In this document: in pieces, positions 1 through 64,000 of the stretch
How positions within the stretch are numbered: position 1 is the stretch's first letter
Layout: each line of letters begins with the position of its first letter
Assembly: GCA_050014175.1 (NCBI GenBank)
Contig: JBEKDV010000001.1
Coordinates: 19,265-83,264, forward strand
Source: Candidatus Solibacter sp.
GTDB taxonomy: Bacteria > Acidobacteriota > Terriglobia > Bryobacterales > Bryobacteraceae
DNA length: 64,000 nucleotides
Direction of reading: 5' to 3'
Made by a program: the position numbers and the translations under genes
Notes under the pieces: generated by a model
The model's input: the letters and a program-made list of their open reading frames with translations, nothing else
Told to the model about the DNA's origin: nothing
Databases searched by the model: none

Positions 1-43
1 CTTTCAGGGCCTGCATCGCACGAGGAAGGTAGTCAATGTTCAT
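1..43 (-). CDS. Partial N-terminus (MNIDYLPRAMQALK...) of a probable RelE/ParE-type toxin; continues beyond the window
   Basis: ATG at 41-43 overlaps the stop of the upstream AbrB-type antitoxin gene (ATGA). The N-terminal pattern resembles ParE/RelE toxins, but only 14 codons are visible. Confidence 0.3.
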   Translation of the reverse strand, partial: MNIDYLPRAMQALK

Positions 44-387
44 CGAGCGCGTTTGGTTTTCTTTGCGGCGGCTCTTTGCTTCAGTTGACCTTTCATGTGC
101 GCGATCATTTCCTCCGCGGTGCTAAACGGTCCGTAGCCGCGGCCGTTCTTCAGCTCTTCTTCCGATTCATCGAGCCGGGCATCGATGATGCGCCGCTGGG
201 CCGGGGTATATTCGTCGTCGGCGTTCGGGAATCGGGAGCGATCAATCACCAACCTCGGGGTGATCACAATTTTGCCGCGCTGGAAGGCAAAATTCACCAG
301 GTCGCCCTTGGACAGCCCGGCCTGGCGCCGGACGCTGGTGGGAATGGTCACCTGGCCTTTGTGCTGGATTTTGGCTGTGGTGTTCAT
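40..387 (-). CDS. AbrB/SpoVT-fold antitoxin
   Basis: KGQVTIPTSVRRQAGLSKGDLVNFAFQRGKIVITP is a SpoVT-AbrB swapped-hairpin motif. The internal ATG at 387 (MNTTAKIQ) is the more plausible start than 450. A 4-nt overlap links it to the downstream gene. Confidence 0.75.
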   Translation of the reverse strand: MNTTAKIQHKGQVTIPTSVRRQAGLSKGDLVNFAFQRGKIVITPRLVIDRSRFPNADDEYTPAQRRIIDARLDESEEELKNGRGYGPFSTAEEMIAHMKGQLKQRAAAKKTKRAR

Positions 388-812
388 AAGAATATGCCTC
401 AGACAAATTCCGGAAGTCCGGAATCCAGTCTTCTGCCTGTAGCATAGCAAATGGGCGCAGCCTGCCAGTCAGGAGAGGCGGCGGGTGCGGTTGGCGCCAG
501 GTCGTCAGGGTTAACAGGAGCCCAGGATCGCAGCGACTTCTTCGGGGTTTCAAAAAGATCTCTCGTGGGAAAGTGCTTCTCGTCCATTGCGAGTCCCGCC
601 GGCCCGGTTTCCAGAAACGGCGTTTACCAATAATCAACACTCAGTGGCCGCGAAGTCGATGGCCAAAACTGCATTCAGCTTATAGACCTCCACATCATCA
701 TCCATCCGGACTTGGCCCGCCCGAACTTTGTGAAAGCGGACAGTGCAGATGCTATCGCTCACTTCGAGATTGGGATCAGGCAACTGGGCATCAACGATGA
801 TCCTGAAAACGC

Positions 813-842
813 CAGTCGCAATTGATCCAGTCGCAATTGATC
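813..842. repeat. Perfect 15-bp tandem duplication (cagtcgcaattgatc x2)
   Basis: Read directly from the sequence, in a lower-GC non-coding patch. Confidence 0.85.
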
Positions 843-877
843 GCAGCAGTGCGTCGCGTTATCGTCCTTTGAGGTTT

Positions 878-1585
878 TTATTTACCGGTGAGTGGTTTGT
901 TCGTGAATAACTGAATGAGTTGATCTTTACTCAGGCCGACCAACGTTGACTGACCACGGTCAGCTCTGTCTTTTTCTAAAGAGGAGTTAGGCCTAGTAAT
1001 TCCATCTGAAAGATCCCAGGTTTTATCGAGCGTGTAAAACTGGCCGTTATTCTTATAGTTCAGAATTGCCAAATAGGTGCCGTTGGGCTGGATCGAATAC
1101 GCGCGCGGCTGAGTCAAGAAGGATATGATCTGGCCGTCCGATTTACGAACGGTTCCCCCGGCCAGCGCAACGGTGACGGTTGTTCCTGGGAGCACCAGCG
1201 CGGGGCCTTTATCAAAGACCGTATCGGCCTGAAACTGTACTTCCGTATAAACGGAGAGACCTGAAGCGGAGAGGAGACTTCGGCTGGTCTTGAACGTCCC
1301 AATTACAACGGCGCGATTCGGGAAGGTGGGGATCTCTGGGTCAGTCGGGGAGTGGGACCCTTCTGAAACGACCGTAGCGGAGCCGTTGTCAGAAGTAAGG
1401 GGGTGGCCTTTCCGAAACGGTGCGTCAAAAAAAGAATCACGGTCATGTCGGAGAGGAGCGGGCACATCGTCCGCTGAGGGCAGAGTTGTTGGAGTTTTCA
1501 TCCAGGCATTGGCTGGAGATGGAGTGGGGGTCTGCCCCAGAAGAGAGGCGGAAAGCAGGACAAGAAGGAAAGCAAATCGTTTCAC
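878..1585 (-). CDS. Secreted hypothetical protein
   Basis: 235-aa ORF with an N-terminal signal peptide (MKRFAFLLVLLSASLLGQ). No family recognised. Confidence 0.65.
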   Translation of the reverse strand: MKRFAFLLVLLSASLLGQTPTPSPANAWMKTPTTLPSADDVPAPLRHDRDSFFDAPFRKGHPLTSDNGSATVVSEGSHSPTDPEIPTFPNRAVVIGTFKTSRSLLSASGLSVYTEVQFQADTVFDKGPALVLPGTTVTVALAGGTVRKSDGQIISFLTQPRAYSIQPNGTYLAILNYKNNGQFYTLDKTWDLSDGITRPNSSLEKDRADRGQSTLVGLSKDQLIQLFTNKPLTGK

Positions 1586-1603
1586 ACTAACTCCTCAAGA
1601 AAG

Positions 1604-2089
1604 CTAGCAGTCAACAGCGTTACATGTACGAGTATCTGGGAACTGAAGCTCGTACACAATGGCCGCCAGGACAGTCGGATAGTACCGGCTGCATTCAAAT
1701 CCAGTCTCGTCGTCCTGGTTGTCAACGCGAAGACGACGAGCGGACCAGATCGTGCCACTCTCGAATTCCCTCGGTACAACGCATCCGTCCACTTCCTTGA
1801 ATCCATCCCGAAGGCTGGCGAAGAGGACCGATGGACACGGAACCGAGACACGCTCTGGGGACTCCGCATTCGCGCCGAGAACCGCCTTCATCCTGCTGTT
1901 CGCCCGCACCTTCATACGCTTACAGCATATTTCCAATCGCAAAGGAACGTGAAGTTTGGGGAAAGAACCCCGGTCGCGGGGAGATCCCGCCGGGATGAAG
2001 TCCACAAAGGCCGCGCTTCGACCACAACGCGGAACCGCAATGTCCAGGGTGTACGGCGGGACTACTTCCGCGATGGTGAATCGGATCAA
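1604..2089 (-). CDS. Hypothetical protein (weak call)
   Basis: 161-aa ORF 30 nt downstream of the HigA-like gene on the same strand. Lower GC, no recognisable motifs. Confidence 0.3.
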   Translation of the reverse strand: MIRFTIAEVVPPYTLDIAVPRCGRSAAFVDFIPAGSPRDRGSFPKLHVPLRLEICCKRMKVRANSRMKAVLGANAESPERVSVPCPSVLFASLRDGFKEVDGCVVPREFESGTIWSARRLRVDNQDDETGFECSRYYPTVLAAIVYELQFPDTRTCNAVDC

Positions 2090-2118
2090 TCCCGGCTGTT
2101 AGCTGCGCCGTGCGCACG

Positions 2119-2430
2119 CTATTCACTGGCGAGTGCCCGGCGCACGGCGGCGGGTGCTTTGGCGATGACGGTCAGGTAAGCCCGGGCGGCCGAGTCTGGC
2201 TGCCGGCCGCCTTGCTCCCACTCCTGCAATGCGCGTTTGCTGATGCGGTAGGCCCGTGAGAATTCGGCCTGCGACATTTTCACCCTCTTGCGAACGGCCT
2301 TCACATCGATCGGCTTCGGCCAAACCTGCTCCAGTTCGATTTTGCCGCGCTGGTGAGCCAGGACCAGTTTCATATCCTCGATCAGGTCCGCTCCGAGGGT
2401 TGTCTTCTTCGGCTGCGTTTTCTTTGGCAT
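2119..2430 (-). CDS. XRE-family HTH antitoxin (HigA/MqsA-like)
   Basis: KAVRKRVKMSQAEFSRAYRISKRALQEWEQGGRQP is a classic XRE HTH. It lies 1 nt downstream of the toxin gene. Confidence 0.8.
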   Translation of the reverse strand: MPKKTQPKKTTLGADLIEDMKLVLAHQRGKIELEQVWPKPIDVKAVRKRVKMSQAEFSRAYRISKRALQEWEQGGRQPDSAARAYLTVIAKAPAAVRRALASE

Positions 2431-2431
2431 T

Positions 2432-2839
2432 CTATTGCGCTCCCTTCAGATGAGCCGCTATTTGCCGCAGTGCTTTCTTTTCGTCCGCGGCCAGATCCGT
2501 TTTGACATTCTTCGCATAACAACGGAGCAGGTAAACTCTTGCGGCGATCACGATATACAGGTAGAGGATTCGCGCGCCGCCGCGTTTCCCCTTGCCCTTC
2601 GCCGCCCACCGCAACTTCCGCGCTCCGCCGGCGCCCGGTATCACGTCTCCGGCATCCGGATGGTCAACCAGGTAGACTGCCACCGCTTCAATGCCGTCCG
2701 TGCCGATCAGGGCCGTGGCCTCAGCCTTGAACTTCGGCAATTGCAGAACCGTGATTTCGGTCTCATCGGCCACTATTCGAAGTATACCGCAATGCGGTAC
2801 AGTATTGGACAGGCGGTAGACAGCGGGAAAGAAAAGCAC
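2432..2839 (-). CDS. RelE/HigB-like addiction-module toxin
   Basis: GGARKLRWAAKGKGKRGGARILYLY...LLRCYAKNVKTDL matches the RelE-like killer-protein core. Toxin-first order with an HTH antitoxin. The exact start is uncertain. Confidence 0.7.
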   Translation of the reverse strand: MLFFPAVYRLSNTVPHCGILRIVADETEITVLQLPKFKAEATALIGTDGIEAVAVYLVDHPDAGDVIPGAGGARKLRWAAKGKGKRGGARILYLYIVIAARVYLLRCYAKNVKTDLAADEKKALRQIAAHLKGAQ

Positions 2840-2888
2840 CCTATCGCTCCGCCGATGCTGCCGCCGCCAGCTGGCACCAACCGCAGAT

Positions 2889-4343
2889 CTACCCCACTTC
2901 CATCACTACGTTCCACAGGTACTCGATCAGGGCCATGAGGGAGCGGATGGAGAGGTGCTCGTCGTCGCCGTGGGCGCCGCCGAGGGGCCCTTCGTCGGGC
3001 GTCACGAGGGGGCCGGTGCCGTAGGCTTCGACGCCTTTGGCGCGGAGCTGTGCGTTGTCGGTGGCGCCGGTCATCATGTTGGGCAGGGTCGGCACGTCGA
3101 ACATGCGGCGGCCCACCTTTTCGAAGGCGCGGAAGAGGTCGCTATCGATGCGCGAGGGCGGAGCTACCGGGCGCGCGTTAGTCTTGGGCGGGATCACCTC
3201 GACGGACGCGTCGCCGATGACGCGACGGAGCTCGGCGGCGAACGCCGTCATGTCCTCGTCGGGGAGGGCGCGCACGTCGAGCATGGCTTCACCTTCCGAT
3301 GGGATGACATTGGCACGGAAACCGATATTGACGATGGTGGGCACAACGGAGGTGCGCAGGATGGAGTAGTGGCCGGGCTCGGTCTGGCGGAAGTAGGCGT
3401 CGGCCTCGGGCGCGCGGGCGGGGTCGAGGATGTCGCGATAGCGCGCCGCCAGTTGGGGCGGGGAGATCTCGGCCAGGCGCTCGAAATAGGTGCGCGTGGT
3501 TTCGCCGAGGCGCATCGGGGTCTGCCAGGTGCCGGCGCGCGCCACGGCCTCGGCCAGGTGCACGACGGCGTTGGCCATCTCGGGGCGGGAGCCGTGACCG
3601 GCGGGTCCGTGGGCCACCAGGCGAATGCGCTGCGGCGATTTCTCGGTGCTGGAGATCAGCACGTGGTGCGGCTTGCCGTTCTCTTCCACGATGGATCCGC
3701 CCTCGGCGATGGCGAACTCGGCAGCGATCTCCGCCCAGTGCTCCTGCACCATGTAATCGATGCCGTAGGTGCTGGTGCCCTCTTCGCCGGCTTCGGCCAG
3801 GAAGATCACGTCGCGGTCCAGGTGAATGTTCATGCGCTTCAACAGCAGCAGGATCATGATGCCGGCCACGACGTGCGGCTTATCGTCGCGCGCGCCGCGG
3901 GCGTAGATCACCCCGTCTTTGTTAAGGGCGCCGAAGGGGTCCACGGTCCACTTCTCGCGCTGCACGCCGACCACATCGGTGTGCCCCATGATGAGGATCG
4001 GCTGCTTTTTCCCCGTGCCCTTGATGCGCGCCACGAGGTTGGCGCGGGCGGGATCGAGGGCAAACGAGCGGCACGGGATGCCTTCCCGTTCCAGGATGGT
4101 CCGGATGGCGTTGGCGGCCCGGGTTTCATTGCCGGGGGGATTGCTGGTATCGATTTTGAGCAGCGTGGTGAAGTCGGCGAGGATCTCCGGTTCGAGCTTG
4201 CGCCACGCCACCGGGTAGCGATCCTGGGCGAAAGCAGTGGCGGCCAGGAGCAGACAGCAGGCGGGAAATCTGATAGAGGTTGGCAGGCGGACCCAGAGGG
4301 TACCCCGCCTGCCCCACCGGAATGTACAAACGCCAGACGTCAT
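2889..4343 (-). CDS. Exported M20-family metallopeptidase (ArgE/DapE/CPG2-like)
   Basis: [11 protein letters not shown]...[16 protein letters not shown] and FLAEAGEEG are M20 metal-site motifs. A hydrophobic signal-like N-terminus is present. ATGA overlap with the upstream gene. The first 20 codons overlap a REP copy. Confidence 0.85.
4280..4318. repeat. REP-like palindromic element, family C (ttggcaggcggacccagagggtaccccgcctgccccacc)
   Basis: Identical 39-mer recurs at 28941-28979. Stem GGCAGGCGG/CCGCCTGCC. Confidence 0.9.
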
Positions 4344-5881
4344 AGAGGTATGTTGCCATGCTTTTTGCGCGGCATCGTGTCCACTTTATTTTCGAGCATG
4401 CGCAGGGCGCGGATGACGCGCGGGCGGGTTTCGCGGGGCTCTATACAATCGTCAACGTAGCCCCGCTCGGCGGCGATGAAAGGGTTGGCGAAGCGCTCGC
4501 GGAATTCGTCCACCTTCTGCCGGCGCACGGCCGCCTCATCGCCGGCGGCGGCGAGTTCGCGGCGGTAGACGATGTTGACCGCGCCTTCGGGCCCCATGAC
4601 GGCGATCTCGGCGGTGGGCCAGGCCAGATTGATGTCGGTGCGCAGATGTTTGGAGCCCATCACGCAATAGGCGCCGCCATAGGCCTTGCGCGTGATCACG
4701 GTGATTTTGGGGACGGTGGCTTCGGCATAGGCGTAGAGCAATTTCGCGCCGTGACGGATGATGCCGCCGAACTCCTGCCCGGTGCCGGGCAAGAAGCCGG
4801 GCACATCCTCGAAGGTGAGGATGGGGATGTTGAAGGCGTCGCAGAAGCGGACGAAGCGGGCGCCTTTGACGGAGGAATCGATATCCAGCACGCCGGCCAG
4901 GAAAGCAGGCTGGTTGCCCACGATGCCGACGGAGCGCCCGTCCATGTGCGCGAATCCGACCACGATGTTCTTGGCCCAATGCTCGTGGACCTCGAAGAAT
5001 TCGCCATCGTCCACCACGCGATGGATCACGTCTTTAATGTCATAAGGCAGGTTGGATTCCGCCGGGACGATGGTGTCGAGGGCGGCGTCCATGCGTTCGA
5101 TGGGATCGTTGGTGGGCCGGCGCGGCGGGTTTTCGCGGTTGTTTTGCGGCAGGTAGGTGAGGAGCTCGCGGATCATGCGGCAGCACTCGGCATCGTCGGC
5201 GGCGATGAAATGGCCTACGCCGGAGACCGAGTTATGGGTCATGGAACCGCCCAGGGTTTCCTTGGTGACGTCCTCATGGGTCACGGTCTTGATGACGTCG
5301 GGACCGGTGACGAACATGTAGCTGGTGCCCTCCACCATGAAGACGAAATCGGTGATGGCGGGCGAGTAGACCGCGCCGCCGGCACAAGGGCCCATGATGG
5401 CGGAGATCTGCGGCACTACTCCACTGGCCAGCGTGTTGCGCAGGAAGATATCGGCGTAGCCGGCGAGAGAAACCACGCCTTCCTGGATGCGCGCGCCGCC
5501 GGAATCGTTGAGGCCGATGACAGGCGCGCCGGTTTTCAGGGCGAGATCCATGATCTTGCAGATCTTCTGCGCATTGGTTTCGGAGAGGGAGCCGCCGAAG
5601 ACGGTGAAATCCTGCGCGAAGACGTAGACCAGGCGGCCGTCCACGCGGCCGTAGCCGGTGACGAAGCCGTCGCCGGGGACTATTGCGGCGTCCATGCCGA
5701 AATCGCGGCAGCGGTGGGTGACGAGCTTGTCGAGTTCCTCGAAGGAGTTCTCGTCGAGCAGGAGCTCGATGCGCTCGCGGGCGCTGAGTTTGCCCTCCTG
5801 GTGCTGGCGGGCGCGGCGCTCAGGGCCCCCACCCTGCTCGGCGGCTTCGTGGCGGAGGCGTAATGCTTCGAGGCGGTTCAT
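4340..5881 (-). CDS. Acyl-CoA carboxylase carboxyltransferase beta subunit (propionyl-CoA carboxylase / methylmalonyl-CoA carboxyltransferase type)
   Basis: 513 aa. The N-terminal region ([14 protein letters not shown]), [13 protein letters not shown] and [12 protein letters not shown] are typical of the carboxyl_transferase family. Confidence 0.9.
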
Positions 5882-5941
5882 TGGGTTTTATTGTACTGGG
5901 ATTCGGGGGGACGGAGGCGGGAACGCGAGAAAAAACAATTA

Positions 5942-6014
5942 GCCGCCGATGAACGCCGATGAACGCGGATAAGACCGATTGTCTTCGATCGGCGCACTCC
6001 GCGCTTATCGGCGG
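5942..6014. repeat. REP-like palindrome, family A (GCCGCCGATGAACGCCGATGAAC... arms; right arm degenerate)
   Basis: Shares its arms with the copies at 29623-29699 and 42722-42794. Confidence 0.8.
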
Positions 6015-6155
6015 CTCATAGTGATCCTTCGCAGATTCCGACGGTAGCGGGCCTGCCCCAATTCGTTAAGCACTCAGCCTCTTCCGCTCCGGCTTTGGGG
6101 TGGGGTATGCTAGACGATAATTCGGTTATTTGTGGATGACAGGAGGGAAAAAGAG

Positions 6156-7271
6156 ATGAGCCAAGTACGAGTTCTGGTGGGCACCAGGAAGGGCGCGTTC
6201 GTGCTGACATCGGACGGCAAGCGGGAACGGTGGGATGTCGCCGGCCCGCACTTTGGAGGATGGGAAATTTACCATGTAAAGGGATCGGCGGCCGATCCGA
6301 ACCGGCTGTATGCATCGCAATCCAGCGGCTGGTTCGGGCAGTTGATCCAACGCTCCAACGATGGAGGCAAGACGTGGGGGCCGGTGGGGAATAAGTTCGC
6401 CTATGAGGGGGAGATCGGCACGCACCAGTGGTACGACGGCACGGCGCACCCGTGGGAGTTCAAGCGGGTCTGGCATCTGGAACCCTCGCTGACCGATCCG
6501 GACACGGTTTACGCCGGGGTGGAAGACGCCGCCTTGTTCCGCACGAGCGACGGCGGGCAGACGTGGCAGGAGCTGACGGGGCTGCGCGGCCACGGGTCGG
6601 GATCCCGCTGGCAGCCGGGCGCCGGCGGCATGTGCCTGCACACGATTCTGCTGGATCCGAGCGACCCGGCGCGGATTTTCGTGGCCATCTCTGCCGCGGG
6701 CGCGTTTCGTACCGACGACGGTGGTAAGACGTGGCGGCCGATCACACGCGGGCTGCGGAGCGAATTCCTCCCCGACCCGACGGCCGAGATCGGCCATTGC
6801 GTGCATCGCATCGCGCTGCACGGCTCGCGCCCGAACGTGTTGTTCATGCAGAAGCACTGGGACGTGATGCGCAGCGACGACGCGGGCGACTCCTGGCGCG
6901 AGGTGAGCGGGAATCTGCCCACGGACTTCGGGTTCGCGATCGACGTGCACGCGCACGAGCCCGAAACCGTCTACGTCGTCCCCATCAAGAGCGACTCGGA
7001 ACACTATCCGCCGGAGGGAAAGCTACGCGTGTACCGCAGCCGCACGGGCGGGCAGGAGTGGGAGGCGCTGACCAACGGCCTGCCGCAGAGCGATTGCTAC
7101 GTCAACGTGCTGCGCGACGCCATGGCGGTCGACGGGCTCGATTCGTGCGGCGTGTATTTCGGCACCACGGGCGGGCAGGTATACGCTTCGACCGATGCCG
7201 GAGACACTTGGGCGCCCATCGTGCGGGATCTTCCGGCCGTGGTGTCGGTGGAAGTGCAGACACTGCCATGA
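6156..7271 (+). CDS. Cytoplasmic BNR/Asp-box repeat beta-propeller protein (sialidase-fold)
   Basis: Six Asp-box-like motifs: [60 protein letters not shown] lies before the ATG at 6156. No signal peptide. Confidence 0.8.
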
Positions 7272-7564
7272 TCCGCGTCGAGTTGCCGGCGCACCTGCGG
7301 ATGCTGGCGCAGGTTAGCGGGGAGGTGCGGCTCGAGGTCGAGGGGGCGGTCACGCAGCGTTCGGTGCTGGACGCGCTCGAGGCCCGGTATCCCATGCTGC
7401 GCGGGACCATACGCGATCAGGTCACGCAGCAGCGCCGGCCGTTCGTGAGATTCTTCGCCTGCGAGCAGGATTTATCCCACGAACTGCCGGACGCTCCGTT
7501 GCCCGACGCGGTGGCGAATGGGGCGGAGCCCTTTCTGCTGGTGGGCGCCATCGCCGGCGGTTAG
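7268..7564 (+). CDS. MoaD/ThiS-family ubiquitin-like beta-grasp protein ending in Gly-Gly
   Basis: 98 aa: [11 protein letters not shown]...FFACEQDL...[13 protein letters not shown] start/stop overlap with the BNR gene. It is hidden inside a longer spurious ORF in the track. Confidence 0.75.
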
Positions 7565-7658
7565 GAGGAAGAGCGAAAGAGTTCTTTGTGCTTCGGACGA
7601 CATCCGTGTTGGAACGGGCTGGAAAACCCGAAGCAGGAAGCGTCCGAGCTACGCTCGG

Positions 7659-7710
7659 ATTGACAGGCTGAAGCCTGCCCCACCATTGACAGGCTGAAGC
7701 CTGCCCCACC
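7659..7710. repeat. Perfect 26-bp tandem repeat x2 (attgacaggctgaagcctgccccacc) with a partial third unit
   Basis: Read directly. Each unit carries a CAGGC-tgaa-GCCTG hairpin. It sits between convergent genes. Confidence 0.9.
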
Positions 7711-7732
7711 AAAGCATTGACCGGCCGCGATT

Positions 7733-8869
7733 TCAGCGCACCAGCACGAATTTTCCGTCCGCCTGCAGGTAATACTTCCTTCCGCGCCAGAGGATGGTAT
7801 TGCCGAAGAAGCCGGCCAGCCACATGGCGAAGCTCAGCAGGTCCTGCAACGGAACCAGGAAGAAAAGGCGCGCCGTCAGCGGATCGCGCAGCACATAACC
7901 GGCGGTGGCCCAGCCCGCGGCGACGCGCAGCAGGAGCGTCGCGGCAGCGGCCGGCCACCACTGGGGACGCGCCGCCCAGAGCAGCAGCGCCAGCGGCAGC
8001 GGGTTGGTGAAAAGCTGTCCCACGTAGCCGGCGGGGCGGGAGCGGCGGGTGCTCCTGTTCCAGCGCAGACGATGCTTCAGATTGGCCCACAGCGGCTGCG
8101 CGCCGATGCGGTGCTCGATCACGTAGGAGGAGAGAATGACGCCGTCGCCGCGCGCCGCCGCGAGGTTGCCCATGACGAAATCCTCGGCCAGGAAATCCTT
8201 CACGGCGTCGAAGCCGCCGATGCCAAGGAGCGTGGCGCGGCGCGCCGCAATGGTGGGGCCGAGCGCGAACTTCATGCCATCGAGCAGGCGCGCCACCAGC
8301 ACGCCGCCGATGAATTCCGTGTTCAACCCCAGCGCCTCCAGGGTATTCCAGAAGCTGCGCCCCGGCACCGCGCGATAGGGACACGTGGCCAGCCCGATTC
8401 TGGCATCCTGAAATTCGGCGGCGATGACGGAAAGCATGTCGGGCGTCACGCGGATGTCGCTATCCGACATGACCAGGAGATCGTGGCGCGCCGCCGCCAG
8501 CATGCGGTCCAGGCTGTAGACTTTGGCGTTGGGATAGGGCGGCTCGCCGGTCACGATAAGGCGGGAAGGCACGTTTGGATAGCGCGCGCGCAGGCGCTGG
8601 GCCACCGGAATCGCCGCGTCATCGGGGTTGCGCACGGCGAGGAGGATTTCGAAATCGGGGTACTGCTGTGCGAAAAACGTGCGTAGATTTTCTTCCAGGC
8701 CGTCATCGATTCCAGCCAGCGGTTTGAGGATGCTGATGGGCGCGCCGGAGCGTAATGGCGCGGGGCGCACGGCACGGTAACGCACGGCGGCGACGATGGT
8801 GAGGACGCAGTAGACCGCCGCGCCCGTCACCGCGCCCACAACCGGGGCTAGCAGAAACCAGGGGAGCAC
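7733..8869 (-). CDS. GT2/GT21-type membrane glycosyltransferase (ceramide glucosyltransferase / HpnI-like)
   Basis: The pattern ISILKPLAGIDDGLEENL, MSDSDIRV and RLRWNRSTR, with flanking TM helices, fits the family. Confidence 0.7.
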   Translation of the reverse strand: MLPWFLLAPVVGAVTGAAVYCVLTIVAAVRYRAVRPAPLRSGAPISILKPLAGIDDGLEENLRTFFAQQYPDFEILLAVRNPDDAAIPVAQRLRARYPNVPSRLIVTGEPPYPNAKVYSLDRMLAAARHDLLVMSDSDIRVTPDMLSVIAAEFQDARIGLATCPYRAVPGRSFWNTLEALGLNTEFIGGVLVARLLDGMKFALGPTIAARRATLLGIGGFDAVKDFLAEDFVMGNLAAARGDGVILSSYVIEHRIGAQPLWANLKHRLRWNRSTRRSRPAGYVGQLFTNPLPLALLLWAARPQWWPAAAATLLLRVAAGWATAGYVLRDPLTARLFFLVPLQDLLSFAMWLAGFFGNTILWRGRKYYLQADGKFVLVR

Positions 8870-8889
8870 TTCTACACTGTAACAAGCTC

Positions 8890-10749
8890 ATGAAGAACAT
8901 CATCGTCGGGACGGCGGGACACATCGATCACGGCAAGACGGCGCTGGTGAAGGCGCTGACGGGGATCGACGCCGACCGGCTGGAGGAAGAAAAGCGCCGC
9001 GGCATCACCATCGATCTGGGGTTCGCGCATCTGGAGCTGACGCCGGCCTTGCGTCTGGGATTCGTGGATGTCCCCGGGCACGAGCGGTTCATTAAAAACA
9101 TGCTGGCAGGGGTGGGCGGAATCGATCTGCTGCTCTTTGCGATCGCCGCCGATGAATCCATCAAGCCGCAGACGCGCGAGCATTTCGACATCTGCCGCCT
9201 GCTCGGTATACGGCGCGGCATCATCGCGCTGACCAAGTCGGACTTGGTGGATGACGACATTCTCGGGCTGGTGCGCCTGGAAGTGGAAGAACTGGTGGCG
9301 GGCTCGTTCCTGGAAGGCGCGCCCATCGTGCCGGTGAGCTCGGTGACGGGCGCCGGGCTGGACGATCTGCGGCGCGAACTGGCACGCGTGGCGGCGGGCG
9401 TCGGGGAGAAGAACGCGGCGGGATATTTCCGGCTGCCAATCGACCGCGTGTTCACCGTAAAGGGCTTCGGCACGGTGGCCACGGGCACGCTGATTTCGGG
9501 ATCGGTGGCCAGGGAGCAGGAAGTGGAAGTCTACCCCGCGGGCCGGCGGCTGCGGGTGCGCGGGGTGCAGGTGCACGGCAGCACGGCGGGCCGGGCGCTG
9601 GCCGGACAGCGCACCGCGGTCAACCTGGCGGATATCGAGCCGGCCGACCTGGCGCGCGGCGACGTGCTGAGCGAGCCTGGGCGGTTCCGCGCGGTGAAGC
9701 AGATCGATTGCCGCCTACAACTGCTGGCATCGGCGAAAGTGTTGAAGCATCGCGCGCCGGTGCACTTTCATTCGGGGACGGCGGAGATCGAGGCGGAGGT
9801 GCGGCTGTTGGAAGGCGGCGCGACTATGCGGCCGGGCACTGCCGCGTACGTGCGCCTGATCTTGCGGGAGGCGGCGCTGCTTTTGCCCGGCGATAGTTTC
9901 ATCATCCGTATGTTCTCGCCGGTGGTGACGATCGGCGGCGGGGTGGTGGTGGATACCGGCGGGCGGCGCTATCGCAAGGGCGACGACGTGAGGGCACGCC
10001 TGGAAACGCTGGGCTCCGGGGATGGCGCGGCGCGCATCGCGCTATTGGTGCGCGAAGCGGCGTTCGGCATGGGCATGGCGGACCTGGTGGCGCGCACCGG
10101 GATGGCCGAGCGCGAGATCGCCTCAGCGGCGGCGCAAGCTCCGCTTGTGGTTATCGCCCAGCCGCGGCCCTGGTATGTGGACCGCGTGTGGATGCAGGCG
10201 GAGCGCGAGCGCATCGTGCACACGGTGCGCGAGTTCCATCGGCAGACGCCACTAGTGCCCGGCATGGCGCGGCAGGAACTGCGCGGCGGCGCGCCGGTGT
10301 TCGTGCTGGACGCGCTGCTGGCGGAGGCGAAAGAGATTGTCGCCGAGGGCGAACTGGTGCGCCTCCGCGGGCACAAAGTGGTGCTCCAGGAAGACGAGGA
10401 GAAGGCGCGCGCCAAGATCGAGCGGGCCTTCGAGGAGGCGGGACTGGCCGTGCCCGCGATGGCGGAGGTGCTGGCCAAATCCGGCGTGGAGGCGGCGCGC
10501 GCCCGCTCCCTGTTGCAGATTCTGTTGCGCGAGAAGCGGCTGGTGCGGATCTCCAGCGAGCTGGTATTTCACCAGACGGCAATCGGCCAGTTGCGAGAGT
10601 TGCTGGTCCGCCACAAGGGCGAGCGCTTTCGCGTGCCGGAGTTCAAGGAGTGGACCGGCATCTCGCGCAAGTACGCGATCCCGCTATTGGAGTTTCTGGA
10701 TCGCGAGAGAATTACGAGGCGGGAAGGGGACGAACGGGTGGTGATATGA
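8890..10749 (+). CDS. selB: Selenocysteine-specific translation elongation factor SelB
   Basis: GTPase N-terminus [43 protein letters not shown], 619 aa, with a long C-terminal winged-helix-type extension. Confidence 0.9.
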
Positions 10750-10771
10750 AGACGGAGTCCGAGCTTTGCTC

Positions 10772-10842
10772 GGATTGGCAGGCTGAAGCCTCTAAGAATG
10801 CGCCCTCGAAAGGGGGCATGGCAGCCTGAAAGGCTACGCTAC
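10772..10842. repeat. Composite REP: gattggcaggctgaagcc module plus a family B element (aagaatgcNccc-cgaa-gggggcatggcagcc..gaaaggctacgctac)
   Basis: Family B recurs at 21011-21060, 38341-38390 and 61820-61879. This copy overlaps the stop codon of the minus-strand aminotransferase. Confidence 0.85.
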
Positions 10843-12026
10843 AACGCTGGCGCGACGGCCGCTTCCCAACGCGACGAAACTTTTTGGATTCTGGCAATCG
10901 CTTCCTTCAAGTTCGCCTGGGAATTGGCGTAGCTGAAACGGATGTAGCCATCGCCGTACTGGCCGAAGCATCCTCCGTTGAGCCCGGCGACACCGGCCTC
11001 GTACAGCAGGAAATCCGCCAGTTCTTTGGAGGGGATCCCAGTGGCGGTGACATTGGCGAAGGCGTAAAACGCCCCGCCCGGCAGGGCGCAGCGGAAGCCC
11101 GGAATCCGGTTCAGCCCGGCGACCAGGATGTCGCGGCGCCGGTGGAACTCGGCCACCATCGTGTCGATGCAATCGCGCGGCCCGGTGAGCGCCGCGATGC
11201 CGGCGCGCTGCGTGAAACTGGCGGTGCACGAATTGGAGTTCACCATCAGCTTGTTGACCGCGTCCACCAGCCACTCGGGCATGACGCCGTAACCCATGCG
11301 CCATCCGGTCATGGCGTAGGTCTTGGAAAAGCCGTCGAGGATGATGGTCTTTTCCAGCATCCCCGGAAACGCGGTGATCGACACCGGCGGCTCGCCGTAG
11401 CAAATCTCCGAGTAGATTTCATCGCTCAGCACGATCACGTCGCGCTCGCGCAGCAGGTCCGCGATCGCCTTGAGGTCCTGGCGCGGGATCACTCCGCCGG
11501 TGGGATTTTGCGGCGAGTTCAGCACCACCATCTTGGTGCGTTCCGTCAACAGGTGTTCGAAGCGGTTCAGGTCGAAGGAGAAGCCGCGGCTTTCTTCCAG
11601 GGGCATCGGCACGGGCGTCGCGCCGCAGAAGCGGATCATGGATTCGTAGATGGGAAATCCCGGGTTGGGATAGACGACTTCGTCGCCCGGTTCCAAGAGC
11701 GCCAGCATGGGGAAGAAGATGATCGGCTTGCCGCCGGGGACTACCGAGACGTGCTGCGGGCCTACCGGAATGCTTCGCGTGCGCGAAATGTGGGCGGCGA
11801 TGGCTTCCCGCAATTCGGGCTGGCCCTGCGTGGGCCCGTAGTGAGTCCAGCCCTCGTCAAGGGCCTGCTTGGCGGCGGCGATCACGTGGGGAGGAGTCGG
11901 GAAATCGGGCTCGCCGATTTCCAGGTGAATCACGCTGCGGCCTAGCGCTTCCAGCGCACGGGCGCGCACCAGAACGTCGAAAGCCGATTCGACGCCGATG
12001 CGGGACATTCTTTCTGCGAGCTTCAT
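10839..12026 (-). CDS. Class I/II PLP-dependent aminotransferase (aspartate aminotransferase-like)
   Basis: 395 aa, with NPxNPTG (SPQNPTGGV) and the SKTYAMTGWRMGY lysine motif. Confidence 0.85.
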   Translation of the reverse strand: MKLAERMSRIGVESAFDVLVRARALEALGRSVIHLEIGEPDFPTPPHVIAAAKQALDEGWTHYGPTQGQPELREAIAAHISRTRSIPVGPQHVSVVPGGKPIIFFPMLALLEPGDEVVYPNPGFPIYESMIRFCGATPVPMPLEESRGFSFDLNRFEHLLTERTKMVVLNSPQNPTGGVIPRQDLKAIADLLRERDVIVLSDEIYSEICYGEPPVSITAFPGMLEKTIILDGFSKTYAMTGWRMGYGVMPEWLVDAVNKLMVNSNSCTASFTQRAGIAALTGPRDCIDTMVAEFHRRRDILVAGLNRIPGFRCALPGGAFYAFANVTATGIPSKELADFLLYEAGVAGLNGGCFGQYGDGYIRFSYANSQANLKEAIARIQKVSSRWEAAVAPAL

Positions 12027-12117
12027 AGTCGCTATACTTTCGCGGACACCCCCAGCTTAACCGAAAGCACCTCGTGGCGGGGGTGCTGAAGCGATATTCC
12101 GCACAAATGGACAGACC

Positions 12118-12248
12118 GGGGACAGACCGGACTGACAGCGAATTTCCGGCAAAATGGGCCGGGAGACAGACAAATCGGGGACAGACAGGCCTGACAGCGA
12201 ATTTCCGGCAAAGTGCGCCGGAAATTCATGTCAGGCTGATCTGTCCCC
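12118..12248. repeat. Three copies (two direct, one inverted) of a ~31-39-bp unit ggggacagaNNggNctgacagcgaatttccggca
   Basis: Units at 12118-12156, 12177-12215 and inverted at 12218-12248. Units 2 and 3 form a ~72-nt imperfect palindrome in a divergent intergenic region. Confidence 0.85.
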
Positions 12249-12313
12249 AGGGGTAGAATGGCCTTAGCGCGGACGATCCGCTTTCCTATCCACGTTTTCG
12301 GCGTTTCGTCGTC

Positions 12314-12880
12314 ATGTTTGGTAGGAAGCTAGTGGAAATCGCCGTTTGTGAGCAGATGAGCGAAGTCGTCGAGCCCGGCCTGGAAGCGGTAGACCGGCAA
12401 AACCGCTTTGTTTCTGAACACTTACGGCGGATTTTCGTGCAGATTTACCGGATTGTCGATAACGTCGCGGACGCCCAGGATCTGACCCAGGAGACCTTCA
12501 TCAAGGCGCTGCAGCACCAGGAGCAGCTCAAGGACGAGCAGAAGGCCGCCCACTGGCTGTCCCGAATCGCCACCAACACGGCGATCGATTTCCTGCGGCG
12601 CAACTCGCGCGCCACGTTTTGTGAAATCGACGAGGCGCCCGAGAGCCAGGCGGAAAGCCCGGAACAGGAACTGCTGCGCGGCGAGCATCGCCAATATCTG
12701 GAAGACGGATTACGGCTGTTGAGCCCGCGCGAGCGGCAGGCATTGGTGTTGCGCGACGTGGAAGGTTTGCCGGCGGAGGAAGTGGCGGGCATACTGGATT
12801 GCTCCAAGGCGACGGTGCGTTCGCATATCGCCAACGCACGGACGAAGCTGCGGCGGTACATGGAAAGAAGGAAGCGGTAG
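12314..12880 (+). CDS. ECF-type RNA polymerase sigma factor (sigma-70 family, group 4)
   Basis: Region 2 (DAQDLTQETFIKA) and region 4 (LSPRERQALVLRDVEGLPAEEVAGILDCSKATVRSHIANAR). Confidence 0.85.
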   Translation: MFGRKLVEIAVCEQMSEVVEPGLEAVDRQNRFVSEHLRRIFVQIYRIVDNVADAQDLTQETFIKALQHQEQLKDEQKAAHWLSRIATNTAIDFLRRNSRATFCEIDEAPESQAESPEQELLRGEHRQYLEDGLRLLSPRERQALVLRDVEGLPAEEVAGILDCSKATVRSHIANARTKLRRYMERRKR

Positions 12881-12882
12881 CC

Positions 12883-13446
12883 ATGAAACACCCGAGTGAG
12901 GAAATTTTGGTATTGCACGCCGGCGGCGATCTCGGCTGGGTGGCGCGGTGGAAAACCGCCCGCCATCTGACGAATTGCCCACGCTGCGCCGCGGAAGTGG
13001 CCGCCAACGCCAGATTCCGCGAGACGCTGCCGGCGCTGAACCAGATCCCTGAAGTGCCGTGGAACCGGATCGCGGCGGAGATGCGCGCCAATATCCGCCT
13101 GGGGCTGGCCGCCGGGGAGTGCGTGCGGTCGAGCGGCCGGCCGTTGCGCGATTCCCCGCTGTTTACCGGCGCCCGCGCCACGCTGGCCCTGGCCAGCGTG
13201 CTGGCGCTGATGGTGACCGGGCTGATGCTGGAGGGCCCCGCACCGCGGATGGCCCGGCCGGATGAGCCGGTGGTACAGGCCACGGTGGATGGAATTCAGC
13301 GGCGCTGGGGCGACCAGGGATTCGGGCTGATGCACTCCGGCGCAAGCAGCGTGACCTACACGGTGGGTGCGCAAGGAACTTTGGGAGCTCGTTACACCGA
13401 CCCGGAAACGGGCAATGTAACGATGACAAAAGTATATGTGGAGTAA
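12883..13446 (+). CDS. Putative anti-sigma factor (zf-HC2-like, single TM)
   Basis: Starts 3 nt after the sigma gene. H-x3-C-x2-C (HLTNCPRC) N-terminus, then a TM segment (ATLALASVLALMVTGLML). The ATG at 12883 is chosen over the overlapping 12799. Confidence 0.6.
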   Translation: MKHPSEEILVLHAGGDLGWVARWKTARHLTNCPRCAAEVAANARFRETLPALNQIPEVPWNRIAAEMRANIRLGLAAGECVRSSGRPLRDSPLFTGARATLALASVLALMVTGLMLEGPAPRMARPDEPVVQATVDGIQRRWGDQGFGLMHSGASSVTYTVGAQGTLGARYTDPETGNVTMTKVYVE

Positions 13447-14584
13447 TGTGAAAACACTCGCGGCAGCAATGGTGCTAATGGGCGCGGCCAGCCTGGCGGC
13501 GCAGGATGCGGCGATTCCGCCCGGGGCGGTCAATATCAATCTGCCGGACAATTCGCCGCTCGCCCTGAAATCGTTCAGCATGGCGGATTCGCGCGCCACG
13601 GCGCGCGGCGCGGCTCTGGCGCTCGATCTGCACATGTCGGCGACGCTGGTCAATAATGGGTCCCGCCGCATCCACGGTGTGACCCTGCGCGTGGTGGCCC
13701 AGGAGGTGACGCTGGGCGGCAAGGGGTCCGTCACCTATCCCAGCCTCAACGTGGGACCGGGCGAGAGTTTCCAGGTGCGCATCGATATGCAGCTCATGCG
13801 TCCGTCGCAGGTTATCGGCGCGCCGCTGGTGCAGGTGGATCTGGACGGCGTGTTGTTCCAGGACCTCAGCTTTTTCGGGCCGGACCGCCTCAACTCGCGC
13901 CGCACGATGACGGCCTGCGAAATGGAAGCGCAGCGCGACCGCGAGTACTTCAAGCGCATCCTGGCGCAAGCCGGCAAGGGCGGGCTACAGCGCGAGATGT
14001 TTGAGAGCATGGCGCGGCAGAGCGAAATCTCGCAGCTCGCCGTCAGCGTGAAGCGCACCGGGCGCGCCGTGACCAGCGCCGCCACCGGGGGAGAGCACGA
14101 CGCGGAGTTTGCCTTTCTGCAATTCCCCGATTCCCCCGTGGAGCCGGTGAAGGGCTCGGCGCGGATCTCCGGCAGTGAGGCGCGCACGCCGCTCATCGAG
14201 GTGCGCAATAAGAGCAACCGGCCGGTGAAGTATGTGGAGATGGGCTGGATTGTGAGCGACCCGTCGGGCAGGCAATACATGGCCGGCTCGCTGCCATCGG
14301 CGGATTCCGACCTCATCCTGCCGCCCGGGCAGAGCGCCCGCCTGTTGCAGGAGACCACGCTGAACTTCTCCGCCAAGGGGCAGCCGGTGAACGTGCGGAA
14401 GATGGTGGGCTTCGTCAACCAGGTGGAATTCGCCGACGGCAAGATCTGGGTGCCCAACCGGCAGAACCTGGACAACGCGCATCTGCTGAATGTGCTGCCG
14501 GCCTCGGCCGAAGAGCAGCGGCTGACCGACCTATACCGCAAGCACGGCATCGACGCACTGGCGGCGGAGTTGAGCAAGTTCTAA
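13436..14584 (+). CDS. Secreted hypothetical protein co-transcribed with the sigma/anti-sigma pair
   Basis: 382 aa with a signal peptide (AAAMVLMGAASLAAQD). 11-nt overlap with the anti-sigma gene. No family recognised. Confidence 0.6.
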   Translation: MWSNVKTLAAAMVLMGAASLAAQDAAIPPGAVNINLPDNSPLALKSFSMADSRATARGAALALDLHMSATLVNNGSRRIHGVTLRVVAQEVTLGGKGSVTYPSLNVGPGESFQVRIDMQLMRPSQVIGAPLVQVDLDGVLFQDLSFFGPDRLNSRRTMTACEMEAQRDREYFKRILAQAGKGGLQREMFESMARQSEISQLAVSVKRTGRAVTSAATGGEHDAEFAFLQFPDSPVEPVKGSARISGSEARTPLIEVRNKSNRPVKYVEMGWIVSDPSGRQYMAGSLPSADSDLILPPGQSARLLQETTLNFSAKGQPVNVRKMVGFVNQVEFADGKIWVPNRQNLDNAHLLNVLPASAEEQRLTDLYRKHGIDALAAELSKF

Positions 14585-14593
14585 CGAGCCTGC

Positions 14594-15658
14594 CTACTTT
14601 TCCGACGCCTGCAACAGTTCCGCCAGATACTTGCCCCAGATGGCGGGAAGCGAGTGTGTGCCGTGGCCGCGCGTCTCGTCGCTGGTGGGGATCAGGATGT
14701 AACGCCCGCGCTTGACGCGTGGGATTTCGCGCTCCAGAATGCCCAACTCCGGAGGATTCACCTGGTCGTCGGCGGAGTTCACCGCATATAGGGGCGCCTG
14801 TATCTTCTCCAGATCGGGCTGCGGATTGTAGTCGCGCGAGCAATCGTACTGGTACAGCATATCGTTCGGGTCCACCGGCCGCGCCTCGTAAAAGCGGCGT
14901 TCGAAGAGGGCGTCGGCCTGCTCGCGGGTGGGCGCCTGCTTGAGCAGTTGCAGCGGGCTCGAGGTCATCATGAAGAGGGCGAAATTCGCCGCCACCATGT
15001 TGGCCAGCGGACCCTTGTATTCCCCGTTGTTCCAGTTGGGATCGCGCCGGATGGAATCCACGATCATCTTGCGCAGCATGCGATTGCGTCCGCCGATCTC
15101 CACCGGCGCCGAAGCCAGCGGCATGAGCGCGTCCATGAAGTCCGGATACATGATGCCCCACAACCAAGTGTGCATGGCCCCCATGGAGGTCCCCATCACC
15201 AGCCGCAGGTGATTCACCCCGAGCTTTTCCACCACCACCCGGTACTCGGCGCGCACCATGTCCGTGTAGGTGTAGTGTGGAAACTTCATATGCAGCCCAT
15301 CGCTCGGCTTGCTGGATTTTCCGTGCCCGATATCGTCCGGCAGGATGATGAAATACCGGGTGGCGTCCAGCAGTTGTCCCGCGCCGAAGAGTTGTCCGGC
15401 GAAGGTGGGCGAGAGAAATCCGCTGCCGCTGCCGCCGGTGCCGTGCATGATCAGCACGGCGTTGGCGACCACGCCGGCGGCGTTCTTCACCGGCGTACCG
15501 AGGGTGGTGTAATGCAGATTCAGCCGCGGCAGCGTTTCGCCCGTGGTGAATTGGAAATCGGTGACCACGTAATCGCCTTCGGTAGGCGTGGGGTAATCAG
15601 CGGCCGCGAGCGGCGCGGCAAGGAACATAAGTAACGAGACAAGGACGCTTGGCCACAT
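14594..15658 (-). CDS. Exported alpha/beta-fold hydrolase (MetX/homoserine O-acetyltransferase-like esterase family)
   Basis: Signal peptide, LIMHGTGGSG and a nucleophile elbow GTSMGAM. Confidence 0.75.
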   Translation of the reverse strand: MWPSVLVSLLMFLAAPLAAADYPTPTEGDYVVTDFQFTTGETLPRLNLHYTTLGTPVKNAAGVVANAVLIMHGTGGSGSGFLSPTFAGQLFGAGQLLDATRYFIILPDDIGHGKSSKPSDGLHMKFPHYTYTDMVRAEYRVVVEKLGVNHLRLVMGTSMGAMHTWLWGIMYPDFMDALMPLASAPVEIGGRNRMLRKMIVDSIRRDPNWNNGEYKGPLANMVAANFALFMMTSSPLQLLKQAPTREQADALFERRFYEARPVDPNDMLYQYDCSRDYNPQPDLEKIQAPLYAVNSADDQVNPPELGILEREIPRVKRGRYILIPTSDETRGHGTHSLPAIWGKYLAELLQASEK

Positions 15659-15736
15659 GCAAACGATCCTATCGCATACGCAGTGTCCATCTCCACGCGC
15701 GTGCGAAAGGCGCTAATCTGATCTTTCGAGTCAACT

Positions 15737-18223
15737 ATGCGAACCTGTTCCCTCTCCTGCCTCGTAGCTACGGTGTTGCTGTTGGGCGTCGCCTCTCTCG
15801 CCGCCGCGGCTTCCACCGAAATCAAGATTGGCGCCGACCGGCGCATTCGCCTCACCGAGGACTGGCGCTTCTTCAAAGGCGAAGCCGAAGGCGCCGAACA
15901 GCCGGCTTTCAGCGACGCCGCCTGGCGCGCGCTGGACCTGCCCCACGATTGGGCCATCGAGGGCCCCTTCGACCGCAAGTTCAATCCGCACGATGGCGGC
16001 CTGCCCTTTTTCGGCATCGCCTGGTATCGCAAACACTTCACCGTACCGGCCAGCGCCAAGGGCAAGTACTTCAGCGTGCAGTTCGATGGCGCCATGTCCA
16101 ACTCCACCGTCTGGATCAACGGCCAGAAGGTGGGCGGACGCCCCTACGGGTATGAGAGCTTCGCGCTCGATCTCACACCCTACATCAAGTTCGGCGAGGA
16201 GAACGTGCTGGCCGTGCGCCTGGCTCCCGAGGATCAATCTTCGCGCTGGTATCCCGGCGCCGGGATCTACCGCAACGTGTGGCTCAACGTCACCGGAGCG
16301 GTGCGCGTGGCGCAATGGGGCGCCTACATCACCACGCCTTCCGTGACCGACGCCAAAGCCACCGTGGCGATTCGCACCGAGGTGGAGAACAAGGGCACGA
16401 CGGAAGCGCACGTCACACTGGAGACCGCCATTCTCGATGCCGCCGGCAAGCAGGCCGGACGCGCCACCAACGACGTCACCATCCCCGCCGGAGGCAAGCA
16501 GAGCGTGGAGGCAAAGATCGATGTCGCCAACCCGCATCGCTGGGATCTCGACACGCCATACCTCTACAGCGCCGCCAGCACCATCAGGGAAGGCGGCCGG
16601 CAGAGCGACCGTTACGTGACGCCGTTCGGCATACGCACCATCGAATACAGCAAGGACAAGGGCTTCCTGCTCAACGGCCATGCGCACCGCTTCAACGGCG
16701 TCTGCATGCACCACGACCTGGGCGCGCTGGGCTCCGCCATCAACCGGCGGGCACTGGAGCGGCAGTTGGAGATCATGAAGTCGATGGGCGTGAACGCCAT
16801 CCGCACCAGCCACAATCCGCCCGCGCCGGAACTGCTCGAACTCACCGACCGCATGGGCCTGCTGGTGATGGACGAAGCCTTCGACATGTGGGCCATCCCC
16901 AAAGTCCCCAACGGGCTCTCCAAATACTGGAAGGAATGGTACGAGACCGACCTGCGCGAATTCGTCCGCCGCGATCGCAATCACCCGAGCGTGGTGCTCT
17001 GGAGCATCGGCAACGAGATCCCGGAGCAGGGCCGGGCCGATGGCGGGAGGCTGGCGCAACGGCTCACCGACATCGTCCACGAAGAGGACCGCACCCGCCC
17101 CACCACGGCGGCGTTCAACAACGACACGGGCGCCATTAAGAACGAACTCGCCAGCGCGGTCGATGTTCCGGGCTTCAATTACAAGCCCACCAGGTACGCG
17201 CAGATCATCAAAGATCACCCCAATTGGATCATTTTCGGTTCGGAGACTTCGTCGGGCGTCAGCTCGCGCGGCGTCTACCACCTGCCCATCGAGAAGTACG
17301 AGAAGCATCCCTCGCTGCAGCTCACCAGCTACGACGTGATCGCGCCGCCATGGGCCTACATCGCCGATGTGGAGTTCGACGCGCAGGAGAAGAATCCCGG
17401 CGTGCTGGGCGAATTCGTGTGGACGGGTTTCGACTACATCGGCGAGCCGACCCCGTACTTCAACGGGCGGGGCGCGAGCAACGACGCCGACTGGCCGTCG
17501 CGCAGCTCCTACTTCGGGATAGTGGACCTGGCCGGCTTCCCCAAGGACCGCTTCTACCTCTACCAGAGCCACTGGACCACGAAGCCGATGGTCCACCTTC
17601 TGCCGCACTGGAACTGGGCCGGGATGGAAGGCAAGCCGATTCCGGTGATGTGCTACACCAATGTTGACGAGGTCGAGTTGTTCCTCAACGGCAAATCGCT
17701 GGGCCGGAAGAAGCGCTTCTCCGAACCCGTGGAACTGCCGGTGGGCGCGGGCATCAGCGCGGACAAGAAATTCCAATCCAAGTACCGCCTGATGTGGCAG
17801 GTGCCATACGCGCCGGGCGCGTTGAAAGCCGTGGCCTACCAGGGCGGCAAGAGCGTCGCCACCACCGAAGTCAAGACCGCGGGCGCGCCGGCCCGAATCG
17901 TGCTGGCGCCTGATCGCGCGGCCATCGCGGCCGACGGCGACGACCTCTCGTTCGTCACCGTGCGCGTGGAGGACAAGGACGGCAACTTCTGCCCCACCGC
18001 CGACACGCTGGTGAAATTCAAGCTCGATGGTCCCGCCAAGATCGCCGGCGTGGACAACGGCAACCCCGCCACGGTGGAGTCTTTCCAGGCCGACAACCGC
18101 AAGGCGTTCAACGGGCTGGCGCTGCTGATCGTACGCGGCGAACATGGCAAGGCAGGGCGTGTGAAGATCACCGCCACCGCCGACGGCCTGCGGGCGGGCG
18201 AGACAACGGTCACCACGAAATAA
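15737..18223 (+). CDS. Exported glycoside hydrolase family 2 (beta-galactosidase/glucuronidase-like)
   Basis: Signal peptide; DWRFFKGEA...WRALDLPHDW sugar-binding domain; NAIRTSHNPPAPELL and WSIGNE catalytic region; 828 aa. Confidence 0.85.
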   Translation: MRTCSLSCLVATVLLLGVASLAAAASTEIKIGADRRIRLTEDWRFFKGEAEGAEQPAFSDAAWRALDLPHDWAIEGPFDRKFNPHDGGLPFFGIAWYRKHFTVPASAKGKYFSVQFDGAMSNSTVWINGQKVGGRPYGYESFALDLTPYIKFGEENVLAVRLAPEDQSSRWYPGAGIYRNVWLNVTGAVRVAQWGAYITTPSVTDAKATVAIRTEVENKGTTEAHVTLETAILDAAGKQAGRATNDVTIPAGGKQSVEAKIDVANPHRWDLDTPYLYSAASTIREGGRQSDRYVTPFGIRTIEYSKDKGFLLNGHAHRFNGVCMHHDLGALGSAINRRALERQLEIMKSMGVNAIRTSHNPPAPELLELTDRMGLLVMDEAFDMWAIPKVPNGLSKYWKEWYETDLREFVRRDRNHPSVVLWSIGNEIPEQGRADGGRLAQRLTDIVHEEDRTRPTTAAFNNDTGAIKNELASAVDVPGFNYKPTRYAQIIKDHPNWIIFGSETSSGVSSRGVYHLPIEKYEKHPSLQLTSYDVIAPPWAYIADVEFDAQEKNPGVLGEFVWTGFDYIGEPTPYFNGRGASNDADWPSRSSYFGIVDLAGFPKDRFYLYQSHWTTKPMVHLLPHWNWAGMEGKPIPVMCYTNVDEVELFLNGKSLGRKKRFSEPVELPVGAGISADKKFQSKYRLMWQVPYAPGALKAVAYQGGKSVATTEVKTAGAPARIVLAPDRAAIAADGDDLSFVTVRVEDKDGNFCPTADTLVKFKLDGPAKIAGVDNGNPATVESFQADNRKAFNGLALLIVRGEHGKAGRVKITATADGLRAGETTVTTK

Positions 18224-18447
18224 CGGTATAGGGCTCCGCGTTGTGCGATTGTGGGGCATTCCTGGCTGCGTGCCCTCCGGGCCACTTCATAGGCGCTAAA
18301 ATAAGCGCCCGGCGCGGCCCCACCCCGAATTGCTAGTGCCAAGGGCTGTGCACAGTTCCGTGGGACACCGCGTGGCAGGATTGCCCGCCACATTGCGACT
18401 ACGGGCGGGATCTATTCTAAGGGGTGCCGGACGCTGCTAGCGCTCAT

Positions 18448-18753
18448 TTAGCGGGCGGATTCCCGCCGCTGGAGCCAGCGGTGAAGAGACTCCTGCGTCT
18501 CACCAGATCTGCGGCCCGCCAGGAGACTCTCCACGCTGACATCTTCATCCAGATCTGGCCAGTGGATCCCCTCGCCACCGGCAATGAGACGCCAATTGGC
18601 CCGCTCCGCCGGTGTCCCGTGCGCCAAGCGCGGGAACCACGCGAGTGGCACCGTGATCGTCCGGCCATCTGCAAGTTCCGCGACCAGAGCATCATCGCTC
18701 ACACTTACGCTCTGGGCCAGTGCATCCCTGAGTTCAGCCCCCGAAGTACTCAT
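18448..18753 (-). CDS. DUF2442-family small protein
   Basis: DGRTITVPLAWFPRLAHGTPAERANWRLIGGGEGIHWPDLDEDVS-type motif. Paired with DUF4160. Confidence 0.7.
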   Translation of the reverse strand: MSTSGAELRDALAQSVSVSDDALVAELADGRTITVPLAWFPRLAHGTPAERANWRLIAGGEGIHWPDLDEDVSVESLLAGRRSGETQESLHRWLQRRESAR

Positions 18754-18988
18754 GCCATGACCTCAACAAAAGAGCCGCGTTTTCCGCGACCAGTCTTTCG
18801 ACACGTCCAATTTCCGCCCGGCCGAAGCCGCGACTCCCCTCCAGACGGACCGGTTCCAGCCAAAACTTCGCCTTTCCCTCTTCCCGCTCGACATGCACGT
18901 GCGAAGGCTCGTCTCGATCCGCCGAGTAAAAGAACAGCCGGTATGGCCCCCGTGCGAAGAACGGTTGGCAACGTATCCCAGTGTACAC
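18734..18988 (-). CDS. DUF4160-family small protein
   Basis: RLFFYSADRDEPSHVHVER...KFWL motif. 20-nt overlap with the DUF2442 gene (TA-like pair). Confidence 0.7.
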   Translation of the reverse strand: MYTGIRCQPFFARGPYRLFFYSADRDEPSHVHVEREEGKAKFWLEPVRLEGSRGFGRAEIGRVERLVAENAALLLRSWHEYFGG

Positions 18989-19097
18989 GGCTAGTGGGCA
19001 GATTGGTGTAGATCGCGCAACGCCGCAGGGTTTAGAACGACCAGCGTCGGGCCACTTTCAGCCCCAGCGCACCGCCTGCTACGATTTACCTGTAGCC

Positions 19098-20987
19098 ATG
19101 GCGCAAAGACACTCCGCGGACAATTTGGGCACGTGGAAGGTGCTGCTCCAACTGGCGCGGCCCTACAAGAGACGATTCCTCCTGATCGCCCTCCTGGCGC
19201 TCCTGGGGACGGGCGCCGACCTTCTACAGCCGCTCATCTACCGCACGGCCATCAACGACGTGGCCGGTCTGTTCGTGGATCGCGTGACGGAAAAAGCCGG
19301 TCCTCCGGCGGCACCCACCCAGCCGGACCATATCCGCGACCAGCAATTGGAGCGCCTCGAGAAAACCCAACTGCCCCACCGCCCCGACTATGTCGCCCCG
19401 CGTACTCGCCGGCAGGCCATGACCACGTTGCTGTGGGCGGTCGGCCTGCTCTTTGCCATCAGCGTCTTCGGCTATTTCCTCTCCCTGGCCGCCGACATGC
19501 AAAGCACGGCGGTGGCGTGCTCCATCGAGGCGAACCTGATCCAGGCCACCTTCGGCCACGTCATGCGGCTGCCGCTCGCCTTCTTCAACCGGCGCGCCAG
19601 CGGGGGACTGGCGCGGCGCATCGATCAATCCGACCAGGTGGCGCCCGTGGTTTCGGCCGTGGCGCGCCAGATCGCCCCGGAAGCGATCAGCATCGTCGGC
19701 ATCTGCGCCATCATGCTGACGCAAAGCTGGAGGCTCACGGTGGCGGCGCTGGCCATCCTGCCGGTTTATCTGGTCATCACGCGGCATGCGGCGCGCCGCC
19801 TGGAATCCGGCATGGCCGAGTATTACGTCATGTGGGAGAACGTCTCGGTGCGCATCAACGACGCTCTCGCCGCCATCAAGACCGTCAAGCTATCGGGCGC
19901 CGAAACCCGCGAAGGAGACCGCTTGCAGGCAACTTCCCAGGAGGCTTACGGCGATTATCTGGAACGTACGCGGCTGGGCAACCGCTACCTGTTCCTGCAA
20001 AGCGCGCTGAGCCACTTCAGCAAGGCCCTGGTGCTGGGATACGGCGGTTGGATGGTACTGGACCGGCGGCTGACGCCCGGCGACGTGGTCATGTTCGTCG
20101 CCTACCTGGACCGCATTTACGATCCCATCGATTCGCTGAGCAGCATCGCGGTCAACCTGCAGCAGCACATGGCCTCGCTGCATCGCGCCATCCGCCTGCT
20201 GCACACCCACCCCATGGAACTCGCCGGCGTCGAATTGCGGCCCGGCCCCGGCGCCATCGAATTCCGCCAGGTCGCTTTTGGCTACGGGCCGCAACGCGAG
20301 GTGCTGCGCGGCATCACGTTCACGGCCGACGCCGGCAAGGTCACCGCCATTACCGGGCCATCCGGCGCCGGAAAAACCACTGCCGCGGACCTGCTCCTCA
20401 AACTCTGGGAGCCCGGCTCCGGCGAGATTCGGATTGACGGACAATGCCTCGCCCAGGTGGACCCGTCGTCGGTGCGTCGCGCCATCGGGATGGTGGCCGC
20501 CGATGGCGCGGTTTTCCGCGGAACCCTGGCGGAAAACATCCGCTACAAACGCCCCGGCGCGACCGACCAGGAAGTGCGCTCCGCCGCGCTGGCCGCGGGG
20601 CTCGGAGATCTCCTCGACCGCCTGCCCCAGGGGCTCGCCACGGAAATCGGTGAGCGGGGCGTGGGTTTGTCCGTGGGAGAACGCCAGCGCCTGCAGATCG
20701 CGCGCATCCTGGTGGATCGGCCGCGCATCCTGGTTTTGGACGAAGCCACCGCCAATCTCGACTATGCCACCGAACAGGAGATCAAGAAATCGCTCGGCGG
20801 CCTGGCCTACCGACCCACCACCCTGGTGATCGCCCACCGCTACTCCATGATCAAGGACGCCGATCACGTGATTGTGATGGATCAGGGGCGAATCGTGGAA
20901 CAGGGCACTCCCGATCAACTCATGGCGGCGCGCGGTTGGTTCGCCCATCTTGCGATGCAATCGGCGCCGGACGTTCCGGTCGCCTGA
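19098..20987 (+). CDS. ABC transporter, fused permease/ATPase (MsbA/MdlB-type exporter)
   Basis: Six-TM domain followed by Walker A GPSGAGKTT, signature LSVGERQR and Walker B ILVLDEAT. The ATG at 19098 is preferred over 18981, which overlaps the DUF4160 gene. Confidence 0.85.
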   Translation: MAQRHSADNLGTWKVLLQLARPYKRRFLLIALLALLGTGADLLQPLIYRTAINDVAGLFVDRVTEKAGPPAAPTQPDHIRDQQLERLEKTQLPHRPDYVAPRTRRQAMTTLLWAVGLLFAISVFGYFLSLAADMQSTAVACSIEANLIQATFGHVMRLPLAFFNRRASGGLARRIDQSDQVAPVVSAVARQIAPEAISIVGICAIMLTQSWRLTVAALAILPVYLVITRHAARRLESGMAEYYVMWENVSVRINDALAAIKTVKLSGAETREGDRLQATSQEAYGDYLERTRLGNRYLFLQSALSHFSKALVLGYGGWMVLDRRLTPGDVVMFVAYLDRIYDPIDSLSSIAVNLQQHMASLHRAIRLLHTHPMELAGVELRPGPGAIEFRQVAFGYGPQREVLRGITFTADAGKVTAITGPSGAGKTTAADLLLKLWEPGSGEIRIDGQCLAQVDPSSVRRAIGMVAADGAVFRGTLAENIRYKRPGATDQEVRSAALAAGLGDLLDRLPQGLATEIGERGVGLSVGERQRLQIARILVDRPRILVLDEATANLDYATEQEIKKSLGGLAYRPTTLVIAHRYSMIKDADHVIVMDQGRIVEQGTPDQLMAARGWFAHLAMQSAPDVPVA

Positions 20988-21010
20988 TAGGTGAGGCGGG
21001 CGCTGGCTGG

Positions 21011-21060
21011 AAGAATGCCCCCACGAATGGGGGCATGGCAGCCCAGGAGGGCTACTCTAC
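21011..21060. repeat. REP family B copy
   Basis: aagaatgcccccacgaatgggggcatggcagcccaggagggctactctac. It overlaps the stop codon of the minus-strand gene at 21052. Confidence 0.85.
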
Positions 21061-22548
21061 GGGGTTGCGATCCCAAAAGATGGTGCAGTCCTCCATATCG
21101 ACGTGCTGCTTGTAGAGAGTCTTCAAACCGTAGTTGGTAATCTCTTCATCGTCACAACTGTAGGCGGTGGCGAACATTCCCGATTGCAACTGCCGTTTGA
21201 CGGCGGCTTCGTTGAGGATGTGCATCAGCGCCGCTTCGGCCGGCGGCAGGTTCACCAAATGCGTGTAGGACAATTCGTAGCCCGGTGGCGGCGTGCGTTT
21301 GGTCAGGAAATAGAGCTGCTCGACGCCGTATATTGGGGCGTTGGGCGGCGTCACCTGATCCACCTTCGCGGCCAGGCGCTGGTAGGTGCTCCAGGTATCC
21401 ATCTCGCGGCGGTCGTAGAGCGTTCTACCCAACCCCAGTGCAAGAAGCACCGCGAGCACCAGCACAGGCCATAGCGGGCGATTCACCTCGAAGGCATGGG
21501 AGAGCGCGAACAACCCGGCCACCGCCAGGATTGCGAGAAACGGCACGGTCAGCAGGAAGTATCGCGCGAAGGTGGGATGGGCGCGGCCAACCTCCGCGGA
21601 TAGGGCCGCCGCGAGCCACGCACACAAGTAAAACTCGGCCTTCAAGCGATTCGGCCAAGCACTCTGGCGCACCACGTACACCAGGCCGCCGAGCGCCAGC
21701 AGCCCGAGCAGCAGAGCCTGACCGCTGTCGATCCAGGAAGTCAGGATCTCCAGGTCATGGCGCGTCGTCTCCGGCCAGTAGAGCCTGCGAAAGAAGGCGT
21801 GATATCGAAACACGTTGAACCACGTCTGCCGGGGTCCGCGGGCAAACAGCCAGAACACGGGCATGAAAGGAATCGATATCCCGAGAGCGAAAGCCTCGAC
21901 CTTCTTCCACCGGCTCCCGGCGCGGTTGTAGAACAGCATCCAGAACAGCAACACGGGGGCAGCGGCGGCCGAAAGCAGGGACGACGCCGCGGCCATGCCG
22001 GCGCAGAAGCCCACCGCGGCGGACGGCAGCCAGCCGTCGCGATCCACCGCGCGCACCGCCAGCCGGAAGCCGGCGGCCAGTCCGAACAGGCAGATGCCGT
22101 ACGCCTGCAACGGGCCATACACGAACACCGGTCCGTTCAGCCCGATTCCCAGTGCCGCCACAATCGCTCCCGCAACGCGCCATCCGCCCACCGGGAAGCG
22201 GCGCAACACATAATCCGCTATCAGTACGACCGCGCCGATGGTGAAGAGCGCCGCCAGGAGGTGCGGCCCGCGCCAGTTCGAGCCCAGGGCGCGCATCCAC
22301 GCGGCGTTCCAATAAGCGTTCAGGGGCGTCTGCGGGAAGCAGAAATCGATGTATGGCGTTTTGCCGGCGGCGATCAGTTGCGCCGCCAGCAGATGATAAC
22401 CTTCATCCGGCGTGAAAGCCCGGGTCTCCGCGTAGACCAGGAAGACCGCGGCGTACAGCGACAGCACGCCGTAAAGCCAAAAGTTGGAAGAGCCGCGGCT
22501 CTGGCCGCTCTCGAAAGAAGAAGAGCCCACTATTAGGCATTGTGGCAC
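21052..22548 (-). CDS. Polytopic membrane glycosyltransferase, GT39/ArnT (PMT_2)-like
   Basis: TPDEGYHLLAAQLIAAGKTPYIDF loop motif after TM1, more than 10 TM segments and a soluble C-terminal domain. Confidence 0.65.
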   Translation of the reverse strand: MPQCLIVGSSSFESGQSRGSSNFWLYGVLSLYAAVFLVYAETRAFTPDEGYHLLAAQLIAAGKTPYIDFCFPQTPLNAYWNAAWMRALGSNWRGPHLLAALFTIGAVVLIADYVLRRFPVGGWRVAGAIVAALGIGLNGPVFVYGPLQAYGICLFGLAAGFRLAVRAVDRDGWLPSAAVGFCAGMAAASSLLSAAAAPVLLFWMLFYNRAGSRWKKVEAFALGISIPFMPVFWLFARGPRQTWFNVFRYHAFFRRLYWPETTRHDLEILTSWIDSGQALLLGLLALGGLVYVVRQSAWPNRLKAEFYLCAWLAAALSAEVGRAHPTFARYFLLTVPFLAILAVAGLFALSHAFEVNRPLWPVLVLAVLLALGLGRTLYDRREMDTWSTYQRLAAKVDQVTPPNAPIYGVEQLYFLTKRTPPPGYELSYTHLVNLPPAEAALMHILNEAAVKRQLQSGMFATAYSCDDEEITNYGLKTLYKQHVDMEDCTIFWDRNPVE

Positions 22549-22561
22549 AGCCTTGGTTCGG

Positions 22562-23146
22562 TTACCCCGCCGGCAACGGGGCCGCCGGACGGCGCCGTTC
22601 CACTTCCCGCCGCAGCATCGTCAGCAGCCGCTCGATTCCGCTGTCCCAATCGGGAAACAGGTCGATGTATTGCAATTCGTGTTGGATGGTTCGCGGCACG
22701 GGGCACTCGTCCAGCCGCAGCGGAACGATATAGATCTCATCCAGCGGCACCTGCCGGGCGCAATCGAGCGCGTAGCGTAGTTCCGACTGGAATCCACCCT
22801 TTTTTCGTACCGAGTTCCCCGAAAAACAAGCTACGAAAAAATCGGAGCTTTCGATGGCGGCCTCGATCGCCCGCGGCCAGTTCTGCCCGGCCAGCAGTTT
22901 CCGCACGTCCATCCAGGGACTGAAGCCCGCGCGGTTCAGATCTTCGTAGAGCCGACTGGCGAGCACTTCATCCTCCCTGCCGTAGGCGATGAATACCTGC
23001 GGCAACGCTCGCGGTACGAAGCGGAATCCCCGCCGCGCGTCGGGGTAGAAGACGCCCAACCCGTCGATCTCCACCGTCTTCCCGGCGGCTACCCCGCGCG
23101 CCACAATTCGCGCCACTTGTTGGCAGGCGTCGCAGCATTTAGGCAC
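22562..23146 (-). CDS. TIR-domain protein with a short HU-like (helix + GLGxF) N-terminal module
   Basis: VFIAYGREDEVLASRLYEDLNRAGFSPWMDVRKLLAGQNWPRAIEAAIESSDFFVACFS...FQSELRYAL is a TIR_2-type domain. GTG at 23144-23146 is preceded by GGGAGGGAAG. The ATG at 23248 would overlap the upstream gene by 110 nt. Confidence 0.7.
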   Translation of the reverse strand: MPKCCDACQQVARIVARGVAAGKTVEIDGLGVFYPDARRGFRFVPRALPQVFIAYGREDEVLASRLYEDLNRAGFSPWMDVRKLLAGQNWPRAIEAAIESSDFFVACFSGNSVRKKGGFQSELRYALDCARQVPLDEIYIVPLRLDECPVPRTIQHELQYIDLFPDWDSGIERLLTMLRREVERRRPAAPLPAG

Positions 23147-23348
23147 GCCGCTTCCCTCCCTCCCGTTGGAAAACCAACCGGCCGTCGGCTCCCGGCCGAA
23201 AGCACCCCAAACCGGGAAGCCTCGTTTCTTTCCCGTGGCGCAGGCCATCGAGTATCTCCTGAACCATTCGATCCAGCCGGTCGGCCGCCTCGCCTCGTGT
23301 TCCGCCCGACTGACGGGCCATCTTTTTCGCGATTTCAGGCTTCTTCAT
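23139..23348 (-). CDS. Small HU/IHF-superfamily-like protein (truncated; no DNA-wrapping arm)
   Basis: 69 aa: MKKPEIAKKMARQSG.TRGEAADRLDRMVQEILDGLRHGKETRLPGLGCF follows the HU helix1-helix2-strand pattern. 8-nt overlap with the TIR gene. Confidence 0.55.
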   Translation of the reverse strand: MKKPEIAKKMARQSGGTRGEAADRLDRMVQEILDGLRHGKETRLPGLGCFRPGADGRLVFQREGGKRRA

Positions 23349-23576
23349 TCCGATTTCACTCTAGCAACCCAAAAAAGGCCGAAACCGCAAGGGCTATCCC
23401 AGTGCCGGGATAACCCTTTATTTTTGAAAGATTTCGCAAATTGAAAAAAACTGGAAACTGTTGTGAATCGCACATGAAGCGATTTTAATTGAGCGTTAAG
23501 AGACACTTCATGTGAGGTTGGATATGATAACCGCAGACGACAAGCAAGTTCGTCAACCTCCAAGGAGAACCGCACA

Positions 23577-23720
23577 ATGAAGAAACTGTTGACTTTGATG
23601 CTCGGCATGGCGTTCGTTTTCACGACCGTGGCCGTAACCTTCGGCCAGGACACCACCAAGAAGGAAGACACAGGCAAGAAGAAGGCCAAGAAGAAGAAGG
23701 CCGACACCACCAAGAGCTAA
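23577..23720 (+). CDS. Secreted Lys-rich micropeptide precursor (47 aa)
   Basis: AAGGAG RBS about 9 nt upstream. MKKLLTLMLGMAFVFTTVAVTFG / QDTTKKEDTGKKKAKKKKADTTKS. Own intrinsic terminator. A paralogue lies about 400 bp downstream. Too short for the ORF track. Confidence 0.6.
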   Translation: MKKLLTLMLGMAFVFTTVAVTFGQDTTKKEDTGKKKAKKKKADTTKS

Positions 23721-23737
23721 GCTTTCCTACGTCACTT

Positions 23738-23790
23738 TGCTGGCAAGCCGCGTAGCTCCTGCTGCGCGGCCATCCAGCATGTTTTTTCTC
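23738..23790 (+). terminator. Rho-independent terminator after the first micropeptide gene
   Basis: tgctggcaagccgcg ... cgcggccatccagca stem followed by tgttttttct. Confidence 0.65.
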
Positions 23791-23971
23791 CCTCCTCCGT
23801 ACCAACCTCCCCACAATCCAGTCGCTCTGACAAGCTGTTGATTTGCCTTTGTTTTGCCTTTGAGTTGTAAGTGAACCTACTTTAACTGTGCGTTAAGGGA
23901 TCCTTCACATCGGGTTCGCTATGATGTTTTTGAAGACGCCCAAACGTCCACCAATTCCAGGAGATATCACC

Positions 23972-24118
23972 ATGAAAAAACTGATGACTTTGATGCTCGG
24001 CCTGTCGCTCGCCCTCGGCAGCGTAGCCGTTGCTTTCTCGCAGGACACGACTTCCACCAAGAAGACCAGCAAGAAGAAGGCGCCCAAGAAGAAGAAGGGC
24101 GACACCACCAAGAGCTAA
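23972..24118 (+). CDS. Secreted Lys-rich micropeptide precursor (48 aa), paralogue of 23577-23720
   Basis: AGGAG RBS. MKKLMTLMLGLSLALGSVAVAFS / QDTTSTKKTSKKKAPKKKKGDTTKS. Same QDTT...DTTKS ends and the same 3-prime flank (agctaagctttcc). Confidence 0.6.
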   Translation: MKKLMTLMLGLSLALGSVAVAFSQDTTSTKKTSKKKAPKKKKGDTTKS

Positions 24119-24133
24119 GCTTTCCGTGCAAAA

Positions 24134-24163
24134 CGCCGGATTGCTTTCATCGGCAATCCGGCG
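24134..24163 (-). terminator. Perfect 11-bp-stem hairpin; T-run on the minus strand (likely galU terminator, possibly bidirectional)
   Basis: cgccggattgc-tttcatcg-gcaatccggcg. The minus-strand reading is followed by ttttgcac. Confidence 0.55.
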
Positions 24164-24267
24164 CCAATCCTCCCCCAGTTGTTCCCTTTTCTTCTCCCGC
24201 CTGCCTTTCGGATGAAACCCCAATCAGTGCGCGTGCACCTTCTCTGCCGCCGAACGAGCCTGTCCGC

Positions 24268-25152
24268 CTACAGTTTGAGGCCCTTCAAGTACTCGCGGAA
24301 GGGGCCGCCCAAATCGTGGCGGCGCAGGGCGAATTCCACGGTCGCTTTGAGGAAGCCGAGCTTGTCGCCGGCATCGTAGCGCGTGCCTTCGAAACGATAG
24401 GCGTAGATCGGCCGGGTGCGCAACAAGTGGCGCAGGGCATCGGTGAGTTGGATTTCGCCGCCGCTGCCGGGGTCGATCGCCTGTAGCGAACCGAAAATCT
24501 CCGGCGTCAGCACGTAGCGTCCGATGATCGCCAGGTTCGATGGCGCTTCGTTTTGTTTGGGCTTTTCCACCAGGTCGCGGATGCGGTAGACGCGGTCGTT
24601 CATCCCGTTGTGCGTCACCGGCTCGGCGTCGATAGCGCCGTAGGAGGAGATGTTCTCCGGCGGCACTTCCATGACGGCCAGCACCGGCGCGCAGAAGAAG
24701 TTGTAGATGTCCAGCAACTGGCGCAGGCAAGGTGTTTCGGCCTCGATGACGTCGTCGGCCAGCACCACCGCGAAAGGCTCTTCGCCCACCAGTTCCTTGG
24801 CGCGCAGCACGGCGTGGCCCAGACCCAGGGCCTCCCTCTGGCGTACGTAGGAGACATCGATCATGTCGGAAATGTTGCGCACGATGGCCAGCAAATCCTT
24901 CTTCTTGCGCGTTTCCAGCAGGTACTCCAGCTCGAAGCTGACATCGAAATGGTCCTCGATGGCGGTCTTGCCCCGGCCGGTGACGATGATGATGTTCTGA
25001 ATGCCGGAATGAATCGCCTCCTCTACGCCGTACTGAATGATAGGTTTATCGACGATCGGCAGCATCTCTTTTGGCTGCGCCTTGGTGGCGGGCAGAAAAC
25101 GCGTTCCCAGCCCGGCGGCGGGGAAAACAGCTTTGCGGACTTTAGCCGGCAT
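24268..25152 (-). CDS. galU: UTP--glucose-1-phosphate uridylyltransferase
   Basis: KAVFPAAGLGTRFLPATKAQPKEMLPIVDKPIIQY N-terminus and LADD motif; 294 aa. Confidence 0.9.
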   Translation of the reverse strand: MPAKVRKAVFPAAGLGTRFLPATKAQPKEMLPIVDKPIIQYGVEEAIHSGIQNIIIVTGRGKTAIEDHFDVSFELEYLLETRKKKDLLAIVRNISDMIDVSYVRQREALGLGHAVLRAKELVGEEPFAVVLADDVIEAETPCLRQLLDIYNFFCAPVLAVMEVPPENISSYGAIDAEPVTHNGMNDRVYRIRDLVEKPKQNEAPSNLAIIGRYVLTPEIFGSLQAIDPGSGGEIQLTDALRHLLRTRPIYAYRFEGTRYDAGDKLGFLKATVEFALRRHDLGGPFREYLKGLKL

Positions 25153-25197
25153 AGACTACCAGTTTGGTGCAGCCGGCGGCGATTTGGCAACTCAGAT

Positions 25198-26295
25198 TTA
25201 ATCGCCGGCGGATGAATCCGGACGTGGGGTAAAGCTCCAGCCCAGGCTGTAGAGCGCGTCGAGCCACTTTTCCCGGTGGGTTTTCATGGTCGAAATGGTC
25301 AGCATCAGCAGGATCACCACCACGGCGGCGAAGGCGGTCTGCGGGACGTTGAGGTTGTCCTTCAGCAGCCAGGAAGCGTGGCCGTATACCAGTTCGATGT
25401 GCACCCAGTACACCAGCAGGGAGGTGACTCCGAACTGGCGGATCCAGCTCCACCCTTGGCCCGCGCCATAACGCGTCCAGAGGTAGGCGAAGGAAACCAT
25501 GAGGAACAGCACGCCCACCTTGGTCAGAACCTGCGCCGGGCTGTTGAGCCAGAACTCCGATTTGGCGTAGATGGTGAAGGAGGAGTTCGCCATGTACTGG
25601 CACACCAGGATGAGCGCGCCGCCCACCAGCGCGGCCCACCGCATGCAGCGGCCGGTGGCGTCGCGCGGAATGGCGCGGATCACGCTGCCGGCGCTGACAC
25701 CGAAGGCAAGGTACGCGCCCCAGGGAAAGATGCCGAAGGAATTGTAGTCGGGGATGAGGTAGTTGCGCACGATCCACGGCACGCCGCTCCAGTTCATCCC
25801 GGAGATCACCGGGGAAACGAGCGCGATCCCGAGGCCGAGCACGGCGCACAAGCGGATCCGCGCCGCCGTCTTGAACAGGGCCATCGCCGAAAGCAGCGCA
25901 ATCGAAATTCCCATGCAGTTGAGAACATCCACCTTGAACACCCCCTGCCAGGGTGCGGGGAACCCGGTGAAGACCCAGAGTTGCAGACGGAAGGCGAAGG
26001 CCAGGAAGAAAAGATAGCCGGACCGGCGCAGCGATTCGAGCACGCGCTCGCGCGGAGCCATGCCCTTGCGCTCGATGCTGTCCATGAGAAACGCCAGTGT
26101 TATGCCCGTCAGGAAGAGGAACAGGGCGGGCGGCATTCCGCCTACGAACTGCGACAACGTATAGGCCCCCGCGGTCTTCAGTTCGGGCCGCAAAAACGAG
26201 TGGAACACGTGTCCCTGCAACATGATGACGGCGCCGATGCCGCGCACCCAATCCAGGTACTCCAGACGATACGAGCTGGTCTTGGTCTTCTCCAT
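25198..26295 (-). CDS. Polytopic membrane protein, DUF1624 / heparan-alpha-glucosaminide N-acetyltransferase-like
   Basis: RLEYLDWVRGIGAVIMLQGHVFHSF N-terminal motif and about 10 TM helices. Confidence 0.65.
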   Translation of the reverse strand: MEKTKTSSYRLEYLDWVRGIGAVIMLQGHVFHSFLRPELKTAGAYTLSQFVGGMPPALFLFLTGITLAFLMDSIERKGMAPRERVLESLRRSGYLFFLAFAFRLQLWVFTGFPAPWQGVFKVDVLNCMGISIALLSAMALFKTAARIRLCAVLGLGIALVSPVISGMNWSGVPWIVRNYLIPDYNSFGIFPWGAYLAFGVSAGSVIRAIPRDATGRCMRWAALVGGALILVCQYMANSSFTIYAKSEFWLNSPAQVLTKVGVLFLMVSFAYLWTRYGAGQGWSWIRQFGVTSLLVYWVHIELVYGHASWLLKDNLNVPQTAFAAVVVILLMLTISTMKTHREKWLDALYSLGWSFTPRPDSSAGD

Positions 26296-26297
26296 AC

Positions 26298-27002
26298 CTA
26301 TTTCAACTTGCCGAACTTAACTCCCTTGGGAAGTTCCAGCTTCAAGTCTTTATCGGCGATATTCGGGTTTAGGTTCACACGGGAATACGTAGAAAGCATG
26401 TAGTCGCCTCCGCCGGTGTGAAATTTCTGCTGTACGGTCCACCCCTTGTCGGAAATCCAGAGTTCGCATTGTTTGACATGCTTCAGGATCTCCCGGTCTT
26501 TTGGCACCAACAGGATACGGGTGGTCTTCTCGCCGTTGACGGCATCCGCCCCTCCCAACGTCACTGTATAGGCGCTTTTCAGTTCGGCGGAGTTACTGCC
26601 GAATCCGAGCAGCATGAATTGGTCCACCACGCCGCGGTTCTTTCCCAGTTCCACCACCTGGGCTTCGTTGGATTGCGGATAAAACACCTGCACTTTACCG
26701 TCTCCGATGGTCACGCTCTGGCGGCGCGGGTCGGTCAAATCGATGCGGATATGGGTATCGTGCGGCTTGACGCGTTTCACCATGATGGTACCGGAGGCCA
26801 CGTCATCGACGTTCACCACGTCGGTGTGCGACACCTTCCGAATGTCGGCGGTGAGCCCCTTGAACGTTGCCGAGGCCTGATCCAGACGCGCCAGCACCGC
26901 GTCCAGCGGAGTGTCCGCGGCCGGCGCGCCAAGACTCGCGCCGGCAAGAGCGAGCTGGGCGCCGCTCAGCACGAACAAAGTACGATACCAGATCATGGCC
27001 AA
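26298..27002 (-). CDS. LolA-like outer-membrane lipoprotein carrier / lipoprotein-sorting fold protein
   Basis: Signal peptide, then LDAVLARLDQASATFKGLTADIRKVSH, typical of LolA-family N-termini; 234 aa. Confidence 0.5.
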   Translation of the reverse strand: MAMIWYRTLFVLSGAQLALAGASLGAPAADTPLDAVLARLDQASATFKGLTADIRKVSHTDVVNVDDVASGTIMVKRVKPHDTHIRIDLTDPRRQSVTIGDGKVQVFYPQSNEAQVVELGKNRGVVDQFMLLGFGSNSAELKSAYTVTLGGADAVNGEKTTRILLVPKDREILKHVKQCELWISDKGWTVQQKFHTGGGDYMLSTYSRVNLNPNIADKDLKLELPKGVKFGKLK

Positions 27003-27050
27003 ACCAACTCCTCTCTTCGAAGACGCGGCGCGGACTCCGGCAGAGTACGC

Positions 27051-27401
27051 TCACTGGCGCGCAAACGCCATGTACCCTTGCAGTTCGCCTTCCGAATCGA
27101 GAATCGGCTCGACCCGGGTGACAGACAGGTTACGGTTGCTCATGCGAGACCGCAGGGCCGCGGTCAGCTTGGCGACGCGCTGATTCTCGGCGGTTCCCGC
27201 CAGCAACTGCGCATCCACAAAGAACACCGTACTCCCGTTTTCCGTCGGCAGCAGCGCAATGCTGCTGGCGTGTGGAATACGGGGCTGATCGCGGAACCAG
27301 TCGCGCGGGGTGAGGAAGATGAACGCGAGGATAATGGCGACGATGACGTCGTACTGCCAACTCGCACGCGGAAAGTCCCACAGGATGAATCGCTTCAGCA
27401 T
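27051..27401 (-). CDS. Small membrane-anchored hypothetical protein
   Basis: 116 aa with one TM (YDVIVAIILAFIFL). No family recognised. Confidence 0.45.
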   Translation of the reverse strand: MLKRFILWDFPRASWQYDVIVAIILAFIFLTPRDWFRDQPRIPHASSIALLPTENGSTVFFVDAQLLAGTAENQRVAKLTAALRSRMSNRNLSVTRVEPILDSEGELQGYMAFARQ

Positions 27402-27576
27402 CTGCTACTCGATATTGTAACTCAAACCGTACTCAGTCACACGCGATCAAAAAAAAGTCTTTGGCCTGCAACTGTCTTTTATTGCTATGACTTAGCCATT
27501 TTTGGCTAGGTTGGGCGCAGGGCTGGGGCAGGGGGGGTGCGCGCTAAACTGAAGTCGGTAGGAGAGTTCCCCATCT

Positions 27577-27612
27577 AAACCCGCACCGGTCCCGGTGCGG
27601 GTTTTGCATTTT
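27577..27612 (+). terminator. Strong intrinsic-terminator-like hairpin immediately upstream of the RBS of the 27625 gene
   Basis: aaacccgcaccgg-tc-ccggtgcgggttt followed by tgcatttt, then GGAGGG-N5-ATG. Confidence 0.6.
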
Positions 27613-27624
27613 CCGGAGGGTAGG

Positions 27625-28890
27625 ATGATTTCCCGTTCGTTTCTTGCGGCTGTGTGCCTGGCTACGTCGTCGTTCGCCGCCCCGCCGCTCACCACTATTC
27701 AGGACGTGCTGTACAAAGCCGACGGCACGCCTTTCAATGGCACATTAACCATCAGTTGGACCAGTTTTGAAGCGATCGACCGTTCGGCGATCGAACAGCA
27801 GACCACAACCGTTACCGTAGTGAACGGCAACCTGCAAGTGCAACTGGTGCCGACTACCACCGCAACGCCGATCACCTATTACACCGTGGTCTATAACAGC
27901 GATGGAATGGTCCAGTTTCAAGAGACCTGGTCCGTGCCTTCCAGCATGCAGCCACTGCGCGTGCGTGACGTGAGGGTCGCAACCACGAATACGGCGGGGG
28001 CGGATACCACCTCGCCCACAGTGGAGGAGTCCGACATCGTGGGCCTGATCAGCGACTTGGGCGCGCGTCCTTTGAAGGGCCCAGCATATGCGGTGGGACG
28101 GGTGGCGTTGGTAGATTCCACCGGCGCCCTGGTGAGCGTGACCGGCGCCTCCACCGACTGCGTCCACGTGGATGGCACGTCGGGACCATGCGGCGGCACG
28201 CAGCCGGGTTTCCTCGATGGCGACACGCCGGCGGGGGTGGTGGATGGCGCTAATACCGCGTTCACGCTGTCCGCCGTACCGAATCCCGCGGCCAGCCTGA
28301 CGGTTTATCGCAACGGCGTGTTGCAGCAGCCGGGACAGGACTTCACCCTGTCCGGCAACCAGATTCAATTCGTAACGGCGTCGGCGCCGCAGCCAGGGGA
28401 CACCCTGGTGGCCAGTTACCGGCTGACGGGGAGCACGGATGACACGCCGCAGCTCTTTCCCAATCCGCAGGTGCTGTGCAGCGGGCTCGGCGCGGCCACC
28501 AATTCGAGCACCCTGGCGAGCGTGGGCACCTGCACCATCCCCGCCAGCCTTCTGGCCGCCGGAGACCGCCTGGAGATCCGCTTCGACCTCGACCATACCG
28601 GTGCGGCGGGCGGCTTCAATTTCGAAGTGCAATGGGGCGCCACCACGGTGCTGTCGCGCAACGCTTCGCCGGTGGACGCGCAGGCCACGGGCCGGGCGGA
28701 CGCCGCACTGACGGCGGCGGGCGCGCAGTTGAGCCACCAATCGTGGGGCACCGCGCTCCCCTTTGCGGCCGGCGTGGGCACAGCCACGGACGCCTACACG
28801 GCCGGCATCACGGTGGTTTTCCAGGCGTCGACGGTGCTGCCGGTGGAGACGGTGACCCTGAGGAATTTCACTGTGGTGCGTTTTCCGTAG
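27625..28890 (+). CDS. Secreted hypothetical protein with tail-fibre-like sequence character
   Basis: GGAGGG RBS and signal peptide MISRSFLAAVCLATSSFA. Thr/Gly/Ala-rich beta-type sequence. No enzymatic motif. Confidence 0.6.
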   Translation: MISRSFLAAVCLATSSFAAPPLTTIQDVLYKADGTPFNGTLTISWTSFEAIDRSAIEQQTTTVTVVNGNLQVQLVPTTTATPITYYTVVYNSDGMVQFQETWSVPSSMQPLRVRDVRVATTNTAGADTTSPTVEESDIVGLISDLGARPLKGPAYAVGRVALVDSTGALVSVTGASTDCVHVDGTSGPCGGTQPGFLDGDTPAGVVDGANTAFTLSAVPNPAASLTVYRNGVLQQPGQDFTLSGNQIQFVTASAPQPGDTLVASYRLTGSTDDTPQLFPNPQVLCSGLGAATNSSTLASVGTCTIPASLLAAGDRLEIRFDLDHTGAAGGFNFEVQWGATTVLSRNASPVDAQATGRADAALTAAGAQLSHQSWGTALPFAAGVGTATDAYTAGITVVFQASTVLPVETVTLRNFTVVRFP

Positions 28891-28940
28891 GGAAGAAACC
28901 GCTCCAAAGAAGGCGGTGAAATAATCGCCAGCAACCGGAA

Positions 28941-28979
28941 TTGGCAGGCGGACCCAGAGGGTACCCCGCCTGCCCCACC
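28941..28979. repeat. REP family C copy (identical 39-mer to 4280-4318)
   Basis: Direct sequence identity; lies between convergent genes. Confidence 0.9.
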
Positions 28980-29026
28980 TTTGCAGGCAAACGACCTGCC
29001 GGTCTTGCAGCCCGATCTGCCGTCGT

Positions 29027-29566
29027 TTACTTGGTCAGCCCCTGTACGTAGATGGCGTTGTACGCGCCCACCCTGGCCGCGGTACCGTTGACCGTGACGA
29101 TGTGTCCCATGTGCTCGGCGGCCGAAGCTTTGGCGTCCACGCCGCCATCGCGCCGCGGATCGTGCTCTTCCGGCATGAGCATGTAGAGCGCGCCGTCCTT
29201 GGTGAGCAGGCCGACGGGCTGGCCGTTGAGGACGCATTTCTGCCCGCAGGCGCGATGCTTTTCGCCATGCTTGCCGAGTTGGATGTAGCAGGAGAAATCC
29301 ACGATTTCGCCCACCCGCGTGACCGCGCTTCCGGGCTGTGGCTTGCTGTCCACGCCGGCGGCGACGGAAGTGGCGGACCACGGCTGATCGGGCTTGACCC
29401 CGAGGGTGGCCGCCGGGGCGTCCCACGTGCCGACTTCCACCTTCATCTCCGGATGCAGAATGCCGCCCACCGCGGGCGCCTTCTTGGGTGCTTCCTTCTT
29501 CTCCTGCGCCAGCATGGCCACCGCCGCCACGGCCGCGATCGCGATCACCAGAATTTTTAGTTTCAT
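29027..29566 (-). CDS. Secreted hypothetical protein
   Basis: 179 aa, signal peptide MKLKILVIAIAAVAAVAMLAQ, with a Cys cluster (FSCYIQLGKHGEKHRACGQKC). Confidence 0.55.
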   Translation of the reverse strand: MKLKILVIAIAAVAAVAMLAQEKKEAPKKAPAVGGILHPEMKVEVGTWDAPAATLGVKPDQPWSATSVAAGVDSKPQPGSAVTRVGEIVDFSCYIQLGKHGEKHRACGQKCVLNGQPVGLLTKDGALYMLMPEEHDPRRDGGVDAKASAAEHMGHIVTVNGTAARVGAYNAIYVQGLTK

Positions 29567-29622
29567 GTTTTCCCTCTGTTCTGCAAGCGTATCACACCCT
29601 CTCGCCCCGAAAAAAACATTCT

Positions 29623-29699
29623 GGCCGCCGATGAACGCCGATGAACACGGCTAAAACAGTTCTTTGCTTATCCGTGTTCATCGGCGTTCATCGGCGGCC
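29623..29699. repeat. REP family A copy, near-perfect 31-bp inverted arms
   Basis: ggccgccgatgaacgccgatgaacacggctaa ... ttatccgtgttcatcggcgttcatcggcggcc. Confidence 0.9.
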
Positions 29700-29709
29700 A
29701 GTACTTCTT

Positions 29710-31302
29710 CTAGCGATGGAACGCATCCCCGGGCCGCCAATCCGGCAGCTTATCCTGATTGGCGATGTCTTTGCCCAGCAGGAAACCGTACTCGGCGGCC
29801 TGCGCTAACGCCGTGAAATCCCAATCGCTCTGAAACTCGTCCGAGGGCTGGTGGTAATGCTTGCTGTTGTACTCCTGGTAGGCCTGCTCCCCGAAACCGG
29901 CGGGCTTGCCCACGAATTCGGTGGCGTGCCCGATGCTGAACGCCGGAATCCCCGCGTGGGCCAGCGAAAAATGGTCCGAGCGGAAGTAGTGCCCGGCTTC
30001 GGGCTGCGCGTCCACCGCGATCCCCAGGTCGAGTCGCTTCGCAATCTGCTGCGCCAGCGGATAGATGTTGGTCCGCTCGGCGCCTGTGATCACCACATTG
30101 GCCGCGCGCCCCCAGGGATAAAGCGCGTCGTAGTTCAGATCCACCGCCGTCTTCGCCAGGGGAACCAGCGGATGCGCCGCGTAGTATTCCGATCCCCTCA
30201 GCCCGCCTTCCTCGGCTGTCACCGAAAGGAACAGCACGCTGCGCCTGGGCTTCTGCGCGAGGGTGCCCCACATGCGCGCCACCTCCAGGAGGATGCCGCA
30301 CCCGGTGGCGTTATCGATCGCGCCGTTATAAATGGCATCGGCCGCCACCGGCGTGCCAATCCCCAAATGATCCCAGTGCGCGCTATAGACGATGTACTCG
30401 TCCTTCAGTTTCGGATCGCTGCCCGGTATCACGGCCGCCACGTTGCGCGTCTCCAGATCGCGGACCTTCGCCGGGAGGTGGCCGCGCACCTGGATTCCCA
30501 GCTCGATCGGCCGGAAGTCCGGCCGATCGCTAGATTGCAGCAGGTCGTCGAGATTCCTGCCCGCCAGCGCCAGGAACTTCTCGCCGGCCGCGCGCGTGAT
30601 CCAGCCCTGCAACGAAAGCGCCTTCGCCCCGGGCTCCAGTTTCACGAACGGGGCTTCGCGCCCCCAGGAGTTGCGCACCACCTCCCACGGGTAGCTGGCC
30701 GTCTCCGTGGTGTGGATGATGATGCAGCCCTTGGCGCCGCGCCGCAGCGCTTCCTCGTACTTGTAGACCCAGCGCCCGTAATAGGTGAGCGCCCGCCCGT
30801 CGAAGAACTTCGGATCGGTCGACGGCGGTTCATTGGTGAACATGATGAGCACCTTGCCGGTCACGTCGAGGCCCTTGTAGTCATCCCATTTGAATTCCGG
30901 CGCCGTGATCCCGTGCCCTACGAACACGGCGTCGCCTTCGAAGCGCGTATCCGGGAGCTGGGTCTGGCTGACGCCGACGAAATCGTCGCCCCAGCGGAAG
31001 TCCAGCGCCTTGCCCCCCGCCGCGGCGCTCAAGGTGGCGCCCGGTTGGGTCTCGATGCCCACCAGGGGAACCTTTTGAAAATATGTGCCGTTTTCGCCCG
31101 CCGGTTTGGCGCCCGCCAGCGCGAGTTGGGTGGCGATATACTCGGCTGCGATATCGCCGCCGCGCGTTCCCGTGCCCCGGCCCTCCAGCAGATCGCTCGA
31201 TAGAAATCGTGTGTGCTCCCGAATGCGTTCCGCGGAAATGCCGGCGTCCTGCGCCAGAACCGGCACAACGGCAATCACCAGTAACCCGATGTATTTGGGC
31301 AT
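29710..31302 (-). CDS. Exported M28-family aminopeptidase with PA domain
   Basis: Signal peptide, NVAAVIPG, YSAHWDHLG, NGAIDNATG and FLSVTAEEGGLRGSEYY zinc-ligand motifs. Confidence 0.85.
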   Translation of the reverse strand: MPKYIGLLVIAVVPVLAQDAGISAERIREHTRFLSSDLLEGRGTGTRGGDIAAEYIATQLALAGAKPAGENGTYFQKVPLVGIETQPGATLSAAAGGKALDFRWGDDFVGVSQTQLPDTRFEGDAVFVGHGITAPEFKWDDYKGLDVTGKVLIMFTNEPPSTDPKFFDGRALTYYGRWVYKYEEALRRGAKGCIIIHTTETASYPWEVVRNSWGREAPFVKLEPGAKALSLQGWITRAAGEKFLALAGRNLDDLLQSSDRPDFRPIELGIQVRGHLPAKVRDLETRNVAAVIPGSDPKLKDEYIVYSAHWDHLGIGTPVAADAIYNGAIDNATGCGILLEVARMWGTLAQKPRRSVLFLSVTAEEGGLRGSEYYAAHPLVPLAKTAVDLNYDALYPWGRAANVVITGAERTNIYPLAQQIAKRLDLGIAVDAQPEAGHYFRSDHFSLAHAGIPAFSIGHATEFVGKPAGFGEQAYQEYNSKHYHQPSDEFQSDWDFTALAQAAEYGFLLGKDIANQDKLPDWRPGDAFHR

Positions 31303-31361
31303 GATTGGTTTGGTATCCTAAAATTAAACCGTATCACAGACATCACCGGGTAAATTCTCCC

Positions 31362-32267
31362 ATGCCGGACCGGACCCTTAGCCATTCGCGCGCCCTGGAA
31401 GCCGAAAGCATTCACATCCTTCGCGAGGTGGCTGCCGAATTCGAGCGGCCGGTGATGCTCTACTCCATCGGCAAGGACTCCTCGGTCATGGTCCGCCTGG
31501 CGCAGAAGGCATTTCACCCCGGCCCCATCCCCTTCCCCCTGCTGCACATCGATACCACCTACAAATTCCAGGAGATGATCGAGTTCCGCGACCGCTTCTG
31601 CGCGGAAATCGGCGTCAAACTGATCGTCCACACCAATCGACAGGCCATCGACGAGGGCGCCAGCCCCTTCCGCCTGGGAACGCAGAAGTGCTGCGGTCTG
31701 CTCAAAACACGCGCCCTGCTCGACGCCCTCGGCGCCGGCAACTTCGACGCGGCATTCGGGGGCGCCCGCCGCGACGAAGAGAAATCGCGCGCCAAGGAGC
31801 GCGTCTACAGCTTCCGCGACGCCTTCGGACAGTGGGACCCCAAGAACCAGCGCCCCGAATTGTGGAGCCTCTACAACAGCCGCCTCGATAAAGGCGAGAG
31901 CATCCGCGTCTTTCCGCTCTCCAACTGGACGGAACTCGACGTCTGGCACTACATCCACCTGGAGAACATCCCCATCGTGCCGCTCTACTTCGCCAAACCG
32001 CGCCCCATGGTAGTGCGCGGAGGCGCCCTGATCCCGTTGGAACATAACATGCCGCTCTTGCCCGGCGAAGCGCCCCAAATGGTGATGTGCCGCATGCGCT
32101 CGCTGGGCTGCACCTATTGCACCGGCGCCATACGCTCCGCGGCCGACACGCTGCCCAAAATCATCGAGGAGATGATCCAGTTCCGGCGCAGCGAACGCGA
32201 GAACCGCGTCATCGACCACGACCAGGAAGGCTCCATGGAAATCAAAAAGCGCGAGGGCTATTTCTAA
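31362..32267 (+). CDS. cysD: Sulfate adenylyltransferase subunit 2
   Basis: [32 protein letters not shown] (PAPS-reductase-fold PP-loop) ... KKREGYF C-terminus. Confidence 0.9.
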
Positions 32268-33940
32268 TGCCGGTGGAGCACCTGAGCCCGGACTTGAACC
32301 AGGACGCCACCGTCTGGCTGGAAGCCACCGCCCAGACCGAACTCCTCCGCTTCACCACGGCCGGCAGCGTCGACGATGGCAAGAGCACCCTCATCGGCCG
32401 CCTGCTCTACGATTCCAAGGGCGTCTACGAAGACCAGTTGGCCAGCGTGCGCAAGGCCACCCGCAATCTCTCCACCAACGGCCTCGATCTCTCCCTGCTC
32501 ACCGACGGCCTGCGCGCCGAGCGCGAGCAGGGCATCACCATCGACGTGGCCTACCGCTACTTCTCCACGCCGCGGCGCAAGTTCATCATCGCGGACACGC
32601 CCGGCCACGAGCAGTACACCCGCAACATGGCCACCGGCGCCTCCACCGCCAACCTCGCCATCATCCTGATCGATGCCCGCTATGGCGTGCTGCCGCAATC
32701 GCGGCGGCACGCGTTCCTGGCCACCCTGCTCGGCATCCCCCACCTGGTGGTGGCCATCAACAAGATGGACCTGATGGAATTCCGCGAGGACGTTTTCGCT
32801 CGCATCCAAGACGAGTTCAATAGCTTCGTGGCCCAGATCGAGGCCCGCGACATCACCTATATCCCGATCAGCGCGCTGGACGGCGATAACGTCGTCAACC
32901 GCAGCCCGCGCACGCCGTGGTACGACGGCCCGGCACTGTTGGAGCACCTGGAAACCGTCCCCATCGCCCGCGACATCAACCTCACGGACCTGCGCTTCCC
33001 CGTGCAGTATGTCATCCGCCCCAATCTGGATTTCCGCGGCTTTGCAGGAACGCTCGCCTCGGGCGTGGTCCGCAAGGGCGACGGCGTCACCGTGCTGCCC
33101 TCCGGCCGCACCAGCCGGGTCAAATCCATCGTCACCTGGGAGGGCGAACTCGATGAGGCGTTCGCCCCCATGTCGGTCGCGCTGTGCCTGGAAGATGAGA
33201 TCGACGTCAGCCGCGGCGACATGCTGGCGCTCTCCGGCAACCTGCCGCACACCGCCCGCCGCTTCGACGCCACCGTGGTGTGGATGAACCAGAAGCCGCT
33301 CGAGCTCCACCGGTCTTACCTGATCAAGCACACCACCCAGGTCACCCAGGCCCGCGTGCGCGAAATCCGCTACCGCATCGACGTCAACACTCTGGAGCAC
33401 CAACCGGCTCGCCGGCTGGAGTTGAACGCCATCGGCGTGGTCACCGTGGAAGCCCAGCAGCCCCTTCTGTTCGACCCCTACCGGACGAACCGGTTCACCG
33501 GCAGTTTCATCCTCATCGACCCCATCACCAACGAGACCATGGGCGCCGGCATGATTCTCCAGGCGATAGATGCCAGCGCGGCCACCGGACGGGTGACCGA
33601 TGCCGAGCGCCGGCTGGCGCGCGGCCACGCTCCGCTGGCCATCTGCCTGCCGCTGGACGATGTGGATCTGGCCTGGGATCTGGAGCGGCGTCTGTTCGAC
33701 CAGGGCTGCACAGTCCTTGTAATCCGGGAGCCGGAAAGCCTCCGCCAAGCCGTGCGCACCGCGCTCGCCGCCGGGCTGATCGCCATCGTCGCCCCCGCCG
33801 GCCCGGCGGATTGGGAGCTTTTGCGGCAGGCCGTACCGGCCGGCCAACTGGTGCGCGCCGAAAACGTGTCGCAGGCGATGGAGGCGGTCGCCCGCCTGGG
33901 CCGCCCCCAGGCCCCCCTCACCGGCGGCGAAGGGATTTAG
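32267..33940 (+). CDS. cysN: Sulfate adenylyltransferase subunit 1 (GTPase) with a degenerate APS-kinase-like C-terminal extension
   Basis: [29 protein letters not shown] and NKMD GTPase motifs. TAATG overlap with cysD. The last ~130 aa lack a P-loop. Confidence 0.9.
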
Positions 33941-33965
33941 GGCTACCCCGCCTCTTTGCCCTGCC

Positions 33966-36443
<2,478 letters not shown>

Positions 36444-36467
36444 AAGAAGTGATGCCCCCTAATACTT

Positions 36468-37190
36468 TCAAGGATACTCCGTGTGGGCCGCGGGATGCGA
36501 ACCGGGCGGCCCATCCGGTACCAGTCCACCCTTTTCCAGATTCAGTACGCGGTCGCAGCGCCGCGCGAACGCCAAATTGTGGGTGACGAAGACCGAGGTG
36601 AACTGGTGCGACCGGTGCAGGTCTTCGAGCAGTTGAAAAATCATCTCGCTGGTCCGGAAATCCAGGTTGCCGGTAGGTTCATCGGCAAGTAAAACGCTGG
36701 GCTTCCCCACGAGCGCACGGGCCAGCACGACACGCTGTTGTTCCCCGCCCGACAATTCCCCCGCGCGGTGCGATGCCCGCGCGCCAAGGCCCACTTCATG
36801 CAACCTCGCGAGCGATTCGGCGGCGGCCATAGCGTGCGCGCACCCCCGAATCAACAACGGCATCATCACGTTTTCCTGCGCGGTGAATTCAGGCAGCAGG
36901 TAGTGAATCTGCCAGACAAAACCGATCTCCCGATTGCGGAAATCCGACCGTTCGGGCGGCGACAGGGCCGTAATCTCTCTACTTCCGTAGTGTATCGTAC
37001 CCCTTGAAGGACTGTCCAGACCGCCCAAAAGATGCAATAAAGTTGACTTTCCGGCGCCCGATTCGCCCACCAGGGCGAGCATTTCCCCGCGCTCCACATC
37101 CAGGTTGAGGTCTTCAAACACCACCAGGAGGCCAGCGCCCGACCGATAAGTCTTGGTGACCCCGCGCGCGCGGATGTAGGGCTCTGGCAT
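36468..37190 (-). CDS. ABC transporter ATP-binding protein (LolD/MacB-ATPase-like)
   Basis: Walker A GESGAGKST, signature LSGGEQQR and Walker B LLADEPTGNLD. Confidence 0.8.
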   Translation of the reverse strand: MPEPYIRARGVTKTYRSGAGLLVVFEDLNLDVERGEMLALVGESGAGKSTLLHLLGGLDSPSRGTIHYGSREITALSPPERSDFRNREIGFVWQIHYLLPEFTAQENVMMPLLIRGCAHAMAAAESLARLHEVGLGARASHRAGELSGGEQQRVVLARALVGKPSVLLADEPTGNLDFRTSEMIFQLLEDLHRSHQFTSVFVTHNLAFARRCDRVLNLEKGGLVPDGPPGSHPAAHTEYP

Positions 37191-37256
37191 TAAAGCCTAC
37201 GATAACGCACTGCGCCGGTTTCCCACGTGCGGCGCCGCGAATAAAAGCGTCGCGCG

Positions 37257-38330
37257 GTGGGATATGCTGGTTCCATGCCGCGATTCCGCCCGCTCTTCTT
37301 CGGCGCATGCCTGGCCGTGGCCGCGGCGCTGCTCCCCGCGCAAGCCGTCAAATATGGTCCCGCGCCGGGGCAGCGGGCCGCCGATTTTTCCCTGCCGGAC
37401 CAGGATGGCCGGACCCAGACCCTGCGTTCCGTGATGGGTCCCAAGGGCCTGATGCTGGTCTTCTACCGCTCGGCCGACTGGTGACCGTTCTGCAAGACGC
37501 AACTGGTCGAGTTGCAGCAGAATCTGGAGCGCATCCACAAGCGCGGGCTCGGGCTGGCCGCCATCAGCTCCGATTCGGTGGCGGTGCTGAAGAGTTTCGC
37601 CGACCGCAAGAAGATTACGTATGCGCTGCTTTCCGACGCGGATTCGAAGGCGATCCGCGCCTTCGGTATCTTCAACGACAGCATCCAACCGGACGCCATG
37701 TCCTACGGCGTGCCCTACCCCGGCACCTACATCCTCGATACCAATGGGGTCGTGGTTTCGCGGTACTTCGAAGACGATTACCGCGAGCGCTTCTCGGCCT
37801 CCGACATACTGGTGCGCCAGTTCGGCGACGTGGCGGCGGAGGCGGCGGGGACGGTGCAGGGCAAACAGGTCCGCCTGACCACCGCCGCCAGCATGCCGAT
37901 GGCGCATCCGGGCGAGCGCATCCTGTTGAGCCTGGAACTCGAGCTCAAACCGAAGATGCACGTGTATGCTCCGGGTGTGGCGGGCTACATCCCGATCGAG
38001 TGGAAGCTGGCGGATGGTCTTATGGTCAAGGCGCATGAGCTTGTCTACCCAGCCTCGGAAATGCTCCGGCTAAAGGCCATTGGAGAAACGGTGCCGGTGT
38101 ATCGCGGGCGCATCCGGCTGACCCGCGAAATCACTTTCGGCGCCGAGAATGTGGTGCGGCCTCTGCTCTCGCCGTCCGGCGAACTGGTGCTGAAAGGGTC
38201 TTTCCGCTACCAGGCGTGCGACGACCGGGTCTGCTATCCGCCCGAGACGGTCCCGCTGGAATGGCATTTTCCGTTCGAGGGGCTGGTGAGAGAGCGCGCC
38301 CCGGCGGAGCTGCAGAGGAAGGCGCGGTAG
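37257..38330 (+). CDS. Exported selenocysteine-containing redoxin (W-U-P-F-C) fused to a DsbD-N-like domain; UGA-Sec at 37482-37484
   Basis: Two track ORFs (37257-37484 and 37512-38330) share a frame and are separated only by TGA. Readthrough gives FYRSADW-U-PFCKTQL. The C-terminal part has YQACDDRVCYPP. The start may instead be the ATG at 37275. Confidence 0.7.
37490..37517 (+). promoter_or_regulatory. SECIS-like stem-loop downstream of the in-frame UGA
   Basis: CTGCAA-GAC-gcaactg-GTC-gag-TTGCAG. The upper stem begins 11 nt after the UGA, and G-G-U lies near the apex. Confidence 0.5.
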
Positions 38331-38340
38331 GGAGTAAATG

Positions 38341-38390
38341 AAGAATGCCCCCTCGAAAGGGGTCATGGCAGCCTCGAAAGGCTACGCTAC
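38341..38390. repeat. REP family B copy
   Basis: aagaatgccccctcgaaaggggtcatggcagcctcgaaaggctacgctac. It overlaps the rsmA stop codon at 38382-38384. Confidence 0.85.
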
Positions 38391-39131
38391 AGGGGGGAGA
38401 CGCCGGAACATCGCGGCGAACTGCTCCAGGGCGATTTGTTCGGCGCGCAGGCCGGCTTCCGGCCAGGGGTCGATCGCTTCTTTCCCATAGATCCCGGCGA
38501 GATTATTGCGCAGTGTCTTGCGTTTCTGGCCGAAGCAGTGGCCGAGGAATCGCAGGAATGCCTCGCGGCTGCCCACGCCCAGTTCGAGGGTGTGGGGCGT
38601 CAGCAGCACCACGGCGGAATCCACCTGAGGGGGCGGGCGGAAGCTTCCGGGCTTGACCTCGAACAGCAGCCGCGTGCCGGCGAACAGCGCGGTCTGCAAA
38701 GTGAGGTACCCGTACTCGCGGCAGCCGGGCCTCGCGACGAGGCGCTCGGCGACTTCCTTCTGCATTAGGAAAACAATGCGCGGAACGTCCAGGCGGACCG
38801 CTTTCTCCAGGATGGGCGAGGTGATGTAGTACGGCAGGTTGCCGGCGATGGGCGCGCGGCCCCAGCGCGCCAGGTCGGTGGCCAGGATGTCGGCGTGCAC
38901 GATTTCCAGGCGCGGCTCGCCGGCGAATTTCGTCCGCAGGTGTGCCACCAGCCCGGCGTCGATTTCGATGGCCACGACGCGGGCGGCGCGGCGCAGGAGC
39001 TTCTCGGTCAGCGCGCCGCGGCCGGGGCCGATCTCGATCACCAGGTCTTCGCCCGCCGGGCAGGTGGCAACGGCAATGCGCTCCAGAACGCTCGCGTTGC
39101 TGAGGAAATGCTGGCCGAGTTTTGGCGGCAA
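38382..39131 (-). CDS. rsmA: 16S rRNA (adenine1518/1519-N6)-dimethyltransferase
   Basis: LGQHFL N-terminus, EIGPGRGALT SAM motif and GNLPYYITSPIL. Confidence 0.9.
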   Translation of the reverse strand: MPPKLGQHFLSNASVLERIAVATCPAGEDLVIEIGPGRGALTEKLLRRAARVVAIEIDAGLVAHLRTKFAGEPRLEIVHADILATDLARWGRAPIAGNLPYYITSPILEKAVRLDVPRIVFLMQKEVAERLVARPGCREYGYLTLQTALFAGTRLLFEVKPGSFRPPPQVDSAVVLLTPHTLELGVGSREAFLRFLGHCFGQKRKTLRNNLAGIYGKEAIDPWPEAGLRAEQIALEQFAAMFRRLPPVA

Positions 39132-39140
39132 GGTGGGCGG

Positions 39141-39857
39141 CTAGCTCCGCAGCCGGTTGCCGCGGGTGAAGACCACCTGCTTCAGGCCCCACGTGGGCTG
39201 GCCACTGACCGTGGCTGGCACGAATTGCGAGAACATGATCAGGCTCGCCATCTCGTCCGTCAACTCGCCGCCAGAGAGGTAGTAATCCCGCACGTGGCCG
39301 CGCTCGTCAACCAGCAGGGTCAGCGACACCTCATTGCCATATATGACCGCGTCGCCGGGAAGCAGTCGCGCGTGATCGGCGGTGGCGCCGACGATTTTGC
39401 CATCCGGATCGCCCCACTGCACATCGGTGACGGCAACCGCCAGGGGCGGTTCATAGCTGTGGCTGTGCGGGAAACTGAGCGTGGGAACCAACAGGCTGAA
39501 GAGCACGAACGCCGAGAGCACGCCGCCGGTGACGGGCACGGCGAAGGGCCGCATCATGTTGTCGAAGGCCAGGCGGGTGGCCGTCATCCAATGCGCCAGA
39601 CGCGCCGAAAGATTGCGGCGCGCGATGCGGCGCGCGCATTCGTGCGACGCGATGACGCGGAGCTGGGTGGAGAGGGCGGCGGGCACGCGGGGGCGCGCCA
39701 TGTCGCGCAGGCTCGCGCGCATGTACTGCATGGATTCGAATCGCTCGCCGCACTTGCCGCACACGTCCAAGTGCGCCAACACATGCTCCCGCTCACCGGC
39801 CGGCAGGTTACAGTCCAGCAGAAGGGAGATCCGTTTTTGCACGTTTTCACAGCTCAT
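39141..39857 (-). CDS. Anti-sigma factor (zf-HC2 type, membrane-anchored)
   Basis: HVLAHLDVCGKCGERF zinc-finger motif. Starts 4 nt after the ECF sigma gene. One TM (VTGGVLSAFVLFSLLV). Confidence 0.65.
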   Translation of the reverse strand: MSCENVQKRISLLLDCNLPAGEREHVLAHLDVCGKCGERFESMQYMRASLRDMARPRVPAALSTQLRVIASHECARRIARRNLSARLAHWMTATRLAFDNMMRPFAVPVTGGVLSAFVLFSLLVPTLSFPHSHSYEPPLAVAVTDVQWGDPDGKIVGATADHARLLPGDAVIYGNEVSLTLLVDERGHVRDYYLSGGELTDEMASLIMFSQFVPATVSGQPTWGLKQVVFTRGNRLRS

Positions 39858-39861
39858 AGCA

Positions 39862-40542
39862 TCACTCTGCCAATTTGGCCACTAGTCGCGGGACCGCGCC
39901 CGATTGCAGGCTTCCCACGAGTTCTTCCCGCAGGGCTTCACGGCCGCGCAGGATTCGGGATTTCACTGTTCCCAACGAAACCCCGAGGATTTCCGCGATT
40001 TCCTCGTAAGCCAGGTCCGAGATGTCTCGCAGCGCCACGGCTTCCCGGAAGATCGGGTTGATTCTCTTCAGCGCAGCCTCAATCATGATGTGCTGTTCGC
40101 CGTCGAAGGCCGCCTCAAAGGGAGAACGGCCGCGATCTGGAATGATCTCCTTCCAATTGCGGGACTCTTCCGGATTCTTATCCAACTCCACCTCGGCGCG
40201 CCGATGCCGAAAAAACCAGCGCCGGGCGTTGTGGGCTTCATTCACCGTAATCCGGTAGATCCACGTTTTCAGAGTGCTTTGGCCGCGGAAACTACCCACG
40301 TTCCGAAAGACCTTCAAGAATACTTCCTGAACCACGTCGCAGGCCTCGGCCTGATCGTCCAAGAGTCGCAAGGCGAGTGCGTAAACGGGTTGCTGGAAGC
40401 GGATCAGCAACTCCTCGTAGGCCCTTTCGGAACCTTCGCGCAAGCACTCTACAAGGTGGAGATCCGCCGCGTCCACCGTTTCCGCTGTACGGTCCGGGCT
40501 TAAATCGAAGATGGAAGTGCCCACGGGGAGCCTCACATTCAA
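39862..40542 (-). CDS. ECF-type RNA polymerase sigma factor
   Basis: Region 2 (DVVQEVFLKVFRN) and region 4 (REAVALRDISDLAYEEIAEILGVSLGTVKSRILRGR). Confidence 0.85.
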   Translation of the reverse strand: MNVRLPVGTSIFDLSPDRTAETVDAADLHLVECLREGSERAYEELLIRFQQPVYALALRLLDDQAEACDVVQEVFLKVFRNVGSFRGQSTLKTWIYRITVNEAHNARRWFFRHRRAEVELDKNPEESRNWKEIIPDRGRSPFEAAFDGEQHIMIEAALKRINPIFREAVALRDISDLAYEEIAEILGVSLGTVKSRILRGREALREELVGSLQSGAVPRLVAKLAE

Positions 40543-40584
40543 CCTGATCTCAACGTATCAGGAAAAAGTCCGCCTTGCAAAGGA

Positions 40585-40613
40585 GTAGACACCCGTAGGG
40601 CGAAAAAAGTTCC
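40585..40613 (-). promoter_or_regulatory. Candidate autoregulated ECF promoter (GGAACTT-N17-TCTAC on the minus strand)
   Basis: Motif about 40 nt upstream of the sigma ORF. It resembles the RpoE-type GGAACTT/TCTAA consensus. Judged by eye only. Confidence 0.35.
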
Positions 40614-40678
40614 CTGGTCCGCGAAGTTTTTGTGCCACAAGCACTTGGCGGCGTCCCGCTCGACGCAGCCAAGCGGCG

Positions 40679-41809
40679 TCATAACGAGGCGTTCACCACG
40701 TCCGTGTAATAGTTCTCGTACTGGGGGATGATGCGCTCGGTGCAGAAGCGCTCGCCGGCGTTCCAGCGCCCCGCTTTGGCCAGGCGCCAGTGCAGAGCGT
40801 CGTCGGTGAGCAGCGCCACCACCCGCGCGGCCTGCGCCGCGATATCGCCGACCGCCTCCAGGTACCCGTCCTCACCGTCGGTAATGAGTTCCGGGACCCC
40901 GCCCACGCGCGTCGCCACCGGCACCACGCCGCACGCCATCGCCTCCAGCGCCGCCAGGCCGAAGGACTCCATCTCGCTCGGCATGAGCAGCACATGGGCC
41001 AGCGGAATCAGCCGCTCCACGTGATTCTGCTTGCCCAGAAACAGGACGTCCCGGTCCACTTTCAGGGTGCGCGCCAGGTGCTCCGCGGGGCCACGCTCGG
41101 GACCGTCGCCGGCCATCAGCAATCGCGCCGGGACGCTTTTGCGCACTTCCGCCAGAATGCGGATGCAATCCAGCACGCGCTTCACGGGGCGGAAATTGGA
41201 GAGGTGGATCAGCAGCTTCTCGCCGCCCGGCGCGTAGGCCGCCGCACCCTTCTTTTCGTTGTCGGGATGGTACAGTTCGCAATTCACGAAGTTCTTGATG
41301 ACGCGGATCTCGTTGCGCACACCGAAGATTTCCACCGTCTGCTCGCGCAGATTGTCGCTGATGGCCGTGATGCCGTCCGATTTCTCGATGGAAAATTTGG
41401 TGATCCCAAAATACGATGGGTCCGCGCCCACCAGGGTGATATCGGTGCCGTGGAGGGTGGTGATGTAGGGCAGGCGGCGCGCGCCCGCCACCATCTGCTG
41501 CGCCAGCAGAGCCGCAATCGAATGCGGAATCGCGTAGTGCACGTGCAGCACGTCGAGTTGGTAGCTCTCGGCCACTTCCGCCATGCGTCCGGCCAGCGCC
41601 AGGCAGTAGGGCGGGTATTGAAACAGGGGGTAGTTGGAGACCTCCACTTCGTGATAGTGAATGCGCGGCGTATCCGGATCCAGGCGGATGGGATTCGCGT
41701 AAGTGATGAAATGGACCTCGTGCCCGCGGGCGGCCAGTTCCATTCCCAGCTCGGTGGCGACAATCCCGCTGCCGCCGTAGGTTGGATAGCAAGTGATGCC
41801 GACGTTCAC
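40679..41809 (-). CDS. bshA: N-acetyl-alpha-D-glucosaminyl L-malate synthase (bacillithiol biosynthesis GT4)
   Basis: NVGITCYPTYGGSGIVATELGMELAARGHEVHFI N-terminus and GT4 EsFGLAALEAMACG motif. GTG start overlaps the upstream stop (GTGA). Confidence 0.8.
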   Translation of the reverse strand: MNVGITCYPTYGGSGIVATELGMELAARGHEVHFITYANPIRLDPDTPRIHYHEVEVSNYPLFQYPPYCLALAGRMAEVAESYQLDVLHVHYAIPHSIAALLAQQMVAGARRLPYITTLHGTDITLVGADPSYFGITKFSIEKSDGITAISDNLREQTVEIFGVRNEIRVIKNFVNCELYHPDNEKKGAAAYAPGGEKLLIHLSNFRPVKRVLDCIRILAEVRKSVPARLLMAGDGPERGPAEHLARTLKVDRDVLFLGKQNHVERLIPLAHVLLMPSEMESFGLAALEAMACGVVPVATRVGGVPELITDGEDGYLEAVGDIAAQAARVVALLTDDALHWRLAKAGRWNAGERFCTERIIPQYENYYTDVVNASL

Positions 41810-42777
41810 CTGGCCAGCGTAGCAAACCCGATCTGCCCGTGCAGATTCTCATCCGGCGACGCCACGTCCCCGCCGCCGAACCACACCAGGATCCGGCCGC
41901 CTTCCACCACCACCGTCGGGTCGCAGATCACCTTGGAGTTCCAGGCCTGCGTACCCTTGTATTGCACCGCGAGCCTGGTCCAGCGCACGCCATCGGTGGA
42001 ACGCGCCAGCCGCAGATAGCGGTTCTCGGCGAAATCGCGGACCGTGTACAGCATCCAGTAGAAGCCGTCCGACTGCCACACGGCGGGCTCGCCGATTCCG
42101 GCTTCCTCCTCATCCATCTCCACCACCGGATTCGACCGCAGCTTCTCCCAGTGCACGCCATCGCCGCTGCGCGCCACGCCGATGCGCTGCCGCGCGGCGC
42201 GATCCTGCCCCAGGTAGTAGAGGTAGAAGTAGGGTTCGATTCGGATGACGTAAGGGTCGGCGACGGCGCGCTCGTCCCACGCGCCCACCGGACCCACGTC
42301 GAGGACGGGGGCGGGCTCAAGCTGCCACGCGCGCGCATCGGCCGAGCGGGCGAGCGAGATACGCAGCCGATCCTTCGTTCCCGTCTCGTACCAATACCGG
42401 AATTGCCCTCCATAAGAAAGCACGCTGCCGTTGGCCGCGATGTAGCTGCCCGCCGCGGCGCGCAGCACGATCCCCTGCTTCCGCCAGTGCACGCCGTCGT
42501 CGCTCGTGGCCAGCGCCGTATGCCATTGCCCGTCGTACACCGAATAGAGGTTGACCCTCCCCGCCACCGACGGATTCAGGGCATCGTGGAACTGGTCGCG
42601 GGTGAGGACGGGATCGGGCTCCGCCACGAACCGGAATACCAGTGATGGATCGCCCCCACGCACCTCAGGCAACGTGAAGTTGGAGTACCGGCCGCACCCC
42701 GAGGCGAGAAGAAGAAGAATAGCCGCCGATGAACGCAGATAAACGCCGATAAGCAGTTTTGCTTTATCCGCGTTCAT
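41806..42777 (-). CDS. Beta-propeller glycosidase-like lipoprotein (GH43/GH130/DUF377-like)
   Basis: Lipobox LLLLASGC; repeated SxDGVHW/GxRW blade motifs. The ATG and first ~18 codons derive from a REP family A arm. Confidence 0.55.
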   Translation of the reverse strand: MNADKAKLLIGVYLRSSAAILLLLASGCGRYSNFTLPEVRGGDPSLVFRFVAEPDPVLTRDQFHDALNPSVAGRVNLYSVYDGQWHTALATSDDGVHWRKQGIVLRAAAGSYIAANGSVLSYGGQFRYWYETGTKDRLRISLARSADARAWQLEPAPVLDVGPVGAWDERAVADPYVIRIEPYFYLYYLGQDRAARQRIGVARSGDGVHWEKLRSNPVVEMDEEEAGIGEPAVWQSDGFYWMLYTVRDFAENRYLRLARSTDGVRWTRLAVQYKGTQAWNSKVICDPTVVVEGGRILVWFGGGDVASPDENLHGQIGFATLAR

Positions 42778-42794
42778 CGGCGTTCATCGGCGGC
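42722..42794. repeat. REP family A copy
   Basis: gccgccgatgaacgcagataaacgccgataag ... cttatccgcgttcatcggcgttcatcggcggc. Confidence 0.9.
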
Positions 42795-42805
42795 CATTGT
42801 TCTCT

Positions 42806-43954
42806 TCACGTCAACGGAATCCTGAATTTGATTCCCGACCCGCGTCCGGGGCGCGATTCCAGCACCAGGTCGGCATTCAAAGAGCGCGCCCGCCGTTTCA
42901 AACTGGCCGGACCGAGGCGCAGTAGTTCCAACTCCTCCAGCGAGTACGACCCCGCGAATCCGAACCCGTGGCCGTTGTCGTCGACGGAAATCTCCAGGCC
43001 GCGGTCCGTCTTCTCCATGGCCACCGCCACGCGCGTTGCTCCGGCGTGCTTCTGCACGTTGTGCAACGCCTCGCGCACCATTTGCAGCACTTCGAGGGTC
43101 ATCTCGGGCGGCAAACCTACCGGCGAGTTGGTCCCCAGGAAGGTGACCGGAATCCCGCTCTCCTTCTGGAAGCTTTCGGCGGCGCGGCGCGCCGTGGCCA
43201 CCAGGTTGGCGCCGTCCACGTCCACGGGCCGCATGGCGTGCAGGAACGTGCGCAGGTCGCGCACCTGGGTTTGCGCCAGCGCCTGCAATTGCTTCAGGTC
43301 GGCCAGCCCCGCGTTGAGGTCCCGATCCATCAGCTTGCGCAGGATCTCCAGCCGCATCTGCAAACTGATGAAGCTCTGCAAGGGCCCATCGTGAAAATCG
43401 CTGGCGATGCGCACGCGCTCCAGTTCGCGCGCCTTCTCCGCCGCCTTCTCCGCCTCGAGCAGCTTCTCGCGCAACTGTGCGATTTCGAGGCCGCGCTCGC
43501 GCTTGTTCACGGCGAACGCACAGGCCACCACACCCGCCACCACCACGGTCCGCTCCAGGGCCAGCGCGCCGTAGGGCAGCACAGCGCAGAACACGGCGCA
43601 GACGGCCACAATCACCACCACTTCCACGGTGCTGTAAAAAGCCAACGCTTCCCCCATCAGGAACAGGAACAACGCGCTGGCCAGCCACAACCTGCGGTCG
43701 GCGCCATAACTGGCCACGATCAGGAAGAAGACGGTGTCGCCGAACAGGGCCAGCAGCCCCAGCATGCCGGTGTGACTCCGGCCGCGCAGCGCCACCACCA
43801 CCGCATACACCAGGTAAAGCGCCATCACGCCGTAAAACATCGGCACAACCCCGCCTGGCAGAAACAGGTAGGCGGCCGCCGGGGCAATGGCAGCCAGCAG
43901 GACCCGGACCCAGGCCGCGTAGCGGGGCCACGTTAATTGTGGCGAATATAGCAC
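42806..43954 (-). CDS. Membrane sensor histidine kinase (HisKA_3 / NarX-DesK type); no adjacent response regulator
   Basis: Five or six N-terminal TMs, H-box RIASDFHDGPLQ, and HATPase region (EALHNVQKHAGA ... DDNGHGF). Confidence 0.8.
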   Translation of the reverse strand: MLYSPQLTWPRYAAWVRVLLAAIAPAAAYLFLPGGVVPMFYGVMALYLVYAVVVALRGRSHTGMLGLLALFGDTVFFLIVASYGADRRLWLASALFLFLMGEALAFYSTVEVVVIVAVCAVFCAVLPYGALALERTVVVAGVVACAFAVNKRERGLEIAQLREKLLEAEKAAEKARELERVRIASDFHDGPLQSFISLQMRLEILRKLMDRDLNAGLADLKQLQALAQTQVRDLRTFLHAMRPVDVDGANLVATARRAAESFQKESGIPVTFLGTNSPVGLPPEMTLEVLQMVREALHNVQKHAGATRVAVAMEKTDRGLEISVDDNGHGFGFAGSYSLEELELLRLGPASLKRRARSLNADLVLESRPGRGSGIKFRIPLT

Positions 43955-43957
43955 GAT

Positions 43958-44494
43958 CTATTTCCGGTACAGATAAAGAGTGTGACTCCGGCCTTCGCCG
44001 TCGTCAGCGATGTTCTCCACCTTTTCGGGCGTCCAGTTGCGGAAATCGAAGTCCTTGGCCACGATGCGCGCGCCCTTCTTCAACTGCCTGTCCAAGAGCG
44101 GCTGAACTTTGTTGTTCACCGCATCCGGCAACAGGTACACGGTAACCAGGTCGGCGGAACTGTAGTTCTGTTTTAGCAGATCGCCGTTGACGATGTGAGC
44201 GTTCTTTTCCAACCCCAGTTTGAGGATCTTCGCGGCGCTCTGCTTGCAGAGATCCTTGTCCAGCTCGACCCCTACGGCTTCGGCATGAAACTTCTGGGCG
44301 GCCACGATGACGATGCGGCCGTCGCCGCTGCCCAGGTCATACATCTTCTCCCCGGCCTTCAGTCCGCCGAGGCTCAGCATCTTCTCCACGATGGTTTCCG
44401 GAGTGGGGTAGTAGGGCGCAAGCTTCTCCGCATCGCCGGTTTGGGCACTCAGGGCGGCACAACCGGCGGCCAGCAGTAAACAGGCTCTCCGCAT
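43958..44494 (-). CDS. Class I SAM-dependent methyltransferase with an N-terminal signal-like sequence
   Basis: MRRACLLLAAGCAALSAQ, then MYDLGSGDGRIVIVAAQ (motif I) ... VTVYLLP. Confidence 0.7.
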   Translation of the reverse strand: MRRACLLLAAGCAALSAQTGDAEKLAPYYPTPETIVEKMLSLGGLKAGEKMYDLGSGDGRIVIVAAQKFHAEAVGVELDKDLCKQSAAKILKLGLEKNAHIVNGDLLKQNYSSADLVTVYLLPDAVNNKVQPLLDRQLKKGARIVAKDFDFRNWTPEKVENIADDGEGRSHTLYLYRK

Positions 44495-44542
44495 CTCCTC
44501 TCAATCCTACCCCAAACTCCCGATGCCGGCGGAATTGGGATT

Positions 44543-44576
44543 TTTTCCACCGTTTTGTGGAAAATCCTGTGGAAAT
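44543..44576. promoter_or_regulatory. Inverted repeat TTTTCCAC-N6-GTGGAAAA plus a third half-site GTGGAAAT
   Basis: Read directly, 50-80 nt upstream of the minus-strand methyltransferase start, in an AT-richer intergenic region. Confidence 0.3.
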
Positions 44577-44795
44577 CTCCGTGTGTAACGCGTCTGAAAC
44601 TCTCAAATATTTGTCGTTAAGCAACATTCTGCACACGAATACAGCAAGCTTTGCCAGGGGTGAATTAAGCTGTATCGATACAAGTAATTGCGGGGAGTTT
44701 ACAGGGCGCTTCCGGGCCGACTTTGTTCCATTTTGGAACATGGCGGCAGCGGCACTGCACCGTCGGCGGCCCCCGTCCAGCGGGGCGGCCAGAAC

Positions 44796-45596
44796 TTATT
44801 TGCCCAAGGAGGCGGCCCGCTGCTTGCATTGCGCCGCCAACTTTTCAGCGCCGCGCGCGAGAATTCCGACATCGCTGCCCACGGCCACGAAAGTGAAGCC
44901 CCATTCCAGGTAGCGCGCCGCCGCGTCGGCATCGGACGTCAGGATGCCGGCCGCCTTCCCGGCGGCGCGAATGCGCGCGCCGCCCTGGGCAATGGCGGCC
45001 TGAACCTCCGCATGATTGGGATTTCCCAGGTGCCCGAGATCGGCCGCCAGGTCGCTGGGCCCGATGAAGATGCCGTCCACGCCCTCGACGGCGGCAATGG
45101 CCTCGATTTCGCGCAGGGCGGAGACCGTTTCCACCTGAACCAGGACACAGATGTGCTCATGGGCACTACCATGATAGTTGGGAACGCGGCCGTAGAGATT
45201 GGCGCGCGGCGCCACCGAGACGCCGCGGATTCCGAGCGGCGGATAACGCGTCGCGGCCACCGCCCGTTGGGCCTCCCCGGCGTTCTGCACGAACGGAACC
45301 AGCAGGCCGCGCGCGCCGATATCCAGAATCCGCTTGATCAGGACGGCGTCGTTCCACGCGCAACGGACCACCGGCTCGGCGGTTCCATTGACCATGGCCT
45401 GCAACTGGGACAACACTCCGGGAACCTCGTTGGGAGCGTGCTCGGTATCGATTACGATCCAATCGAAACCGGCGCCGCCGATGATCTCCGCGGCGATGTT
45501 GCTCGCGAGCGAACTCCACAAACCAATCTGCGGCCGCCCGTCGAGCAGCGCGGCTTTGAAGCGATTCGGCGGGAGGCTTAGGTTATCTTGGGACAA
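44796..45596 (-). CDS. HpcH/HpaI-family 2-keto-3-deoxy-acid aldolase
   Basis: NRFKAALLDGRPQIGLW...DWIVIDTEHAPN...VPFVQNAGEA pattern; 266 aa. Confidence 0.85.
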   Translation of the reverse strand: MSQDNLSLPPNRFKAALLDGRPQIGLWSSLASNIAAEIIGGAGFDWIVIDTEHAPNEVPGVLSQLQAMVNGTAEPVVRCAWNDAVLIKRILDIGARGLLVPFVQNAGEAQRAVAATRYPPLGIRGVSVAPRANLYGRVPNYHGSAHEHICVLVQVETVSALREIEAIAAVEGVDGIFIGPSDLAADLGHLGNPNHAEVQAAIAQGGARIRAAGKAAGILTSDADAAARYLEWGFTFVAVGSDVGILARGAEKLAAQCKQRAASLGK

Positions 45597-45657
45597 GATT
45601 TTTCCTCCGGCAATTCGTAAGAACGCGATCTATTGAGAAACATTCGTCATCATAGCC

Positions 45658-46965
45658 TCAAAGCGAGGGCGCCTCGATGGAACCTGCCCCCGGCGCGTAC
45701 CGTTCCTTCACCATCAATACATAGGAGAGGACGCCGGCCACCAGAAACACGCAGCAGGCGAGCATGGGCGCGTCGTAACTGCCGGTCTTCTGTTTGAGCC
45801 AGCCGGTGAGGATGGGCGCCACGATACCCGCCACACTGGCCGCGCAGTTCTGCACCCCGGAGATACGCCCGATGGCCGAGGCGGGGATCAGGGTCTGCGT
45901 TAACGCCCAATAGTTGGCCGTCGCCAGCCCCAGGCCGGAGAGCGAAACCACCGAGAACACGAGCGCCACGGGAATCGACGTAGCCTGCGCGCCGATCAAC
46001 TCCGTGCAGGCGACCGCAAAACCGGCGATGGTAAACCACTTCCGCACCGTCACCGGATTGCCGCCGCGCCCGATCACCAGATCTGCCGCCCATCCCGCCA
46101 GGGCGGCCACAACGGCCATTCCGCCGAAGCTGAAGAAGGTATACAGGCCCATCCGCGAGAGCGAGAGATGGCGGCGCTCCATGAAATAGGCGGGCATCCA
46201 GGTCATGCAGAAATACACGAAGTACATGTAGGCGAAGGTGGCGATGACGGTGCCCCAGGTCACGGGACTGGCCAGCAAGCGGTGGAACGACACCGCTTTG
46301 GCCGCACCCCCTCCGGCGGACGGCGCCGGGGCGCGGTCGCCGTCTTTGACGAGCAGCATCCACGGGATCAGCCAGATGAGACCGCCCAGGCCCACCAGCA
46401 CGAACATGGTCCTCCAGTCGTGATGCAAGATCAGCCAGGCGGCCAGCGGAGTGCCGATGGCGGGGCCGATCTTGGTGCCCGTCATGTAGAGGCCCACCGC
46501 CAGCCCGCGCCGGCGCTCGGCGAAGTTGAGGCGAATCCACCGGTAGCTCGCGGGCGCGACCACGCTTTCGCCCACGCCGAGCAGAATCCGCAAGGCGATC
46601 AACTGGGCCACCGAGCCTGCCAGGGCCGCTGCCGCGGAAGCCACGCACCAGAACAGGAAACTGAGCGCGTAGGGCCACTTCACGCCGTAGCGATCCACCA
46701 CCCACCCGGCCGGTATCTGCAGCGCCGCATACGCCCAGAAGAACGCCGAGTTCAGCAGACCGCGATCGGTGTCGGAAAGGTGAAACGAGCGGATGAAATC
46801 GGGGGTGACCAGGGCGACCGAGAGGTTGGATCGCGACGCGTACGCAATGATCATGCCGAGGCTGAGCAGCCCGATCACGGCCCAACGCCGCCCCGCGTCT
46901 TCCTCCGTGAGGATTCCCGCGGACGACGCCGAGGCAGAACCCGCAATTTCTGGATTTCCGCTCAT
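45658..46965 (-). CDS. MFS transporter (anion:cation symporter / hexuronate-type)
   Basis: 12 TM helices with a DRYGVKWP-like loop motif between TM2 and TM3. Confidence 0.8.
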   Translation of the reverse strand: MSGNPEIAGSASASSAGILTEEDAGRRWAVIGLLSLGMIIAYASRSNLSVALVTPDFIRSFHLSDTDRGLLNSAFFWAYAALQIPAGWVVDRYGVKWPYALSFLFWCVASAAAALAGSVAQLIALRILLGVGESVVAPASYRWIRLNFAERRRGLAVGLYMTGTKIGPAIGTPLAAWLILHHDWRTMFVLVGLGGLIWLIPWMLLVKDGDRAPAPSAGGGAAKAVSFHRLLASPVTWGTVIATFAYMYFVYFCMTWMPAYFMERRHLSLSRMGLYTFFSFGGMAVVAALAGWAADLVIGRGGNPVTVRKWFTIAGFAVACTELIGAQATSIPVALVFSVVSLSGLGLATANYWALTQTLIPASAIGRISGVQNCAASVAGIVAPILTGWLKQKTGSYDAPMLACCVFLVAGVLSYVLMVKERYAPGAGSIEAPSL

Positions 46966-47007
46966 ACGGGAACTCAGGTTCGGAAAACGCCGCCGCCAGT
47001 GAAACCG

Positions 47008-47622
47008 CTAGATCCAGACCTTTTCCAGCGGCACACCGCGCTTGCACATTTCGCAACGCGCCGCGTCGGCGTAGTAGCGCGCGTCCAGCTTGGCCAGATA
47101 GTACAGGGGCAGATTGCCGAAATCGTGGGTGTCCGGCGTGGGCTGATAAATAATCACCGCCAACCCGACCACCGTGGCGCCGCGCGATTCCAACAGCCGC
47201 TTGAGCTCATCCAGGTTCTTTCCGGTCCGCAGGATATCGTCCACCAGCACCACCTGCTCGCCCGGCTGCTGCTCCAGGTACTGCCGGAAATGGAGGGCTT
47301 CGCCGTCATGCTCGCGCTCCGCCCAGTACACCTGCTTGGCGCGCAGCGCTTCGGTGACGCCGTACGCCACGGGCAGCCCGCCGGTCATGGGGACCACGAT
47401 GGAAAGCTCCGGCACAATGGCGCGGATTTCCGGGTTGGCGCGCAGCAGGCGGCTCAACCCGACACTGAGCATGCGCTGATACTGGTAGTAGCGCATGGCC
47501 AGCGGCACCTGCAGGTACTCGTTGGAGTGCAATCCGCTCGGATACTCGAAGTGGCCCTCGCGCAGCGCGCCGGTCTCGCGCAGCACCGCGACCACTTCCT
47601 CTTGCGTCGGAATGATGTGCAT
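47008..47622 (-). CDS. Orotate phosphoribosyltransferase-like PRTase
   Basis: GHFEYPSGLHSNEYLQ and PRPP-binding loop VVLVDDILRTGKN. Confidence 0.75.
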   Translation of the reverse strand: MHIIPTQEEVVAVLRETGALREGHFEYPSGLHSNEYLQVPLAMRYYQYQRMLSVGLSRLLRANPEIRAIVPELSIVVPMTGGLPVAYGVTEALRAKQVYWAEREHDGEALHFRQYLEQQPGEQVVLVDDILRTGKNLDELKRLLESRGATVVGLAVIIYQPTPDTHDFGNLPLYYLAKLDARYYADAARCEMCKRGVPLEKVWI

Positions 47623-47650
47623 CGTCTCTCTCCGCCCCGGGCCCGGGGCT

Positions 47651-49060
47651 TCAATTCGCCCCGCGGCCAGTCAGCACGCGGGGAATAGTCTGCAACAGAA
47701 TCTTCCAGTCTAACGCCAGCGACCAGTTGTCGATGTACTGCATGTCCATCTTCATCCAGGTCTCGAAATCCACGTTGTCGCGGCCCGAGATGGCCCACAA
47801 ACAGGTCAGCCCGGGACGCATGCGCAGGCGGCGCCGCTGCCAGCGCTGATACTGCTCCACCTCGCTCGGCACGGCGGGACGCGGACCCACCAGCGACATA
47901 TCGCCGCGCAGCACGTTCCACAACTGCGGCCACTCGTCGATGGAAAACTTGCGCAGATAGTGGCCGATCGCGGTCAAGCGCGGGTCGCCGGGAATCTTGA
48001 ATGCCGTCTCCCGGACATTCAGATGTTCCAGGTCCTTCTTCATGGCCTCGGCGTTTTCCACCATGGACCGGAATTTGTAGAACAGGAACAGCCGGCCGTT
48101 CAACCCGCAGCGCACCTGGCGGAAGATCGCCGGTCCGGGCGACGTCAGCCGGATGAGCAGCGCAATGGCCGCCATCAACGGCGACAGCACCACCAGACCG
48201 GCGGCCGCGATGGCGACATCCGTCATGCGCTTCAACAGCAGTCTGATTTCGTCGTAGGGAGCGGCGGAGAACGTCAATAGGGGCGTTTCTCCGAACCGGT
48301 CCAGCGATACCGTGCTGTTGACGTGCGGAAAGAAGTCCACCGCCACGCGCGTGCGGACGCCTTCTTCGTCGCACATCAGAAAGATTTCTTCCAGTTCCGC
48401 CAGGCTTTCGCTGCCCACCGCGAAGATCACCTCGTCCACCACATGCTGCCGCAAGATGGAGGGCAGATCGGCGATGGGCAGGACCTGGTAGAGCCCGCGC
48501 AGTTGGATCTGCGCCGGCGCGCCGGCGTTCTCGCTCAAGAAGCCGCGCAGGCGGATTCCATACTCGCTCGATTGCTCCAGGCCCCGCGCCATGCGCAGCG
48601 CGCGCTCGCCGGTGCCGGCCACCATGACGTAGTGCGGGGCCGCGAACTCGCGCCGGATGACTCCCACCACGCGTCCCGCCGTGAGGCGGAACAACAGCAG
48701 CAGCACCCCCGCGTAGGCCGAATAGAGAACCAGGAAGAAGCGGCTCAGATCCAGGCGGAACACATATTCGAAGACAATCAGGCAGAGCGCCCCATAGCCG
48801 CACTGGCGCGCCACATCGCGCAGGATTACGCGCGGATTGCCGATGTCCAGTTTTTCGTAGACTTCCAGCCACAGGCCGATGGCGACCCACGCCGCCAGGG
48901 CAAAAGTGAGCACCAGCGCCTTGCGTTCGACGGTGAGATAGAAGGCGCGCTCCAGATGCAGCAGGACGCGCGTCTGGTAAGCCGCCTCAAACGCCAGCGC
49001 GGCTAAGAGGACGTCGGACAGTGCAAACAAAACACGGGCTTTACGATGTCGTCCAAACAT
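47651..49060 (-). CDS. Exopolysaccharide priming polyprenyl-phosphate glycosyl-1-phosphate transferase (WcaJ/EpsB-type)
   Basis: N-terminal TMs, central Rossmann-like domain and C-terminal Bac_transf motifs (DEWPQLWNVLRGDMSLVGPRP). Confidence 0.85.
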   Translation of the reverse strand: MFGRHRKARVLFALSDVLLAALAFEAAYQTRVLLHLERAFYLTVERKALVLTFALAAWVAIGLWLEVYEKLDIGNPRVILRDVARQCGYGALCLIVFEYVFRLDLSRFFLVLYSAYAGVLLLLFRLTAGRVVGVIRREFAAPHYVMVAGTGERALRMARGLEQSSEYGIRLRGFLSENAGAPAQIQLRGLYQVLPIADLPSILRQHVVDEVIFAVGSESLAELEEIFLMCDEEGVRTRVAVDFFPHVNSTVSLDRFGETPLLTFSAAPYDEIRLLLKRMTDVAIAAAGLVVLSPLMAAIALLIRLTSPGPAIFRQVRCGLNGRLFLFYKFRSMVENAEAMKKDLEHLNVRETAFKIPGDPRLTAIGHYLRKFSIDEWPQLWNVLRGDMSLVGPRPAVPSEVEQYQRWQRRRLRMRPGLTCLWAISGRDNVDFETWMKMDMQYIDNWSLALDWKILLQTIPRVLTGRGAN

Positions 49061-49225
49061 CCGGATTCAGCATATCACGCGGCGCGCCGCTCAGCGCCCC
49101 GCTCCTGGCGGCTCGCTTCCGGCGCCTCGGCCGCCAGCCGGCAAACGCACCGCTCTCGCCGGTAAAACCGGGGCGCTGGCCGATTTCCGCAAGACTCCGG
49201 CCAGCCGCCACCGTAAGCTGAACTC

Positions 49226-49960
49226 ATGCAACCACATGAGGATTGGCGAAACAGAAGTTCTCTTCAGGGCATCGTTCCGGCGCTGATCGTGATCGGCATC
49301 GGAGTGCTGTTCCTGCTCAACAACCTGAACATTTTTTTCATTCACGACGTTTGGCGTTTCTGGCCGGTGATCCTGATCGCGGTGGGGCTGGTGAAGCTGG
49401 TGGATTCGCCATTGTCGAATGCGCGGATCACCGGCGGCATCCTGGTGGGCGTGGGCGCGCTTTTTCTGGCCGACAATCTCGGCTTCCTCAACCTCACCTG
49501 GGAAAACTTCTGGCCGCTGGCGCTGATCGGCGCCGGCGTGCTGATGCTGTGGCACCGGTTGGCGCCGGCGCCGATATGGGCACGGGCGGGGACCGCCTCC
49601 GGCATCCCGGCGGGGGCCCACGAGGGCACGCTGAATGAGTACGCGCTATTCGGCGGCGTGGAGCGCAAGGTGACCACGGACGATTTTCGCGGCGGCCAGG
49701 TATCGGCCATGTTCGGCGGCGTGGAGATCGATTTGCGGCGCGCCGGCATGCGTGGGGACTCGGCGGTAATCGACGTCACCAGCATGTTTGGCGGCGTGGA
49801 ATTCAAGATTCCGCAGAACTGGATCGCCGTGGCTTCCATCGCCGCCATCTTCGGCGGCTTCGGCAACAAGAGCGTGCAGCCCAGCGCGGACACGCCCGGG
49901 GTGAAGCGCCTCTACATCAAAGGGACGGCGATGTTCGGCGGCGTGGGCGTGAAGAACTGA
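49226..49960 (+). CDS. LiaF-like cell-envelope stress membrane protein (LiaI-LiaF TM + DUF2154-like domain)
   Basis: ALIVIGIGVLFLLNNLN...WRFWPVILIAVGLVKL TM pattern and a C-terminal repetitive MFGGVE beta domain. Confidence 0.6.
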   Translation: MQPHEDWRNRSSLQGIVPALIVIGIGVLFLLNNLNIFFIHDVWRFWPVILIAVGLVKLVDSPLSNARITGGILVGVGALFLADNLGFLNLTWENFWPLALIGAGVLMLWHRLAPAPIWARAGTASGIPAGAHEGTLNEYALFGGVERKVTTDDFRGGQVSAMFGGVEIDLRRAGMRGDSAVIDVTSMFGGVEFKIPQNWIAVASIAAIFGGFGNKSVQPSADTPGVKRLYIKGTAMFGGVGVKN

Positions 49961-49967
49961 CACCAGG

Positions 49968-51017
49968 ATGCATCCCCTCCTAGCCACGCGCTGGCGGACG
50001 CTGGCGTACCTTGCCGGCTGGGTGCCCATCGTGGCGCTGCTGGACTACCTGATGTGGGCGTCCGGCGGCGCATCGTGGGTGCGCAATACGGCGGTGCTCG
50101 GTCCTGCCTGCTTCCTGTTCGCGTTCGCCTGCCTTTCGGCCGGGCCGATTTGCCGGGTCCGGCCGCTGCGCCTGGCCGACGGCGCCATGTTGGCGGTGAC
50201 CTGGGCAGGCGCGGCGGCGGCAGCCGGCGCCATGTTCAGCGGCGCCGCCTGGGGACTGGCACGGATGGAAGGGCTGCCCGCCGCGCACCTGGACCTGCTG
50301 TTCGGCGTGGGCATCCTGCTCTACCTGCTCTCCGCCGGATTGCACTACGCGGCGCTGGCCGCGGAGGAAGCGCGCGAGGCGGCGCTGGCGGTGGCCGAGG
50401 CGCGGACGCTGGCGCGCGACGCGGAGTTGAACGCCTTGCGCATGCAGATCAATCCGCACTTCCTCTTCAACAGCCTGCACTCGATCGCCGCGCTGGCCAC
50501 GGTGGACGCCGTGCGGGCGCGCGAGATGTGCATTCGCCTGTCGGACTTTCTGCGCAGCAGCCTTGGCCTGGGCGAGCGCGACAGCGTTCCGCTGCGCGAG
50601 GAACTGGCTCTGGCCCGCAGCTATCTGGAAGTGGAGCGGGTACGCTTCGGCGCGCGCCTCCAATTCAGCGAGAACATCCAGGAATCCTGCCAGGATTGCG
50701 CCGTTCCGGTGCTCTTGCTGCAACCGCTGGTGGAAAACGCCGTGAAGCACGGCATCGCGGGACTGGTGGAAGGCGGCGCCATCCGCCTGTCCGTGGAACG
50801 CCTCGGCCCGAGCGTCCGCGTGGCGGTGGAGAATGCGTTTGACCCGGACGCGGCGCCGCCCAACCGGCTCGGCATGGGGCTGCCGCAGGTGCGCCGCCGC
50901 CTGGAACTGCGCTATGGCGGCGCCGCCAGCATGCAAGCCGGCGGGGGCGAAGGCGTCTATCGCGTGGAGTTGCGATTCCCCTGCGAGCCTTCCATGGCTT
51001 CCAGCAGCCGCGCGTAG
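49968..51017 (+). CDS. LytS/YehU-type sensor histidine kinase (His_kinase PF06580-like)
   Basis: LRMQINPHFLFNSLHSIAAL H-box region and NAVKHG ATPase motif; N-terminal TMs. Confidence 0.8.
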   Translation: MHPLLATRWRTLAYLAGWVPIVALLDYLMWASGGASWVRNTAVLGPACFLFAFACLSAGPICRVRPLRLADGAMLAVTWAGAAAAAGAMFSGAAWGLARMEGLPAAHLDLLFGVGILLYLLSAGLHYAALAAEEAREAALAVAEARTLARDAELNALRMQINPHFLFNSLHSIAALATVDAVRAREMCIRLSDFLRSSLGLGERDSVPLREELALARSYLEVERVRFGARLQFSENIQESCQDCAVPVLLLQPLVENAVKHGIAGLVEGGAIRLSVERLGPSVRVAVENAFDPDAAPPNRLGMGLPQVRRRLELRYGGAASMQAGGGEGVYRVELRFPCEPSMASSSRA

Positions 51018-51736
51018 CCGGAGCGGCTGACGGGCAGCCGGGTGCCATCGGCCAGTATGGCGACACGGCTTTCCTTCCCGTAGGGCTCGATGCGCGCCAC
51101 CCGTTCCAGGTTGACGATGGCGGAACGGTGGATGCGCACGAAGCAGGCGGGGTCGAGGAGGGCTTCGAGGGCGGCGATGGGCTGCTGCTTGAGATAACTC
51201 TTGCCTTCGCTGTGCAGCGCCACGTAGTCGTCCTGCGCGAGAACGTAATCCAGCTTGCCGATGGGAATCACATGCACGCGCGTGCCGTCCTTGACCACGA
51301 TGCGTTGCGGGCGAACGCCGGCGGGCCGGACCTCGGGCGCGAGTTCCGGCAGCACGCGGCGTTCTCCCAGTCGGGCCAGCGCCCGCTCCAGCGCCCGCTC
51401 GAAACGTTCCGCGCTGAAAGGTTTGAGCAGGTAGTCCACGGCGTGGGCGTCGAAGGCGCGCATGGCGTACTGGTCGTATGCGGTGACGAAGACGACCACC
51501 GGCGCCTGCGAGGGCTCGATCAGTTCGAGGACTTCGAAGCCGTCCAGTTTGGGCATCTGGACGTCGAGGAAGAGCAGGTCGGGGCTGGTTTCGGAGATGG
51601 CTTTGACCGCCTCGAACCCGTTGGCGCATTCGGCGGCTACCACGATCTCCGGATGCGCGGCCAGCAACTCGCGTAGATACCCCCGCGCCAGTTCCTCGTC
51701 ATCCACCACGACGGCCTTTAATGTACGTTCCATCAC
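50957..51736 (-). CDS. LytR/AlgR-family response regulator (REC + LytTR)
   Basis: VVDDEELAR...PDLLFLDVQMPKLDGFE receiver and FVRIHRSAIVNLERV LytTR motif. Convergent with the kinase gene and overlapping it by 61 nt. Confidence 0.85.
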   Translation of the reverse strand: MMERTLKAVVVDDEELARGYLRELLAAHPEIVVAAECANGFEAVKAISETSPDLLFLDVQMPKLDGFEVLELIEPSQAPVVVFVTAYDQYAMRAFDAHAVDYLLKPFSAERFERALERALARLGERRVLPELAPEVRPAGVRPQRIVVKDGTRVHVIPIGKLDYVLAQDDYVALHSEGKSYLKQQPIAALEALLDPACFVRIHRSAIVNLERVARIEPYGKESRVAILADGTRLPVSRSGYARLLEAMEGSQGNRNSTR

Positions 51737-51871
51737 AGTTTCCGATACGGCTGGCGATCTTGCGAAGGCCCCGGATTAGCTATTTGCGCCGGGTTTCATT
51801 TGTGCGACAATGAATAACACTTAATCTTAGCAGGGCCACCGACACGGGCAAGGCGGTCGGGAAGGCGGATT

Positions 51872-52177
51872 GTGGGCCAGAAAGCCGAAACGCCGTTTGA
51901 CAATATCGAGGGGTCGCACGAGTATGTCCGAATGCTCGCCGAAGCTGTGGACGAAGCCCGGCGCGATGTCGAACAAGAAATCGCCGCGGCCGAGCAGGAT
52001 CGTGCGGACCGCCGTAAAGAAGCTCTCCTTCTGGTTGCGTTTAACTTGGCCAAGCTCAACCTTCATATCACCAGCAGCCGGCGCATTTTGAACGATCTGC
52101 GCAGCTTGCGGCGCCTGCTTCTGGCGGAGCGCGGTCTACCCGCGGAGGACGAAAGCGAGGTCGGCGCAAGCGACTAA
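51872..52177 (+). CDS. Hypothetical helical protein (GTG start)
   Basis: 101-aa ORF with predicted coiled/helical character. No motif recognised. Confidence 0.35.
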   Translation: MGQKAETPFDNIEGSHEYVRMLAEAVDEARRDVEQEIAAAEQDRADRRKEALLLVAFNLAKLNLHITSSRRILNDLRSLRRLLLAERGLPAEDESEVGASD

Positions 52178-52349
52178 GAGGCACTACAAAAGCGCATCAC
52201 ACGATACACGTGTAACAGGTGTATTCTGCCCGTCTGGTCCTTTGCTTCAGGTATCCCCATTTTCCCTCCTTGTTTCCAGATTTTGTCCGTTAGCGTTGCA
52301 AAACCATTCAGTCTGCGACGAATACTGACGTTTTCTTAAACACTCCTAC

Positions 52350-52378
52350 TTGACAGAGTGCGGCGACGAGCGTAGTAT
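52350..52378 (+). promoter_or_regulatory. Sigma-70-type promoter upstream of carD (TTGACA-N17-TAGTAT)
   Basis: Consensus -35 at 52350-52355, 17-nt spacer, -10 at 52373-52378; about 60 nt before the ATG at 52441. Confidence 0.55.
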
Positions 52379-52440
52379 TTAGGGTCGTTGCACCAATTCC
52401 AAAACAGCACTCGGTAGCGGTGGTTTGTGGGGGACCCCGT

Positions 52441-52947
52441 ATGACCTTTCAGATCGGCGAGAAGGTGGTGTATCCCAACCAAGGTGTTGGCACCATCGAG
52501 AATATCAGTACCCGTTCGTTTGGCACCGCTTTCGAAAAATTCTACCTGCTGCGCTTTGGCTGCAGCATGACGGTGCTGGTGCCATTGGCCAACGCCGCCA
52601 ACATCGGGCTGCGCAGGATAACCAAAGACCGTGAGATTTCGCGAATCCTCTCCTACCTGGCGATCGGCTGGTGTCCGCTTACTGCCGACTGGAAGGTCCG
52701 CTTCAAGGAGAACAGCGACAAAATGCAGAGCGGGGATCTGCTGAAAGCTGCCGAGGTCTTCAAGGGTCTGCTGCAACTGCACATCGATAAGCCGCTCTCC
52801 TTCCGCGAAAAGAAGATGCTGGACCGGGCGCGGCACATGCTCGTTTCGGAGATTTCGATTGCCCGCGGCGTTCCCGAAATTCATGCCGTGGCCTTGATGC
52901 AGCGCGCCTTGGCCAAGAGCGGCCTGACTTTGCCCGCGACTCTGTAA
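52441..52947 (+). CDS. carD: CarD/CdnL-family RNA-polymerase-binding transcription factor
   Basis: FQIGEKVVYPNQGVGTIENI (Tudor-like RID) ... NIGLRRI ... KMLDRARHML. Confidence 0.85.
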   Translation: MTFQIGEKVVYPNQGVGTIENISTRSFGTAFEKFYLLRFGCSMTVLVPLANAANIGLRRITKDREISRILSYLAIGWCPLTADWKVRFKENSDKMQSGDLLKAAEVFKGLLQLHIDKPLSFREKKMLDRARHMLVSEISIARGVPEIHAVALMQRALAKSGLTLPATL

Positions 52948-53027
52948 GGTCCACCACACCAATCGTCACGGGTTCGGCGCGGGGGAGACGGTTTTCCGGC
53001 GTGGCGGGGTAAAATTGACTCTTTGCC

Positions 53028-53690
53028 ATGTCACGAACCCATACTCCGGTCACGAATGAACTGGCGGACTACATCCGCCAGGTAACGCTGCGCGAACCCG
53101 AAGCGCTGCGCCAACAACGCGAAGCCACCGATCCGCATCCGCAAGCCTCCATGCAGACCTCGCCCGAACAGGGCCAGTTGCTGCATCTGCTGGCGCGCCT
53201 GGCGGGGGCGACGAGGGCGCTGGAGGTGGGCGTGTTCCTGGGCTACAGTTCCGCCTGGGTGGCGCTGGCGCTGCCCGAAGGCGGCAAAATCGTCGCCTGC
53301 GACCGGAGCAGGAAGTACACCGCCCAGGCGCGGCGGCTGTGGCGCGAGGCCGGCGTGGAAGACAAGATCGAATTGCGCCTCGGTCCCGCCCTGGATACGC
53401 TCGATGCCCTGATCGCCGAGGGGAACAGCGGCAGCTTTGACTTTGCCTTCATCGACGCCGATAAAGCCAACTATGCGAACTATTACGACCGCGCGCTGGC
53501 GCTGGTGCGTCGCGGCGGCCTCATCGTGATCGACAACGTGTTGTGGCACGGCGATGTGACGGACGCCAGCAAGACCGATGCGGACACGGAGGCCATTCGC
53601 GCCTTCAACCGCAAACTACGCGCCGACGAGCGCGTGGCGCTGAGCCTGGTGCCGCTGGGCGACGGACTGACACTGGCGTGCAAACTCTGA
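53028..53690 (+). CDS. Class I SAM-dependent O-methyltransferase (caffeoyl-CoA OMT / Methyltransf_3 family)
   Basis: LEVGVFLGYSSAWVALAL, FDFAFIDADKANY and LVRRGGLIVIDNVLWHG. Confidence 0.85.
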   Translation: MSRTHTPVTNELADYIRQVTLREPEALRQQREATDPHPQASMQTSPEQGQLLHLLARLAGATRALEVGVFLGYSSAWVALALPEGGKIVACDRSRKYTAQARRLWREAGVEDKIELRLGPALDTLDALIAEGNSGSFDFAFIDADKANYANYYDRALALVRRGGLIVIDNVLWHGDVTDASKTDADTEAIRAFNRKLRADERVALSLVPLGDGLTLACKL

Positions 53691-54739
53691 CCGCGCCCAC
53701 CATCTTTCCCTGCTACGCGGCGGCCGATCGCGGCATCGCGGAGCGCCTGGCGGCGTTATTGGAACGCGGCGCCGACGTGCGCGTGTTCCTCGACGAAGGG
53801 CAAATGGCGGACGGCGCGGACCTCGCCGAAAAGGCGCGCGAGGCCCGCATGGCGGATATCGTCGTCGTGCTGTTCTCGCGAAATTCTTTGCCTTCGCGCT
53901 GGCCGCGCGCGCAGTGGGAAGACGCCCTGGTGAAGGAGCCGGCGGAGGAAGGCGTGCGCATCGCTTTCGTCAAGTGCGACGATTGCATCCCGCCGCGCGT
54001 GCTCACCCCCATGTTCGACGCCGCCCGATTGCGCGAGGTGAAGCGCTGGGTGCGCGGCAGCGAACCGGGCGAACCGCCCGCCGCCGAATTCTCCGCCGAC
54101 CTGGAGGTGCTGGGCATTGCGATCGCCGACCGTCCGGGCGCGGAAACCGTGCGGAACATCGCGCTGGCCCGCGAATTCGCCCGCGCCTTTGGCGGCGATT
54201 TCGACGCGGTGCTCCACCTCGATTGCGCCACCGGCACGCTGGCCGACATGGCCGGCGATCTGGCGTGCCAGGTGGGCCTGCATCTGGAAGGCGAGTTGGC
54301 CGCCAATCTGGAACATCTGCGCATTTTCTCGGAGGCGCGCCGCTTTCTGATCGTGCTGGAAGGCGGCGCCCCCGCCGACCTGACCTTCGGCGCGCGCTGC
54401 TCGACACTCATTTCGACCGAACCCGGCGAGCCCTCGCAGGACGCCTTGCGCCAACTGGCGCGCGCCTTCGATGCCGTGGAGGATTGGACGGAGGCCTGCC
54501 GTCTGGCGCGTCAGGCCCGCCGCGTGGCGCACGAGCAGTTCCGCCTGGCCGAATGCTTCGAGATCATGACCCAATGGCGGGCCATGGCGGAGGAGCACGA
54601 CGATCGCCCGGCCGTCGACGAGGCCAGCCGCGAGCTCGTTTGGATTCTGGATGGCTGGGGCCGCACGGAAGAAGCCCGCCAATTGGAACAGACGCGCGCC
54701 ATGGAGTTCGACGAGCAGTTGCCGTTGTTCTTCGGGTAA
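53678..54739 (+). CDS. TIR-like domain protein with a degenerate STAND/NB-ARC-like module and a helical C-terminus
   Basis: IFPCYAAADRGIAERLAALLERGADVRVFLD...IVVVLFSRNSLPSRWPRAQWEDAL is TIR-like. VLGIAIADRPGAETV occupies the place of a Walker A, and FLIVLEGG the place of a Walker B. The start is uncertain (GTG 53678 or CTG 53687); the ATG at 53543 was rejected. Confidence 0.55.
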   Translation: MQTLTAPTIFPCYAAADRGIAERLAALLERGADVRVFLDEGQMADGADLAEKAREARMADIVVVLFSRNSLPSRWPRAQWEDALVKEPAEEGVRIAFVKCDDCIPPRVLTPMFDAARLREVKRWVRGSEPGEPPAAEFSADLEVLGIAIADRPGAETVRNIALAREFARAFGGDFDAVLHLDCATGTLADMAGDLACQVGLHLEGELAANLEHLRIFSEARRFLIVLEGGAPADLTFGARCSTLISTEPGEPSQDALRQLARAFDAVEDWTEACRLARQARRVAHEQFRLAECFEIMTQWRAMAEEHDDRPAVDEASRELVWILDGWGRTEEARQLEQTRAMEFDEQLPLFFG

Positions 54740-54822
54740 TATCGGAATACAGCGATCTTATCTATTGAGAACTATTCTTATGCTTGATAGAGTGAAGAGG
54801 AGAAGCAACCGGGAGGCTCGGC

Positions 54823-55098
54823 ATGACCACGGTGACCATATCGCTGCCAGAAACATTGAAGACGTTCATCGATGAGCAACTCGCCACAAAGGGGTACGGC
54901 AACGTCAGCGAGTATTTCCGCTCGCTGCTCCGAGATGCGCAGGAGCGCGACGAGGAGGCGCGGCTGGAAGCTCTCCTTCTTGAAGGGTTGGCCACGGGCG
55001 GCGATGACATTCCGTTGACGCGCGCTTTCTGGAAGGAACTCAAGGCCGAGGCCTTGGACCTCGCCAAGAAACACAAGACGCGGAAAAGGAGAGCGTGA
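54823..55098 (+). CDS. parD: ParD-type (RHH/CopG-like) antitoxin
   Basis: MTTVTISLPETLKTFIDEQLATKGYGNVSEYFRSLLRDAQ is the ParD/COG3609 pattern. Confidence 0.8.
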   Translation: MTTVTISLPETLKTFIDEQLATKGYGNVSEYFRSLLRDAQERDEEARLEALLLEGLATGGDDIPLTRAFWKELKAEALDLAKKHKTRKRRA

Positions 55099-55427
55099 AG
55101 CACATCATCAGGCCAGCGGCAAAGGATGACATTATCCGGCAGTTCCGGTATTACCTGTTGGAGGATGCGCTTGAAGCCGCAGTCCACTTTCTCGACGCCG
55201 TGGATGAATCCATTGAAGCCATCTGCCAGATGCCGAATATCGGCGCGCCGAAACCTGTCAAGAATCCGATCCTTTCCGGGCTACGCTCATGGGCCGTAAA
55301 AGGCTTCGAGGACATCCTCATTTTCTACATCGTTCAGCCTGACGCCCTGCGCGTCGTTCGCGTTCTGCACGGGCGGCGGGACATCCAGCGAATTCTCGAA
55401 CGGGAGAAGAACCCGTCCGTTTACTGA
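55095..55427 (+). CDS. parE: ParE/RelE-family toxin
   Basis: GTGA overlap with parD. The pattern RPAAKDDIIRQFRYY ... ILIFYIVQPDALRVVRVLHGRRD is typical. Confidence 0.8.
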   Translation: MKHIIRPAAKDDIIRQFRYYLLEDALEAAVHFLDAVDESIEAICQMPNIGAPKPVKNPILSGLRSWAVKGFEDILIFYIVQPDALRVVRVLHGRRDIQRILEREKNPSVY

Positions 55428-55442
55428 AAAACGGAAGGAGGC

Positions 55443-56981
55443 TTACATGCGGCAAACCGTCAAGTCCTTATTCGCATAAGGACAGACGAGGCCTGGCGGC
55501 GCCGGCCGCGAGGTCAGAATCCAGGTTACCGGATACTGCCTGACCAACCTTTCAAAATCCGCCGGCTCAAAGTGACCGAGCCCGCGCTCCGCCCCCACCT
55601 GGTTCTCCCATTCCGTGGCCAGCCGCGGGAACAAAGAGACGGCCCCGCTATCCTTCACGTAGTCCGCCAGCACGCTGCGCTCCGCCACCGCGCGAAATCC
55701 GTGCGCATCTTCTCCCGGAGCCGTCATGTAGTTCGGATCGGTGGCAAACACCGCGTCTTTGGGTGTGTGCTGGCGGATCCACAGGAAGGCGGACATCCAG
55801 GTGTTGCCATTGTTCGATCCCGGCCACTCCACGTGCTGGCTGGCCGGGAACGAACTCCGCTGCACCAGCACCATGCCGAGCGCCAGGGGAACGAAGAGCG
55901 CCAGCCATCGCCAAACGCTTTTCTTGATTCCGTACTCTCCGATCAGCCCGCCCAACAGAACGAAGAAGATGACGTACAGCAAATGAAAACTCCGCATCGG
56001 TTGCAGGCGGGTGTAGACTTCCAGGCGTTGCGGGATGGTCAGGATCACGGCGGCGGCGGTGAACAACAGCCCGAACGGAATCAGGCTGCCCGACAATTCC
56101 CGGAACGCGGGCAGCGTGCGGCGGGGACGGGCCACGGCGAACCACCACAGCACGGCCAACGGCGCGAACACGCCGGCCCACTCGTACCAGGCCCACGTGG
56201 AAACGAAGAAGAACGTCCGCGCCAACAGACATTCCCGCGCGGCTCCCTGCACCGGTGCGAAGTCAAACAGGGCCGGCAGACCGATCATCGCTCCGAGCAC
56301 CGGCTGGGCAACGCTACGCAATGCCCTGCGCCGCCTGACCAGTTCCATGCCACCGATGAACAACAAGCCATAGACCGCCATCTGCGGATGCACGGCCGCG
56401 GTCAATACGAGCCACGCCAGGGCGCGCAACGGCCGGTTCGATAAATAGCAGGCCACCGCGAAGAGCGTCGTTGGAGTGGACAGAGATCGCGCCGTCAGGT
56501 ACGGGTCCATGATGGCCAGCGCCGTGCCGGTCACCGGCACGCTGAGGGTGGCCGCCAGGACCGCCACGCCGCTCCACCTTGCGTAACTGCTTTCAAAGCA
56601 GGTGCCGAGAAGCTGCCATGCCGCCAGCAGGAGCAGAAAAATGCTCCCGATGTGCCAGGCGAAGATCACCAGGTCGATGGGCAAATGGGTCAGCCGGGCG
56701 GAACCGCCTACCAGGTCCGAAAAAATCGAAAGGTGCGCGTGCGACAGGAAGAACTGAGCGCCGAAAGGGTACAGATCGGGGTCCGCCACGCGCTTGATGG
56801 CGGGCACATAGATCGCAGCGTCATCCACGCCCAGGTGGTAGCCGTGGACCAGCACCGCCAAGCCTGTGATGGCGCTCAAACCCGGCAAGGGCGACTTGGC
56901 CCACCATCTGCCGCACGCTTCAAAAAATGACATCGAAATCGCCCGTGAAACGGCGTCCTCTCTGTCCGAAAAACAGACCAA
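55443..56981 (-). CDS. Large polytopic membrane protein (GT-C-like?) with a soluble C-terminal domain
   Basis: More than 10 TM helices. No catalytic motif recognised. The start may be the ATG at 56933. It overlaps the end of the upstream gene. Confidence 0.55.
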   Translation of the reverse strand: MVCFSDREDAVSRAISMSFFEACGRWWAKSPLPGLSAITGLAVLVHGYHLGVDDAAIYVPAIKRVADPDLYPFGAQFFLSHAHLSIFSDLVGGSARLTHLPIDLVIFAWHIGSIFLLLLAAWQLLGTCFESSYARWSGVAVLAATLSVPVTGTALAIMDPYLTARSLSTPTTLFAVACYLSNRPLRALAWLVLTAAVHPQMAVYGLLFIGGMELVRRRRALRSVAQPVLGAMIGLPALFDFAPVQGAARECLLARTFFFVSTWAWYEWAGVFAPLAVLWWFAVARPRRTLPAFRELSGSLIPFGLLFTAAAVILTIPQRLEVYTRLQPMRSFHLLYVIFFVLLGGLIGEYGIKKSVWRWLALFVPLALGMVLVQRSSFPASQHVEWPGSNNGNTWMSAFLWIRQHTPKDAVFATDPNYMTAPGEDAHGFRAVAERSVLADYVKDSGAVSLFPRLATEWENQVGAERGLGHFEPADFERLVRQYPVTWILTSRPAPPGLVCPYANKDLTVCRM

Positions 56982-59379
56982 ATGCCGGATCGGCGATGTT
57001 GTTATGGAAGGCTTCGGGATTGAAGTGGTTGGTGAGATTGTACGCGCTCACCGACAGCCGGACCGTGTATTTGGGATTCACCTTGATGTCCTTGGAAAAA
57101 CGCGAATCCACCGACAGGAAGCTGGGGAATCTTTGCGCATTGGGCACTCCCACGTAGTTCTGCAGGGCGTCCGTCACGGCATAGGGAAAGCCGCTGCGAA
57201 ATTCGATCAGCGGTGCGATGCGGAAGCCCGCCGGAAGCTGTACGACTCCCCACGTCAAAAACCGGTTCGGTACGTTGACCGGCAGATTGCCGAACTGATT
57301 GGGGCGAATAATCGGCACCGGAAAACTGCCCAGGTAGTTGGCGAAATCGTTCAAATCGCCGCGCGCTTGCGAACGCACATAGGAGAAGAACAATTGGCGC
57401 TTGTCATTCATGCGCAGGCGGGCCGTAGCCTCAAACTGGCGATATCGCGATTGCCCGCCCCCCGTCAACAGGTTCGAGCCCACACCGCCGTTGGACGGGC
57501 CCGGCGGCACCGGGTTCATAATCACCAGTCCGGCCGATTGCTTCTGGGTATAGCCGATCCGCATCAGGAGACGCTGCGTGAGGGGCTGCTCGATCTGCAC
57601 GTTGCCGGTGTCGCTGCGCGGCGAAAAATTCCCCTGGTTCGTCTCCTGGAACACGAACGCGGATTTCGTGCTGACCGTGCCCAGTCCGTTCCGATAGAGC
57701 GACGGTCCGGCGGTAATCTGCCCGCCGGGTCCGAACATGGTGACGATCTCATTGGGGTATTGGGCAAACGAATAGACGCTCAGCGGCACGTGGTCGTAGA
57801 ACCATCCGAAGCCCGCACGCAGCACGGTGCCCAGCTTCTCGAACGGCGTCCAGGCAATGGCCGCGCGCGGCGCCACGCGCAAACTCTCCGACAGCTCCTG
57901 CGACTCCGTGCGAAGACCCAGGTCCACCGCCAGCCGCGGCGTGATCAGCCAGTGATCCTGCCCGAAGAACGCGTACTCCAGGTCCCATCTGAGGAAGCGC
58001 AGCCCCGGCGTGAAAGTGACGCGTTCCAGCAACTGGTTCGACGCATCCACAACGTTGAAGGGCCGCTCCGTCACCACGCCGTTGTCGGTGCTTTCCGCCA
58101 GGTACGCGCCCGTTTTATAGTTGTGCGTCCCCCCCAGCCAGTGGACGGCCCCGAAGGAATAGACCGGGGTCCAGCTCAGGCGGGAAGCGTCGCGGCGCTG
58201 CTCGGCGAAATAATTCCCGCTATTGCCGCCGGGGGCGATGGTCAGATCCTGGGTGCCCTGCGCCCAGACGTGCGCGTCGAAGTGGGTCACCGAGAAGGTA
58301 TTTTCGAAGAGCCCGCTCCCCAGCGTCCATTTGTCCGACAGGGTGACGGTGATATTGTCCGTGGCGGCGTCCGGCGATGTCGCCTCCGGATTGAAGTAGT
58401 TCATATTCACGTAGGCCATGCGCTGCGGCGCCACGTGAACGGTCGCGGTGACAAGTTGCTTCTGGGATGCCACCCAGTCCACTTGCGCGAAAGAGTTGAA
58501 CCCTTCCTGCTTTTTCTGGTTGTAGGGGAAAGGCAGTTCGTAGACCTCGGTCTTGCGGACCGCGTATTCCAACCCTTCGGAAAAGTAGAGCTTTCCCGCC
58601 ACGATGGGCCCTTCCACGTTGATCCGCGGCGTGGCGTCGCGCAGGCCGCGCAGGTGGTAGCTGCGAATGATGAAATCGGGAAACGGATCGCTCAACTCCC
58701 ACTTCCATTTGTCGCCGCCGCGCCGCGTGGCCACCGAAACCAGGCCCGCCGTGAACCTTCCGTACTCGGCCAGGAAAGCCGTCTGATAGACGTTGATGGT
58801 CTCTACGCTGTCGATGGGCACGGTCAGTCCGAATTGTCCGGTTGCCGGGTCGGTGACATCGGCCGAGTTGACCATCAGCGCGCTGCGATGTTCGCCGGCG
58901 GCCGACATCACCAGGCCGCCCCCGGACACGCGCATCACACCCGGCAGCAATGGCAAGGCCTCCGTTACCGTCGGCGGGCGTCCAGGCAGCTCTTTGGCGG
59001 TCTGCGCCGAGATCTCGTTGGACGGGGACGCGCCCTGCTCCAATGGAGCGACGGCTCCTTTGACTTCGATGCTCTCCTTGGGCGCCATGGCCGGCGTCAA
59101 CATCAACTCCACGGAAGAGGGCAATTCGAGATTGTCCTTTTGCACGGGTTCGAATCCGTCCTTCGAAGCATGGAGTTCATAATGCGCCGGTTTGAGCGAA
59201 TCGAACCGGGCGTGGCCGTCTTCAGCCGTCTGCGCAGAAGCGACAACCGTTCCGCCAGTCTTCAATTCTACGCGAACACCCGGGACGGGCCGGTTGGACG
59301 AATCGACTACCGAAACATCGAGGCTGTTTGCAGCGCCCTGCCAAAACAGAAGCAGGGCAACCAGTACGGGGAATGGCAT
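56920..59379 (-). CDS. TonB-dependent-receptor-like outer-membrane beta-barrel with an N-terminal carboxypeptidase-regulatory-like domain
   Basis: Signal peptide MPFPVLVALLLFWQGAAN; CarboxypepD_reg-like VVDSSNRPVPGVRVELK...; plug-like region; C-terminal aromatic residue (DVIF). Confidence 0.8.
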   Translation of the reverse strand: MPFPVLVALLLFWQGAANSLDVSVVDSSNRPVPGVRVELKTGGTVVASAQTAEDGHARFDSLKPAHYELHASKDGFEPVQKDNLELPSSVELMLTPAMAPKESIEVKGAVAPLEQGASPSNEISAQTAKELPGRPPTVTEALPLLPGVMRVSGGGLVMSAAGEHRSALMVNSADVTDPATGQFGLTVPIDSVETINVYQTAFLAEYGRFTAGLVSVATRRGGDKWKWELSDPFPDFIIRSYHLRGLRDATPRINVEGPIVAGKLYFSEGLEYAVRKTEVYELPFPYNQKKQEGFNSFAQVDWVASQKQLVTATVHVAPQRMAYVNMNYFNPEATSPDAATDNITVTLSDKWTLGSGLFENTFSVTHFDAHVWAQGTQDLTIAPGGNSGNYFAEQRRDASRLSWTPVYSFGAVHWLGGTHNYKTGAYLAESTDNGVVTERPFNVVDASNQLLERVTFTPGLRFLRWDLEYAFFGQDHWLITPRLAVDLGLRTESQELSESLRVAPRAAIAWTPFEKLGTVLRAGFGWFYDHVPLSVYSFAQYPNEIVTMFGPGGQITAGPSLYRNGLGTVSTKSAFVFQETNQGNFSPRSDTGNVQIEQPLTQRLLMRIGYTQKQSAGLVIMNPVPPGPSNGGVGSNLLTGGGQSRYRQFEATARLRMNDKRQLFFSYVRSQARGDLNDFANYLGSFPVPIIRPNQFGNLPVNVPNRFLTWGVVQLPAGFRIAPLIEFRSGFPYAVTDALQNYVGVPNAQRFPSFLSVDSRFSKDIKVNPKYTVRLSVSAYNLTNHFNPEAFHNNIADPAFGLFFGQRGRRFTGDFDVIF

Positions 59380-59565
59380 CAGATCGGCATTCGTCTTTGA
59401 TTTTATGGACGCGTCTATGCAATCCCCAGTTTCACCAGGCTGTTCGTGGGAGTGCCGGGGCTGCGAAGGGCGCCCCACGGGCGAGATTGCCCTTCACGCT
59501 ATTTTAGCTCGTCCGGGAGCGGCAGTGTGACGGCGCCTGGTATCCGTCAAATGAAACCGGTGGCG

Positions 59566-59745
59566 CTATATTGGCGTGGCTCCGCTCAAAGTGAGGATGG
59601 TATTCAGGAACGCTTTCAATTCCGGACACTGGTTTGCGGCCACGGTCAGGTCTTTGCCGCGGAGGATTCGGCCCGCGTCGCGCGGCTTGGAGTAGCCATC
59701 CCGGCAGGTCCCGACTCTGAAGATCTCTTGAATGTGGCGCGACGG
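59566..59745 (-). pseudogene. Possible C-terminal remnant of a DUF4276-like gene
   Basis: ...GYSKPRDAGRILRGKDLTVAANQCPELKAFLNTIL resembles the DUF4276 C-terminus (Y-x-K ... CP-x-F/L). The N-terminal ~150 aa are absent. Confidence 0.3.
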
Positions 59746-60886
59746 CGGCCGTTGCGCCAGAGTTCGTCCGGACTGTATTCCTTCAGCCATACATCCAGAT
59801 CAAGTTCGTCCGCTCTTGTCAGTCTGGTCATGCCATCTTCGGTCGAGTCGAGGATCACCACTTCCGAGGGCTCAAGAAACCGGATGAGCGTATCGGAGTG
59901 GGTCGCGACAATGATCTGAGTGCGCTGCGAAGCCTCTCTCAACTGGTCGGCTAGCAAGCTCAGCAGCTCGGGGTGAAGACTGACATCTGGCTCGTCAAGG
60001 AGTGTAAGTGATGTAAGTCCCGGGCTCTGCAGTAACGTTGTTAGCCATAAGAACCGCAGAGTTCCTTCCGACAATTGGTGCGTGTAGAGCGGCTTCGAAA
60101 ACCCACGCTCACGCCATGCCAGTGCCAGCGTACCCGCTGCAACCGGCGGGAAATCCAGCCGTTCAAATCGTGGAAACGCGGCGCGAAGCGAATCTTCGAT
60201 TGCATCGAACCTGTTACGGTCGGTCTGTTGGAGATAGAAGAGACAGGAAACAGGTCTTCACCGTTTCTTCCGGGCAACTCGGCCGGCCCAAGGGACTGCG
60301 GCAAGCGGACGGGCGAGCGAGGTTCAACGCTCAAGACGTGATAGAAGGTCGAAGATGCAAGCCGACGCCGGAAATCCTCCGGCTCCTGAAACATTTTGGG
60401 AACCTGCGCCAGCGAAGTCTCCAGAGGATTGTGCTCCCACGTCGGGTGCGTGAGTTTTTTCTTCTCGGGATCGTAATACTTAACTTCCCTTTCAAGCGAA
60501 TCGATATGAAGGAATGGCTTGGGATGAGGCTTCCTTATCTGGCTGAGCGTCTCTTCCCGGATCGCGTGGGCGATTCCTTGAGGACGAACCCACAACGCAT
60601 ATTCAAGGGGTTCCTGACCCGGAACCTCCATCGTGATGGCTAGTCCGAGTTCCCCGGCCCTGTCATAAGTGAGCACGTTTGACAAGCCTGACAATTCCGA
60701 GATCGACGAACTCAACCTTCCTTGGGCGGAGGATGCCAGCAAAGACAATACATCGAGTACTGACGTCTTTCCCGTTCCATTCGCGCCGATGATCGCCGAT
60801 AGTGGGCGCAACTCCAGTTTCACGTCGTATAGGCGGCGAAAGCCCTGGATTGCGAGTTGGCCAAAGCGTATCGAGGGAGGATCCAT
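59646..60886 (-). pseudogene. ABC/SMC-like AAA_21-type ATPase, disrupted by one frameshift near 60241-60255
   Basis: The N-terminal frame has Walker A GANGTGKTS. A second frame continues VSCLFYLQQTDRNRFDAIEDSLRAAFPRFERL...LSEGTLRFLWL...LLDEPDVSLHPE...IVATHS (signature, Walker B, H-loop). The frames switch at a TTT/AAA run. Confidence 0.7.
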
Positions 60887-60971
60887 TCTATTCTTCCGGC
60901 CCCAAAAGAGCGGCCGTTCATTCAGTGTACTCTGCTGAAGCGGCAGCGATTATCGGCGCCGGCACGGGGGG

Positions 60972-61787
60972 CTATTTTAGCTCGTCCGGGAGCGGCAGTG
61001 TGACGGCGCCGGTAGCGGCCCACTCGGCGCCGCGCACGAAGGTGGCGATGAACCCGGGTAGTATCATAGCGGCGGGATCGTGTCCGAGGGCAGTGGTGAA
61101 GACGCGGCCAGTGCCGAACGTAGTAGTCCAGAGCATGGGTTGATTCAGACCGGGGCCGGGAATGGGTTGCTTCTCGCCGGGTTTGTACAGCGCATGGTCG
61201 TCATAGGCGGTGGCCAGCACGTGATACGAACCTTCCGGCTGCCACTTCAGATTGGCGTACAGCTCGTCATTGGCCTGCGGGAAGGTGGCGCGCATGCCGC
61301 GCGTAATCGGATGCTCGCGGTCGGTGACGGTGACGGTGAAATCGTGGCGCGCCGAGTGATGGCCGTTGTTGGGGCGCCAGTTGCCGGCGCACATCTGTTC
61401 GAACTCGGTCCAGCCGACAAAGGCCGCACTGGAAAAGTGGTAGACCACCAGGCCCTTGCCGCCGCGCACGAAGTCCACGAGCGCGCTGTCGGCCCGGGCG
61501 CCCCAGCGCAGCGCGGGCTTGTTGCCATCGTAGTAGTTGAGCACCACCAGATCGTAGGGCGCGAGGGTTTCGGGGCCGGCGCCGCGGAACTCCTCGGTGA
61601 CGCGCACCTCGAACCGCTTGGTGTCTTCCAGTAACTTGCGCAGCACCGGCGTGGTGGCGCGCCAGTCATGGCCGTTCTGGCCGGTGATGATGAGTACTTG
61701 GATCTTCGGCGTCTGAGCAGGCGCGGGCTGCGCGATTCCCAACAGGAACAGGCAGGCGGCTCCGAGTTTTAGAAACGCATTCCCCAT
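60972..61787 (-). CDS. Exported ThuA-domain (trehalose-utilisation-like) protein
   Basis: Signal peptide, then KIQVLIITGQNGHDW...YDLVVLNY...GKGLVVYHFS pattern. Confidence 0.8.
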   Translation of the reverse strand: MGNAFLKLGAACLFLLGIAQPAPAQTPKIQVLIITGQNGHDWRATTPVLRKLLEDTKRFEVRVTEEFRGAGPETLAPYDLVVLNYYDGNKPALRWGARADSALVDFVRGGKGLVVYHFSSAAFVGWTEFEQMCAGNWRPNNGHHSARHDFTVTVTDREHPITRGMRATFPQANDELYANLKWQPEGSYHVLATAYDDHALYKPGEKQPIPGPGLNQPMLWTTTFGTGRVFTTALGHDPAAMILPGFIATFVRGAEWAATGAVTLPLPDELK

Positions 61788-61819
61788 GACGCCCCAATTC
61801 TAGCGCTATGTGCGGGAGA

Positions 61820-61879
61820 AAGAATGCCCCCATGAATGGGGTCCGCCCAGAGGGCACCCGGCCTGAAAGGCTACGCTAC
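61820..61879. repeat. REP family B copy with a family-C-like insert
   Basis: aagaatgcccccatgaatggggtccgcccagagggcacccggcctgaaaggctacgctac. It overlaps the stop of the minus-strand gene at 61876. Confidence 0.8.
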
Positions 61880-64000
61880 TTGTCCGCCAGCTTTTTCCCC
61901 GCATCCAGGCTGTCGAAGTTCAGGATAGCGTTGAACACCAGGAAATAGCTGCCCTTGGTCTCGGCGCGCCACATGGGATTGTTGGAGAACAGCACCACGT
62001 GGCCTTCGCCATACGGGGAATCGATCACCGCGGCGTGCTGCGCCAATTCCGTGCCGCCATCGAGCAGGCCGCTCACCAGGAGGTCCGGCGCATTGGCGTA
62101 GCGCAAGACCACGCGCGGGCGCGCCGCCGGGGGAATCACGTTGATCGGGTTGCGAAGCTGCTCGCTGGTGAGCGGCGTGGCCTCCCACACTTCGGCGTGC
62201 GGCTCTTCCGGTATCTCCACCGGGGAGCGCCCCTGCGGCAGATCCGGATCGTCGGCCGTGCCGCGGCCGGTGGGGCGTTCGCGTTCTTCGGGGCCGCCGC
62301 GCCGCCCGCCTCCGCCGCCGCCCGCCATATTCGTGAGGCCGAAAACCGGCGGACTCGAGGCGAAGATCGCCAGGTTGTCCTTGTAGCCGTAGACAATCGG
62401 GCTGGCCGCGTCCACCATTTTGGAACGGAGCGCCGAGCCGGTCACCTTGAGCCGCGTAGTGGTCCCGATGGTGACGCCGGGCGTGAAGCCGAACGCCACG
62501 GCGAAATTGGCGGTGTCGTTGGCGGTGATCAGCAATCCGCCCTTGCGCACGAACTCCTGCAAATGATCGAGCCCGGACCAGCCGAGGCCGGGACGCATGT
62601 CGTCGGTTTTGTCGGTCTTGCCCAAATTCGGCGTGAGCTGGGTGACTTTCCACGGCAGCGGATTGCCGTACATCGGCATGCCGCTGACAATCGCCTGCGG
62701 GTTGCCGCGCCCTCCTCCCGGCCCAAACACGATCACGTCGTATTTGGAGCGCAGGTCGGCGGCTTTGGACACGGTCTGCGTGCTGATGTACTCGTAGGGA
62801 ATCTTCAGGCGGTCGAACTCCAGGCGCCACCAGCCTTCGGCCTGCGTGCTCTGCCACGTGTGCATGAGCGCGATGCGGGCGGCGCGCGCCGGATGGGTTT
62901 TCACCGCGGGGGCGCTGGCCACGGCGTAAGCCTGCACGCCGAGTTCGGCGGCGGCTTTGGCGAGGTCAATAGCGGCCACGTTGCGCACGACGAAACTGCC
63001 GCGATTGAACTTGTGCCCGGCGGCTTCGAAGGGCTCCTCGGCGGTATCGAAGGTGGCGTTGGGGAATCGATAGCGCAGGGTCATCAACGCGTTGTCGGAA
63101 TTGTGATTGATCAGGAAGATCTCGCCCGTGCTTTCCACGCCGCCGGGCGCCTGCACCGGACCCGGAAGCTTATCCATGGCGGCTTCCAATACCTTGACGT
63201 CGGTGACGCGCGACACCTGCACGTTGCCCAGTTCGCCGAAGGTCCAGCCGGTGTCGTCGTAGATGCTCTTCTGCGGATCGTTGGCCGCCCAGTATTGGTA
63301 ATCGAGCAGCGCATCGGCGATGCGGCTGTAGGGCTGATCCATGCGCAGAACATAGCTGCCCGCCGGGAAGGTGCGCGGCTCGGGCTTGGGTTTTTCCGCG
63401 GGCTTGGCGGGAGGAGTGTCGGCTGCAGCGTCGGCATCCGTGGTTGCGGCCCCGCCGCGTCCGCCGCGTCCGCCGCGCGCCGGCGCCTTCTTGGCCGGCA
63501 TCATGACGGTGAAGGGCGCGGTGGCGCGGGAGATCTCGCAGCCCTGATCCTGCAACATGCGCAGCAGGTCGGCTTGCGCGCCGGGGCGCGGATCGTCGGA
63601 CGGGAACACGTAGGCGGCCGGTCCTTCGGTGCGCGGTTTCTCGATGGAGCGCTTGGCCTTGAGGTAGAAGTTGCGCAGGAACAGCTTGTTGTTGCCGGCG
63701 AAGTAGTGGAGCGCGGTCAGCACGCCGGTCTGTTCGTAATTGTTGTTGTTGCGCTGCGACCATTGCGCCTTGGGCAGCGGCGGATTCTGCTTGAACCAGG
63801 TGCGCGCGTACTCATTGGGGCGCAGGCTGCGCTCCTCGGTATCCGCGCCGGCGTTGCCGAACGTCTCGTAGAGGCGGCTGATGCCGTTGTGCATGGCGGC
63901 GATGAACATCAGGTAGCTGGGGGACCAGGTGTCGAACGTGCCGTGGGCGAACACGCCGGGCATGCCGAACTTGGTCATTTCGGAAACGTTGTTCCAGCCC
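61876..64000 (-). CDS. Large exported peptidase-like protein (M14 carboxypeptidase-like family?), N-terminus outside the window
   Basis: The 700-aa ORF probably runs off the window end. Contains RGG/GGGGRRGG low-complexity inserts. The family call is from general resemblance only. Confidence 0.5.
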   Translation of the reverse strand, partial: GWNNVSEMTKFGMPGVFAHGTFDTWSPSYLMFIAAMHNGISRLYETFGNAGADTEERSLRPNEYARTWFKQNPPLPKAQWSQRNNNNYEQTGVLTALHYFAGNNKLFLRNFYLKAKRSIEKPRTEGPAAYVFPSDDPRPGAQADLLRMLQDQGCEISRATAPFTVMMPAKKAPARGGRGGRGGAATTDADAAADTPPAKPAEKPKPEPRTFPAGSYVLRMDQPYSRIADALLDYQYWAANDPQKSIYDDTGWTFGELGNVQVSRVTDVKVLEAAMDKLPGPVQAPGGVESTGEIFLINHNSDNALMTLRYRFPNATFDTAEEPFEAAGHKFNRGSFVVRNVAAIDLAKAAAELGVQAYAVASAPAVKTHPARAARIALMHTWQSTQAEGWWRLEFDRLKIPYEYISTQTVSKAADLRSKYDVIVFGPGGGRGNPQAIVSGMPMYGNPLPWKVTQLTPNLGKTDKTDDMRPGLGWSGLDHLQEFVRKGGLLITANDTANFAVAFGFTPGVTIGTTTRLKVTGSALRSKMVDAASPIVYGYKDNLAIFASSPPVFGLTNMAGGGGGGRRGGPEERERPTGRGTADDPDLPQGRSPVEIPEEPHAEVWEATPLTSEQLRNPINVIPPAARPRVVLRYANAPDLLVSGLLDGGTELAQHAAVIDSPYGEGHVVLFSNNPMWRAETKGSYFLVFNAILNFDSLDAGKKLADK

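Follow-up and report, generated by a model that had tools for sequence, protein, structure and literature searches.

An armless HU-fold protein and a TIR protein with a half-HU module, encoded by overlapping genes in Acidobacteriota

Introduction

To our knowledge, bacterial TIR enzymes are known almost only from sporadic mobile anti-phage systems or as virulence factors. TIR NADases require self-association (the SPARTA enzyme, for instance, switches on by oligomerisation), and how TIR enzymes stay off and switch on is a central question for each system. Among HU-fold proteins, a part in biological conflicts has been proposed for some clades (PMC5499826). HU-CCDC81 proteins have two HU copies that act as one dimeric unit. 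In the bacterial members a single polypeptide contains both copies, and after them come a disordered segment, a TM segment and SPOR/LysM; the tails of HU-HIG proteins are wHTH, Ig or Gly-rich, and conserved operons are lacking for this clade (PMC5499826). The main text of that study (Burroughs et al. 2017, PMC5499826) mentions TIR 0 times, and in our literature search no paper connected HU-like proteins with TIR domains and none dealt with acidobacterial TIR proteins.

Here we analyse two overlapping genes, HU69 and HU½-TIR, within a window (the whole stretch of DNA studied, 64 kb) from a Candidatus Solibacter genome. The original prediction for this locus described a 69-aa HU/IHF-like ORF without the DNA-wrapping arm, overlapping by 8 nt a gene with a GTG start at 23146 and an RBS, whose product starts with an HU-related module and continues into a TIR_2 domain with the conserved Glu context. 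It held that the pair is not a named TIR system, leaned towards an antiphage role, and offered as an alternative an envelope-related role through a downstream gene labelled "GT39-like". It also proposed profile searches, structure prediction of both products and a comparison of gene neighbourhoods, which are reported below. The packaging of a TIR enzyme found in this pair is undescribed.

The two proteins

23139 to 23348, minus strand: HU69, a 69-aa armless HU-fold protein (α1-α2-β1-β2-β3, with neither β-arm nor α3)
22562 to 23146, minus strand: HU½-TIR, a 194-aa protein with a GTG start (from the sequence and an identical database gene call)
23009 to 23134, minus strand: half-HU module, HU½-TIR residues ~5-46, one helix and three strands corresponding to HU α2-β1-β2-β3, with α1 missing
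22592 to 22999, minus strand: TIR domain, HU½-TIR residues ~50-185 (Pfam TIR_2 over residues 51-175)
22781 to 22783, minus strand: codon of Glu122, the presumed catalytic Glu, in the motif GGFQSE (from its invariance and the CrtSPARTA alignment)

HU69 is a complete but armless HU domain. It scores 27.2 bits against Pfam Bac_DNA_binding (PF00216, cut-off 22.4) over profile positions 1-51 of 90 only, with no match to positions 52-90, and has sub-threshold matches to PF18175, PF18291 and TIGR01201 (HU-CCDC81_bac_2, PF18175, reaches 25.2 bits, under the family cut-off of 35). The AF2 model, which is of a monomer and of moderate confidence only (pLDDT 62), places helices at residues 3-14 and 18-37 and strands at 42-44, 48-52 and 58-62, and its best 50 Foldseek matches in the PDB are all HU/IHF chains (TM ~0.6), IHF chains among them. 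The long β-ribbon arm with an intercalating proline, the hallmark of HU/IHF, is missing from HU69: in both model and sequence the arm has shrunk to a short turn (RPGADGR) between β2 and β3, and the chain stops 7 residues past β3, with no C-terminal α3. Counting residues gives a net charge of ~+8, which is compatible with nucleic-acid binding. A cluster look-up of the family returned MAG entries only, named either "HU family DNA-binding protein" or "hypothetical protein".

For the second gene, a database gene call of 194 aa is 100% identical to HU½-TIR (P0001), and the GTG start at 23146 is used by database gene calls and homologues as well; a 228-aa ORF from the ATG at 23248 was rejected as an artefact, its added residues not being conserved among homologues. 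Sequence profiles and structural modelling both show that the protein opens with a partial HU domain (α2-β3, no α1) homologous to HU69. A comparison of the HU69 family with the first 49 residues of the TIR family by hhalign gave a local probability of 88% (E 2.9e-6), with HU69 residues 27-62 aligned to residues 10-45 of the TIR protein; the HU69 HMM matches the TIR ORFs directly in three loci, and NCBIfam HU_rel matches HU½-TIR residues 9-35 (E 0.006). AF2 predicts a helix at 6-20 and strands at 25-27, 31-36 and 40-45 in this module (pLDDT 73-90), in which E26-I27-D28-G29-L30-G31 and F33 are invariant across 25 aligned homologues, the mean column identity in the aligned family being 79%.

The remainder of HU½-TIR is a TIR domain, with a Pfam TIR_2 (PF13676) match at E 2e-27 (96.5 bits, cut-off 28). 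Its best Foldseek matches are the TIRs of SPARTA TIR-APAZ and SARM1 (E ~1e-7), with those of AbTir and MyD88 also among the matches, and a PDB profile search returned the same families (SPARTA TIR-APAZ at E 6e-7). Glu122 is invariant in 25/25 aligned homologues, is present in the ten distant members displayed with an intact motif, and aligns to the Glu of "GVLKEL" in the CrtSPARTA TIR-APAZ, residue 77 by count along the alignment; SPARTA Glu77 we take to be the catalytic residue. HU½-TIR is presumed to be a TIR of the NAD-cleaving type, a conserved Glu not in itself being proof of catalysis. Members bearing the half-HU module are all ~190-250 aa long. We looked for the module in other architectures among representatives with an N-terminal extension whose match began at profile positions 21-39, and rejected these candidates: the extensions hold trypsin, TPR, extra TIR copies or an unknown ~95-aa domain.

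These results bear out the protein-level part of the original prediction, from the armless HU/IHF-like ORF to the TIR_2 domain with its Glu, and the profile searches and structure predictions give HU-fold support for both N-terminal modules.

Junction and promoter of the pair

23139 to 23160, minus strand: coupling junction, with GGGAGGGAAG at 23160-23151, the GTG of HU½-TIR at 23146-23144 and the TAA of HU69 at 23141-23139
23358 to 23366, minus strand: TGCTAGAGT, an extended -10-like element 9 nt upstream of the HU69 ATG

The 8-nt overlap stands as first described, running from this GTG to this TAA, and GGGAGGGAAG can be read in the sequence as the RBS. An in-frame start that gives exactly this 8-nt overlap with the HU stop (RTGnnTRA) is found in 71/84 loci and a 4-nt RTGA overlap in a further 5/84, so that 76/84 loci have one or the other. 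Translational coupling at this junction would deliver both chains together. For HU69, 44 of 48 distinct upstream sequences have the pattern TGnTAnnnT at a distance of 7-10 nt from the ATG, and no Shine-Dalgarno was found between TGCTAGAGT and the ATG; a -10-like box this near the start codon suggests that the HU69 mRNA is leaderless or near-leaderless.

Two other explanations of the junction were rejected. A -1 frameshift fusing both products would need a slippery heptamer, and none is conserved there. A split pseudogene, or frameshifted fusion, is contradicted by the fixed length of HU69 (exactly 69 aa in nearly all of >130 homologues, and constant down to 60% identity), by the longer TIR or HU database entries, which are all mis-called starts or frameshifted reads, and by the low dN/dS of both genes. 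Among closest relatives, this ratio is 0.05-0.15 for HU69 and 0.07-0.13 for HU½-TIR, i.e., the pair is under strong purifying selection.

Conservation and distribution

Overall, the two genes are always separate and always adjacent, and their overlap is nearly always 8 or 4 nt. HU69 immediately precedes the TIR gene in 83/83 loci that no contig end interrupts, with no unlinked orthologues among them, and the same order is kept in relatives at <=50% identity, where gene callers had overlooked the small ORF; no natural HU69-TIR fusion was found among the longer database entries. Fused or unlinked orthologues, which had been named beforehand as evidence against the pair, were thus not encountered. 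We also compared cognate HU69 and half-HU sequences for extra similarity, a test aimed at co-evolution or gene conversion, and obtained no signal (permutation p 0.42) from what was a noisy extraction, with at least one "HU" segment translated out of frame.

Species-representative genomes hold 527 loci, and the best 80 of these comprise 79 with Acidobacteriota labels, mostly Bryobacterales/Solibacteraceae, and one short contig labelled Verrucomicrobiia. Searches of 72,556 plasmids and 2.9 million viral contigs turned up no member of the family. Some contigs contain the whole unit twice, with a separate HU, TIR and peptide gene in each copy (L009/L076; L097/L098; the peptide gene is described below). 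The pair is so far a chromosomal two-gene operon of Acidobacteriota (Bryobacterales-type MAGs), and its distribution appears vertical.

A split HU fold as a possible tether for the TIR domain

Our preferred reading, to which we give a probability of roughly 45%, is that in this chromosomal, vertically inherited operon a split HU-fold heteromer tethers and gates a TIR NADase. HU69 and the half-HU of the TIR protein would form an IHF-like heterodimer, HU69 giving the missing helix, and the basic, armless HU body would keep the TIR domain bound to nucleic acid, or else inactive within a stoichiometric complex. The gathering of several complexes would then switch on TIR NAD+ cleavage, as in oligomerisation-dependent TIR enzymes; one PDB title among the Foldseek matches, "Tetramerized activation of MapSPARTA bound with NAD+", agrees with such TIR self-association. 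Heterodimer, nucleic-acid binding and NADase activity are all steps that we infer for this pair. Two points weigh against the tether and gate. The close linkage to a secreted peptide gene (see below) is left unexplained, and an HU domain without arms may be unable to bind DNA; HU-HIG versions exist in which an Ig domain fills the DNA site (Burroughs et al. 2017, PMC5499826).

The same parts could instead form a toxin-antitoxin-like pair, with HU69 as a small DNA-binding antitoxin and autorepressor that docks on the half-HU, and with loss of a labile HU69 freeing the TIR NADase as a toxin. The layout would suit this, a small basic DNA-binding gene coming first, overlapping a larger enzyme gene by 8 or 4 nt and always being co-inherited with it, as would a TIR fold nearest to NAD-depleting effectors and a homologous half-module that offers a ready docking surface. 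We nevertheless consider it unlikely. The family is absent from the plasmids and viral contigs searched, its order-wide spread under strong purifying selection is unlike that of patchy mobile TA modules, and upstream of HU69 only the -10-like box is conserved, with no palindromic operator. We also know of no HU-fold antitoxin family.

Genomic neighbourhood

23577 to 23720, plus strand: lysine-rich peptide gene 1, 47 aa, divergent from HU69
23972 to 24118, plus strand: lysine-rich peptide gene 2, a tandem paralogue with the family-consistent start MKKLMTLMLG
23474 to 23514, minus strand: 41-bp element, CACATGAA-N6-CTTAA-N5-AATTAAAATC-N2-TTCAT(GTG), an inverted repeat around an A/T tract

The neighbour that is conserved beside the pair is a divergent gene encoding a small lysine-rich peptide, predicted to be secreted. 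Peptide 1 consists of a signal-peptide-like stretch (MKKLLTLMLG...TFGQD) and a K/T-rich tail, with Q as the predicted first residue of the mature peptide, after an FxQ|D-type cleavage site. It belongs to a family of at least 1975 clusters, all of them lacking an informative name. In the comparison of gene neighbourhoods, the pair itself was kept; 71/83 loci had at least one peptide gene no more than 2.5 kb from HU69, and 19/83 had two or three in tandem. GC falls to 0.40-0.52 over 23300-24100, against 0.60-0.70 around it, in agreement with the low-GC flank noted in the original prediction; this flank is the site of the divergent peptide gene or genes, which had been overlooked there, and an Rfam search of it gave no match of note.

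The 41-bp element sits upstream of the -10 box of the peptide promoter (TATGAT, 23523-23528, a predicted promoter-like site), and carries an 8-bp inverted repeat, ~35 bp apart from centre to centre, flanking the A/T tract. It has 106 matches in 1.24 Mb of loci, spread over 101/125 sequences, and a single one in the 64-kb window. In every inspected locus it adjoins a peptide gene, including peptide genes unlinked from HU-TIR; of the 12 HU-TIR loci in which no peptide gene was scored, 11 lack it.

It is tempting to see in this arrangement a lineage-specific regulator of the lysine-rich peptide or of the envelope, in which HU69, with its TIR partner or sensor, would bind and bend the 41-bp element in the peptide promoter and the TIR would signal or scaffold. 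The adjacency holds in both directions (71/83 HU-TIR loci have the peptide, and 26/35 peptide loci have HU-TIR), and it outlasts rearrangement: the peptide gene has been relocated to just downstream of TIR in two loci (L049, L078), and whole trios are duplicated. The shared intergenic region holds the conserved inverted-repeat element, and ~35 bp is about the span covered by an IHF/HU dimer. The element, however, goes with the peptide gene even at loci without HU-TIR, and since it tracks that gene and not HU-TIR, it could be no more than a promoter or UP element belonging to the peptide gene. Furthermore, the linkage is absent at ~15% of HU-TIR loci and ~25% of peptide loci, the invariant catalytic-type Glu argues for an enzyme and not a scaffold, and HU69 is without the arms that give IHF its sequence-specific bending. 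On balance, regulation of this kind seems doubtful to us.

Downstream of the pair, a membrane protein gene begins 13 nt past the TIR stop (22548 vs. 22562). The spacing given for it at the outset was correct, whereas its GT39 label was not confirmed, the protein having no Pfam, NCBIfam or PDB sequence match. This gene adjoins the pair in 12/86 loci, namely in the closest relatives and in one further locus (L037), where it lies on the opposite strand. We therefore rejected a functional link to this GT-C-like protein as local synteny only, and the envelope alternative that was built on it falls with it. The flanks of the window encode GalU, LolA-like, MsbA-like, acyltransferase and peptidase proteins, with no defence gene beside the pair (the sole PADLOC match is partial, on an ABC transporter gene).

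A stand-alone antiphage system, in which HU would sense phage DNA or protein and TIR would kill the cell or signal, is improbable in our view: its TIR is similar at the domain level to SPARTA, Thoeris and retron TIR effectors, mobile elements use HU/IHF proteins and HU clades are proposed to take part in biological conflicts, but the context gives no support to the antiphage lean of the original prediction, with no full-length match among 5027 PADLOC models (and none at all for HU69), housekeeping flanks in a window where no defence gene adjoins the pair, no partner of the ThsA (Thoeris), pAgo or cyclase type in the inspected loci, no copies among the plasmids and viral contigs searched, and a vertical-looking distribution with strong purifying selection and high conservation (mean column identity 79%), whereas defence genes are usually patchy and fast-evolving. 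The same searches agree with the view that the pair is not a named TIR system, as it lacks what defines SPARTA and Thoeris and matches no PADLOC model over its full length.

Discussion

If a split HU heteromer does tether and gate the TIR domain, as we prefer to read the pair, its role would be that of a fixed, lineage-wide NAD+ switch of the stress or abortive-infection type, or of a signal generator, tied to the nucleoid. A nucleoid-tied switch or signal generator is the most likely role, and a mobile defence cassette less likely.

A bolder version, which we put forward as a speculation with the odds clearly against it, takes the pair to be no immune gene at all but a core cell-biological device of Bryobacterales. 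The armless HU heterodimer would set a catalytically competent TIR on the nucleoid, where it would make or consume an NAD- or nucleic-acid-derived signal, and would be functionally tied to an abundant secreted polycationic peptide, the three-part module being duplicated and rearranged as a unit. Were this true, it would give a catalytic bacterial TIR a housekeeping role and the HU fold a new use as a split adaptor.

Broadly, the pair presents an unreported architecture for TIR control, with the partner HU fold split over two translationally coupled genes, and vertical descent together with strong purifying selection appears to have fixed it in a major, little-studied group of soil bacteria. 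Should the HU heterodimer tether or gate the enzyme, the pair would show a new way of activating TIR domains, a new function of the HU fold outside chromatin and possibly the first lineage-wide, non-mobile role of a catalytic TIR in bacteria. The analysis also brings to light an unannotated family of small lysine-rich, predicted secreted peptides, comprising at least 1975 sequence clusters, whose promoter element is highly conserved.

Comparison with known systems

Patchiness, mobile carriage and defence neighbours, by which mobile or defence-island systems are recognised, are not seen in the pair. Type II TA modules with NAD-targeting toxins share with it a small gene of DNA-binding fold that precedes and overlaps the gene of a potential NAD+-depleting enzyme, an overlap conserved here in 76/84 loci; the pair differs in being vertical and order-wide, with no plasmid or phage copies found, and in the HU fold of its first gene. 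Thoeris ThsB and AbTir resemble HU½-TIR as small TIR_2-type proteins with a conserved Glu and weak PADLOC and NCBIfam domain matches (E 3e-4 for ThsB in PADLOC), but HU½-TIR also carries a half-HU module and has an obligatory HU partner gene, and no ThsA-type effector (SIR2, Macro or SLOG gene) was found in the window or in loci L001-L005.

SPARTA TIR-APAZ is the best structural and sequence match to the TIR of the pair (PADLOC Aga_TIR-PNTD, E 7e-22), and in both a TIR with the aligned Glu is attached to a nucleic-acid-recognising partner from an adjacent gene, a role predicted here for HU69. The pair, however, has no APAZ, as the 194-aa protein stops after the TIR domain and the PADLOC match covers profile positions 5-134 of 430. 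Its partner is a 69-aa HU-fold protein, an Argonaute gene is absent from every inspected locus, and SPARTA are sporadic defence genes whereas the pair is conserved across its lineage.

On the HU side, HU69 resembles the HU-CCDC81/HU-HIG families (PMC5499826) in being a short HU domain with a truncated β-hairpin arm. The features that mark HU-CCDC81 (PF18174/PF18175; TM and SPOR/LysM) are not found, HU69 being 69 aa long with no further domain, and the HU units of the pair lie on two genes, the second without α1 and fused to TIR. IHFα and IHFβ are full-length subunits that have both the long arms and the C-terminal helix but no enzyme domain; as two paralogous HU-fold chains in one DNA-binding body, they nonetheless provide the model for the pairing that we propose between HU69 and the half-HU module.

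Organization of the gene pair

Two minus-strand genes, encoding a 69-aa HU-like protein (HU69) and a 194-aa TIR protein, overlap by 8 nt in the window sequence, and the next gene on that strand begins 13 nt beyond the TIR stop:

23358-23366, minus strand: TGCTAGAGT, an extended -10-like element, 9 nt 5' of the HU69 ATG
23348 (ATG) to 23141-23139 (TAA), minus strand: HU69 ORF, 69 codons
23160-23151, minus strand: GGGAGGGAAG, before the GTG start of the TIR ORF
23146-23144 (GTG) to 22562, minus strand: TIR ORF, 194 codons
22548-21052, minus strand: polytopic membrane protein, 498 aa, with a DEGYH motif near its N-terminus

A mechanical ORF list moved the TIR start out to an ATG at 23248, which we rejected: the added residues are not conserved, and homologues and database calls start at the GTG, including a 194-aa database gene call (P0001) that is 100% identical to the TIR protein.

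HU69 is an HU/IHF superfamily protein lacking the DNA-wrapping arm

Profile threshold and fold both place HU69 in the HU/IHF superfamily, as a protein without the arm and α3. It matched the Pfam family Bac_DNA_binding at 27.2 bits (threshold 22.4), with the match confined to profile positions 1-51 of 90; matches to NCBIfam HU_rel were below threshold, as were those to HU-CCDC81_bac_2 and HU-HIG, so that its scores fall under the thresholds of both armless clades. The AF2 model (34 sequences in the input alignment; moderate confidence, pLDDT 62) has the HU topology of two helices and three strands, with a short turn joining β2 and β3 in place of the arm and the C-terminal helix missing, and the best 50 Foldseek matches in the PDB were all HU or IHF chains (50/50). 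The net charge, by residue count, is approximately +8.

Upstream, TGnTAnnnT lies 7-10 nt 5' of the HU69 ATG in 44 of 48 distinct upstream sequences, with no Shine-Dalgarno between this -10-like element and the ATG, which on sequence grounds suggests that the HU69 mRNA is leaderless. A GC-rich palindromic stretch is often found 25-45 nt upstream of HU69, in the same region.

A partial HU module precedes a TIR domain

The N-terminal module of the TIR protein is the equivalent of HU α2-β1-β2-β3 with α1 missing, as indicated by profile-profile alignment of the HU69 family against the first 49 TIR-family residues (HU69 27-62 to TIR 10-45; local probability 88%, E 2.9e-6), an NCBIfam HU_rel match to residues 9-35, and an AF2 model (pLDDT 79 overall, 73-90 across the module) placing a helix (6-20) and three strands (25-45) N-terminal to the TIR domain. 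The HU69 HMM also matched TIR ORFs directly in three loci. The original prediction of an armless HU protein, a half-module on the TIR protein and coupled genes was thus right in its anatomy.

The remainder is a TIR_2 domain (E 2e-27); among solved structures, it comes closest to the TIR domains of SPARTA TIR-APAZ and of SARM1. Glu122 (codon 22783-22781) is invariant among 25 aligned homologues, kept in distant members, and aligned with the Glu of CrtSPARTA 'GVLKEL' (residue 77 by count on the printed alignment), the catalytic glutamate of SPARTA. At the extreme N-terminus, a CCDxC cysteine cluster (residues 4-8; 23123-23137, minus strand) has C5 and C8 at least 90% conserved in close relatives and is missing from distant members.

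Conservation and distribution of the pair

Relatives of the TIR protein number in the thousands; the nearest 120 all carry the N-terminal module and fall between 175 and 255 aa in length. Over 130 relatives are known for HU69, and almost every one, down to 60% identity, is 69 aa long. Scanning a single genome for each species yielded 527 loci; 79 of the best 80 carried Acidobacteriota labels (mostly Bryobacterales/Solibacteraceae MAGs), the other being an 8.7-kb contig labelled Verrucomicrobiia that is probably mis-binned. HU69 lies directly upstream of the TIR gene at 83 of 85 loci, a contig end cutting the remaining two. The junction is RTGnnTRA (in-frame start giving an overlap of precisely 8 nt with the HU ORF) in 71 of 84 cases and a 4-nt RTGA overlap in a further five, and for P0246 and P0264 (≤ 50% identity) an uncalled HU-like ORF overlaps the TIR start. 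Against the five closest relatives, dN/dS was 0.05-0.15 for HU69 and 0.07-0.13 for TIR, rising to about 0.3 at larger distances, where dS is saturated. That the pair is a conserved unit is therefore well supported, confirming the HU-TIR association first noticed.

No natural HU69-TIR fusion occurs among the homologues examined. One candidate read-through, P0339 (200 aa), shifts frame twice, past HU α2 and close to the Glu motif of the TIR domain, and in all likelihood reflects an assembly or indel error.

Flanking genes

The membrane protein had been labelled GT39-like and taken to open an envelope-related alternative. Its DEGYH motif is indeed as in GT-C glycosyltransferases, but no Pfam, NCBIfam or PDB-sequence match was found at permissive thresholds, and the envelope reading fails, as the gene adjoins the TIR gene only in the 12 closest loci. 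Flanking genes are ordinary and vary from genus to genus: GalU, LolA-like, MsbA-like, acyltransferase and peptidase in the window, and PAP2, galactokinase, NADH dehydrogenase subunits or a sugar transferase elsewhere.

Four long ORFs in this high-GC window (15731-18259 and 31275-32219, minus strand; 27595-28890 and 13436-14584, plus strand) gave no Pfam match at E ≤ 1e-5. Near-equal opposite-strand ORFs overlap several, so some may not be genes; a 431-aa one has a signal-peptide-like start.

Lysine-rich peptide genes and their promoter

The drop in GC beside the pair was correctly noted (0.40-0.52 over 23300-24100), and this stretch houses its conserved neighbour, between one and three genes encoding ~50-aa peptides:

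23474-23514: 41-bp element, CACATGAA-N6-CTTAA-N5-AATTAAAATC-N2-TTCAT(GTG)
23577-23720 and 23972-24118, plus strand: tandem peptide genes, ~47 aa

The peptides have a signal-peptide-like start (MKKLMTLMLG...), a small-residue cleavage-type motif before Q-D/E, and a lysine/threonine-rich C-terminal tail of ~25 aa. At least one lies within 2.5 kb of HU69 at 71 of 83 loci and, in the reverse direction, HU-TIR is present at 26 of 35 peptide loci; two loci (L049, L078) have the peptide gene relocated directly 3' of the TIR gene, and one contig carries two complete, diverged trios. Clustered at 90% identity, the family forms at least 1975 groups, none informatively named; the few taxon labels listed are all Acidobacteriota. 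It evolves faster (dN/dS 0.35-0.7) than HU69 and TIR.

The 41-bp element, an 8-bp inverted repeat flanking an A/T tract 5' of the peptide -10 box, has a single match in the window's 64 kb and gave 106 matches in 101 of 125 sequences. It belongs to the peptide promoter, since it tracks the peptide gene (5' of one at every site inspected, and kept by relocated copies) and is missing at 11 of 12 HU-TIR loci scored peptide-less; it is likely an UP element or an operator of a strong promoter.

The peptide leader (23529-23576, plus strand) holds a conserved stem, GACGA-loop-TCGTC, beginning about at the expected transcription start and followed by AAGGAGA. Changes at a few loci look compensatory by eye (e.g., GACGACC...GGTCGC), and the stem may be a 5' stabilising hairpin. 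At roughly a third of loci (L011 354-4653, minus strand, and about 31 others), same-strand genes 3' of the peptide genes encode a DUF5666/CusF-like periplasmic protein and a ~1028-aa CarboxypepD_reg/TonB-dependent-receptor-like outer-membrane barrel; there, the peptide gene may head an envelope operon.

Proposed mechanism

The HU-fold pieces encoded by these two translationally coupled genes are homologous; the first is complete, and the second has no α1 and continues into a TIR domain whose catalytic-type site is intact. In the reading we favour, the pieces would pair as in IHFα/β into a single HU-like body, anchoring the TIR domain on nucleic acid or keeping it inactive. TIR NADases generally require self-association, as SPARTA tetramer structures among the PDB matches illustrate, and we thus propose that the enzyme would fire when complexes cluster. 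We give this tether or gate a probability of roughly 0.45. The distribution points to a fixed function shared across the lineage, possibly an NAD+ switch of the stress or abortive-infection type or a nucleoid signalling enzyme; a mobile cassette for defence is a less probable reading.

Among the alternatives, a toxin-antitoxin-like pair with HU69 as antitoxin seems unlikely, and we hold a role in regulating the peptide promoter to be just as doubtful. A conventional antiphage system, toward which the original prediction leaned, is improbable: the context lends it no support, with no defence-like genes among the window flanks and the family found neither in 72,556 plasmids nor in IMG/VR viral contigs.

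Comparison with known systems

The TIR domain is nearest to the SPARTA/SARM1 type and, by analogy, may act in a like manner. SPARTA combines APAZ with pAgo and Thoeris includes ThsA; the TIR protein has neither of the former and the pair lacks the latter, which places it outside both systems. Described HU-CCDC81 proteins carry tandem HU domains in one chain with TM and SPOR/LysM, and HU-HIG proteins carry wHTH, Ig or Gly tails; TIR is not among the described architectures of either clade (PMC5499826). Full-text literature searches found no published HU-like protein joined to a TIR domain, and a TIR enzyme with a split-HU partner is a novel arrangement.

Follow-up and report, generated by a model that had tools for sequence, protein, structure and literature searches.

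The question raised by this locus is whether a TGA codon between two open reading frames terminates translation or encodes selenocysteine (Sec). The window, i.e., the whole 64,000 nt stretch of DNA that was analysed, has a frame on the + strand at positions 37257–38330 that contains a sole internal stop, TGA at 37482–37484, and terminates with TAG. The likely start of the gene is the ATG at 37275 (MPRFRPLFF...), and GTG 37257 is an alternative start. When the TGA is read as Sec (U), the peptide around it is FYRSADW-U-PFCKTQLVELQQ. The features of this reading frame that are needed first are listed here.

37275–38330, + strand: complete predicted selenoprotein gene, 351 codons including Sec70, TAG stop at 38328–38330
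37275–37346, + strand: predicted Sec-type signal peptide MPRFRPLFFGACLAVAAALLPAQA, identified by inspection of the sequence, with an inferred cleavage between AQA and VK
37365–37757, + strand: thioredoxin-fold domain (Pfam AhpC-TSA/Redoxin, aa 31–161), which carries the U70-P-F-C73 redox motif
37482–37484, + strand: in-frame UGA as Sec70; TGA in 79/80 species-level loci, Cys in more distant full-length homologues

The first-pass annotation of this DNA had proposed that the UGA joins the two open reading frames into one protein. This is borne out by the single open frame and by the AhpC-TSA domain, which runs across the TGA. With U written as C, the Pfam AhpC-TSA match extends over aa 31–161 (E 8e-31, 107 bits) and spans the TGA at the first position of the UxxC motif. 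The GC3 value in the same frame is 0.84 on the 5' side of the TGA and 0.83 on the 3' side. The N-terminus is basic and then hydrophobic, as in a signal peptide, and is comparable in every orthologue. From these sequence properties the gene can with good confidence be predicted to encode an exported two-domain protein. A six-frame scan of the 64-kb window for an in-frame TGA with coding-like flanks and GC3 gave no second selenoprotein candidate besides TGA 37482–37484. Genome-wide reassignment of TGA is ruled out because TGA is the ordinary stop codon of six of the 14 genes that were identified with confidence here.

The TGA is highly conserved. A scan with one genome per species yielded 562 relatives confirmed by tblastn, and the best 80 of the 562 were analysed at the UGA codon. 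All 80 are Acidobacteriota (Bryobacterales, Solibacteraceae, Terriglobia). The aligned codon is TGA in 79 of them and TGT (Cys) in one, L005. The gene with TGA is also found in many metagenome contigs with the frame intact. In the 40 codons 5' of the TGA there are zero stops across 77 species, and divergence is 0.33, 0.28 and 0.53 at codon positions 1, 2 and 3, respectively. Purifying selection is seen on both flanks of the TGA across species.

Homologues with Cys provide a direct comparison. The protein alignment places Cys at exactly the U column (SADWCP[FY]CK) in 12 full-length homologues, and there are 51 unique metagenome genes with TGY at this position and the same architecture as the selenoprotein gene. 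The expected match of U to the first Cys of a WCPxC motif is thus confirmed, and in the homologues with Cys the protein is continuous. One homologue (P0073) is recorded with W at the U position; its DNA has TGA, which was called under another genetic code. At Tyr99, which is near-invariant, the window protein itself has a Ser, which is unusual. On this comparative evidence, the in-frame UGA at 37482–37484 almost certainly encodes Sec.

Insertion of Sec at UGA in bacteria involves an RNA stem loop, the SECIS element. A hairpin is present immediately downstream of the UGA.

37499–37515, + strand: core SECIS-like hairpin, GCAACU (37499–37504), loop GGUCG (37505–37509), AGUUGC (37510–37515)
37488–37522, + strand: extended element with an optional lower stem, UUCUGC (37488–37493) and GCAGAA (37517–37522), present in the MFE fold of the window sequence

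The core hairpin starts at nt 18, counted from the U of UGA as nt 1, and its spacing from the UGA is 20 nt. It has a stem of 5–6 bp and a loop of the form NGUNG, with G and U at positions 25 and 26. The first-pass annotation had described a hairpin here, and a hairpin does exist and is conserved, but not in the register proposed. That register (CTGCAA at 37490–95 and GAC...GTC with TTGCAG at 37512–17) differs from the conserved GCAACU/AGUUGC pairing; across species its pairing reaches 63%, and its covariation does not exceed that of shuffled alignments (67/500). The argument from an 11-nt spacing between UGA and stem does not apply, as the stem loop is in the other register, with its loop at G25-U26. 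The lower stem (37488–37493 with 37517–37522) is formed in the window sequence, but it is weakly conserved, with only 69% pairing across species, and was rejected as a conserved part of the SECIS element.

The 77 distinct TGA sites of alignment A2 were analysed for covariation. In the upper helix 95% of the cells are paired. Double-sided changes maintain the base pairing: pair 27–37 is G-C in 65 sequences, A-U in 11 and G-U in one, and is never broken; pair 28–36 is C-G in 75 and U-A in two; pair 24–40 is C-G in 44 and G-C in 11. The covariation score of the upper helix is 0.154 vs 0.113 for shuffles (0/500), and slid controls give values ≤ 0.066. RNAalifold independently gives the same stem, with 5 bp and a 5-nt loop. 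The compensatory changes in the stem are synonymous: Gln codons CAG/CAA pair with Leu codons CUG/UUG, and Leu codons CUN/UUG pair with Glu codons GAG/GAA. The stability of the hairpin relative to shuffles is not significant alone (z -1.84 and 0.08), so support for the hairpin comes from the comparative data.

Genes of the Cys type served as a control; 69 unique sequences were fetched with a TGY-specific degenerate pattern. All five core pairs can form in 75 of 77 Sec genes (97%) vs 25 of 69 Cys genes (36%; Fisher 7e-17). When only Cys genes with the identical QLVEL peptide are considered, the core pairs can form in 8/28, vs 75/77 of the TGA genes (p 4e-13). At the loop codon, Val (GUN) is universal among the Sec genes (77/77), but over half the Cys genes carry Leu or Ile there. 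The retention of the hairpin by the Sec forms, where Sec and Cys forms share the QLVEL peptide, is a concise natural example of SECIS constraint acting at synonymous sites. The one TGT locus of the species scan, L005, is 91% identical to L006, which has TGA, and L005 has lost two stem pairs by synonymous substitutions. This represents a recent switch from Sec to Cys in which the hairpin is already decaying.

The hairpin resembles the SECIS element of the fdhF type in that it is a stem loop within the open reading frame, directly 3' of the UGA, with a small loop that opens with G and then U. The loop of the E. coli fdhF SECIS has G23-U24. The G-U at +25/+26 in the present hairpin is thus 2 nt farther from the UGA than that of fdhF at +23/+24. 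The stem also differs from the fdhF type in that it has 5–6 bp and a weak lower stem, is without a conserved bulged U, and has no Rfam match: none was found for the whole window at gathering thresholds, or for positions 37400–37620 at E ≤ 10. The published bacterial SECIS (bSECIS) consensus consists of a loop of 3–9 nt with a G in the first two loop positions, an upper stem of at least 4 bp, a distance of 16–37 nt from the UGA, and an MFE ≤ -7.5 kcal/mol (PMC13188914, Fig. 2 legend). In its loop (5 nt), stem (5–6 bp), spacing (20 nt) and MFE (-15.5 kcal/mol over the 45 nt that follow the UGA) the core hairpin lies within all of these ranges. The MFE is ≤ -7.5 kcal/mol in 97% of the orthologues.

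The window also encodes a component of the Sec decoding machinery.

8890–10749, + strand: selB, Sec-specific elongation factor (TIGR00475, 363 bits vs a cut-off of 242, full model length)

The earlier assignment of SelB to this position is therefore upheld by the TIGR00475 score. The gene is 27 kb from the selenoprotein gene, acts in trans, and is flanked by hpnI and an aminotransferase gene. SelB homologues are found within 6 kb of the orthologous selenoprotein gene in two related loci, L025 and L050; in the latter it lies just 5' of that gene on the same strand. A search of the 64-kb window found no selA, selD or tRNA gene (tRNA-Sec included), and tRNA-Sec was not found in 60 related loci. 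An earlier survey includes sequences of both SelA and SelB from Solibacter usitatus in its supplement (PMC1794560). The sequence data give good support to decoding of the UGA by SelB together with the SECIS hairpin, which appears highly probable.

Three other readings of the TGA can be compared with Sec insertion. If the TGA were a genuine stop, the locus would encode a secreted peptide of approximately 69 aa and a separate 272-aa protein that starts at TTG 37512. This is how the databases present it, with more than 100 calls of 272–275 aa and one contig (L170) called as 69 aa plus 272 aa, and TGA is a normal terminator elsewhere in the window. However, such a stop would cut the AhpC-TSA domain in two and leave a downstream product without redox motif and signal peptide. 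Of 80 species, 79 retain both the frame and the TGA, with both flanks under purifying selection; the Cys homologues are continuous, and the downstream RNA hairpin is kept only where the codon is TGA. A genuine stop is thus very improbable. A pseudogene, or an assembly or sequencing error in a Cys codon (TGC or TGT to TGA), would need one base change, and the Ser at Tyr99 is unusual enough to fit with it. The same TGA recurs, in an unbroken frame, in 79 species-level assemblies that are independent of one another and in numerous metagenome contigs. This effectively refutes the reading, and what probability it retains is negligible.

Readthrough of the UGA by a standard tRNA (a near-cognate Trp or Cys tRNA, or a suppressor) instead of Sec-tRNASec would also produce the full-length protein. 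Some database entries have W or L at the U position, and selA, selD and selC are not found in the 64-kb window. Against this, the W of P0073 is a TGA called under another code, and SelB, which is not known to have a role beyond Sec insertion, is encoded in the window. The hairpin fits the SELB-type SECIS consensus, with the GU of the loop invariant, and the U position is occupied by the catalytic Cys in homologues. Exchange of Sec and Cys at a catalytic position is a classic pair. The relative S. usitatus has both SelA and SelB. Readthrough by a standard tRNA is accordingly given very little weight, and insertion of Sec is the reading used below.

The protein belongs to a known family. The 'Prx-like thiol:disulfide oxidoreductase' family (PF00578, with UxxC or UxxU) is a long-known family of predicted selenoproteins (PMC9312934, PMC13188914), and the window protein has the characters that define it, the PF00578 match at 107 bits and W-U-P-F-C. 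A selenoprotein from Solibacter usitatus was listed under this family by Zhang et al. in 2006 (PMC1794560, supplementary file 4), with the sequence ...FYRSADWUPYCKTQLVELEQ...RYQACDDKKCYTPETVPLEW... (PMC1794560). It is 70% identical to the window protein over 333 residues without gaps. The two proteins share the FYRSADW-U-P[FY]CKTQLVEL motif and a C-terminal domain with RYQACDDxxCYxPETVPLEW. The S. usitatus protein is an orthologue from a different acidobacterial species. By sequence, the window gene is thus the orthologue of a selenoprotein that was predicted in 2006, and its recoding mechanism and protein class are standard. The description of it as a 'hidden' selenoprotein does not hold, since this orthologue has been on record since that year.

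The S. usitatus entry was classed solely by its Prx-like domain, both by Zhang et al. and in later reviews, and deltaproteobacterial members of the family such as that of Desulfotalea are single-domain proteins of approximately 210 aa (PMC1794560). Neither the DsbD-alpha-like C-terminal domain nor SECIS covariation is mentioned by Zhang et al. 2006 or the later reviews. In the literature that was checked, three aspects appear to be undescribed: the fusion to the alpha domain, the evidence from SECIS covariation and the Cys control, and the extent both of the family in Acidobacteriota and of its mis-annotation.

The N-terminal domain had been described as peroxiredoxin-like or redoxin. The thioredoxin fold and the UxxC motif agree with this, but the catalytic Pro, Thr and Arg of peroxiredoxins are absent. 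The peroxiredoxins BCP/PrxQ and AhpE are the best matches of the domain in both sequence and structure. An AF2 model of a homologue with Cys (P0006, 62% identical; pLDDT 85.9) matches BCP/PrxQ/AhpE and also ResA, with TMt values of 0.72–0.80. When the domain is aligned to BCP (2cx3) and AhpE, U70 corresponds to the Thr/Ser in the PxxxT/SxxC motif and C73 to the peroxidatic Cys. In contrast to these proteins, the window protein has Arg in place of the motif Pro, Sec in place of the Thr/Ser, and Pro149 at the position of the catalytic Arg. Of PxxxT/SxxC plus Arg only the Cys (C73) is kept, and a true peroxiredoxin is rejected on these active-site residues. No NCBIfam model, peroxiredoxin models included, reaches its cut-off for the window protein. 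Because the peroxiredoxin Pro, Thr and Arg are replaced, the site is considered to be a CxxC type as in TlpA and ResA. By its sequence the N-terminal domain is of the thiol:disulfide oxidoreductase type, with a UxxC of the Trx/TlpA/ResA type and a cis-Pro-type residue.

The C-terminal half of the protein contains a second domain with its own pair of Cys residues.

37902–38249, + strand: DsbD-alpha/ScsB-alpha-like all-beta domain (Pfam DsbD_N, PF11412, aa 210–325)
38217–38234, + strand: second redox pair C315-DDRV-C320, motif RYQACDDRVCYPPE, both Cys invariant in the family

The proposed similarity of this half to the N-terminal domain of DsbD is substantiated by the PF11412 match on aa 210–325 (42.6 bits vs a cut-off of 25, E 7e-11) and by the position of the Cys pair. 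In an hhalign comparison with E. coli DsbD, RYQACDD-RVCYPPET aligns with TYQGCADAGFCYPPET (probability 67%, E 5e-5), and C315 and C320 fall on C122 and C128 of the DsbD precursor, i.e., C103 and C109 of the mature protein, which are the catalytic pair. The AF2 model of the window's own C-terminal domain is all-beta with a pLDDT of 88.6. Its sole significant PDB match by Foldseek is the N-terminal domain of ScsB (6c29, E 3e-4, TMq 0.53), and the modelled fold is consistent with the immunoglobulin-like beta-sandwich of alpha domains. Sequence searches of the PDB with this domain (phmmer and profile) gave no link to solved structures; the link stems solely from Pfam, hhalign with E. coli DsbD, and Foldseek.

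The likeness to DsbD and ScsB consists of a beta-sandwich of the alpha type whose catalytic Cys pair lies in a YQxC...CYPPE motif, with ScsB-alpha as the best structural match, and of the partnership of an alpha domain with a periplasmic Trx-fold or Prx-like protein. Unlike DsbD and ScsB, the window protein has no transmembrane beta domain, and its alpha domain lies at the C-terminus, joined covalently to the Trx-fold partner. The Cys residues are spaced C-x4-C where DsbD has C-x5-C, and the Trx-fold partner uses a predicted Sec. Outside its signal peptide the protein is soluble, and it is not itself a membrane transporter of the DsbD/ScsB/CcdA kind. Neither a DsbD/CcdA gene nor any other conserved neighbour was found in the 80 loci, including by de novo clustering. 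The neighbours in the window (LolD-like, RsmA, ClpB, and ECF sigma/anti-sigma) are shared by no more than 3 of the 80 loci, and conserved operon partners were rejected on this basis.

A mode of action can be outlined, of which the decoding step is strongly supported. SelB with GTP and Sec-tRNASec would bind the hairpin at 37499–37515 within the open reading frame, and Sec would be inserted at UGA 37482–37484 in place of termination. Cleavage of the signal peptide would then give a periplasmic protein with two redox centres, U70-x-x-C73 on the thioredoxin-fold (TlpA/ResA/PrxL-like) domain and C315-x4-C320 on the DsbD-alpha/ScsB-alpha-like beta-sandwich. By analogy with DsbD and ScsB, the two centres may form a tethered selenenylsulfide/disulfide relay. 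A membrane system of the DsbD/CcdA/ScsB type would reduce the alpha-like domain, from which the UxxC domain would in turn receive electrons. The selenolate occupies the attacking position of the CxxC motif and would finally reduce oxidised targets in the envelope, for which disulfides, sulfenic acids and possibly peroxides are candidates. The direction of electron flow in this scheme is a guess.

The tethered relay between C315/C320 and U70/C73 is favoured among functions because the alpha domains of DsbD and ScsB exchange electrons with periplasmic Trx-fold proteins (PMC3322552). ScsB reduces periplasmic TlpA, PprX and PrxL (Cho et al. 2012, PMC3322552). Peroxidase activity is disfavoured because the peroxiredoxin catalytic residues are lost and because Caulobacter PrxL had no detectable activity (PMC3322552). 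The assignment of the window protein as a periplasmic selenol/thiol relay reductase rests on this analogy and is tentative. It is more doubtful, though possible, that the fusion of a Sec-containing Trx-fold domain with a DsbD-alpha/ScsB-alpha domain represents an uncharacterised, self-contained extracytoplasmic redox relay in which the alpha domain is a built-in adaptor that links a membrane reductase to a selenolate catalytic centre. If so, selenium would be significant for redox homeostasis in the envelope of a phylum that is abundant in soil. The fusion is typical of soil Acidobacteriota, with 562 stretches confirmed by tblastn in the collection of species-representative genomes. The covalent pairing of a UxxC Trx-fold domain with a DsbD-alpha-like domain is uncharacterised, and the cultured Solibacter usitatus could serve for its study.

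The prediction that standard gene callers would split or truncate this gene proved correct. When the sequence with U replaced by C was used as the query of a protein search, 2053 hits were obtained. Among the best 120 clusters, 104 cover 67–78% of the query and start just after the TGA, and the other 16 are full length. The clusters that start after the TGA include NCBI records. Public data, as judged from these best-matching sets, thus mostly split or truncate the selenoprotein gene, and no NCBIfam model captures the family. For these reasons the use of selenium by soil Acidobacteriota is probably undercounted in metagenome surveys. An example is the metagenome contig L170, which is 98% identical to the window sequence and in which the gene was called as a 69-aa orphan and a 272-aa 'AhpC-TSA/DsbD_N' protein.

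The orthologous selenoprotein genes of the acidobacterial loci L005 and L006 are 91% identical and differ at the Sec codon, which is TGT (Cys) at position 6166 in L005 and TGA (Sec) at position 6202 in L006. Two base pairs of the SECIS stem are gone from the L005 Cys gene through synonymous changes (CAACUCGUUGAACUG vs CAGCUCGUGGAGCUG). From this sequence comparison, L005 looks like a recent Sec-to-Cys conversion.

Variation in the hairpin loop was scored at columns 30 and 33 of A2, the alignment of TGA sites, which correspond to window positions 37505 and 37508. The loops of the Sec genes are CGUGG (45), GGUCG (19) and CGUCG (11). The loop GGUGG is absent from all Sec genes in A2 but is present in six Cys genes, and its absence from Sec genes may reflect a constraint imposed by SelB recognition.

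The selB gene of the window is flanked by hpnI and an aminotransferase gene:
7733–8869, minus strand, hpnI
8890–10749, plus strand, selB
10839–12026, minus strand, aminotransferase gene
No selA, selD or tRNA-Sec gene was found within the 64 kb window, where selB is solitary; this differs from the selAB arrangement of E. coli in that selB stands without selA. SelB homologues are also found near orthologous selenoprotein genes. In L050, from a Candidatus Acidoferrum MAG, one of 43% identity is directly upstream of the selenoprotein gene on the same strand (TGA at position 4354), and in L025 a SelB fragment is approximately 5.6 kb upstream:
L050, 1925–~3785, plus strand, SelB homologue
L025, 3–557, minus strand, SelB fragment, 75% identical

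Downstream of the window selenoprotein gene, and convergent with it, is a group of genes whose arrangement is not kept in relatives, except in the 98% contig L170:
38382–40542, minus strand, rsmA/ksgA, zf-HC2 anti-sigma factor and ECF sigma factor
The window also encodes two TIR-domain proteins (Pfam TIR_2), which have no relation to the selenoprotein finding:
22562–23248, minus strand, TIR-domain protein, E 3e-27
53543–54739, plus strand, TIR-domain protein, E 6e-15

In three full-length database homologues (P0073, P0075 and P0008) the residue given at the Sec site is W or L. The DNA of P0073 (L169, positions 128–1168) carries TGA there, and the gene was therefore called under a non-standard code. 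A further homologue, P0007, is much longer at 615 aa, with 39% identity over 91% of the query, and is found on an 865-kb ENA contig. It has the same Pfam domains as the window selenoprotein together with PF13911, and its architecture may be duplicated or extended.

Codon 99 of the window gene (37569–37571) is TCC (Ser), at a position where the family has a near-invariant Tyr (AISYDS). The database protein P0001, which is 98% identical to the window protein, keeps this Tyr. Ser99 could be a genuine variant or a base error.

What the first reader, a model, noticed from the sequence alone, without database searches (positions are those of the whole stretch)
53028..55427. O-methyltransferase / TIR-pseudoSTAND / ParDE cluster: a compact TIR protein whose NTPase motifs are degenerate
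The reading frame of a ~350-aa protein opens inside the 3-prime end of a Methyltransf_3-type O-methyltransferase gene. There is no in-frame ATG near the TIR start. The likely start is GTG 53678 or CTG 53687, overlapping the OMT stop at 53688-53690. The N-terminus is TIR-like (IFPCYAAADRGIAERL...VVVLFSRNSLPSRWPRAQWEDAL). The middle is laid out like an NB-ARC/STAND NTPase, but Walker A reads GIAIADRPGAETV and Walker B reads FLIVLEGG, so nucleotide binding is probably lost. The C-terminus is helical-repeat-like. A ParD/ParE pair follows 84 nt downstream. Known TIR-STAND (Avs-like, bNACHT) defence proteins are much larger and keep their ATPase motifs. A minimised, catalytically dead STAND scaffold coupled to a small-molecule methyltransferase is unusual and could be a new sensor-effector arrangement.
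Basis: partly seen in the sequence, partly recalled or inferred. Interest (0 to 1): 0.65.

Follow-up and report, generated by a model that had tools for sequence, protein, structure and literature searches.

The report
Stripped-down TIR/NLR-like protein coupled to methyltransferase
A soil-bacterium gene pair joins an ordinary small-molecule methyltransferase to a shrunken relative of immune "NLR" receptors that has lost its ATP-binding loop and its usual catalytic residue, yet is conserved across an order of Acidobacteria, so it probably works as a binding or scaffold protein rather than a classical immune enzyme.

Summary
A Methyltransf_3 O-methyltransferase (OMT, 53028-53690) is followed by a 353-aa protein (GTG 53678 to 54739) whose start lies 13 nt inside the OMT gene. 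A ParD/ParE pair follows.

The protein has three parts:
- a true TIR domain;
- an NB-ARC-like alpha/beta domain;
- a short TPR-like helical cap.

It is a reduced derivative of full-length TIR-NB-ARC-TPR STAND proteins of the same order, Bryobacterales. Relative to those paralogues, it differs as follows:
- The Walker A loop is deleted, not mutated.
- Walker B hhhhDD has become hhhhEG.
- The TTR sensor motif has become STE.
- The ARC/winged-helix module is missing.
- The canonical TIR catalytic Glu is Gln79, a position that is variable in the family.

The gene is nevertheless under purifying selection (dN/dS about 0.15). The OMT adjacency, with the overlapping GTG start, holds in 50 of 57 informative genomes. 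The P-loop-intact paralogues never sit next to the OMT. ParDE is window-specific and unrelated. No defence-island context was found.

The best reading is a nucleotide-independent, probably non-NADase adaptor made together with the OMT. The mechanism is inferred, not shown. I rate it a new variant of a known kind, of moderate interest.

The parts
53028..53690 (+). Class I, cation-dependent, SAM-dependent catechol-type O-methyltransferase (220 aa). The SAM motif LEVGVFLGYS and the metal ligands IDADK...DN are intact.
   Evidence: Pfam Methyltransf_3, E 2e-69. Closest solved structures are MxSafC 5lhm (E 5e-67) and SynOMT 3cbg (E 1e-62). D143, D145, D169 and N170 are invariant in alignment A6.
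53678..53690 (+). 13-nt gene overlap, GTGCAAACTCTGA. The GTG start of the TIR gene lies inside the last four OMT codons and its stop codon, which implies translational coupling.
   Evidence: Read directly from the sequence. The junction GCGTGCAA(A/G)CT(C/T)T(G/A)A is conserved across related loci: GTG at the exact position in 37 loci and ATG in 3.
53678..54739 (+). CDS of the 353-aa reduced TIR / NB-ARC-like / TPR-like protein.
   Evidence: More than 460 homologues, almost all 352-357 aa. AF2 model with pLDDT 88.9 and pTM 0.80. dN/dS 0.13-0.17 against close relatives.
53699..54058 (+). TIR domain (residues 8-127). It is the most conserved part of the protein: 40 of 120 positions are at least 97% invariant.
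   Evidence: Pfam TIR_2, 56.7 bits. Foldseek matches to BtpA, PdTIR, BtTir and AbTir with probability 1.0. A family profile hits BtTir, AbTir and TIRAP in the PDB.
53912..53914 (+). Codon CAG = Gln79, at the position of the canonical TIR catalytic glutamate (W-x-x-x-E; AbTir 'WTNYE', BtTir 'WTEYE'). It is followed by the invariant W80 and E81.
   Evidence: Profile alignment to AbTir and BtTir. Family counts at position 79 are Q 92, A 9, E 5, L 3, R 3, V 1; at position 81, E in 112 of 113. The same pattern is seen in the GTDB loci. The long paralogues carry KEEW/REEW here.
54083..54427 (+). NB-ARC-like alpha/beta domain without NTPase motifs (residues 136-250).
   Evidence: BLASTP of this domain alone: 36% identity to P0139 (E 1e-11) and 42% identity to P0190 (E 2e-16). 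P0139 and P0190 both pass the Pfam NB-ARC cut-off. The domain-only AF2 model (pLDDT 92) has the plant NLR ZAR1 as best PDB match (E 3.8e-4, probability 1.0), followed by Cdc6/ORC/RFC.
54149..54157 (+). Site of the deleted Walker A loop (V158-R159-N160). Paralogues carry ...AGAGAGKT... here.
   Evidence: Alignment A2. The pairwise alignment shows a 6-residue gap exactly over GAGAGK of P0139.
54344..54364 (+). Walker B remnant FLIVLEG (paralogues have LLILDD or LLVLDN). In addition, the sensor-I/RNBS-B motif 'TTR' of the paralogues is 'STE' here (LISTE, about residues 243-247).
   Evidence: Alignment A2. Family counts: position 228 is E 96, D 7; position 229 is G 110.
54428..54715 (+). C-terminal five-helix, TPR-like cap (residues 251-346). 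It is homologous to the extreme C-terminus or first TPR unit of the longer paralogues. The ARC/winged-helix region between the NBD and the TPR in the paralogues is absent.
   Evidence: tblastn of P0139 residues 407-496 against window 54452-54721: 42% identity, E 2e-15; P0139 residues 273-406 have no counterpart. Weak Pfam TPR_7 and TPR_12 hits. Foldseek matches to FLU-TPR, LGN and KLC with probability 0.97-1.0.
54823..55098 (+). ParD-type RHH antitoxin. It lies inside the finding's coordinates but is NOT part of the conserved module.
   Evidence: Pfam ParD_antitoxin, 25.2 bits against a cut-off of 21. Absent from all related loci. GC 0.56 compared with 0.65-0.71 in the OMT and TIR genes.
55095..55427 (+). 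ParE toxin, overlapping ParD by 4 nt. NOT part of the conserved module.
   Evidence: Pfam ParE_toxin, E 4e-14. Absent downstream of the TIR gene in related loci.

Best explanation
WHAT IT IS (shown). The locus is a two-gene module that is widespread and mostly vertically inherited in Bryobacterales (Acidobacteriota).
- Gene 1 is an ordinary cation-dependent catechol-type SAM O-methyltransferase. It occurs alone in many other phyla.
- Gene 2 starts at a GTG inside the last codons of gene 1. It encodes a 353-aa 'pseudo-NLR': a TIR domain, a P-loop-less NB-ARC-like domain and one TPR-like cap.
- Gene 2 derives from full-length TIR-NB-ARC-TPR STAND paralogues of the same order. The changes are deletion of the Walker A loop, degradation of Walker B and sensor I, loss of the ARC/winged-helix switch module and most TPR repeats, and replacement of the canonical TIR catalytic Glu by Gln.

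HOW IT MOST LIKELY WORKS (inferred).
- It cannot bind or hydrolyse a nucleotide in the canonical P-loop manner, so it cannot use a nucleotide-driven STAND switch.
- It is probably not a canonical NADase.
- Strong purifying selection, an invariant and very basic TIR surface, and coupled translation with the OMT point to a non-enzymatic binding or scaffold subunit. It would be made together with the OMT and act on or with it, for example by regulating, localising or ligand-gating the methyltransferase, or by sensing its substrate or product.
- ParDE is an unrelated toxin-antitoxin insertion.
For: Architecture:
- TIR_2 HMM hit.
- AF2 models with pLDDT 88.9 and 92.2.
- Foldseek matches: bacterial TIRs at probability 1.0; ZAR1 NB-ARC at E 3.8e-4, probability 1.0; TPR domains.

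Descent from intact STANDs:
- 219 representative proteins at E<1e-10, many of 400-830 aa.
- These carry GxGKT, hhhhDD/DN, TTR, GLPL-like and TPR repeats, and two tested examples pass the Pfam NB-ARC cut-off.
- The NBD alone aligns with them at 36-42% identity, with a gap over the P-loop.

Loss of the catalytic Glu:
- The profile alignment to AbTir and BtTir places Q79 at the catalytic position.
- The position is variable in the family: Q, A, E, L, R, V, K, H.

The gene is functional:
- dN/dS is 0.13-0.17, lower than for the OMT.
- 82 of the 339 positions scored are at least 97% invariant.

Coupling to the OMT:
- The OMT is directly upstream in 50 of 57 informative loci.
- The overlapping start is conserved.
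- Synteny with close relatives breaks at both ends of the pair.
- 43 loci holding P-loop-intact paralogues have no OMT next to them.

Not a defence island:
- Neighbours are CarD, Nramp, HK/RR pairs and membrane proteins.
- PADLOC gives only a ThsB-like hit at E 0.021 and a domain-level mad2 hit.
- There are no viral relatives.

The OMT is autonomous elsewhere: homologues at 55-62% identity in cyanobacteria and proteobacteria have no TIR neighbour.
Against: - No direct evidence of an OMT-TIR protein interaction; no complex prediction or co-purification was possible.
- Adjacency might be preserved simply because the start codon is locked inside the OMT gene.
- E81, two residues after the canonical position, is invariant and could in principle serve catalysis. 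Five to seven family members have Glu at position 79.
- Seven of the 57 informative loci have the TIR gene without an adjacent OMT, so the protein can exist without that neighbour.
- Degenerate Walker motifs do not rule out a defence role. KpAvs8 is a reported example (PMC13581612).
- Immune genes can also be inherited vertically.
Confidence: 0.45

Rival explanations
1. The protein is still an immune (abortive-infection) TIR effector-sensor. It would oligomerise without ATP when its small TPR cap or NBD binds a trigger, and it would cleave NAD+ using a relocated acidic residue (E81). The OMT would modify the TIR product or the trigger.
For: - The TIR domain is the most conserved part of the protein, and W80 and E81 are invariant.
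- The relatives are classic TIR-NB-ARC-TPR proteins of the kind used in defence.
- Defence STANDs with degenerate Walker motifs have been reported (KpAvs8; PMC13581612).
- PADLOC gives a weak ThsB-like hit, and the OMT's methyltransferase domain hits mad2.
Against: - The canonical catalytic position is Q79 and drifts among Q, A, L, R, V, K and H.
- E81 lies two residues along helix alpha-C, on a different face (DSSP helix 77-91).
- No defence genes are nearby apart from a window-specific ParDE.
- Nearly all loci come from different species, with syntenic, vertical-looking inheritance across an order.
- No viral homologues.
- A systematic survey of TIR signalling systems does not mention methyltransferase partners.
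Confidence: 0.17
2. The OMT adjacency is a frozen accident: once the start codon lay inside the OMT gene, the pair could not easily separate. On this reading the pseudo-NLR works with its P-loop-intact TIR-NB-ARC-TPR paralogues in the same genomes, as a co-receptor, decoy or negative regulator. This would resemble plant sensor/helper NLR pairs, plant TN proteins, or animal inhibitory TIR proteins.
For: - Paralogues with intact GKT, DD and catalytic Glu exist in Bryobacterales, in one case in the same MAG (L023 and L091, both from MFD01633.bin.1.226).
- The two forms share TIR, NBD and C-terminal cap sequences suitable for hetero-oligomerisation.
- Seven loci keep the TIR gene without an adjacent OMT. 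Two of these still carry the relic GTGCAAGCT.
- The OMT is autonomous in other phyla.
Against: - The paralogues are not linked to the pseudo-NLR gene.
- Adjacency survives although the flanks are rearranged on both sides, and it persists down to about 50% protein identity. That is more than inertia usually preserves.
- No interaction evidence exists for this reading either.
Confidence: 0.2
3. The gene is a decaying remnant (pseudogene) of a STAND gene, or an artefact of a frameshift or sequencing error at the OMT 3' end.
For: - There is no ATG start.
- The NTPase motifs are lost and the catalytic Glu is lost.
Against: - The ORF is intact at 352-357 aa in more than 100 independent assemblies.
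- The GTG start is conserved.
- dN/dS is 0.13-0.17.
- The AF2 models are confident.
- Many residues are invariant.
Confidence: 0.02

Closest known systems
Bacterial TIR-NB-ARC-TPR STAND proteins (NLR-like). Examples are the 400-830-aa Bryobacterales paralogues P0139 and P0190. Their NOD-TPR part resembles AfsR (PDB 8k60). A solved 824-aa TIR-containing 'tetratricopeptide repeat protein' (PDB 9m0n) matches the TIR part.
   Same: - Same domain order, with demonstrable homology over the TIR, the NBD core and the C-terminal TPR-like unit.
- Same bacterial order.
   Different: The window protein:
- lacks the Walker A loop, the second Walker B acid, the TTR sensor motif, the whole ARC/winged-helix module and all but one TPR-like unit;
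- has Gln at the TIR catalytic position;
- is coupled to an OMT, which none of the 43 paralogue loci examined is.
Avs/AVAST and bNACHT anti-phage STAND NTPases, including Avs members with TIR effectors and KpAvs8 with degenerate Walker motifs (PMC13581612).
   Same: - STAND-type core fused to an N-terminal effector-type domain and a C-terminal repeat sensor.
- There is a precedent for degenerate ATPase motifs in a functional member.
   Different: - Much smaller (353 aa).
- No PADLOC hit to any Avs or bNACHT model.
- No defence-island context.
- The P-loop is physically deleted.
- The effector's catalytic residue is lost.
Plant truncated TIR-NBS ('TN') proteins and P-loop-independent sensor NLRs (own knowledge; not tested here).
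   Same: A TIR plus NB-type domain without a full sensor region. In some of these, function does not depend on the P-loop, and they often act as partners of full-length NLRs.
   Different: - Kinship to the plant proteins was not examined; the similarity is in layout only.
- Plant TN proteins usually keep the Walker A motif and the catalytic Glu.
- No OMT partner is known for them.
Non-enzymatic animal TIR adaptors (TIRAP/MAL, MyD88).
   Same: - A TIR domain without the catalytic glutamate, which in the animal adaptors works by assembly.
- TIRAP is the best full-length PDB match of the family TIR profile (E 7.6e-12).
   Different: - No death domain or PIP2-binding domain.
- Bacterial origin.
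- A scaffold function is inferred here, not shown.
Class I cation-dependent O-methyltransferases: MxSafC (5lhm/5log), SynOMT Slr0095 (3cbg), plant CCoAOMT.
   Same: The OMT gene is a full, intact member of this family: E 5e-67 to MxSafC, with conserved SAM and metal ligands.
   Different: Only in Bryobacterales does it carry an overlapping downstream TIR gene. Its physiological substrate is unknown.
Thoeris (ThsB TIR protein plus ThsA-type effector).
   Same: A small TIR protein encoded in a two-gene operon.
   Different: - PADLOC ThsB gives only E 0.021.
- The partner is a catechol-type OMT, which is not among the Thoeris effector types surveyed in 10.64898/2025.12.03.692087; that text never mentions methyltransferases.
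- The catalytic Glu is absent.

Membership tests
TIR domain (Pfam TIR_2, PF13676) | Profile HMM score above the gathering threshold | tested here: met
   56.7 bits against a cut-off of 28, residues 9-106.
TIR domain (Pfam TIR_2, PF13676) | Flavodoxin-like TIR fold | tested here: met
   The AF2 model matches BtpA, PdTIR, BtTir and AbTir with probability 1.0 and target-normalised TM-scores of 0.52-0.69.
Enzymatic (NADase) TIR domains | Catalytic glutamate in the W-x-x-x-E motif of helix alpha-C | tested here: not met
   The position aligned to the AbTir and BtTir Glu is Q79. Family counts are Q 92, A 9, E 5, L 3, R 3, V 1.
Enzymatic (NADase) TIR domains | NAD+ cleavage or cyclase activity | not testable with these tools
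   Needs a biochemical assay. The invariant E81 leaves a non-canonical mechanism formally open.
STAND / NB-ARC NTPases | Walker A motif GxxxxGK[ST] | tested here: not met
   The motif is deleted. There is a gap exactly over GAGAGK(T) of P0139.
STAND / NB-ARC NTPases | Walker B motif hhhhD[DE] | tested here: not met
   The sequence is FLIVLEG. An acidic E228 is retained in 96 of 113 members, but the second position is Gly in 110 of 113.
STAND / NB-ARC NTPases | Sensor I / RNBS-B (TTR) motif and the ARC1/ARC2 module (GLPL, MHD-like motifs) | tested here: not met
   TTR of the paralogues aligns to STE. The roughly 135-200-aa ARC/winged-helix segment of the paralogues has no counterpart.
STAND / NB-ARC NTPases | Pfam NB-ARC (PF00931) hit above threshold | tested here: not met
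   No NB-ARC hit for the window protein. The paralogues P0139 (28.4 bits) and P0190 (47.5 bits) pass the 23.5-bit cut-off.
STAND / NB-ARC NTPases | Common descent and fold of the nucleotide-binding-domain core | tested here: met
   The NBD alone shows 36-42% identity to the paralogues, E 1e-11 and 2e-16. Foldseek on the domain-only model gives ZAR1 at E 3.8e-4 and probability 1.0, followed by Cdc6/ORC/RFC.
Known anti-phage defence systems (Avs, bNACHT, Thoeris, MADS) | Match to a PADLOC system model, together with the system's partner genes | tested here: not met
   Only a ThsB-like hit at E 0.021. The OMT matches just the methyltransferase domain (profile positions 261-395 of 492) of mad2. 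No partner genes are present.
Known anti-phage defence systems (Avs, bNACHT, Thoeris, MADS) | Enrichment in defence islands or mobile contexts | tested here: not met
   Conserved neighbours are Nramp, CarD and two-component systems. There are no viral relatives. No formal enrichment statistic was computed.
Class I cation-dependent O-methyltransferase (Methyltransf_3) | HMM score above threshold, a SAM-binding motif, and the Asp/Asp/Asn metal ligands | tested here: met
   233 bits against a cut-off of 22. LEVGVFLGYS, IDADK and DN are invariant in alignment A6. E 5e-67 to MxSafC.
ParDE type II toxin-antitoxin | ParD (RHH) and ParE domains above threshold, arranged as an overlapping gene pair | tested here: met
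   PF03693 scores 25.2 bits against 21; PF05016 scores 53.2 bits against 23. The genes overlap by 4 nt.
ParDE as part of the OMT/TIR cluster | Conserved linkage with the TIR gene | tested here: not met
   No ParD or ParE downstream of the TIR gene in any of the 61 loci. The pair also has a lower GC content.

The most novel reading that the evidence does not exclude
This could be a bacterial non-enzymatic TIR adaptor. That is, a domesticated 'pseudo-NLR' that signals or regulates purely by assembly, as animal TIR adaptors do. It would either gate a small-molecule methyltransferase or pair with the P-loop-intact TIR-NB-ARC-TPR paralogues as a sensor, decoy or inhibitor, like a plant NLR pair. 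As far as I know, scaffold-type TIR function has not been described in bacteria.
Probability: 0.15. Interest if true: 0.8.

Novelty: new variant of a known kind. Interest (0 to 1): 0.52.

Why it matters
Bacterial TIR and STAND proteins are currently understood mainly as enzymes and ATP-driven switches of anti-phage immunity. This lineage has shed the P-loop, the ARC switch and the canonical catalytic glutamate. It has nevertheless been kept under strong purifying selection, translationally coupled to a housekeeping-type methyltransferase, across an abundant order of soil and peat Acidobacteria.

If it acts as a scaffold or regulator, it would show that NLR-like immune architectures can be domesticated into non-immune, or at least non-enzymatic, roles in bacteria. 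That would parallel pseudo-enzymes, truncated plant NLRs and animal TIR adaptors. It would also give a compact, well-folding model of 353 aa for studying what the TIR and NBD cores do without catalysis.

It also flags an unannotated degenerate NB-ARC domain that profile libraries miss.

Tried and rejected
- **Ankyrin/DARPin hits.** Single-sequence PDB searches of the protein and of its TIR part returned designed ankyrin proteins. All of these come from the short 'LLERGADV' motif and are spurious. A profile search gave proper TIR hits instead.
- **PADLOC mad2 hit of the OMT**. It covers only the generic methyltransferase domain, and no MADS partner genes are present. I do not count the OMT as a MADS member.
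- **NCBIfam FxSxx_TPR hit** (19.6 bits against a cut-off of 300). It only echoes the NBD-like region and is far below threshold.
- **NCBIfam names for the OMT.** Only weak hits to unrelated methyltransferase equivalogs.
- **ParDE as part of the system.** Rejected, because it is not conserved.
- **Frameshift, sequencing error or pseudogene.** Rejected.
- **CTG 53687 as the start.** Rejected in favour of the conserved GTG 53678.
- **Viral origin.** A scan of IMG/VR found only one 34-residue partial match.
- **Literature.** No paper links a TIR domain, an O-methyltransferase and Acidobacteria. A search for PDB code 9M0N returned only irrelevant papers. The TIR-signalling survey does not mention methyltransferases.
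- **Geometry of E81.** I could not inspect where E81 points in the model, because coordinates are not exposed. The argument rests on helix periodicity only.


Full report
**1. Observation**

The region holds four co-directional genes.
- An O-methyltransferase (OMT) at 53028-53690: Pfam Methyltransf_3, E 2e-69.
- A TIR protein. Its frame is open from 53543, and its only plausible start is GTG 53678. Translation gives MQTLTAPTIFPCYAAADRG... and ends at TAA 54737-54739 (353 aa). Pfam TIR_2 scores 56.7 bits against a cut-off of 28.
- ParD at 54823-55098.
- ParE at 55095-55427.

GTG 53678 lies within GCG-TGC-AAA-CTC-TGA, the end of the OMT gene, so the two genes overlap by 13 nt.

The start is not an artefact.
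- More than 100 homologues from independent assemblies are 352-357 aa long and begin M/VQ(A/T)LT.
- In related loci the junction GCGTGCAA(A/G)CT(C/T)T(G/A)A is conserved. GTG sits at the exact position in 37 loci and ATG in 3. The same motif is visible a few bases away in most of the rest.
- The first four residues are disordered in the structure model. That fits an N-terminus whose sequence is dictated by the overlapping OMT codons.

**2. Anatomy of the 353-aa protein**

Two AlphaFold2 models were made. The full-length model has pLDDT 88.9 and pTM 0.80. A model of residues 128-353 has pLDDT 92.2. They show three units.
- Residues 8-127 form a TIR fold. Foldseek gives probability 1.0 to BtpA, PdTIR, BtTir and AbTir.
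- Residues about 136-250 form a parallel alpha/beta domain. Its best PDB matches are the plant NLR ZAR1 (6j6i_C: E 3.8e-4, probability 1.0), then Cdc6/ORC/RFC AAA+ modules.
- Residues 251-346 form five helices that match TPR domains such as FLU, LGN and KLC.

**3. Where it comes from**

An exhaustive HMMER search found 635 cluster representatives at E<=0.001 and 219 at E<1e-10. Many are 400-830 aa long. These longer relatives carry the following features:
- an intact Walker A (for example AGAGAGKTTLA, GMAGRGKTLLA);
- Walker B (LLILDD, LLVLDN);
- a TTR sensor motif;
- a GLPL-like 'GYLPIA' motif;
- an 'RYRLHALVRE' winged-helix segment;
- up to about seven 'GNQALILxAWGRLEEA' TPR units.

P0139 and P0190 pass the Pfam NB-ARC threshold. 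P0190 also aligns over its NOD-TPR part with AfsR.

The window protein aligns with these relatives across the TIR, the NBD core and the last helical unit.
- The NBD alone gives 36% identity to P0139 (E 1e-11) and 42% to P0190 (E 2e-16).
- P0139 residues 407-496 match window 54452-54721 (E 2e-15), whereas its residues 273-406 have no counterpart.
- The pairwise alignment shows a six-residue gap exactly over GAGAGK.
- The quoted 'GIAIADRPGAETV' is thus the conserved 'LADxPG + beta-1' segment that precedes the P-loop. It is not a mutated P-loop.
- Walker B is reduced to hhhhE-G and TTR to STE. The ARC/winged-helix switch is gone.

The protein is therefore a genuine, heavily reduced descendant of TIR-NB-ARC-TPR STAND proteins. 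It cannot bind or hydrolyse nucleotide in the canonical way.

**4. The TIR active site**

A profile of the family's TIR domains aligns to AbTir ('KKDWTNYELDG') and BtTir ('KKNWTEYELNG'). Their catalytic Glu falls on the residue just before the invariant W80.
- In the window protein that residue is Gln79 (codon 53912-53914).
- In 113 family members the position reads Q 92, A 9, E 5, L 3, R 3, V 1. The species-representative loci add K and H.
- By contrast, the long P-loop-intact relatives have KEEW or REEW at this site.
- A position that wanders among chemically unrelated residues is not under catalytic constraint.
- E81 is invariant. However, it lies two residues further along helix alpha-C (helix 77-91), and therefore on another face. 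A non-canonical catalytic role cannot be excluded without coordinates or an assay.
- The best full-length PDB match of the family profile is the non-enzymatic adaptor TIRAP.

**5. It is a working gene**

- dN/dS against close relatives (dS 0.35-0.5) is 0.13-0.17, lower than for the neighbouring OMT at 0.21-0.27.
- The TIR domain is the most conserved part, with 40 of 120 positions at least 97% invariant.
- Many of those invariant positions are Arg or Lys: R30, R35, K52, R54, R68, R74, R77, R119, K122, R123 and R126.
- This pattern suggests a conserved binding surface for an anionic ligand or partner. That is an inference.

**6. Genomic context and the OMT link**

A scan of one genome per GTDB species returned 61 loci, essentially all in Bryobacterales (Solibacteraceae, Bryobacteraceae and relatives).
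- In 50 of the 57 loci with enough upstream sequence, the OMT lies immediately upstream with the same overlap.
- Both proteins diverge in parallel: TIR 88% down to 50% identity, OMT 83% down to 63%.
- Seven loci lack an adjacent OMT. Two of them still show the relic GTGCAAGCT.
- No other neighbour is general. An Nramp transporter precedes the OMT in 24 loci but is missing from the window. CarD, LuxR-type response regulators and histidine kinases occur in subsets.
- Nucleotide synteny between the window and its closest relatives breaks exactly at both ends of the OMT-TIR pair.
- ParDE occurs in none of the loci and has GC 0.56, compared with 0.65-0.71 for the pair. It is an independent toxin-antitoxin insertion.
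- Forty-three loci of P-loop-intact paralogues in the same order never have an OMT next to them. At least one MAG holds both kinds (L023 and L091).
- One well-conserved 500-aa paralogue group sits among housekeeping genes (uracil-DNA glycosylase-like, CoaBC, Gmk, YicC-like), as judged by reading the ORF translations; no profile search was run on these.

Seen from the OMT side:
- The enzyme is a standard cation-dependent catechol-type OMT. It scores E 5e-67 to MxSafC and 1e-62 to SynOMT, and its SAM and metal ligands are intact.
- It has 55-62% identical homologues in cyanobacteria, proteobacteria and other phyla, and none of them has a TIR neighbour.
- The TIR gene is thus a Bryobacterales-specific addition to an old, autonomous enzyme.

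**7. Defence or not?**

- PADLOC gives only a ThsB-like hit at E 0.021, plus a domain-level mad2 hit for the OMT.
- The neighbours within 5 kb are a LytS-type kinase, a LytTR regulator, CarD, a DUF6798 membrane protein and an outer-membrane beta-barrel.
- No viral contig encodes a relative.
- A systematic survey of TIR signalling operons does not mention methyltransferase partners.
- No paper in the library connects TIR, O-methyltransferase and Acidobacteria.
- Degenerate Walker motifs alone do not exclude defence. KpAvs8 is a published case (PMC13581612).
- Nevertheless, context, inheritance pattern and the lost catalytic residue all point away from a classical abortive-infection effector.

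**8. Most likely mechanism**

Shown:
- the domain architecture;
- descent from intact STANDs;
- loss of Walker A, Walker B, sensor I, the ARC module and the canonical catalytic Glu;
- purifying selection;
- conserved overlapping-gene linkage to the OMT.

Inferred:
- The protein is a nucleotide-independent, probably non-NADase binding or scaffold protein. It would be made together with the OMT by translational coupling and would act with or on it, through regulation, localisation, or ligand or product sensing (confidence about 0.45).

Rivals:
- an ATP-independent but still catalytic TIR immune protein that uses E81 (about 0.17);
- a partner, decoy or inhibitor of the intact paralogues, with the OMT adjacency being only a locked-in accident (about 0.2);
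- a pseudogene or artefact (about 0.02, effectively refuted).

**9. Comparison, novelty and verdict**

By homology and fold the protein belongs to the TIR superfamily and descends from NB-ARC STANDs. It fails every motif-level criterion of a functional STAND NTPase and the catalytic-Glu criterion of NADase TIRs. I therefore do not file it as an active member of either class.

It resembles plant TN or P-loop-independent NLRs and animal TIR adaptors in logic only. That comparison rests on my own knowledge and was not tested here.

It is a new variant of a known kind: an order-wide, OMT-coupled pseudo-NLR. Interest is moderate (0.52). The defence 'sensor-effector' interpretation and the inclusion of ParDE are not supported.

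Noticed in passing
window 52947-53028; compare L003:4074-5333: In 24 related loci an Nramp (PF01566) metal-transporter gene lies between CarD and the OMT. In the window it is absent and CarD abuts the OMT. Nucleotide synteny with close relatives breaks exactly at both ends of the OMT-TIR pair.
   Followed up: partly
window 54740-55427: The ParDE pair and its upstream spacer have GC about 0.56, against 0.65-0.71 for the OMT and TIR genes. ParDE is absent from all related loci. This looks like a recent insertion of a toxin-antitoxin module.
   Followed up: partly
L062-L079 (for example L077:6001-7509 and its downstream genes): A P-loop-intact 500-aa TIR-NB-ARC-TPR paralogue (P0139-like, 70-80% identical across Bryobacteraceae) sits in a conserved housekeeping neighbourhood: a uracil-DNA glycosylase-like gene, CoaBC, guanylate kinase and a YicC-like gene (identified by reading the ORF translations; no profile search was run). 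So the intact paralogues also look chromosomally stable rather than island-borne.
   Followed up: partly
window 49968-51017 (+) and 50957-51736 (-): A LytS-type histidine kinase (PF06580) and a LytTR response regulator converge and overlap by 61 nt at their 3' ends. The same convergent arrangement is present in L003 and L059.
   Followed up: no
L014:6001-7059 (protein P0094): This copy of the TIR gene, from a long-read MAG, appears frameshifted at two places (for example '...FSREFACPRAGRARSGKTRWSR...'). It is either an assembly error or a real pseudogene.
   Followed up: no
L018:4828 and L022:2812: Two loci lack the upstream OMT but keep GTGCAAGCT at the TIR start. This is a relic of the OMT 3' end and suggests secondary loss of the OMT.
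   Followed up: no
window 53678-54739, TIR residues 30-126: There is an unusually high number of invariant Arg/Lys residues in the TIR domain, including the R68, R74 and R77 cluster in 'FSRxSxPSRWPRAQWE'. That stretch replaces the usual 'LSPxSxxSxWxxxE' and hints at an anionic ligand or partner.
   Followed up: no
window 55443-56981 (-) and 56920-59478 (-): Downstream lie a 512-aa polytopic membrane protein (DUF6798) and an 852-aa CarboxypepD_reg plus outer-membrane beta-barrel protein. The two ORFs overlap by 62 nt, and a long antisense ORF (56866-59400) shadows the second one, as is typical of high-GC DNA.
   Followed up: no
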